A DNA stretch of 28,319 bases from an uncultured Lachnospiraceae bacterium. Its GTDB lineage: Bacteria > Bacillota > Clostridia > Lachnospirales > Lachnospiraceae. The position numbers and the translations under genes are program-made. Every line of letters begins with the position of its first letter. Positions within the stretch are counted from its first letter, which is position 1. Shown here piece after piece: positions 1 to 28,319 of this stretch. Location: positions 1 to 28,319 of the forward strand of contig CACYEU010000094.1 of assembly GCA_902773445.1 (NCBI GenBank), written 5' to 3'. The notes under the pieces were generated by a model. It made no database searches, was not told the origin of the DNA, and worked only from the letters and a program-made list of their open reading frames with translations.

Positions 1-758
1 ATCAGAACTGTGATGCCGGGATAACGCCAGTAGTCGATAAAGATCTCCTGCATCCAGACACCGATCGTATCGGCGATCGCGATCTTTTTGATCAGGCCCC
101 AGATGAAGCGCTGAATACCCCAGGCAAAACGCGTATATTCAAAATCATGTCCCTCGTACAGCTGTTCGGCAAGTACTCTGTAATTGCTGATCGGGCCCTG
201 CGTGATCTGCGGAAAGAATGATGTGAACAACAGCATTTTGAGCGGATTTTTCTGCGCCGGTGTCTTCTCCCAGTAGACATCGGCCAGATATCCTGTTGAT
301 ACAAAAGTGTAAAATGAAATACCGAGAGGCACCAGCAATTGCACAGAGGTGATCCTGCCGCCTTCGGACAGGAATCGGTTGATCTGTTCGATGATGAAAT
401 TCAGATACTTGAAATAGATCAGCAGACCGAAATTCAAGATCATCGCTGCTGCGACGATCAGTCTCTGCCTGCGCTGATCTCTGCGTTTGACGGCTTTTCT
501 CTGCTCGCGGTCAAACTCTTTTTTGTGCTCTTTGAGATAGGCTTTGGATCTGACCCGTAAGTTTTCCACCAGAATCGCGGCACCGTAGGTGGAGAATGCC
601 GTGACCGCCAGATAGATCAGGTTGACCGGTCCTGTCGCGGCATAAAAGATCAGACCGGCAGCCAGCAGAACGATCCAGCGGTTCTTCTTCGGAACCGCGA
701 AATACAGCCCTGTCGTAACGGCCAAAAAGATAAAAAACTGAAATCCGGTGATGCTCAA
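1..758 (-). CDS. MBOAT family O-acyltransferase (DltB/AlgI-like); 3' end runs off the window. Missing from the supplied ORF track.
   Basis: TTG start at 758 behind an AGGAG SD. Manual translation gives MSITGFQFFIFLAVTTGLYFAVPKKNRWIVLL..., then the MBOAT motifs VPLGISFYTF, FFPQITQGPI and WGLIKKIAIAD, with an open frame to the window edge. Confidence 0.9.
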   Translation of the reverse strand, partial: MSITGFQFFIFLAVTTGLYFAVPKKNRWIVLLAAGLIFYAATGPVNLIYLAVTAFSTYGAAILVENLRVRSKAYLKEHKKEFDREQRKAVKRRDQRRQRLIVAAAMILNFGLLIYFKYLNFIIEQINRFLSEGGRITSVQLLVPLGISFYTFVSTGYLADVYWEKTPAQKNPLKMLLFTSFFPQITQGPISNYRVLAEQLYEGHDFEYTRFAWGIQRFIWGLIKKIAIADTIGVWMQEIFIDYWRYPGITVL

Positions 759-768
759 CTAACGTCTC

Positions 769-999
769 CTACTCGTCTTCCAGGATCTCCTGAATCATCG
801 CCCACATTGCGCTCATACTGTTGAAGTTGACCGGTTCAAGGTATTTCGGCGATATATCGATATCGAACACATCTGAAATCTCGCTGATCAGCGTCACGAT
901 CTTCAGTGAATCATAGACCTTGCCGTCGATCAGCTGGTCTTCGGTGTCATAGTCGATCGTCGGATCGATGTCTTCCAGAATCTCTCTAAGTTCTTCCAT
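769..999 (-). CDS. Acyl/aminoacyl carrier protein (DltC-like), 76 aa
   Basis: Acidic small protein with the phosphopantetheine motif YDSL (Ser31). The ATG at 999 follows AAGGAA. The track's start at 1083 overlaps the upstream gene and is unlikely. Confidence 0.88.
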   Translation of the reverse strand: MEELREILEDIDPTIDYDTEDQLIDGKVYDSLKIVTLISEISDVFDIDISPKYLEPVNFNSMSAMWAMIQEILEDE

Positions 1000-1001
1000 T
1001 C

Positions 1002-2537
1002 TCAAAATTCCTTTTTTAATGCCATCCTGTCGATCTTGCCGTTCGCATTCAATGGCAGAGTCTCTCTGATAATCACATTCCACGGCATCATATACGGTGC
1101 AAGCTTTTCTCTGAGCGATCCGAGCACCGACCGCGCAAACTCCTTTTCGTTTTCCGGCATGCTGACCGGCGCGGCGAACAATACGATCCTCTCGCGCGAC
1201 TCATTGTACAGGCAGCAGCACTGGTCGATTTCCGGCAGAGATGAAGCGACCGTCTCGATCTCCCCTAGTTCGATCCTGTGTCCCATGTGTTTGATCTGGC
1301 TGTCGGAGCGCGAAGCAAAAACCAGATTGCCGGACTCATCATAGCGGGCGAGATCACCGGTTTTCAGATGAACTCCGTCACCGGTGTTGATAAATGCCGC
1401 GGCTGTCTTGACCGGATCATGCCAATAGCCGGTTGCAAGAGCCGGACTTTGAATATAGATCTCACCGGTTTTATGCGGTACGGCGATCTTCGGCGGCAAA
1501 GGTCCGGTGTCGGCTGCAGTCTTTCTGCCGGACGTCTCCCGAAGCGTTACTGTCGAATTGCATAGCGGTTTTCCGATCGGAAGCTCATCATCTTCCTGCA
1601 GATCCCTGACTTCATACCAACAGGCAATACCTGACTGTTCGCTCGCGCCGTAAAGATTGACAAACCGGGCGCCGGGCACGGCGCTGGTCCACGCGCGCAG
1701 TGTCTTTGTACGGCAGGCCTCACCGACAAAAAAGACATTATTAAGATACTTCGGTCTTACTTTGTCGAATGTCTTAAGCTTCGCGACGACCGTCAGTGCT
1801 GAAGGGACCCATGAGATAAAGTTCACGCCCCGTTCATTTAAGTGATCGATCAGTTTCGGCCCGAACATGAACAGTTCCGATGGAATGATCTCGAGAGTGC
1901 CGCCGGTTGCCAGCGCAAGATAAATATCTTTTGCCGATGCGTCAAAATGAAACGGTGACTGATTGCCGATGACCAGGCTGTCATCAAACTCAAAAGTCTT
2001 TATATAAGCCTCAATGAAACTGATATAAGCACCATGTGTCTTGACGACGCCTTTCGGTTCTCCTGTCGAGCCCGATGTGTAGACCAGATACAGCAGCTGA
2101 TCATCACCGGCAGGTTCTGCCAGCTCCGGCATTGTCACGGATCCATCCGGCGCATCTGCCGGAATCTGATCCGCAGCAATGAATCCTGTGCCGGAAAACC
2201 CTGCGATACTTTGTTCGCCCTCACGCCCGAGTATCAGGCTCATACCGGTGTCAGCGATGATCGCCTTGAGCTTCTGCCCGGGAAGTGACGGATCCAGAGG
2301 GACATAGGCGGCTCCGGCATACAATACGCCTAAGAACATCGCGACCGTCAATGCATCTCTTCCGGTCGATACACCGATCAGCCCGGTACCGTCATTTTCC
2401 CTTTTGATCTGCGCACAGATACCGAGAGCTGTCTCTTTCAGCTCGCGGTATGAATAGGCGTGACGTATATCCGCCACAGCCTTCCGGTCCGGGAAAGCTG
2501 TGGCGTTATGTTCAAGATACTCAAGTATATTTTTCAT
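1002..2537 (-). CDS. Stand-alone amino acid adenylation enzyme (DltA-like AMP-binding protein)
   Basis: Core motifs YTSGSTGEPKG (A3), FDAS (A4), NLYGASE (A5), KTGDL (A7), GHRIELGEIE (A8) and NANGKIDR (A10). Likely start is MKNILEY at 2537. Confidence 0.92.
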   Translation of the reverse strand: MKNILEYLEHNATAFPDRKAVADIRHAYSYRELKETALGICAQIKRENDGTGLIGVSTGRDALTVAMFLGVLYAGAAYVPLDPSLPGQKLKAIIADTGMSLILGREGEQSIAGFSGTGFIAADQIPADAPDGSVTMPELAEPAGDDQLLYLVYTSGSTGEPKGVVKTHGAYISFIEAYIKTFEFDDSLVIGNQSPFHFDASAKDIYLALATGGTLEIIPSELFMFGPKLIDHLNERGVNFISWVPSALTVVAKLKTFDKVRPKYLNNVFFVGEACRTKTLRAWTSAVPGARFVNLYGASEQSGIACWYEVRDLQEDDELPIGKPLCNSTVTLRETSGRKTAADTGPLPPKIAVPHKTGEIYIQSPALATGYWHDPVKTAAAFINTGDGVHLKTGDLARYDESGNLVFASRSDSQIKHMGHRIELGEIETVASSLPEIDQCCCLYNESRERIVLFAAPVSMPENEKEFARSVLGSLREKLAPYMMPWNVIIRETLPLNANGKIDRMALKKEF

Positions 2538-2543
2538 TACCAA

Positions 2544-4184
2544 TTACACATAGATATAGATCGTCGATCCTGTCGGTACATTGTTCTGCAGCCAAAGGGC
2601 GTTTTCTTTCTGCAGCCTGACACATCCGTGTGAAACGCCGGCTCCGAGCTGGCGGCCGCCGAACGGAACACCGTTGTGATGACAGAGGATCGAATGGAAG
2701 AAATACGATCCGGTGATCTGTGTATAGTAGAAACATCTGAATTCCGGACCCGAATCGAAATAGTAACCTTTCGATCCGACCCTGAACACGCCGACCGGTG
2801 TCGGTGTGACCGGACGTCCGTCTCCGCAGAGCCAGTACTTGACCATTGTCCAATTGCCCTTGCTGCCTCTGAAAATCGCTGCTCTGTGTGTCGCTTTATC
2901 GACCAGGATCAGCCATCCTGTCGGACTCGACATACCGTTGGCATGAACAAGCAGACGGCTTCTGTTGCGGTCAAGAGACATGTTGAATTTGTCTGACCTG
3001 ACCTTTTTGCCGTCGACATATGTATGGACATTAAAGACGCCGCCGTGCTCGTGATACAGGCCGTCAACGCTGACCTGGAAATGATTGGCGCCGATGTTCT
3101 TGGCCGTATACCATCTGATATCATCCTGGCCGCCGGTGTTGCTCCATACCGGGAACTGAACCTTTGATCCCTTCGCACCATTGACGTTGGCGTTCAGGAT
3201 CGTGATCGCATAACGCGAATTGTCAGCCTTAAGCTTTGTGAAATAGATATAGTTGTCAGGGCTGATCTTGACCGTCTTTCTTCCGACACAGGCCTTGATA
3301 CCGTTTCCCATCGTCACATACACATGGACATTGTATGTTCCCCAATGCCGCTTATGATTCTCTACCTGAGCAAAGACCGAGTAGGCGTCTTCCTTGCGCT
3401 TGACGCCCTTGTACCAGTGAAGATCGTTCTGATCACTGTCGCGCCATGCAGCGAAATCAACTCTTGTAATGCCTGACGGTGCCTTTAATCCGCTTCCGAT
3501 CATTCCGAACCGGCCAAGCTGTCCGCTGACATTGTTGATCGTCAGATTACCCGTCGGGGCCGTTACATTGAATGTTGTCTTCCCGAGATATTTGAGCGTG
3601 CCGTCAGTTAACTGCGCATAAGTGTGAACCTGATATAATCCTGGTGATTTATGATTCTTGATCTGAACTCTGACTGCATAGGTCCCCTTATCAGCTGTCT
3701 GATCAGTATACCACTTGATGTCATCCTGGCCCTTTGCGTCCGACCATACCGCGAAGCGCATCTGCTTGATGCCGTCCGCGCATTCGACCTTGCTGACATA
3801 GGCCACGAAAGACATCTCGTTGTCTGTGCTCTCATGGACATCGATCTTGTCAAAAGTGACTGTGCCGGGTGATGCCATCGCTGTTACAGATGCATCGTCT
3901 TCGGAAGCCTGTTCTTCTGACTGAGCCTGTTCATCTGCAGTTTCTTCCTGCACATCTTCCTCTTCGGAAGCATCTGCTTCCTCAGAAACAGCCTGTTCAT
4001 CAGAGGCGGCATCCTCTCCGGTATCGCTGAGAAACTCATCGTCCTGTCCGATCTGCTCAGCTGCATTGTCCTGTGGATTAAGATCCTCGGCAAATGCGGC
4101 TGCAACAGGCAGATCAGCAAGGCTTAAGCAAAGCATCAAAGCCATCAAAAATGCCATCAGTTTGTTCATCGTTTTCTTCATCAT
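2544..4184 (-). CDS. Secreted protein: signal peptide, acidic linker, three GBS Bsp-like repeats and a C-terminal L,D-transpeptidase (YkuD) domain
   Basis: N-terminal MKKTMNKLMAFLMALMLCLSLA...AAAFA and a D/E/A/Q-rich segment. Repeats WSDAKGQDDIKWY, WRDSDQNDLHWY and WSNTGGQDDIRWY. Catalytic-type motif FHS...SHGCVRL. Confidence 0.85.
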   Translation of the reverse strand: MMKKTMNKLMAFLMALMLCLSLADLPVAAAFAEDLNPQDNAAEQIGQDDEFLSDTGEDAASDEQAVSEEADASEEEDVQEETADEQAQSEEQASEDDASVTAMASPGTVTFDKIDVHESTDNEMSFVAYVSKVECADGIKQMRFAVWSDAKGQDDIKWYTDQTADKGTYAVRVQIKNHKSPGLYQVHTYAQLTDGTLKYLGKTTFNVTAPTGNLTINNVSGQLGRFGMIGSGLKAPSGITRVDFAAWRDSDQNDLHWYKGVKRKEDAYSVFAQVENHKRHWGTYNVHVYVTMGNGIKACVGRKTVKISPDNYIYFTKLKADNSRYAITILNANVNGAKGSKVQFPVWSNTGGQDDIRWYTAKNIGANHFQVSVDGLYHEHGGVFNVHTYVDGKKVRSDKFNMSLDRNRSRLLVHANGMSSPTGWLILVDKATHRAAIFRGSKGNWTMVKYWLCGDGRPVTPTPVGVFRVGSKGYYFDSGPEFRCFYYTQITGSYFFHSILCHHNGVPFGGRQLGAGVSHGCVRLQKENALWLQNNVPTGSTIYIYV

Positions 4185-4242
4185 CTTCCACCCTCTTCTT
4201 TGAAAGTTCAGATATTGATCAATCTGTGTATAATCAAAATTT

Positions 4243-4272
4243 ATTCTATCATAAGATGATATCCAGCCGCAA
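4243..4272 (-). promoter_or_regulatory. Putative sigma-A promoter for the YkuD-adenylation-ACP-MBOAT unit
   Basis: Minus strand TTGCGG-N18-TAGAAT with an extended -10 (TG-A-TAGAAT). Confidence 0.5.
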
Positions 4273-4275
4273 GTT

Positions 4276-4318
4276 AAAACCGCTGAACAAAGAGTTGTAT
4301 AAACTCAACGTTCAGCGG
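4276..4318 (-). terminator. Rho-independent terminator closing the double-cubane operon
   Basis: Stem CCGCTGAAC/GTTCAGCGG (4280-4288 with 4310-4318) with an inner GAGTT/AACTC stem, followed by TTTT on the minus strand. Confidence 0.75.
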
Positions 4319-4356
4319 CGGTGTTTTCGTCCGGTTATATTGTTGTTCCGGTAAAC

Positions 4357-5535
4357 CTAATTGGTCTGCGCCAGTTCACGGACTGCCGCAATGGCGCTGT
4401 CGACCTCTTCCTCTGTATTGAAATATGAGAAGGAAAAGCGCACAGCACCGCGGTCCGTCGTGCCGAGTGCTTCGTGCATACGCGGGGCGCAGTGCGCTCC
4501 TGCCCTTGTCGCGATATCATAATCCATTGCCAGAATGTCGGCGACTTCCGCTGAGTCGTAATCGCGGACATTGACCGCCACGATTGCGCCGCGTGCTTTC
4601 CAAGGGTCGCCGGCACACTGCCGAGGACCGTCCTCCTGTCCGAAATCACCGTAGACAGTTACGCCCTCTGTTTCCCGCATCGCCTCATAAAACCTGCGGG
4701 CAAGGTTTGCCTCATGTTCATGGATCGCCCCGACTCCGACACGGTTGATATAGTCAATTGCTGTGGAAAGTCCAGCGATCCCGTGCGCGTTCATTGTTCC
4801 GGCTTCGAGTCTCACCGGCATCTCAACCGGCTGTGTCTTCAGATAACTCTGAACTCCGGTTCCGCCGACTTTAAACGGTCTGACCGATATGCCGGGCATC
4901 ACGCAGATTCCTCCTGTGCCCTGCGGTCCGTAAAGACCTTTATGCCCGGTAAAACAGAGTACATCGATCTTATCGCGCTCCATATCGATCGGGATCGATC
5001 CGGCGCTCTGTGCGGCATCAACAATATAGAGCAGACCATGTTTGTGCGCGATCTGTCCGATCCTTGCAACATCAAGTCCGTTACCGGTCAGATTCGAGAC
5101 ATGCGTCGTCACGATCGCCTTGGTGTCCTTCCTGATCAGATTCTCCATTTCGCTGTAATTGATACGCCCGCAGTTGTCGGCGCGCGCAAATGAAAGGGAC
5201 ACGCCTCTTTCATTCTCCAGCCTGTACAGCGGCCGCAGCACCGAATTGTGCTCGAGATCCGTCGTGATCACATGATCTCCTTCATCGATCAGACCGTTGA
5301 TCACAATATTCAGGCTCTCCGTGACATTTGAAGTAAATACAACGCCGGTCTCGTCAGGACAGCCGAAAAAACGGGCTGTCTTAAGCCGCGCTTCATAGAT
5401 CGTCCGCGCGGCGTCAAGGCTTCCGCCGTGAACACCTCTTGCACTGTTGCCGATCGTGTGCATGGCTGTACAGACGGCGTCGATCACGCAGTCCGGCTTG
5501 TGAAGTGTTGTTGCTGCATTATCCAGATAAATCAT
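4357..5535 (-). CDS. Class V PLP aminotransferase, cysteine desulfurase/selenocysteine lyase family (group II-like; resembles the EF2568-type subfamily)
   Basis: MIYLDNAATT, DAAQSAG, PLP lysine in FTGHKGLYGP, catalytic Cys in TRAGAHCAP. Confidence 0.88.
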   Translation of the reverse strand: MIYLDNAATTLHKPDCVIDAVCTAMHTIGNSARGVHGGSLDAARTIYEARLKTARFFGCPDETGVVFTSNVTESLNIVINGLIDEGDHVITTDLEHNSVLRPLYRLENERGVSLSFARADNCGRINYSEMENLIRKDTKAIVTTHVSNLTGNGLDVARIGQIAHKHGLLYIVDAAQSAGSIPIDMERDKIDVLCFTGHKGLYGPQGTGGICVMPGISVRPFKVGGTGVQSYLKTQPVEMPVRLEAGTMNAHGIAGLSTAIDYINRVGVGAIHEHEANLARRFYEAMRETEGVTVYGDFGQEDGPRQCAGDPWKARGAIVAVNVRDYDSAEVADILAMDYDIATRAGAHCAPRMHEALGTTDRGAVRFSFSYFNTEEEVDSAIAAVRELAQTN

Positions 5536-5539
5536 AGTG

Positions 5540-6310
5540 TTACCTTTTTATCTTTTTTGCAAATGTTGCTGCTCCGATCGCGCCTGCATATCGGGCATCG
5601 GGATTTGTCTCGACCTCAGTTCCGAGTTCTTTTGACAGCGCTTTGCGAATGTATTCGCTGTCACAGAGTCCTCCTGTCAGCACGACCGGCTGCGCGCTCA
5701 TATTGACTCTGCCTGCCTGGGAACTGACTTTGCGGACGATTGAATCGACGACAGCGAACGCGATATTCTCTTTCGATTCACCTCTTCCGATCAGGCTGAT
5801 GACCTCTGACTCGGCAAAGACTGTGCACATCGACGAGATCGATGTATCGCTGCCGTTCGCCGCGAGCGCGGTCAGCTGATCAGGCGACACTGATAATGTA
5901 TTGGCCATGACTTCAAGGAAACGGCCGGTTCCCGCAGAACACTTATCATTCATCCAGAAGTTTCTGACCATGCCGCCGGCGACTTCGATGATCTTAGTAT
6001 CCTGACCTCCGATGTCTACGACTACCATATCACGATAACCGAATAATTCAATAGCCCCTGCGCAATGGCAGGTGATCTCCGTGATCGTTTTGTCAGCATA
6101 CGGAATCGAAACACGGCCGTATCCTGTCGCAACACAAGGATCCTCTCCGATCACATGGCCTGCATCGGCAAGCCTGACCCTGATATCATTGGCCGTGTCA
6201 ACACTGCTCCATCCGGTCGGGCAGACATCTTTGTAAACGATTGCTGAATTCTCATCGATGACGATCGTCTTAGCGCAGGTCGATCCGATGTCGATTCCGA
6301 TAAATCCCAT
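5540..6310 (-). CDS. ATP-dependent electron-transfer activase (BadF/BadG/HgdC family; DCCP reductase-like)
   Basis: ASKHA ATP motifs GIDIGST and VDIGGQD; [4Fe-4S] cysteines in NDKCSAGTG and SSMCTVFAESE. Confidence 0.92.
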   Translation of the reverse strand: MGFIGIDIGSTCAKTIVIDENSAIVYKDVCPTGWSSVDTANDIRVRLADAGHVIGEDPCVATGYGRVSIPYADKTITEITCHCAGAIELFGYRDMVVVDIGGQDTKIIEVAGGMVRNFWMNDKCSAGTGRFLEVMANTLSVSPDQLTALAANGSDTSISSMCTVFAESEVISLIGRGESKENIAFAVVDSIVRKVSSQAGRVNMSAQPVVLTGGLCDSEYIRKALSKELGTEVETNPDARYAGAIGAATFAKKIKR

Positions 6311-6335
6311 AGTATTTCTCCTGTCTACAGTAAAG

Positions 6336-6365
6336 CGGGCTGCCCCTCATCAGACGGACAGCCCG
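6336..6365 (-). other. Intra-operon GC-rich stem-loop between DUF3343 and the activase
   Basis: Minus strand CGGGCTGTCC-gtctgatgag-GGGCAGCCCG, 10 bp with one G.U pair, followed only by CTTTA. Confidence 0.6.
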
Positions 6366-6370
6366 TAAAA

Positions 6371-6646
6371 CTAACAGTACCGGTCGCGGTGTGGATTGAT
6401 CTGACCTTCCAGTGAGCGGACCGCGTGATAACGCGGCTTTTTTTCCTCGAGGACGCGCCTGACATCCCCGATATTCTCAGGTTCGATCATCAATGACATA
6501 CCGCAGGTCAATTCGCCCTGGATCGCGCGCGGCGCAGGAGCGATCCTGCTCGGGATCCCCTCTTCTTTCAAGAGCGCCTGCATCGCAAATCCGTGCGTAT
6601 TGGTGTCAAATAATATGTAGTATTTAAGATTATTCTTTTCCGGCAT
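6371..6646 (-). CDS. DUF3343 / putative Se/S carrier-like protein
   Basis: 91 aa with the family pattern YYILFDTNTHG...PAPRAI...TCGMSL. The start overlaps the upstream stop (TAATG). Ends in a C-terminal Cys. Confidence 0.75.
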   Translation of the reverse strand: MPEKNNLKYYILFDTNTHGFAMQALLKEEGIPSRIAPAPRAIQGELTCGMSLMIEPENIGDVRRVLEEKKPRYHAVRSLEGQINPHRDRYC

Positions 6647-7917
6647 TATCCGAGCATTTCAACAAACGCTTCGATACGTGTACGCAGCTGTTCCGCATCA
6701 GAATCCGCGTAGTCGGTCTCGATACCGAGAACCGGGATACCCGCCTCATTCAGAGCGCGCTCAACGTTGCGTCTCTCTGTGTCATACAGGCAGCAGAACT
6801 TCAGGTTTGTATCGATCACGCCGTCAACATTGTATTCCTTAGCAAGGCGGACAATATCATCGATGCGGGCATCGTTCGGGGTGAAGCATGCGCAGTTGTT
6901 CTTCATATAACGCTTGGACAGTGCCATGTACTGCTCATCGAGGCTGCCGAGGTCTTCTTCGACAAGATTCTCGAAATAGCGTGTGCCGGTGCACATCTCT
7001 TCACAGACAACCGCTGCACCGCTCGTCTCAATAATATGATGAAGCTTCCAGTTCGGAATTGCAAGCGGTGTACCGGTGAGCATGATTCTCTTTGTACCGG
7101 CCGGGAAGACCGAAACGCCGTCTTTGACTCTCTGCTCGCACTCGTCTGCAAGTTTGTTGGCCATCTCGGCGCAGCGTGCCGGATCGTCGAAGAACGCGAT
7201 CTGCATCACGAGAAGGGCATCCTTGCCGCTGATCGGGATCACGTCGCTCTTGCGTGTCTCATAAATGCGTGCGAGAGCTTTTCTCTTCTCGTTGATCGTA
7301 TGGATCGCCTCGTTGAGCTTCTCAACTGTGATCTTATTGCCGGTGAATTCCTCGACCTTTGCCGCAAAATCCTTGATCTCCTCAGCCCACTTCACGATGT
7401 CCTTCTCACGCTTCATCTGCGGAAGGTCCATGATATACATCGGAACATCTTCGCCGAGGATCTCATAAGCTTTTTTCTTTCCGTCGCAGGTCGTCTCACC
7501 GACATACATATCGGCGATTCTGAAGAACGGGCATGTTCTGTCGAGACGCGCGCCGACTGATGCTTTGATCAGCGGGCAGGTGCTCTTCGGAAGCACTTTC
7601 TCGCCGCCCTCTACCCAGAACTGAGAGCCGCCGCAAAGGCCGCTGACGATTCCGTCGGCCGCGATGACGACTTCATCGGGTACATAGACGCAGAAAGTAC
7701 CGAAAACTTTCCGGCCGTTCTTCTGAGCCTCGATCAGCTCTGACGGACGGATACCGTGGATATCAGCTACGACAAAGTCATAGAATCCCATGCCTTCCGG
7801 GCGGTTTTCCTGTGACAGATAAACATCTCCGAACGCTGTCGGAAGCACCTGGCAAAGGGCGTCATGCTTGTCAACATCCATGCCGAGATCAGTCCACATT
7901 TGTAAATTGTCAGCCAT
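6646..7917 (-). CDS. Double-cubane-cluster-containing anaerobic reductase (DCCP; 2-hydroxyacyl-CoA dehydratase superfamily)
   Basis: The N-terminal W..LG.D..KHD...NRP..M.F.D.VV.DIHGIR segment, the Cys motifs GTFCVYVP, GLCGG, TCPLIK, GETTCDGKKK, EEMC, NCACFTPN and KFC, and the C-terminal QLRTRIEAFVEM match my recollection of Carboxydothermus DCCP. AAGGAGG SD. Confidence 0.85.
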   Translation of the reverse strand: MADNLQMWTDLGMDVDKHDALCQVLPTAFGDVYLSQENRPEGMGFYDFVVADIHGIRPSELIEAQKNGRKVFGTFCVYVPDEVVIAADGIVSGLCGGSQFWVEGGEKVLPKSTCPLIKASVGARLDRTCPFFRIADMYVGETTCDGKKKAYEILGEDVPMYIMDLPQMKREKDIVKWAEEIKDFAAKVEEFTGNKITVEKLNEAIHTINEKRKALARIYETRKSDVIPISGKDALLVMQIAFFDDPARCAEMANKLADECEQRVKDGVSVFPAGTKRIMLTGTPLAIPNWKLHHIIETSGAAVVCEEMCTGTRYFENLVEEDLGSLDEQYMALSKRYMKNNCACFTPNDARIDDIVRLAKEYNVDGVIDTNLKFCCLYDTERRNVERALNEAGIPVLGIETDYADSDAEQLRTRIEAFVEMLG

Positions 7918-7970
7918 ATTTTTCCTCCTTGATTACCGTTAGCGAGTTTTACGTAAAAACAACTAAAAAT

Positions 7971-7999
7971 ATTCTACATGGCATATCAAGCCCGCGCAA
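7971..7999 (-). promoter_or_regulatory. Putative sigma-A promoter of the DCCP operon
   Basis: Minus strand TTGCGC-N17-TAGAAT, about 54 nt upstream of the ATG at 7917. Confidence 0.6.
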
Positions 8000-8008
8000 T
8001 CATTAAAC

Positions 8009-8025
8009 TATAGGTTTTTTCTATA
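8009..8025. promoter_or_regulatory. LysR-type T-N11-A dyad (TATAG-N7-CTATA)
   Basis: Interrupted palindrome just upstream of the DCCP -35 element. Confidence 0.4.
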
Positions 8026-8044
8026 ATAGGCCCTGTGCGAATAA

Positions 8045-8071
8045 TTAGCACTCTATCGAAAAGAGTGCTAA
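8045..8071 (+). promoter_or_regulatory. CIRCE element (HrcA operator)
   Basis: Perfect consensus TTAGCACTC-tatcgaaaa-GAGTGCTAA upstream of htpG. Confidence 0.97.
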
Positions 8072-8078
8072 TTTTCTA

Positions 8079-8107
8079 TTGACTTCTCCGGTAACGAATA
8101 CTAAAAT
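8079..8107 (+). promoter_or_regulatory. Sigma-A promoter of htpG
   Basis: TTGACT-N17-TAAAAT, 7 nt downstream of CIRCE. Confidence 0.7.
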
Positions 8108-8189
8108 ATTAGTTGAACGAAGCGGCCAGTACTACGGCCGTGATTTTTTGGTCTGTAATCTGTATACATATATAAAGGGGTGAATCGAT

Positions 8190-10187
8190 ATGGCCACACG
8201 CAGCGGCAATCTTTCAATCAACAGTGAAAACATCTTTCCGATCATCAAGAAATGGATGTATTCCGACCACGACATTTTTGTCCGCGAGATGATCTCGAAC
8301 TGTACTGACGCGATCACGAAACTGAAGAAACTTGATGTCATCGGCGAATACGAATGTCCTGATGACTATAAGCCCGAGATCAAAGTCGTCGTCGATCCGA
8401 AAGAGAAAACGCTTTCTTTCATCGACAACGGTCTCGGCATGACTGAAGATGAAGTTGAAGAGTATATCACTCAGATCGCATTTTCAGGCGCCAGTGAATT
8501 CCTTGAGAAGTATAAGGATAAGACGAATGAAGATCAGATGATCGGTCACTTCGGGCTTGGCTTCTACTCTGCATTTATGGTCGCCGATGAAGTTCACATT
8601 GAAACGCTGTCATTCCAGAAGGACGCTTCACCGGTCCACTGGGAAAGCGCGGGCGAAACAACTTATGAGATCGGTGAAGGAAGCCGTGATTCGGTCGGCA
8701 CGACGATCACGCTGTTTTTGAACGATGACTCTCTCGAATTCGCAAATGAATACCGCATGCGCGAAGTGCTCGGCAAATACTGCTCTTTCATGCCCTATCC
8801 GATCTATCTCAGCCGCGCGGACATCGATCAGGAATTTGAAGTGATCGACGAAGAAGACCTGCGCGACGATGATGTCATCATTGAGAGGATCCATGAGGAT
8901 GATAAGGACAGAGTCAAGATCAACAAGCGCCCGGTCGCGCTCAACGACACACATCCGCTCTGGGGCAAACACCCGAACGACTGTGAAAAAGACGACTATC
9001 TCGAGTTCTACCGAAAAGTCTTCAACGATTACAAGGAACCGTTATTCTGGATCCATCTTAACATGGATTACCCGTTTAACTTGAAAGGTATCCTGTATTT
9101 CCCGAAGATCAACACCGAATACGATTCGATCGAAGGAACGATCAAACTCTACAATAATCAGGTCTTTATCGCCGACAACATTTCTGAAGTCGTGCCTGAT
9201 TTTCTGAAACTGTTAAAAGGCGTGATCGACTGTCCGGATCTTCCGCTGAACGTTTCGCGCAGCGCTCTTCAGAATGACGGTTTTGTCCAGAAGATCTCTG
9301 ACTATATCTCAAAGAAAGTCGCCGACAAACTGACAGGCATGTGCAAAACCGACCGCGAAGAATACGAAAAGCACTGGGACGACATCGCGCCGTTCATTAA
9401 ATACGGCTGTCTGCGCGACGGCAAATTCTGTGACCGGCTTCAGGATTTCATCCTGTTTAAGAATCTCGACGATCAGTATCTGACGCTCAAAGAATACTCA
9501 GACAAACACGGCCTGACCGTTGAGGAATCCGAGAGCAAGCCGGAAGAAACAGCGGATAAGACAAATGAAAACATCGAAAAGAAAAGCGTCTACTATGTGA
9601 CCGATCCGATTCAGCAGAGCCAGTATATCAATATATTTAAGGGCGAGGGCCTCGACGCGGTATACCTGACGCACTCGATCGATACACCGTTCATCTCACA
9701 GCTCGAACAGAAGAATGAACACCTTGAGTTCAAGCGGATCGATGCCGGTCTCGATGACTCTCTGAAAGAAGGCGACGATATCGATCAGGCAGACGATCAG
9801 GCCATCGGTGATGTCTTCAAAAAAGCTCTGGGACGCGATACGCTCGATGTCAGGGTCGAGCATCTGAAAGATGATTCGATCGCTTCGATGCTTGTCACAA
9901 GTGAAGAAGGCCGGCGTATGCAGGATATGATGAGGATGTACGGTATGGATGTCAGTTCGCCTGACATGATCGACAACGACGCGACATTGATCGTCAACGC
10001 GAATCATCCGCTTGTACAGTATGTCACGGAGCATAAACGCTCAAAGAACAGCCCGGTGATCTGCCGCCAGCTCTATGATATGGCGCGGATCGCCAATCAC
10101 CCGCTGTCACCCGATGAGATGACTGCGTTTGTCAACCGCTCAAATGATATTATGATGATGTTGACCGGGCAGAAGAAAAAGCCGTAA
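8190..10187 (+). CDS. htpG: Molecular chaperone HtpG (Hsp90)
   Basis: SDHDIFVREMISN, DNGLGMT, IGHFGLGFYSAFMVA, LKLYNNQVFI and IDCPDLPLNVSRSALQ motifs; upstream CIRCE. Confidence 0.97.
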   Translation: MATRSGNLSINSENIFPIIKKWMYSDHDIFVREMISNCTDAITKLKKLDVIGEYECPDDYKPEIKVVVDPKEKTLSFIDNGLGMTEDEVEEYITQIAFSGASEFLEKYKDKTNEDQMIGHFGLGFYSAFMVADEVHIETLSFQKDASPVHWESAGETTYEIGEGSRDSVGTTITLFLNDDSLEFANEYRMREVLGKYCSFMPYPIYLSRADIDQEFEVIDEEDLRDDDVIIERIHEDDKDRVKINKRPVALNDTHPLWGKHPNDCEKDDYLEFYRKVFNDYKEPLFWIHLNMDYPFNLKGILYFPKINTEYDSIEGTIKLYNNQVFIADNISEVVPDFLKLLKGVIDCPDLPLNVSRSALQNDGFVQKISDYISKKVADKLTGMCKTDREEYEKHWDDIAPFIKYGCLRDGKFCDRLQDFILFKNLDDQYLTLKEYSDKHGLTVEESESKPEETADKTNENIEKKSVYYVTDPIQQSQYINIFKGEGLDAVYLTHSIDTPFISQLEQKNEHLEFKRIDAGLDDSLKEGDDIDQADDQAIGDVFKKALGRDTLDVRVEHLKDDSIASMLVTSEEGRRMQDMMRMYGMDVSSPDMIDNDATLIVNANHPLVQYVTEHKRSKNSPVICRQLYDMARIANHPLSPDEMTAFVNRSNDIMMMLTGQKKKP

Positions 10188-10193
10188 CCAATG

Positions 10194-10221
10194 TTGATAA
10201 ATGATCCCTCTGTGCTATAAT
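10194..10221 (+). promoter_or_regulatory. Putative promoter for the pseudogene-gtrA-DUF6077 unit
   Basis: TTGATA-N16-TATAAT with an extended -10 (TG-C-TATAAT). Confidence 0.6.
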
Positions 10222-10262
10222 AGGTTTACTTGGTCTGAAGATACTATTTGAGGGGCATTTAA

Positions 10263-10452
10263 GTGAATACCATTTCAGCAATCGTTACCATTCCGATTGC
10301 CCTTTTCCTGTTTTTTCTGCAGGGTACATAGTATCGAAGGCTGTACGGATCGAAGGATCTGCTGCAGCCTCGATTTTTATGGTATTTACGATCCTGACCG
10401 GCTTATTCCGGTCGCTTTAATCCCCTTTATACAATTTGATCGATCAAAATAA
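10263..10452 (+). pseudogene. Doubly frameshifted, truncated 5' fragment of a paralogue of the downstream DUF6077-like gene
   Basis: GAGGGG SD and GTG start. Restoring one base in the T6 run (10311-10316) and one at 10409/10410 gives 63 aa, MNTISAIVTIPIALFLFFSAGYIVSK...TGLFQVALIPFIQFDRSK, collinear with the N-terminus of 10900..12810. Confidence 0.65.
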
Positions 10453-10460
10453 GACAACAG

Positions 10461-10907
10461 ATGAAAGACTATATCAAAAAGTTCTATGAATCCCACCGCG
10501 AAATCATCGCCTATCTGTTTTGGGGGGTTCTGACAGCCGTAATAAACTGGGGCGCCTATATACTGTTTGCCGCCATACTGCCGTTCGGCAGGCTGACAGT
10601 CACTGTTGCGAACGCTTTGTCATGGGTATTTGCGGTCGTGTTCGCTTTCATATCGAATAAGATCCGGGTCTTTGAAAGCAGAGACTGGTCATTTAAAACA
10701 ACATTCCCTGAATTGTGGAAATTCGTCGGCACGAGGGCCGCAACCGGTCTGTATGAAATGATTGCCGTTCCGGCTCTGGTCGCAATCGGACTAAATCAGA
10801 AGATCTTCGGCATCGAAGGAATGCTCTCCAAAGTGCTAGTATCCCTGTCGGTCGTGATCATAAACTATGTCGCCAGCAAATTTTTGATATTCAGACACCA
10901 TGATTGA
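10461..10907 (+). CDS. GtrA family membrane protein (putative Und-P-sugar flippase)
   Basis: REIIAYLFWGVLT..IN, ANALSWVFAVVFAFISNKIRVF and NYVASKFLIF; four hydrophobic segments. Confidence 0.88.
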   Translation: MKDYIKKFYESHREIIAYLFWGVLTAVINWGAYILFAAILPFGRLTVTVANALSWVFAVVFAFISNKIRVFESRDWSFKTTFPELWKFVGTRAATGLYEMIAVPALVAIGLNQKIFGIEGMLSKVLVSLSVVIINYVASKFLIFRHHD

Positions 10908-12810
10908 TTATCTGTTATTAGTTATCATTCCGCTTACGCTTATAGTCATCTGTCTGTGCGCAGGTTATCTGTTGTCGCGCATCGGCAGTCTCAGCTTGAC
11001 TCCTTCAGGATGCATTGTTGCCGGCTATATTGGCATAACCGGCGCTTTTCAGCTGATTTCTCTTCCGTTCATGCAGTTTGGACTTCGTTTCACACCGCTG
11101 TTTGTATTAAGCGTTCTGCTCTGTCTCGTGATCACCGCGGCAGGGATCGTGTTGATGATACGCGACAGAAACCGGCTGAAAAGCTCTGTCTGTAATGGTT
11201 TCAGAAATCTGCGCGCGCAGAAGCAGCTGATTCTTTCGGTCATCTTCGCGCTGATCATCGCCTTTCAGATCGCATATATCGTGTTTTACCAATACACGGA
11301 TGCAGATGACAGCTTCTTCGTCACTCAGATCAACACGATCATTGATACGAACCGCGTCCTGTATTTCGATCCTGCTTCCGGGCTTCCGGAGCTCAAGCTT
11401 AACCCGACTTATAAGCTCGTCAGTTACGAAGTGATCCTGAGCGTCATTTCAAGACTGTTCCATGTCAATGCCGCATTTCTTTCGCATACCATTCTTCCTG
11501 TCTTTTTCATTCCGCTTCACTATATGATCATTGTCCTGACAGGAAAACGGTTGTTTAAATCACACGCACTGTACTTTGCTCTTCTTTATATGATGACGAA
11601 TCTGTTCTCTCTCTACTCCGGATATTCACAGGGAGCATTCTTCATCTACAGGATCTGGCAGGGGAAAGGTGTATTGATTGCCATCATTATTCCTGCGTTG
11701 ATTCTGGCTTTTCTGTGGATTTCAGATCACCATCCGGTTTTGTGGAAAACTGTATTGATCCTTTTTTTGATCCTGCTGTCAGGAATGCATGCGTCAACGA
11801 TTGGGATTTTCCTGGTTCCGATCGCCTATTTCGGCCTTGCGGCCGGTTATCTGGTATTTGAGCGGTTCGACTTCAAAAGGCTTACAGGCATCATATTGCC
11901 GGTGCTTCTGTTCATTCCGCTGGTGTTGCTTAAGTTCTTCGTCCTTTCCGGCGATCAGGGTGTCGGTTTTGGCGCCCTGACAGAAGATCCTGACCAGATC
12001 GATCAGCATGTTTCGTATATTCATGAATTCTTTGAGGTGTTCTTTAATAACCAAATTGCCGTTTTTATCGTGTTTGCCGCCGCTCTTATCTTCCTTTTGA
12101 TCTGCAGCGGAAAACGGTTTGGCAATAACAGAAAGGTTCAATGGCTTGTCGCTTTTCCGTCTGCCGTTATCTGGCTGACATTCGCAAATCCTCTGTTCAT
12201 GCCTTTTATTATGGAACATGTGACAAGCAAATATGTCTATTGGCGCTTGTTCTGGCTGCTTCAGGTTCCTCTCGTCATTGTCTCAGCGGTCCAACTGGCA
12301 GCAGAATCATTCAAAAACAAATACCGCTTTGCCGCATGTTTAATGGCCGGGGTTCTTATGATCGGATTGACCGGTGTTCCGGTCTATCCCGGAAAGTTTA
12401 AACACCGCTCAAACTGCTATAAAATAGATGGCTTTGCCGTATTGGCTTCGGATGCTGTTAATGAAGATGCCGGATCCTCAGATGTCACACTGTTAGTCCC
12501 GGTTGAACTGTCCTATGAGATCCGCCAGTACAGCAGCAACATCAAACTGCCGATCAATCGGTACTCGGCTGTCAATTTTGCTTCTTCCGGCTTGTCAGAT
12601 GTCTACAAGGATTTAACCGGGAGTCTTGCAAAACCGCTGTACGTTGACCACCATTGGGACGCGGATTCAATTGAATCTGCCGCAAAAAAACATGGTATCG
12701 ACTATGTCATTCTGATTACAGACACAATCGATACCAATTCGATTCCTGATTCTTGGAAGAAAGTCGATGAGATTGCAATAACGACCGTTTACAGGTGTTA
12801 TCAGCGCTGA
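10900..12810 (+). CDS. Polytopic membrane protein, DUF6077-like (probable GT-C-fold glycosyltransferase)
   Basis: Many TM segments, an acidic D-A-D-D-S-F-F motif in the loop after the early TMs, RIWQGKG and YWRLFWL. 8-nt overlap with gtrA. Confidence 0.6.
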   Translation: MIDYLLLVIIPLTLIVICLCAGYLLSRIGSLSLTPSGCIVAGYIGITGAFQLISLPFMQFGLRFTPLFVLSVLLCLVITAAGIVLMIRDRNRLKSSVCNGFRNLRAQKQLILSVIFALIIAFQIAYIVFYQYTDADDSFFVTQINTIIDTNRVLYFDPASGLPELKLNPTYKLVSYEVILSVISRLFHVNAAFLSHTILPVFFIPLHYMIIVLTGKRLFKSHALYFALLYMMTNLFSLYSGYSQGAFFIYRIWQGKGVLIAIIIPALILAFLWISDHHPVLWKTVLILFLILLSGMHASTIGIFLVPIAYFGLAAGYLVFERFDFKRLTGIILPVLLFIPLVLLKFFVLSGDQGVGFGALTEDPDQIDQHVSYIHEFFEVFFNNQIAVFIVFAAALIFLLICSGKRFGNNRKVQWLVAFPSAVIWLTFANPLFMPFIMEHVTSKYVYWRLFWLLQVPLVIVSAVQLAAESFKNKYRFAACLMAGVLMIGLTGVPVYPGKFKHRSNCYKIDGFAVLASDAVNEDAGSSDVTLLVPVELSYEIRQYSSNIKLPINRYSAVNFASSGLSDVYKDLTGSLAKPLYVDHHWDADSIESAAKKHGIDYVILITDTIDTNSIPDSWKKVDEIAITTVYRCYQR

Positions 12811-12817
12811 CAAAAGA

Positions 12818-14053
12818 TTATTGCAACGGATATTTCTCAGTTAACTCAGCGACCATTTTTCTGACAAGATTGCTTTGTTCTTCTCCGTCGGTCATCAGCC
12901 TGATGCATTCAGCGATCACTTCCATATCTTTCTCTTCCATCCCCCGCGTCGTCACTGCCGGTGTTCCGAGGCGCAGACCACTGGTCACAAACGGAGACCG
13001 CTGTTCGTTCGGAACCGTATTCTTGTTGGCAGTGATGCCGACATCATCGAGACGCCGCTCGAGTTCCTTGCCGCTGACGTCCAGACCGGACAGATCAAGA
13101 AGAAGCAGATGGTTGTCCGTACCGCCTGACACGATCTTCATACCGCGTGCTGTCAGCGCGTCAGACAGCGCTTTCGCATTCGCGACGACTCTTCTCTGAT
13201 AATCCTTGAATTCATCGCTCAGCGCCTCCTTGAAGCATACTGCCTTCGCGGCGATCACATGCATCAGCGGTCCACCCTGTGTTCCGGGGAAGATAGCTTT
13301 ATTGAAATTGAACTTTTTCTGAGCCTCGGCACTTGCAAGGATCAGGCCGCCCCGCGGACCGCGCAGAGTCTTGTGCGTCGTGGTCGTCACGACATCCGCA
13401 TACGGAATCGGTGACGGATGCAGGCCTGCAGCGACAAGTCCTGCGATATGCGCCATGTCGACCATCAGATAAGAACCGCATTGATCCGCGATCCTGCGAA
13501 AACGCTCAAAGTCGATGATCCTGGAATAGGCGCTCGCCCCTGCAACGATCAGCTTTGGCTTGTTGGCCATTGCCAGCTCCTCAAGCTTCTCATAATCGAT
13601 CCGTCCGTCATCGCCGACGCCGTAAGGAATAAAATGAAAGTATTTACCTGAAATATTGACCGGTGAACCGTGTGTCAAGTGTCCGCCGTTACTCAAGTCC
13701 ATACCCAACACTGTGTCGCCGGGTTCAAGCATTGCGAAATACGCAGCAAGATTCGCGTTGGCTCCGGAATGCGGCTGCACATTTGCATAGGTGCATCCGA
13801 ACAGTTCCATGGCCCGGCTGCGCGCCAGATCCTCGATTTCATCCATGTTCACGCAACCGCCGTAATAACGCTTTCCCGGATAGCCTTCAGCGTATTTATT
13901 GGTCAAAACACTCCCCATTGCAGCCATCACCGCATGACTGACCCAGTTTTCAGAGGCGATCAGTTCAATATGATGGTTCTGACGTTCACTCTCTTTCCCG
14001 ATAAGTGCCGCAATTTCCGGATCCGTCCGCTCAATGTCTGCAAATGAATACAT
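12818..14053 (-). CDS. glyA: Serine hydroxymethyltransferase
   Basis: [47 protein letters not shown] and SGLRLGTPA. Confidence 0.98.
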
Positions 14054-14068
14054 AAATACCTCCTGCTG

Positions 14069-15343
<1,275 letters not shown>

Positions 15344-15384
15344 GATTGAATGTCTCCTTTCGCAATCTTTTCTTTACATCAATC

Positions 15385-15438
15385 ATTGTAGACCGTGTTT
15401 TTGTCCAAGTTGTGAACAAGATGTCAAGAGCTTGTGAA
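15385..15438 (-). promoter_or_regulatory. htrA promoter: three TT(C/G)ACA direct repeats at 11-bp periodicity plus a -10 element
   Basis: Minus strand TTCACA (15438-15433), TTGACA (15427-15422), TTCACA (15416-15411), then TACAAT (15390-15385). Confidence 0.6.
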
Positions 15439-15473
15439 AAAGGTATACCGGAGGTCTCCCCCCGGTACCACCT
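15437..15473 (-). terminator. Rho-independent terminator after the cohesin-like gene
   Basis: Minus strand AGGT-G-GTACCGG...CCGGTAT-ACCT followed by TTTT. Confidence 0.7.
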
Positions 15474-15501
15474 CATAGATTATCAACTTGTAAATATTCT
15501 G

Positions 15502-16995
15502 TCAGTCATCGAGATCGATAAAATCCATCTTGAAGTCATCGTCATTCTCGACATGGAACTTCTGATTGACACCTTCGGATCTGGTCCTCGGGCGTTTCGG
15601 CCTTACCGGAGCGTCAGGATCGATCGGCTTATGATTGGCCAGTGTATCCGTCAGCCTCTGAGGCTCGATCGCACCTGTCGCATTCTCGATCAGTTCATCA
15701 TCGTCGCCGTAATTATACTCGAGGTCGTAATCGTCGTACTCGTCGTCTGCGAACAGCTCCTCTTCCATCGGAAGCGTCCCGCTGAAATCATCATCATAAT
15801 AATCATAATCATCATACTTGCGTGATGATTTCACACCCGGTTTTTTGCCGTCGAGTTCATCAAACAGATCATCGATCTCCACTTCGCGCACATGAATCTT
15901 GTGTTTTTGCACGAGTGTGATGATAAACAGCAGCAGTAACAGACCGAGCAGACCGATCAGAACCGGTTTCAGATGATTCTCGGTAAAATCAAGGACTTTT
16001 CCCAAAAATCCGCTGCGCGGCGTCTTTTTGGCAGCTTTTCGGGCTTCAGTCTTAGTCAGAAGATTGGGCGCGAATTTCTGGTAAGTCTCATCCTGGCTGT
16101 CATAGAGGTAGAGTGCCTTCTCTCCCCCTTTGTTCAGTCCATAGATCAGATAATACTCCGTCTCCTGTTTATGCTGCCATGCCGGGAACTGCTGCTCATT
16201 GCATGTAAACTTGGCCGGCTGGAAGCTTTTCGGAATTTCAACTGATTCGTCATCCTGCAGAAGGATGATATAGGCCTTGTCGGAAACATCGATCAGCTCG
16301 AACGGTGAAAACGATCCGTTATCCGCGTCATACAGGAAAAGCTTTTCTTCACGTCCGTCGGTAAGATAGAGTGCCTGCTGGCCGCTTGAATCCTGCTGGA
16401 TCGCCTTGACCTTCTCTCCGCTGAAATTCATATCGATCTCAGCAAATCCTTCAGGGATCATCGACTCAGGAATCTCATTGACGATCTTCCATTTCCTTTC
16501 GTTGATCGTCACTTCCGGCCCTGTTCCCATCAGCCCGGAATCAGACCCTTCCGTTCCGTCGCCGGCTTCGATCTTTACCTTGGATGAACCGAGTGTCAGC
16601 TGCAGATTGGAGTTGTCCCACATATAGGAAGTCGACTCCGATACAGTGATCTCGGTCTCGCCTTCTTTTTTAGCTTTAAACTTGATCGAATAATCAAGTT
16701 CAGTCTCCGTACCGGTTCCTGCATTGAAAACGGTCACCGTGCCTTCACTGGCGTCTTTTGAACCGGTTCCCTCGACAAATTCGAGATAATCCGGATCATA
16801 CTGAAGGACCAGTTCTCCGTCGCCGATCAGACCTCCCCCGGCTGTCATCTTCGCCGTGACTTCCACTTCGTGTCCGACCTTTGTCGTCGGGTCGGAGAAC
16901 TGCACTTCACCATTGCCGAGTGCATAGGCGTGAATGCCCAATATCAATGTCATTAACAATCCGGCCAGAAGGCCCTTGCTTAATCTCTTGAACAT
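15502..16995 (-). CDS. Single-pass membrane protein with an N-terminal cohesin-like beta-sandwich and an acidic Tyr-rich C-terminal tail
   Basis: Signal peptide, then V.V....G..EL.LQYDP..LEFV (cohesin-like), a late TM PVLIGLLGLLLLLFIITLV, and a tail containing YDDYDYYDDD and ending DDFKMDFIDLDD. Confidence 0.6.
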   Translation of the reverse strand: MFKRLSKGLLAGLLMTLILGIHAYALGNGEVQFSDPTTKVGHEVEVTAKMTAGGGLIGDGELVLQYDPDYLEFVEGTGSKDASEGTVTVFNAGTGTETELDYSIKFKAKKEGETEITVSESTSYMWDNSNLQLTLGSSKVKIEAGDGTEGSDSGLMGTGPEVTINERKWKIVNEIPESMIPEGFAEIDMNFSGEKVKAIQQDSSGQQALYLTDGREEKLFLYDADNGSFSPFELIDVSDKAYIILLQDDESVEIPKSFQPAKFTCNEQQFPAWQHKQETEYYLIYGLNKGGEKALYLYDSQDETYQKFAPNLLTKTEARKAAKKTPRSGFLGKVLDFTENHLKPVLIGLLGLLLLLFIITLVQKHKIHVREVEIDDLFDELDGKKPGVKSSRKYDDYDYYDDDFSGTLPMEEELFADDEYDDYDLEYNYGDDDELIENATGAIEPQRLTDTLANHKPIDPDAPVRPKRPRTRSEGVNQKFHVENDDDFKMDFIDLDD

Positions 16996-17017
16996 GCTCA
17001 GTTATCCTCTTTTATCC

Positions 17018-18394
17018 TTACTGTTGCCCGGTGTCCTGAACACCGCCGCCTCCTGCGGCAGCGTCACCTCCGGTATCTCCTCCGGCCGCACCTCCGCCGC
17101 CGGTCGTATCGGTGCCGCCGCTCGTATCAGTACCGCCGCCGGCCGTATTCGTGTTGTAGCCATTGTTGTAACCGTAACCGTTCTGGTTGGTTCCATAACC
17201 GGTATTACCGGTCGTTCCGTACGGATTGTACTGATTCTGGTACTGCTGTGTTGTGTTCTGATATGTCTCGTCATATGTGTTGTCATATGTGTCGGACTGA
17301 TTGCCCTTGCTCTTGTACTCAAGAATATTCGCGGCAATCGACTTGATTTTTTCCGAAGGCGCATAATTGTCCGAACCGTTGAACAGGAATTTATGGACTT
17401 TGCTGACATCATCCGAAAAATCTTCGGCAATGACACAGCTTCCGATTCCCTCAAGGTTCGTAAATGACGTGGCGACAGGGAATCCCATCGTATCACTCAC
17501 TTTATAACGCTTGACCTTCGGCACATATGAAAGGACCTCTTTCATGGAGAAATTCGTCTTGATCTCCGGAAATACCTTGTCGATGATCTGATTCAGCTTG
17601 CGCGGCTTGCATTTGCTGAGTTTCTTTGCCAGCTGTTCAAGCACATCACGCTGTCTCTCTGTACGTGTGAAATCTCCGCCCTCGGTATAACGGATACGCG
17701 CATACGCGGTCGCCTGGGTTCCGTTCAGCTTCTGCTTGCCCGGCTTTTCAATGCCCCAGGAATCGATCCCTGTGCACTTGATCAGCTCCATCTGATAACC
17801 GTTCAGATAATCGATCTCCTCTTCCTTGACGTCAGCCTCGATACCGCCGACCGCATCGATCGCATGGATCAGTGCCTTCCAGGTACAGGCAACATAATTC
17901 TGTACATCGAGATCGAGATTACGGTTGATCAGTGACATCGCAGCTTCAGCATCACCGAATGAATAGGCTGCGTTAGCTTTGTTGTACGAACCGTCTTCAA
18001 GTTCAAGAAGGGTATCGCGATAGACCGATACGATCTTGATCTCTCCGGTCTCCTTGTTGAGACTCGCGACCATCATCGTATCACTTCTGTTGCCGGTTCC
18101 GAGATCATCATCGCGCGAGTCAAGTCCGAACAATGCAACATTCAGGTAACCGGAATCATGCTCGACTTCTCTGTTGATGCTGAGATCGTCAGGGTTCACT
18201 TTCTTGGTCTTTTCGACCTTTCCCCATTTTGACGCAACGTAAGCTACGGCAACAGCCGCGAACGATACGATGAGTACTGCGCAGATGATACCTATGATTC
18301 TTCCGACTTTATTCTTCTTGCTTCTGGCTTTTTTGGCCATTCGTTTCTCGTGCCGGCGGCGGCTGGCCGCACGGCGAGATGCATATGAAGCCAT
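17018..18394 (-). CDS. LCP (LytR-CpsA-Psr) family glycopolymer ligase, copy 1, with a low-complexity C-terminal tail
   Basis: Basic N-terminus and TM, LFGLDSR, RSDTMMVAS, VSVYRDT, YARIRY..GGDFTRTERQR. Confidence 0.93.
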   Translation of the reverse strand: MASYASRRAASRRRHEKRMAKKARSKKNKVGRIIGIICAVLIVSFAAVAVAYVASKWGKVEKTKKVNPDDLSINREVEHDSGYLNVALFGLDSRDDDLGTGNRSDTMMVASLNKETGEIKIVSVYRDTLLELEDGSYNKANAAYSFGDAEAAMSLINRNLDLDVQNYVACTWKALIHAIDAVGGIEADVKEEEIDYLNGYQMELIKCTGIDSWGIEKPGKQKLNGTQATAYARIRYTEGGDFTRTERQRDVLEQLAKKLSKCKPRKLNQIIDKVFPEIKTNFSMKEVLSYVPKVKRYKVSDTMGFPVATSFTNLEGIGSCVIAEDFSDDVSKVHKFLFNGSDNYAPSEKIKSIAANILEYKSKGNQSDTYDNTYDETYQNTTQQYQNQYNPYGTTGNTGYGTNQNGYGYNNGYNTNTAGGGTDTSGGTDTTGGGGAAGGDTGGDAAAGGGGVQDTGQQ

Positions 18395-18438
18395 AGACTC
18401 TCCTCGTCAAATCACAAGATATTCCATAGTTAAAAACT

Positions 18439-18467
18439 ATCATACACCATGTCTTGTGAAAAATCAA
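18439..18467 (-). promoter_or_regulatory. Putative internal promoter for LCP copy 1 and the cohesin-like gene
   Basis: Minus strand TTGATT-N17-TATGAT; the -35 overlaps the upstream GT2 stop codon. Confidence 0.5.
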
Positions 18468-19381
18468 CTTTTCCAGTAGTTTTGGTTCGAGGTGAAATGA
18501 CGGATCAGAAAATGCGGCAATGACTTGTATCTGCGTCCGGTTTTGTAGCCCAGCCATTTCATTCCGCTGATGTAGATCAGCCTGATGATACGGAGATACC
18601 GGCCGTGTCTTGCGAGATAAGCCATTGTCTGTTTGACGAGTTTTTTACCCTCTGACTCAGAGGAAATATTCTCAAAGATCTCGGGGTGATCAGCCTGGGA
18701 AACACCGAGATCGAAATTGCGTTTAAATTGCTGCCGCCCCGAATAATTGTGTGAATGAAACACTTTTGCATCAGACACATAGTGTATCGCATATCCTGCT
18801 TCGATCAGCCGGAAACCGAAAATCATATCCTCATTAAATATACAGGGAGCCTCAAAGCCGCCGAGCTGTTCATAGATATCACTTCTGTAGGCGGCACATA
18901 CGTCAGAGCAGAAGTATGTCTTTATACCAAGCTCGTCCAGCTTCTCTTTCGTCTGGATCCGGTCTTCAGCCGGATAATTGAATGAGCGGGTGAATCTCTC
19001 GATCGGTTCGTCTTCTTTCCCTGCGATCTGTCTGGCGTATGCAGCGGCACAGTTTTTATCGGCAAATGCCCCGGCCAGCTCAGCAGTCAAAAGATCGTCG
19101 GCCGGAAGAGCATCCTGGGTCATGAACAATACAATATCCGAATGGCAGCACCTGAAGCCCTGATCGCGTGTCCCCGCGTGATCGAACTCCTCTTTTTTAA
19201 GCGGATGGATCTCGATCGGTATCGAGCAGGAAGACAAATCGGGAAGATCTGTACCGTCATATGTATGCATAATGTGGATTTTTCCGACCGGAACTTTCTG
19301 CTTTTCGAGTCTTCCGATCAGTTTTGTCAGCACCCGGTCTGCGCGGTAGGCCGGAATGACAACTTCAATTGAAGGTATCAT
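18464..19381 (-). CDS. GT2 glycosyltransferase, probable rhamnosyltransferase
   Basis: VVIPAY, FDHAGTR, FMTQDALP, FCSDVCAAYR and FNEDM. The ATG at 19381 has an AAGGAG SD; the track's 19456 start overlaps LCP copy 2. Confidence 0.85.
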   Translation of the reverse strand: MIPSIEVVIPAYRADRVLTKLIGRLEKQKVPVGKIHIMHTYDGTDLPDLSSCSIPIEIHPLKKEEFDHAGTRDQGFRCCHSDIVLFMTQDALPADDLLTAELAGAFADKNCAAAYARQIAGKEDEPIERFTRSFNYPAEDRIQTKEKLDELGIKTYFCSDVCAAYRSDIYEQLGGFEAPCIFNEDMIFGFRLIEAGYAIHYVSDAKVFHSHNYSGRQQFKRNFDLGVSQADHPEIFENISSESEGKKLVKQTMAYLARHGRYLRIIRLIYISGMKWLGYKTGRRYKSLPHFLIRHFTSNQNYWKS

Positions 19382-19406
19382 AGGATCTGCTCCTTCTGCC
19401 GCTGAC

Positions 19407-20483
19407 CTAGTTTTCACTGTTCTTATCGCGGTCAAATCCGTCTTCTTCCGTGACACCGGTCATATAGATGATCTCATCACTAATCGATTTGACTTTCTTC
19501 GAAGGCTTGTATGAATCGTTGTCGAACAGATACTTGTGCATTCTTTTGACATTTGATTCCAGATCAGCCGGTATGACAAACGCCCCTTTGATCCCTCCCG
19601 GGTTGTTCGCCGTATCAAGTTTGAACGGAAATCCCTTCGACTCAACAAGTTCATATTTATTGATGTTGACCGCAAGACTCAGCAGTTCCCTCAATGAAAA
19701 GCTTGTTGAGATCAACGGCGAGATCTCATCGACAAGATCGTTTAATTCTTTCAATGACAGCTTCTTCGCATTCTTCAGCATCTCATTCAGCACAAGGCGC
19801 TGGCGTTCGGTCCGCTTGAAATCTCCGCCCTCGGTATAGCGGATCCGCGAATAGGCAGTTGCCTGGACTCCGTTCAGGATCTGCTTACCGGGATGCTCGA
19901 CTGCCCATGAATCGATCCCTGTTACTTTGATGATCTCCATCTGGTAGCCGTTAATGTAATCGATCTCCTCTTCCTGGACATCAACTTCAACGCCGCCGAC
20001 TGCATCGATTGCCCTGATCATTGCTTCAAAACTGACGCTGACATAGTTTTTGATATCCATATCAAGATTGCGGTTCAGCTCGGCGATCGCCTCCTCGCCG
20101 CCTCCGTAACTGTATGCCGCATTTGCCTTTGCGTAAGTTCCGTCTTTTTGCTGCATCATGCAATCGCGGTAGACTGACAGCAGCCGGACTTCTTTCGTTT
20201 TGTTCTTAATGCTTGCGATAATGATCGTATCGCTGTTAGTTCCTTTGTCGACCTCGCCGTTGCGGGCGTCCAGTCCGTACAAAACAATATTCGTATAAGG
20301 ACCGGTGTCCTTATAAGCCTCCAGATTCTTGAGATTGATCCGGCCGTGTCCGAGTTTTGACCACTTGTAAAGGCCGAACGCCACGATCAGCAGAATAAAG
20401 ATCAGAAGCAGTTCGGCAATCATGATCAGGACCTGCCGCCCCGTTTTGTAATTCTTGTGTTTCCTGCGGTTTTTTCCGGACAT
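19407..20483 (-). CDS. LCP family glycopolymer ligase, copy 2
   Basis: LYGLDAR, NSDTIIIAS, LSVYRDC, YSRIRYTEGGDFKRTERQR; GGGGAGG SD. Confidence 0.93.
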   Translation of the reverse strand: MSGKNRRKHKNYKTGRQVLIMIAELLLIFILLIVAFGLYKWSKLGHGRINLKNLEAYKDTGPYTNIVLYGLDARNGEVDKGTNSDTIIIASIKNKTKEVRLLSVYRDCMMQQKDGTYAKANAAYSYGGGEEAIAELNRNLDMDIKNYVSVSFEAMIRAIDAVGGVEVDVQEEEIDYINGYQMEIIKVTGIDSWAVEHPGKQILNGVQATAYSRIRYTEGGDFKRTERQRLVLNEMLKNAKKLSLKELNDLVDEISPLISTSFSLRELLSLAVNINKYELVESKGFPFKLDTANNPGGIKGAFVIPADLESNVKRMHKYLFDNDSYKPSKKVKSISDEIIYMTGVTEEDGFDRDKNSEN

Positions 20484-20496
20484 ATCTGCGCCTCCC

Positions 20497-21942
20497 CTAG
20501 TACGCGTTCTTGTTCAGGAATCCTCTGAAAACCGTGTAGAACATGATTTTAAAATCAAATGCCATTGTCCAGTTTTCAATATAATAGAGATCATAGTCGA
20601 TTCTTTTGCGAATCGATGTATCACCGCGCAGACCGTTGACCTGTGCCCATCCGGTCATACCGGGGCGCACCTGGTGCTTGATCATATAACGCGGGATTTC
20701 TTCTTTAAATTTGTCGACAAAATAAGGTCTCTCCGGACGCGGTCCGACCAGAGACATCTGTCCTTTCATGACGTTGAAGAGCTGCGGAAGCTCATCGATA
20801 CTTGTCCGTCTGATAAATTTGCCGATCCCGGTCACGCGCGGATCATCCTTTGTGGTCCACTTTGCGACCTCTTCGCCCGGATCCTGCACGACCATCGAGC
20901 GGAATTTGAGCATTTTGAAAGGCCTGTTCTGATATCCGATGCGCTCCTGGGCATAGATGACCGGTCCTTTCGAAGTCAGCTTGATCAAAAGCGCCGTGAT
21001 CAGCATGACCGGTGAGAACAGAATGATACAGACGAAGCCTCCGATCAGATCGATGACCCGCTTGGCATTCCGGTTCATTGCCTCCGACAGCGGGACATGG
21101 CGGATGTTGATAACAGGAAGTCCGAGCATGTCCTCGGTGTACGGCTTCGACGAAATGATCTCGCCGTAATCGGGTACAAACTTCGTGTGAACGCCCGATT
21201 TCTCACACATTGAGACGATCTTTCCGAGATTCTCATAGTGCTTGATGTCCATCGTGATCGCGATCTCATCGACCGAATTGGCTTTCAGGATCAGATCGAG
21301 ATCATCGAACATGCCGATCACCTTAACGCCCCGGTATTCATGACCGCGAGGCTTGTCATTTGACAGGATTCCCCGCACATGGTAACCGTATCCCGGATTA
21401 CCGATCACACGGTCGATATACTGTTCAGCGGAATGAGAATAGCCGACCAGAATGACATAATGCAGATTCGTTCCGTTTGCGCGCAGACGCTCTTCGATCT
21501 TCGCAATGATCATGCGCATCGCAACTTCACAGAAGTAAGCGATCATGACAAACAGGAACAGGAATGTACGCGAAAAGTTATTCTCTTTTCTCAAATAGAG
21601 ATAAAGGATCTCGGTCATGACCGCGACAGCGTTGGCCTGCATCAGATGAATGAAGATCGTTCTCTTGCGCTGGATCTTGACCTGACTGTAAACATGGAAT
21701 AAATAGTGAAAAACCAGAAATCCCGGAACGATCACAGCCAGTTCCCGCATATAGATATACCGCGCCAGCGCCCACTGTGAAACGCCGAACAGACCGGTCT
21801 TGAATCGCAGAACATATGCCAGCAGATAAGAACCGACAATGATCAGTGCGTCCAGCACTGTCATCAGATAATTGTAATACCGTCTGTGTTCGATGATAAA
21901 CCCCTTTGGTAAACTACCCACTAAAACGACTATATCATACAT
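20497..21942 (-). CDS. Undecaprenyl-phosphate hexose-1-phosphate transferase (WcaJ/CpsE-like priming glycosyltransferase); 5' end uncertain
   Basis: N-terminal TMs, then KRVIDL, KFRSM, DDPRVT..G.FIR.TSIDELPQL.NV..G.MSLVGPRPE, VRPGMTGWAQVNG and DLYYIENW. Confidence 0.92.
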   Translation of the reverse strand: MYDIVVLVGSLPKGFIIEHRRYYNYLMTVLDALIIVGSYLLAYVLRFKTGLFGVSQWALARYIYMRELAVIVPGFLVFHYLFHVYSQVKIQRKRTIFIHLMQANAVAVMTEILYLYLRKENNFSRTFLFLFVMIAYFCEVAMRMIIAKIEERLRANGTNLHYVILVGYSHSAEQYIDRVIGNPGYGYHVRGILSNDKPRGHEYRGVKVIGMFDDLDLILKANSVDEIAITMDIKHYENLGKIVSMCEKSGVHTKFVPDYGEIISSKPYTEDMLGLPVINIRHVPLSEAMNRNAKRVIDLIGGFVCIILFSPVMLITALLIKLTSKGPVIYAQERIGYQNRPFKMLKFRSMVVQDPGEEVAKWTTKDDPRVTGIGKFIRRTSIDELPQLFNVMKGQMSLVGPRPERPYFVDKFKEEIPRYMIKHQVRPGMTGWAQVNGLRGDTSIRKRIDYDLYYIENWTMAFDFKIMFYTVFRGFLNKNAY

Positions 21943-21962
21943 GAAATCTATTGTTTTATCAA
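21934..21962 (-). promoter_or_regulatory. Putative sigma-A promoter of the priming transferase
   Basis: Minus strand TTGATA-N17-TATGAT; the annotated ATG lies directly upstream of the -10 hexamer. Confidence 0.6.
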
Positions 21963-21980
21963 GTGCGGCTCTGTTATACT
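21951..21980 (+). promoter_or_regulatory. Putative promoter of the inverted GT2, overlapping the divergent promoter
   Basis: TTGTTT-N18-TATACT with an extended -10 (TG-T-TATACT). Confidence 0.5.
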
Positions 21981-22005
21981 GAAGGTCAGGAAAGGGTGGA
22001 ATCTG

Positions 22006-22980
22006 ATGAAAACAACGGTCGTCATACCCAATTACAATGGTGAGAGATTTCTGAAGCCTTGCCTTGACGCGCTCGAGGCACAGACGGTCAAGCCCGCGCG
22101 GATCATAGTGGTCGACAACGGTTCATCCGACGGCTCTGCCGAGCTGTTGAGAAGCGCATATCCTCAGGTCGACCTGATCGAGACAGGTGAAAATCTCGGT
22201 TTTTCAGCCGCGGTCAATATCGGCATCAAGGCAAGTACAACTGATTATGTACTGCTGCTGAATAATGACACGGAAGCCGATCCCGGGATGATCGAATGGC
22301 TGGAGCGGGCGATGATGCGTCATCCGCGCGCCTTCTCAGCTGCGGCAAAAATGATTCAGCTCTACCACCCTGATCTGATCGATTCAGCCGGCGATCTGTA
22401 CACAGTCATCGGCTGGGGCGTCAACCGCGGCAACGGGCGTTCTGTCAGTCATTACCGCCGCGCATCACATATTTTTACAGCCTGTGCGGGCGCTGCTCTC
22501 TACCGCCGTGAAGTCTTTGAAACGATCGGGTATTTTGATGAAATGCATTTTGCCTATCTGGAAGACATCGATATTGGTTACCGCGCGAGGCTTTTCGGCT
22601 TCACCAACATCTATGAACCGAAAGCCATCGTGTGTCATGTCGGAAGCGGCACCAGCGGCTCAAAATACAATTCATTCAAAGTATCACTGTCTGCGCGCAA
22701 CAATGTCTGGCTCAACTATAAAAACATGCCGGACTGGCAGCTTGTTCTGAACGCGCTGCCCCTCGCGCTCGGAGTGTTTGTCAAAACTCTCTTCTTTATC
22801 AAAAAGGGATTCGGAAAAGACTATCTCAAGGGCATAAAAGAAGGCTTTAAGAGACGCCGCGAATTAAAGCGCGTCGACTTTAAAGCCTGTCATGCAAAAT
22901 CTTTCCTCCTGATCCAGCTCGATCTGATCTACGGACTGTTCGCCTATACCGTTGACTGGATCAGGCGCAAGATCTCTTAA
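22006..22980 (+). CDS. GT2 glycosyltransferase (WbbL-like, possible rhamnosyltransferase)
   Basis: VVIPNYNG, VVDNGSSDGS, ENLGFSAAVNIG, LLLNNDT, YLEDIDIGYRAR. Confidence 0.9.
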   Translation: MKTTVVIPNYNGERFLKPCLDALEAQTVKPARIIVVDNGSSDGSAELLRSAYPQVDLIETGENLGFSAAVNIGIKASTTDYVLLLNNDTEADPGMIEWLERAMMRHPRAFSAAAKMIQLYHPDLIDSAGDLYTVIGWGVNRGNGRSVSHYRRASHIFTACAGAALYRREVFETIGYFDEMHFAYLEDIDIGYRARLFGFTNIYEPKAIVCHVGSGTSGSKYNSFKVSLSARNNVWLNYKNMPDWQLVLNALPLALGVFVKTLFFIKKGFGKDYLKGIKEGFKRRRELKRVDFKACHAKSFLLIQLDLIYGLFAYTVDWIRRKIS

Positions 22981-23840
22981 TCACCTGATTCCTGTCTGCC
23001 GAGTTCGATCAGATATCGTTTCAGCGCATCCTGCCAGGCGGGAAGCGGATCAAACCCGTTCTCGATCAGTTTTGATTTGTTCATCCGGCTGTTCTTAGGC
23101 CTTTTTGCCTTTGTCGGAAATTCATCGCTCGTCACCGGCTCGACCTTGACGATCATCCCCTTCTGCAGGAAGATCTCCTCGGCAAATTCATGCCAGGTGC
23201 AAAGTCCGGTATTCGTTGCGTGATAACGGCCGTACTTGTCCGTCTGGATCATATCGACCAGCAGTCTGGCCAGATCAACTGTATAAGTCGGTGATCCGAT
23301 CTGATCGGCGACAACATTGAGTTCACTGTGAGTCTGTCCGAGCTTGATCATCGTCTTGATGAAGTTCTTTCCGTTCAGACCGAAGACCCACGCGATCCTC
23401 ACAATAAAATACTTCTCGAGCAATTCCTCCACGGCGAGCTCGCCTTCGTACTTGGTCTGTCCGTAGACATTCAGCGGTTCACGGTTCAGATCGTCCGGTT
23501 CCCACGGAGTCGTCCCCTCGCCGTTAAAGACATAATCAGTGCTGATATACATCATCGGGAGATCAAACTTTGCGCAGGCCATAGCAATATTGCGTGTGCC
23601 TTCCGCATTGATCAGACGGCACAGATCCTCGTTGTCCTCAGCCGCATCGACTGCTGTATAAGCCGCGCAGTGAATCACGGCGTCAGCCTTCGACTCTTCG
23701 ATCACCGTCATGACCTCATCGCGTTTTGTGATATCCATCTCCTCGATATCAACAGCGACTGATTCCATACCTCTCTTTGTCAATTCGGTGATCACATCGC
23801 TGCCGAGCTGTCCCTTGGCTCCGGTTACCAGTACTCTCAT
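22977..23840 (-). CDS. rfbD: dTDP-4-dehydrorhamnose reductase
   Basis: VLVTGAKGQLG, HCAAYTAVD.AE, ISTDYVFNG, YGQTKYEGE, DQIGSPTY. Confidence 0.97.
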   Translation of the reverse strand: MRVLVTGAKGQLGSDVITELTKRGMESVAVDIEEMDITKRDEVMTVIEESKADAVIHCAAYTAVDAAEDNEDLCRLINAEGTRNIAMACAKFDLPMMYISTDYVFNGEGTTPWEPDDLNREPLNVYGQTKYEGELAVEELLEKYFIVRIAWVFGLNGKNFIKTMIKLGQTHSELNVVADQIGSPTYTVDLARLLVDMIQTDKYGRYHATNTGLCTWHEFAEEIFLQKGMIVKVEPVTSDEFPTKAKRPKNSRMNKSKLIENGFDPLPAWQDALKRYLIELGRQESGD

Positions 23841-23843
23841 GAT

Positions 23844-24404
23844 TTACCTCTCTTTTGGTTTGAAATCAGTGATCGATCCCCATTTCTGATCCTTTTCGGA
23901 GATCGTAAGCTTCATATCGTCATCGATCGGCCAATCGATTCCGATCGCCGGATCATTCCACGCGAGACCGCCCTCATCGTTCGGGTGATAAAAGTCGGTG
24001 CACTTATAAGCGAACTCGGCAGAATCAGAAAGCACGACAAATCCGTGCGCAAAATCCTTCGGAATGAAGAACTGTTTCTTGTTTTCCGCCGACAGGATCA
24101 CGCCGAACCACTGTCCGAATGTCGGCGAGCCTGCACGCAGATCAACGGCTACGTCAAAAACTTCTCCGCTGACAACTCTGACAAGCTTATCCTGCGGATA
24201 ATTGATCTGAAAATGCAGTCCGCGCAAAACGCCGTGTGTTGAGCTTGACTGATTGTCCTGGACAAATTCCTGGTCGATCCCTGCTGCCGCATAGTCGTTA
24301 TAGTTATATGTCTCCATGAAATACCCGCGCTCATCGCCGTATACCGTCGGGGTGATGATCTTCAGCCCTTCGATCGCACAGGTTTCTACACTGATCTTTC
24401 CCAT
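23844..24404 (-). CDS. rfbC: dTDP-4-dehydrorhamnose 3,5-epimerase
   Basis: DERGYFMETY, FVQDNQS.S..GVLRGLHFQ, VFDVAVDLR.GSPTFG, FAHGF.VLS. Confidence 0.97.
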   Translation of the reverse strand: MGKISVETCAIEGLKIITPTVYGDERGYFMETYNYNDYAAAGIDQEFVQDNQSSSTHGVLRGLHFQINYPQDKLVRVVSGEVFDVAVDLRAGSPTFGQWFGVILSAENKKQFFIPKDFAHGFVVLSDSAEFAYKCTDFYHPNDEGGLAWNDPAIGIDWPIDDDMKLTISEKDQKWGSITDFKPKER

Positions 24405-24436
24405 TATTGATTCCTTTCAAAATACCGATATCGTCT

Positions 24437-25315
24437 TTATGATCTGTATTTTCCTTCAAGCACATCGCGCAGATAGCGGCCGTACTGATTCTTGGAGTAC
24501 AGCTCGCAGGCCTCTTCCATCTGTTCTCTGCTGATCCAGCCGTTCTTAAACGCGATCTCTTCAAGACATGCGATCTTGCGGTGCTGATGTGTCTCAACAG
24601 TCTTGACAAAGTTCGTCGCGTCAACCAGAGACTCGTGCGTGCCGGTGTCAAGCCATGTGTATCCCTGGCCTAACAGCGCGACATCAAGTGTACCGTCCTC
24701 AAGATACATGCGGTTAAGATCTGTGATCTCAAGCTCGCCGCGCGCGCTCGGCTTGATTCTTTTCGCATATTCGACGACCTTGTTGTCATAGAAGTACAGA
24801 CCGGTCACAGCATAATTTGATTTCGGCTGTTTCGGTTTTTCCTCAAGAGAGATCGCACGGCCTTCGCTGTCGAATTCAACGACGCCGAAGCGCTCCGGAT
24901 CATCGACATAGTAACCGAATACAGTCGCGCCCTCTTCCTTGTCCACAGCAGCCTTAAGCTTATTGCCGATGCCGAGGCCATAGAAGATATTGTCGCCGAG
25001 GATCATCGCGCAGCGGTCACCGCCGATGAATTCTTCGCCGAGAATAAATGCCTGGGCAAGTCCGTCAGGTGAAGGCTGTACTTTGTAGCTCAGTTCAATA
25101 CCGAACTGGCTTCCGTCTCCAAGAAGCTCCTCAAAGCGGGGCGTGTCTTCCGGGGTTGAAATGATCAGGATCTCACGGATTCCCGAAAGCATCAGGATAT
25201 GAAGCGGATAATAGATCATCGGCTTATCATAGATCGGCAGAAGCTGTTTACTTGTCACACGTGTCAGCGGATAAAGCCTTGTCCCCGAACCTCCGGCCAG
25301 AATAATGCCTTTCAT
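24437..25315 (-). CDS. rfbA: Glucose-1-phosphate thymidylyltransferase
   Basis: [55 protein letters not shown]. Confidence 0.98.
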
Positions 25316-25330
25316 AAGTATTTCCTCCTT

Positions 25331-26413
25331 TTAGCGGTCCTTGTACATGTTCTCGTAGTAAGCCTGGTAGTCACCGCTTGTGACATTTTTCATCCAGTCC
25401 TCATTCTCAAAATACCATTTGATCGTCTTTTTGATGCCGTCCTTAAACATTGTGTCCGGTTCCCAGCCGACTTCTGCCTTGATCTTGTCAGGCGCGATCG
25501 CATAACGCCTGTCATGGCCTTTGCGGTCAGTGACATATGTGATCAGGTCTTCATTGATATGCGCTTTTCTCGGGTCGTCATCCGGAAGTTCCTCGCGCAG
25601 GCACTCGAGGATCGTGTGGATGATCTCGATGTTCTGCTTTTCATTGTGTCCGCCGATATTATAGGTCTCATAGAGTTTTCCGTGCTCCTGAACCATATCG
25701 ATACCCTTCGCGTGATCAGCGACATACAGCCAATCGCGGACATTCTTGCCGTCGCCGTAGACCGGAAGCTTTTTGCCCTGCAGCGCATTGTTGATCATCA
25801 GCGGGATCAGTTTCTCCGGGAACTGGTAAGGTCCGTAATTGTTGCTGCAGTTTGTGATATTCGCCGGGAATCCGTATGTGTCCATATATGATTTGACCAG
25901 GAAATCCGACGATGCTTTCGAAGCGGAATACGGGCTGTGGGGATCATACGGAGTCGTCTCATAGAAATAGCCGCCGTCTTCATCCAGTGAACCGTAAACC
26001 TCATCAGTTGAAACATGAAGGAATTTCTTTCCCTCTTTAAATGTTCCGTCCTCATTCTCCCAGGCAGCCTTTGCCGCGTTGAGCATATTCAGCGTACCGA
26101 GGACATTGGTTTTAATGAAAACATCGGGATCGGCGATACTGCGGTCGACATGACTCTCAGCCGCAAAATGAACAACGCGGTCGATATCATATTCTTTAAA
26201 GATCTCCATCATTTTTTTGCCGTCGCAGATATCCGCTTTGATGAACGTATAGTTCGGCTTATCTTCAATATCTTTCAGGTTCTCAAGATTGCCGGCATAA
26301 GTCAGCGCGTCGACATTGATGATCCTGATGTCATCTCCGTATTTGTCGAACATGTAGTGGATATAATTTGAACCGATAAATCCGGCTCCGCCAGTGACAA
26401 GATAGGTTCTCAT
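25331..26413 (-). CDS. rfbB: dTDP-glucose 4,6-dehydratase
   Basis: LVTGGAGFIGSN, HFAAESHVDRSI, VSTDEVYG, YSASKA, SNNYGPYQFPEKLIP. Confidence 0.98.
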   Translation of the reverse strand: MRTYLVTGGAGFIGSNYIHYMFDKYGDDIRIINVDALTYAGNLENLKDIEDKPNYTFIKADICDGKKMMEIFKEYDIDRVVHFAAESHVDRSIADPDVFIKTNVLGTLNMLNAAKAAWENEDGTFKEGKKFLHVSTDEVYGSLDEDGGYFYETTPYDPHSPYSASKASSDFLVKSYMDTYGFPANITNCSNNYGPYQFPEKLIPLMINNALQGKKLPVYGDGKNVRDWLYVADHAKGIDMVQEHGKLYETYNIGGHNEKQNIEIIHTILECLREELPDDDPRKAHINEDLITYVTDRKGHDRRYAIAPDKIKAEVGWEPDTMFKDGIKKTIKWYFENEDWMKNVTSGDYQAYYENMYKDR

Positions 26414-27351
26414 TTTCTCTCCTCCTGTTGTTGATCATTATATAATCTCTGCGGATAAGCACCGCTGTCAACCAATTCTTTAAATGCCTGCTGTACGGCT
26501 TCGATGTCTTCGTGATAAGTCATTCCGAACCATTCATCGTTCGTCTTTTCGACAATGACGCCTGCGTTCTTTTCATTCAGAAGATCGCCGATGAGGATCG
26601 GGAGCAGATACTCACTCTTGAGATCGTCATCCGGCAGATCTTCAAGGAATCTGTCAAATCGGTCTTTGAGCACATCCAAGAATTTTTCAGGGAAGACCCA
26701 CATATTCATTGAAACCGGTGAATTGATATCGAGAGGGTGGATCTCACCCTCAGAAACCGTGGCTGCGCCGTCTTCAGTTTTAACGATGTTTTTTGTCTCA
26801 TCAATTGAAATAAGGCGGCCGTCTTCAGAAACACGGCAGATACCGCGTGTAACACTTCCGTTGTCGCTGAGCGTATTGCCGAGCACAAAACTGATCATAC
26901 CGATCGTCAGACCCGCTCCGGTATCATCCGCAAAAGAATCGATCATATCCGCCGCCATACGATAGGCTTCTTTTCCGTAATAATCATCGGCATTGATGAC
27001 AAAAAACGGCCCGTCGATCAGATCCCTGCAGCAGAGCACAGCCTGTCCGGTTCCCCACGGTTTTGTTCGGTCTGAAAAACGTTCACGGGCTCCGGCAGGA
27101 ATCCTGTCGATCTCCTGATAAGCATAGTCGACCGAAACGATCTGCTCGATACGCTTTCCGATGATCTCTTTGAAATCAACCTCGATATCGCGGCGGATCA
27201 CAAATACAACATGATCAAATCCCGCCTGAACGGCATCATGTACGGAATAATCCATGATCAGTTCTCCGTTCGGTCCGACAGGTGTCAGCTGCTTTACTCC
27301 TTCGCCGAAACGGCTCCCGATGCCGGCAGCCATAATGACTAATGTCTTCAT
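26410..27351 (-). CDS. Sugar-phosphate nucleotidyltransferase (NTP_transferase family), substrate unknown
   Basis: LVIMAAGIGSRFG..VKQL, KPWGTGQAV, VINADDYYG. The ATG at 27351 follows the HPr stop; the track's 27381 start overlaps HPr. ATGA overlap with rfbB. Confidence 0.8.
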   Translation of the reverse strand: MKTLVIMAAGIGSRFGEGVKQLTPVGPNGELIMDYSVHDAVQAGFDHVVFVIRRDIEVDFKEIIGKRIEQIVSVDYAYQEIDRIPAGARERFSDRTKPWGTGQAVLCCRDLIDGPFFVINADDYYGKEAYRMAADMIDSFADDTGAGLTIGMISFVLGNTLSDNGSVTRGICRVSEDGRLISIDETKNIVKTEDGAATVSEGEIHPLDINSPVSMNMWVFPEKFLDVLKDRFDRFLEDLPDDDLKSEYLLPILIGDLLNEKNAGVIVEKTNDEWFGMTYHEDIEAVQQAFKELVDSGAYPQRLYNDQQQEERK

Positions 27352-27352
27352 C

Positions 27353-27616
27353 TCATTCTCCCAATCCGTTTTCGACAACATCGATCATCGCCTGCAGAGC
27401 CTCTTCTTCATCTTCGCCCTCGCAGATCAATTCAATTTCATCGCCTGCGAAAACACAGGCCCCGAGAACACTCAGCACGCTTTTGGCATTTGACTCGTCA
27501 CCGTTCAGTTTAAAAGTGATTCTGCTTTTATAGCGCATCGCTGTCTGACAAAACACTCCGGCCGGGTTTAAATGCAAACCGGTCGTATTGGTGACTGTCA
27601 CAAACTGACTAACCAT
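27353..27616 (-). CDS. ptsH: HPr family phosphocarrier protein
   Basis: GLH (His15), NAKSVLSV (Ser46), EGEDEEEA; 87 aa. Residue 17 is Asn. Confidence 0.85.
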   Translation of the reverse strand: MVSQFVTVTNTTGLHLNPAGVFCQTAMRYKSRITFKLNGDESNAKSVLSVLGACVFAGDEIELICEGEDEEEALQAMIDVVENGLGE

Positions 27617-27631
27617 AACCGCTTGTCTCCT

Positions 27632-28319
27632 TTATTTTTCCTTGATCGTGACCTTGATGGTCAACGGTTGTGCCTGGCATCCTTCCGGAAGCTTGACTGC
27701 GACAGGAACATCATAGGTTCCTGCTTTAGGATAACTCTGAAGATCGATCGATACAGCCTGATCGATATTCAGATTTTCAATCGTTTTCTGCGGTCCTTTC
27801 ACCTGGACTTCCAGATCGTCAGTATCCTCATATTGAATCTCGAAATCTTCGCTGAGGTTGTTGACGATCACCGACCCGACCGGAACGCGGTATACTTTTT
27901 CGCCGAGCCTTGCTATGCTGAATGTCACGACCAGCGTTGAATCCTGATCCTCAGCCAGCTTGATTCCGTTCGGAAGATAATTGCCCAGATTCAGTGTAAC
28001 TTCTTCTTCTCCAAGTGTTTTCTTAAGCTTAAAGGCATCAGCGGGAATTGTGATATGATCTGTCTTGTCAAGTACAGGCTTTTCACCGGCGATCGCCATT
28101 TTGCCCGGCTCATACTTAACATCGTCCAGATATGATCCCTCCGGTGTCTTTATCTTATCCTGATCGATCCGGATCGGTACTTCTTTCGTCGGGAACACAA
28201 CGACCTTAACGGTGATCCCGTCGTCCGGAACGTTGTTGGTCAACCGGCTTTGATCGATCTTATTGCCTTCGGAATCATACAGGATCAGCTTGGATTTTAC
28301 GATTGTGTCTTTAGAGATC
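27632..28319 (-). CDS. cdaR: CdaR (YbbR-repeat) protein, C-terminal part; 5' end outside the window
   Basis: The frame stays open from the window edge (ISKDTIVKSKLILYDSEGNKID...). YbbR-like beta-rich repeats include EVQVKGP..I and GTYDVPV.V.LP. Confidence 0.7.
   Translation of the reverse strand, partial: ISKDTIVKSKLILYDSEGNKIDQSRLTNNVPDDGITVKVVVFPTKEVPIRIDQDKIKTPEGSYLDDVKYEPGKMAIAGEKPVLDKTDHITIPADAFKLKKTLGEEEVTLNLGNYLPNGIKLAEDQDSTLVVTFSIARLGEKVYRVPVGSVIVNNLSEDFEIQYEDTDDLEVQVKGPQKTIENLNIDQAVSIDLQSYPKAGTYDVPVAVKLPEGCQAQPLTIKVTIKEK

Follow-up and report, generated by a model that had tools for sequence, protein, structure and literature searches.

A compact Lachnospiraceae operon linking a double-cubane cluster protein to a DUF3343 protein and a selenocysteine-lyase-like enzyme

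Organization of the operon

The window analysed here is the whole 28,319-nucleotide stretch of an uncultured Lachnospiraceae genome, and the features of the locus are listed in Table 1. In the ORF listing, four minus-strand reading frames lie in a row and are predicted to encode a three-part double-cubane reductase system together with a PLP lyase. A preliminary description had proposed a four-gene operon, and the co-directional genes, their spacing and a strong terminator bear this out; its 1-nt overlap, 60-nt gap and 4-nt gap agree exactly with the listing. The overlap is between the stop of the double-cubane cluster protein (DCCP) gene and the start of the DUF3343 gene, which are translationally coupled.

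Table 1. Features of the DCCP operon; positions are those of the window.
Feature	Position	Strand	Details
Putative sigma-70-type promoter	7971..7999	-	TTGCGC, 17 nt, TAGAAT; 53 nt upstream of DCCP start
Shine-Dalgarno AAGGAGG	7924..7930	-	Strong; 6 nt before DCCP ATG; read from sequence
Class-I double-cubane cluster protein (DCCP), 423 aa	6646..7917	-	NF040772, PF06050, PDB 6ENO
DUF3343 / Se_S_carrier protein, 91 aa	6371..6646	-	PF11823, 60 bits against 25
GC-rich hairpin	6336..6365	-	Within 60-nt gap, DUF3343 to activase
HgdC-type electron-transfer ATPase (activase / DCCP-R), 256 aa	5540..6310	-	TIGR00241, 227 bits against 125; PF01869
Type-II (SufS/CsdB-like) PLP cysteine desulfurase / selenocysteine-lyase-like enzyme, 392 aa	4357..5535	-	
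Intrinsic terminator	4275..4319	-	Extended hairpin then UUUU; 38 nt past lyase stop

The terminator, earlier placed at 4276-4318, is a hairpin at about 4279-4319 followed by UUUU; a 95-nt stretch containing it has a folding energy of -30.5 kcal/mol (z = -4.3; none of 200 shuffles is as stable), and it is absent from the calls of a simple scan because the hairpin loop is long. The 60-nt gap between the DUF3343 and activase genes also folds stably (-26.7 kcal/mol, z = -4.6, 0/200 shuffles as stable), and its hairpin is possibly an attenuator or an mRNA-stability element. The promoter proposed at 7971-7999 fares less well: both hexamers are readable and the -10 matches consensus at 5/6 positions, but the -35 is weak (3/6), the consensus promoter scan made no call there, and promoter-like sites occur in the region at chance level (6 found, 5.3 expected). 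A real promoter at this position is plausible, and would be a weak one.

The operon is neighboured by a divergent htpG and a YkuD/Bsp cell-wall gene. The preliminary description noted that it contains no selenium genes, and none are found across the whole 28-kb window. Contigs of bovine metatranscriptome libraries match the DCCP and lyase genes, and one of 151 nt spans the activase/lyase junction; these matches are weak evidence of operon expression.

Features of the encoded proteins

The first protein had been called DCCP-like, with a search against the DCCP family proposed as a check. It scores 498.3 bits on NF040772 (cut-off 350), with the same result in a whole-genome search, also matches PF06050, and aligns over its full length with PDB 6ENO (residues 2-422 against 2-421, E = 6.5e-138, one small gap). 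Class I proteins are about 420 aa long and have an N-terminal channel-closing region (PMC7317905); the alignment begins at residue 2, this region is present, and the window's protein has class-I architecture. Cysteines 76, 95, 114, 129, 144, 309, 342 (and 344) and 375 each have a cysteine counterpart in 6ENO, all but Cys344 are invariant across 18 DCCPs, and they comprise the [8Fe-9S] ligands and the extra conserved cysteine near the channel shared by classes I and II. With an HgdC-type ATPase partner (TIGR00241) in the same operon, the protein is by sequence a genuine class-I DCCP, predicted to carry the double-cubane cluster. No other HGD-D family gene was found in the 88%-complete assembly. 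A role as an ordinary 2-hydroxyacyl-CoA dehydratase subunit was considered and rejected, as there is no alpha/beta pair and the HadC score is 120.6 bits (cut-off 700); grouping with such subunits is not seen.

The family calls made earlier for the three remaining proteins also stand, each scoring above its model's cut-off (PF11823, TIGR00241 and TIGR01977). The DUF3343 protein, a predicted selenium or sulfur carrier, falls in the subfamily encoded directly downstream of DCCP. P37, P39, C48 and G49 are invariant across 47 DUF3343 sequences, and Cys48, in a CG motif, corresponds to the conserved cysteine already pointed out by Lin 2015. The AF2 model has a ferredoxin-like alpha/beta fold, with low confidence in the tail (residues 81-91). 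This C-terminal tail, INPHRDRYC, is conserved and here ends in Cys91, but its last residue varies between Cys, Leu and Ile; the terminal Cys is clade-specific, being present in 45/65 nearest loci and in 4/22 of a class-wide sample.

The activase matches PDB 1HUX (E = 4.7e-54) and DCCP-R, 7YYL_E (E = 1.7e-42). The lyase scores 421 bits on TIGR01977 (cut-off 377) and belongs, with predicted activity, to the selenocysteine-lyase (EF2568/SclA) family, whose founding member SclA prefers selenocysteine over cysteine. It falls below the SclA model itself (NF040779, 345.6 bits against 525), and its best solved relatives are SufS-type desulfurases; the translation includes FTGHKG and the catalytic-Cys motif RAGAHCA. 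In the lyase tree it is placed in a clade (SH-aLRT 96-99) in which each of the 17 other members is DCCP-linked, apart from the TIGR01977 proteins of SelD-negative genomes and from the second TIGR01977 copy of its own genome, which lies on contig C114 beside a Mo-cofactor-binding gene.

Neighbourhoods and selenium genes in relatives

The genomic context was surveyed at the 80 nearest DCCP loci, from at least five phyla and including 45 with full flanks, as the preliminary description had suggested; the lyase, YedF and SelD genes were counted when co-directional and within 8 kb of DCCP. A DUF3343 gene lies immediately 3' of DCCP in 64/80 loci and in 40 of the 45 with full flanks, with no more than 30 nt between the two genes in 34 of 49 cases, and in an even sample of Clostridia it is downstream of 20 of 21 class-I DCCPs. 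Neighbouring genes encode a TIGR01977 lyase at 32 of the 80 loci, YedF at 20 and SelD at 12; of the 45 loci with full flanks, 27 show one or more of the three. Clusters of the selD-yedF-DUF3343-Sec-lyase type are recognisable in 39/80 loci, and the same gene set sits inside the selD-yedF operons of many unrelated anaerobes. DCCP and its sulfur/selenium partner genes occur in 26 distinct gene orders in at least five phyla, and the gene labels in two of the loci (L098 and L100) are upheld by curated models. The conserved pairing of DCCP with DUF3343, activase and TIGR01977 lyase far exceeds chance expectation. An adjacent DUF3343 gene is absent for the more distant class-I DCCPs of Chloroflexota, Actinomycetota and Desulfotomaculum, and selenium genes are missing from the vicinity of many class-II DCCP loci.

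Among 399 Clostridia genomes, 67 SelD-positive and 332 SelD-negative, all 32 with DCCP also have SelD, DCCP occurs in 0/332 SelD-negative genomes, and 35/67 SelD-positive genomes are without DCCP. The TIGR01977 family as a whole is not selenium-specific, being present in 250 of the 399. The source genome encodes selD(Sec), selA, yedE and yedF on contigs other than the operon's (selD on C214, yedF on C128), and no selD-linked selenium cluster, with selD and/or yedF in the string, is present in the 28-kb window. The association had been offered as a new lead, but the link of DCCP to SelD is already in Haft's 2022 preprint, whose 955/970 agrees with the 32/32 here, and the neighbours are in a 2015 STRING table. 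The preprint also reports nine methanogens with DCCP but without SelD, and a correlation of DCCP with the SAO locus and Stickland selenoproteins; DUF3343 also occurs in SelD-lacking organisms (Lin 2015).

Proposed roles and comparison with known systems

Our best reading, held tentatively, is that the system uses ATP to release carrier-bound selenium reductively, as selenide destined for SelD. The module would be a reductive selenium-mobilisation route feeding the selenophosphate synthetase SelD, here encoded in trans, in which DCCP is the catalytic protein and the HgdC-type ATPase supplies it with ATP-energised electrons. The lyase would take selenium off free L-selenocysteine as an enzyme-bound perselenide and hand it to the invariant Cys48 of DUF3343, whose conserved tail would dock on DCCP; the ATPase-charged double cubane would then reduce the carrier-bound Se(0), as a Cys-S-Se or S-Se-S species, to selenide. 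If the Se(0)/selenide couple is strongly negative, this would explain the need for an ATP-driven reductant. This is, in its selenium form, the second option of the preliminary description, in which a carrier-bound sulfur or selenium species is the reductase substrate. The first option, a dedicated sulfide-bridge maturation argued from the lack of selenium genes in the operon, is less favoured because relatives carry the same genes in selD-yedF operons, the lyase belongs to a DCCP-linked clade, the genome has its own selD(Sec), selA, yedE and yedF, and every DCCP-carrying genome of the sample is SelD-positive.

Thiol reductants and NifS-like enzymes supply SelD without any such system, and more than half of the SelD-positive genomes lack DCCP, so that the proposed route is accessory at best. 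The occurrence of DCCP as a subset of SelD fits equally well with DCCP being a client of SelD, for example with selenium in its cluster. We also note, as points against selenium release, the nine SelD-less methanogens, the broad distribution of TIGR01977, the clade-specific terminal Cys of DUF3343, and the absence of selD and yedF next to the operon in the window.

Cofactor maturation in a wider form, the earlier first option as extended by Haft, we regard as rather unlikely. Here the lyase and DUF3343 would provide the double cubane with its bridging mu2 atom, either sulfide or a selenide/selenophosphate-derived selenium ([8Fe-8S-Se], a formal possibility named by Haft), and the selenium pathway would have DCCP as its client. 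In favour are the usual role of cysteine desulfurases in feeding Fe-S assembly, the 1:1 coupling of DUF3343 to DCCP, and a 399-genome sample without any DCCP outside SelD-positive genomes. Translational coupling and stoichiometric placement are nevertheless more in keeping with a subunit or substrate carrier than with a catalytic maturase, and the distant class-I DCCPs are without an adjacent DUF3343. In addition, the cluster in the solved Carboxydothermus hydrogenoformans DCCP is a complete [8Fe-9S] unit with a sulfide bridge, and the protein reduces acetylene, azide and hydrazine, so neither assembly nor this activity requires selenium; this protein was reportedly made recombinantly without these partners, which also counts against maturation. 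The specific version in which the lyase, DUF3343 and SelD install a mu2-selenide bridge in this lineage is less probable still, but would explain the absence of DCCP where SelD is lacking and, if true, would add a new iron-sulfur cofactor that contains selenium, and a fourth use for selenophosphate.

Alternatively, the substrate of DCCP could be an unrelated small molecule, reduced in an anaerobic pathway that relies on selenoenzymes as well, with DUF3343 a structural or gating subunit docking by its tail, and the clustering with selD and yedF reflecting co-regulation and not shared chemistry. The correlation with the SAO locus and Stickland selenoproteins agrees with this, as do the class-II loci lacking nearby selenium genes, and a conserved tail with a variable last residue suits a docking peptide. 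We think it rather unlikely, as the same sulfur- and selenium-trafficking families recur beside DCCP in so many gene orders and phyla, a specific lyase clade tracks DCCP, and the invariant DUF3343 cysteine points to chalcogen chemistry over pure scaffolding.

In a sulfur counterpart of selenium release, the lyase would act as a cysteine desulfurase and DCCP would act on a DUF3343 persulfide, reductively freeing sulfide for use in a thio-cofactor or Fe-S pathway, consistent with TIGR01977 in many SelD-negative genomes, DUF3343 in SelD-lacking organisms and the methanogens with DCCP alone. It seems very unlikely, since ordinary thiols would readily reduce persulfides and make an ATP-driven reductant unnecessary, no SelD-negative genome of the sample has DCCP, and the window's lyase lies in a clade linked to selenium clusters. 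Chance adjacency, to which the unrelated flanking genes and the lack of selD and yedF in the window might point, has a negligible likelihood and is already contradicted by the survey: with one to three copies per 2-3 Mb genome, a gene should lie within 8 kb of a given gene in about 1% of cases, and 51% (lyase) and 89% (DUF3343) are observed in full-flank loci.

The compact operon of this rumen/gut Clostridia genome joins an ATP-driven double-cubane reductase to a small cysteine carrier and a selenocysteine-lyase-like enzyme, and the recurrence of this gene set within selD/yedF operons offers a testable lead that such reductases may act in selenium handling. Among the closest known systems is the C. 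hydrogenoformans DCCP/DCCP-R pair (PDB 6ENO, 7YYL; Jeoung and Dobbek), with a DCCP that matches over its full length, every cluster cysteine aligned, and an HgdC-type ATPase partner whose window counterpart matches 7YYL_E. The window adds a coupled DUF3343 gene between DCCP and ATPase and a TIGR01977 lyase gene behind the ATPase, partners that are unmentioned in the DCCP literature examined. E. coli K-12 yjiM-yjiL-ytiA similarly has a DCCP family protein, an activase and a PF11823 small protein (YtiA) in one string, and the E. coli control genome matches both NF040772 and PF11823. YjiM, however, is of the shorter class-II type (PMC7317905) and 34% identical to the class-I protein of the window, the order is DCCP-activase-DUF3343 rather than DCCP-DUF3343-activase-lyase, no lyase is adjacent, and YtiA is without the NPxRDRYC tail.

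The selD-yedF-DUF3343-Sec-lyase clusters of Lin et al. 2015 (e.g. Slackia heliotrinireducens Shel_25420-25470) contain the same families, whereas the window has the DCCP-DUF3343-activase-lyase core only, with selD, yedF and yedE on other contigs. In their STRING table, YedF and DUF3343 already have an activase and a '2-hydroxyglutaryl-CoA dehydratase subunit' as partners; the dehydratase-like genes, listed before DCCPs were recognised, drew no comment. Enterococcus faecalis SclA (EF2568) shares the TIGR01977 family and the group-II RxGxHCA motif with the window's lyase, which is below the SclA-specific model (346 against 525) and adjoins a DCCP operon, whereas SclA neighbours selD, xdh, yqeB and yqeC, with no DCCP; the copy on C114 is closer to the SclA context. 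Lastly, the 2-hydroxyacyl-CoA dehydratases and class-I benzoyl-CoA reductases (HgdAB/HgdC, HadBC/HadI, BzdNOPQ) share the HGD-D superfamily fold and the ATP-driven 'archerase' principle of electron injection, but the window has a single HGD-D gene in place of an alpha/beta pair, with the full DCCP cysteine set and scores far below the cut-offs of their models (HadC, 121 bits against 700; BzdN, 104 against 454).

Organization of the operon and identity of its reductase

The operon comprises four head-to-tail genes transcribed leftwards, coding for a double-cubane cluster protein (DCCP), a small Cys protein of the DUF3343 family, an activase, and a PLP-dependent lyase, and the ORF listing agrees with the 1-nt overlap, 60-nt gap, and 4-nt gap between them in the preliminary description. 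The terminator proposed there holds as an extended hairpin followed by UUUU past the last gene (fold z = -4.3 vs shuffles); the promoter is weak and putative, with a good -10 element (TAGAAT) but a -35 element matching at only 3/6 positions. A consensus scan does not call it, and by that scan the region is not enriched in promoter-like sites. A strong ribosome binding site lies upstream of the DCCP gene. Within the gap between the DUF3343 and activase genes, the GC-rich RNA folds into a highly stable hairpin (z = -4.6) that is not followed by a clear U-run, and this may reduce expression of activase and lyase below that of DCCP and DUF3343. Metatranscriptome contigs on the operon are few and short, with one bridging the activase/lyase junction, and may reflect DNA carry-over.

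The flanking genes are unrelated, and include a divergent htpG, SHMT, HtrA, and cell-envelope polysaccharide genes on one side, and a YkuD/Bsp protein and an adenylation enzyme on the other. The runs whose DNA contains the stretch are bovine and gut metagenomes. The locus is a minimal version of about 3.6 kb, without other genes, from a rumen/gut Clostridia MAG, and such a four-gene unit would be convenient for heterologous reconstitution.

Coordinates of the operon genes and of related features in the same genome and in fetched loci
Feature	Location	Strand	Details
DCCP	6646-7917	minus	423 aa; NF040772 498 bits vs cut-off 350
DUF3343 'Se/S carrier'	6371-6646	minus	91 aa; PF11823
Hairpin in DUF3343/activase gap	6336-6365	minus
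Activase, acyl-CoA-dehydratase type	5540-6310	minus	256 aa; TIGR00241
Class-V PLP enzyme (lyase)	4357-5535	minus	392 aa; TIGR01977
selD, same genome	contig C214, L001:1393-2466	minus	one in-frame TGA
Second TIGR01977 copy, same genome	contig C114, L081:449-4116		459 bits
Long ORF with activase-type ATPase domain, same genome	C96:2900-7186		~1,400 aa
PP-loop/TIGR01977-like fusion, one Clostridia genus	L064:8513-10354; L066:4638-6482; L067:4752-6665		613-637 aa
Short HGD-D-like ORF, several loci	L069-L073 (about 6045-6839); also L120, L134, L143, L145		244-264 aa

On sequence grounds, the reductase is a genuine DCCP. It aligns with the crystal structure of the Carboxydothermus hydrogenoformans DCCP (6ENO) over residues 2 to 422 (E = 6.5e-138) with all cluster-motif Cys in register, and eight Cys are invariant across 18 aligned DCCPs, E. 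coli YjiM among them. Its scores with the models for subunits of hydroxyacyl-CoA dehydratase and of benzoyl-CoA reductase are far below cut-off, and no second HGD-D gene is present in the operon or the assembly (genome 88% complete). Together, these decide for DCCP the question posed in the preliminary description, whether the protein groups with ordinary dehydratase subunits. The seven-Cys motif printed by Haft (CX19CX18-19CX29CX166-170CX32-34CX32C), used as a regular expression, does not match the window DCCP, because its spacings differ slightly from those of 6ENO and the window (X18, X18, X29, X164, X32, X32); direct alignment was used instead, and the motif cysteines themselves are all conserved.

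The activase is a standard archerase, matching 1HUX (4.7e-54) and DCCP-R (7YYL_E, 1.7e-42). Although it has a single HGD-D family gene, the genome codes elsewhere for another archerase-like protein, a very long ORF with an activase-type ATPase domain. In several of the fetched loci, the activase and class I DCCP genes are separated by a short, divergent HGD-D-like ORF.

Gene neighborhoods of DCCP

The surroundings of DCCP were surveyed in two independent samples, an even set of 399 Clostridia genomes and the 80 closest DCCP loci of GTDB species representatives. DCCP scores above cut-off in 32/399 Clostridia genomes, and in no other genome of the family to which the window belongs (12 further genomes within that sample). 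When 7 kb per side was fetched for all 45 DCCP genes in these genomes and the neighboring ORFs clustered, the recurrent neighbors were activase (34 loci), DUF3343 (27), TIGR01977-like (10), YedF (4), and SelD (3); DUF3343 directly follows 20 of the 21 long class I-like DCCPs.

The 80 closest loci code for DCCPs with 50-82% identity to that of the window, and derive from Lachnospiraceae, Oscillospiraceae, Eggerthellaceae, Synergistota, Syntrophomonadaceae, Tissierellia, Chloroflexota, Actinomycetota, Thermodesulfobacteriota, and one WOR-3 MAG. Co-directional genes within 8 kb were counted with local HMMs, whose labels agree with curated models at two test loci, both for all loci and for the 45 with at least 5 kb of flank on both sides. 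DUF3343 is immediately downstream of DCCP in 64/80 loci (40/45 with full flanks), and activase (58/80; 37/45), a TIGR01977-type lyase (32/80; 23/45), YedF (20/80; 11/45), and SelD (12/80; 10/45) are nearby, with at least one of the last three at 27 of the 45 full-flank loci. One or more of lyase, YedF, and SelD accompany DCCP at 39 loci, which come from five or more phyla and show 26 different arrangements of these genes. Nine loci share the commonest arrangement, lyase-DCCP-DUF3343-activase, and that of the window has a single other instance, at locus L100 of a goat-rumen MAG, where yedF and a second DUF3343 gene lie upstream. With one to three copies of each family per 2-3 Mb genome, chance proximity is expected at about 1%. 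The grouping of DCCP with DUF3343 and lyase recurs in both samples.

Natural fusions among DCCP, DUF3343, activase, lyase, YedF, and SelD are absent from 145 loci. One Clostridia genus codes, upstream of DCCP-DUF3343-activase, for a Dph6-like PP-loop ATPase (SGGKDS motif) fused to a TIGR01977-like domain, which is an alternative attachment of a desulfurase-type enzyme to the DCCP operon.

Selenium genes, the lyase, and the small Cys protein

SelD is present in 67/399 Clostridia genomes, including all 32 with DCCP, and DCCP is found in none of the 332 SelD-negative genomes; at the genus level, DCCP is found in 22 genera, all of them among the 43 (of 217 sampled) that have SelD. This independently reproduces the pattern in Haft's 2022 preprint, where SelD is present in 955/970 DCCP genomes. 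The window's own genome, a MAG of 1.5 Mb that is fragmented into 276 contigs and 88% complete, carries SelD, SelA, YedE, YedF, and a second DUF3343 on contigs outside the window. Its selD adjoins rho and has a single in-frame TGA, as do most SelD genes of the Clostridia sample, and so codes for a selenocysteine-containing SelD. The yedE gene is split over two contig ends (C27 and C15), with a small SirA/TusA-like gene after it on C15; that contig also holds genes for a LysR-type regulator and for another member of the sulfur-transport family. From the absence of selenium genes between promoter and terminator, the preliminary description derived two options, sulfide maturation and action on a carrier-bound S/Se species; the argument from absence for maturation is not supported, whereas DCCP identity and the conserved partner linkage are. 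Relatives keep the same gene set within selD operons and the genome has its own selenium genes, so the window operon is a detached core, and the missing genes are no evidence for a sulfur-only role.

The TIGR01977 family, founded by EF2568/SclA, is present in 250/399 genomes and is thus not selenium-specific as a whole; the window's lyase scores 346 with the SclA-specific model, under the cut-off of 525. In a tree of 61 TIGR01977 members, it falls in a clade (SH-aLRT 96-99) whose remaining members are all DCCP-linked, with copies from SelD-negative genomes and the second copy of its own genome outside, and the 'unlinked' copies on the selenium side of the tree adjoin yedF and DUF3343. That second copy adjoins ThiF-family and molybdopterin-cofactor-binding (xanthine-dehydrogenase-type) genes, as has been described for SclA of E. 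faecalis and for selenium-dependent molybdenum hydroxylases. SclA prefers selenocysteine, with cysteine as a competitive inhibitor.

The DUF3343 copies that follow DCCP are a subfamily apart from those beside lyase or YedF, with a consensus that differs over the whole domain. P37, P39, C48, and G49 are invariant, and the window's subclade has a conserved C-terminal tail, NPxRD(R/K)(Y/F)C. Of the DCCP-following copies, 45/65 end in this Cys, vs 1/16 in the other subfamily, but only 4/22 do so in a class-wide sample, where Leu, Ile, or another residue is frequent at the tail end; the terminal Cys is therefore not a universal selenium-carrying residue. With C48 invariant and the terminal Cys variable, Cys48 is the likely chalcogen carrier, and the tail, which carries an additional Cys in the window's clade, is read as serving in docking or gating. 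An AlphaFold2 model from 47 sequences (mean pLDDT 81) shows a ferredoxin-like beta-alpha-beta fold; confidence is low for the tail (81-91). A PDB sequence search with DUF3343 gives no match, and Foldseek of the model against the PDB returns only generic ferredoxin-like folds (PII, ACT, S6; E above 0.005, TM 0.54 or less), which leaves a TusA-like assignment unsupported. The DCCP stop lies within 30 nt of the DUF3343 start in 34/49 loci, with overlap in 14, and this close coupling suggests production in equimolar amounts. Complex prediction for DCCP with DUF3343 gives a score of 0.02, which counts neither for nor against binding.

Proposed selenide supply and relation to known systems

Double-cubane reductases, discovered in 2018, spend ATP to carry out reductions of the nitrogenase type at very low potential. 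Gene-neighborhood evidence joins the question of their natural substrate to that of how selenide is supplied to SelD in anaerobes, for which no dedicated selenium reductase or carrier is known to have been demonstrated: the Cys protein is nearly always coupled to class I DCCP, and the lyase clade, YedF, and SelD recur beside it. This evidence makes DCCP function directly testable.

The operon unites a class I DCCP and its ATPase with a tightly coupled Cys protein and a selenium-clade lyase, a set conserved with selD and yedF, and DCCP is restricted to SelD-positive genomes. We tentatively favor, at somewhat less than even odds, a lyase-DUF3343-DCCP route in which carrier-bound selenium is reduced to selenide for SelD. 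The lyase would take selenium from selenocysteine as a perselenide and pass it to DUF3343, and the ATPase-charged DCCP would turn the carrier-bound Se(0) into selenide. A strongly negative potential of the Se(0)/selenide couple would account for the need of an ATP-driven reductant. The DCCP system is dispensable for SelD, as 35/67 SelD-positive genomes are without DCCP, and would be an accessory or salvage route. If DCCP does release selenide in this way, selenium assimilation would gain a new enzymatic step, and DUF3343 and E. coli YtiA/YjiM would gain a function.

The main alternative reverses the direction, with the Se/S chain serving DCCP by installing its bridging atom, as suggested in the preliminary description and as a formal possibility in Haft's preprint. 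The phyletic pattern fits this as well as it fits selenide release, but the C. hydrogenoformans DCCP is sulfide-bridged and active, which argues that selenium is not required. We consider the reversed direction unlikely. An unrelated substrate, with DUF3343 merely a subunit, is similarly doubtful. A reductase of carrier persulfide, using sulfur only, is improbable.

The selenium link of DCCP is already partly published. Jeoung and Dobbek described DCCP and DCCP-R and stated the physiological function as unknown, and Haft's 2022 preprint, in which the NF040772 model was made, already notes that DCCP co-occurs with SelD; the words desulfurase and carrier are absent from it. A role of DUF3343 as Se/S chaperone was put forward by Lin et al. 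(2015), whose STRING table for Slackia places an activase and a 'hydroxyglutaryl-CoA dehydratase subunit' beside YedF, DUF3343, and Sec lyase, uncommented. Our literature search turned up no paper that connects DCCP with YtiA or DUF3343. E. coli K-12 has a yjiM-yjiL-ytiA string, in which YjiM is a class II DCCP and the 85-aa YtiA is a PF11823 protein, so the triad of DCCP, activase, and DUF3343 reaches the Proteobacteria. The locus is a compact variant of the DCCP/DCCP-R system with conserved, putative selenium-trafficking partners, and is not new in kind.
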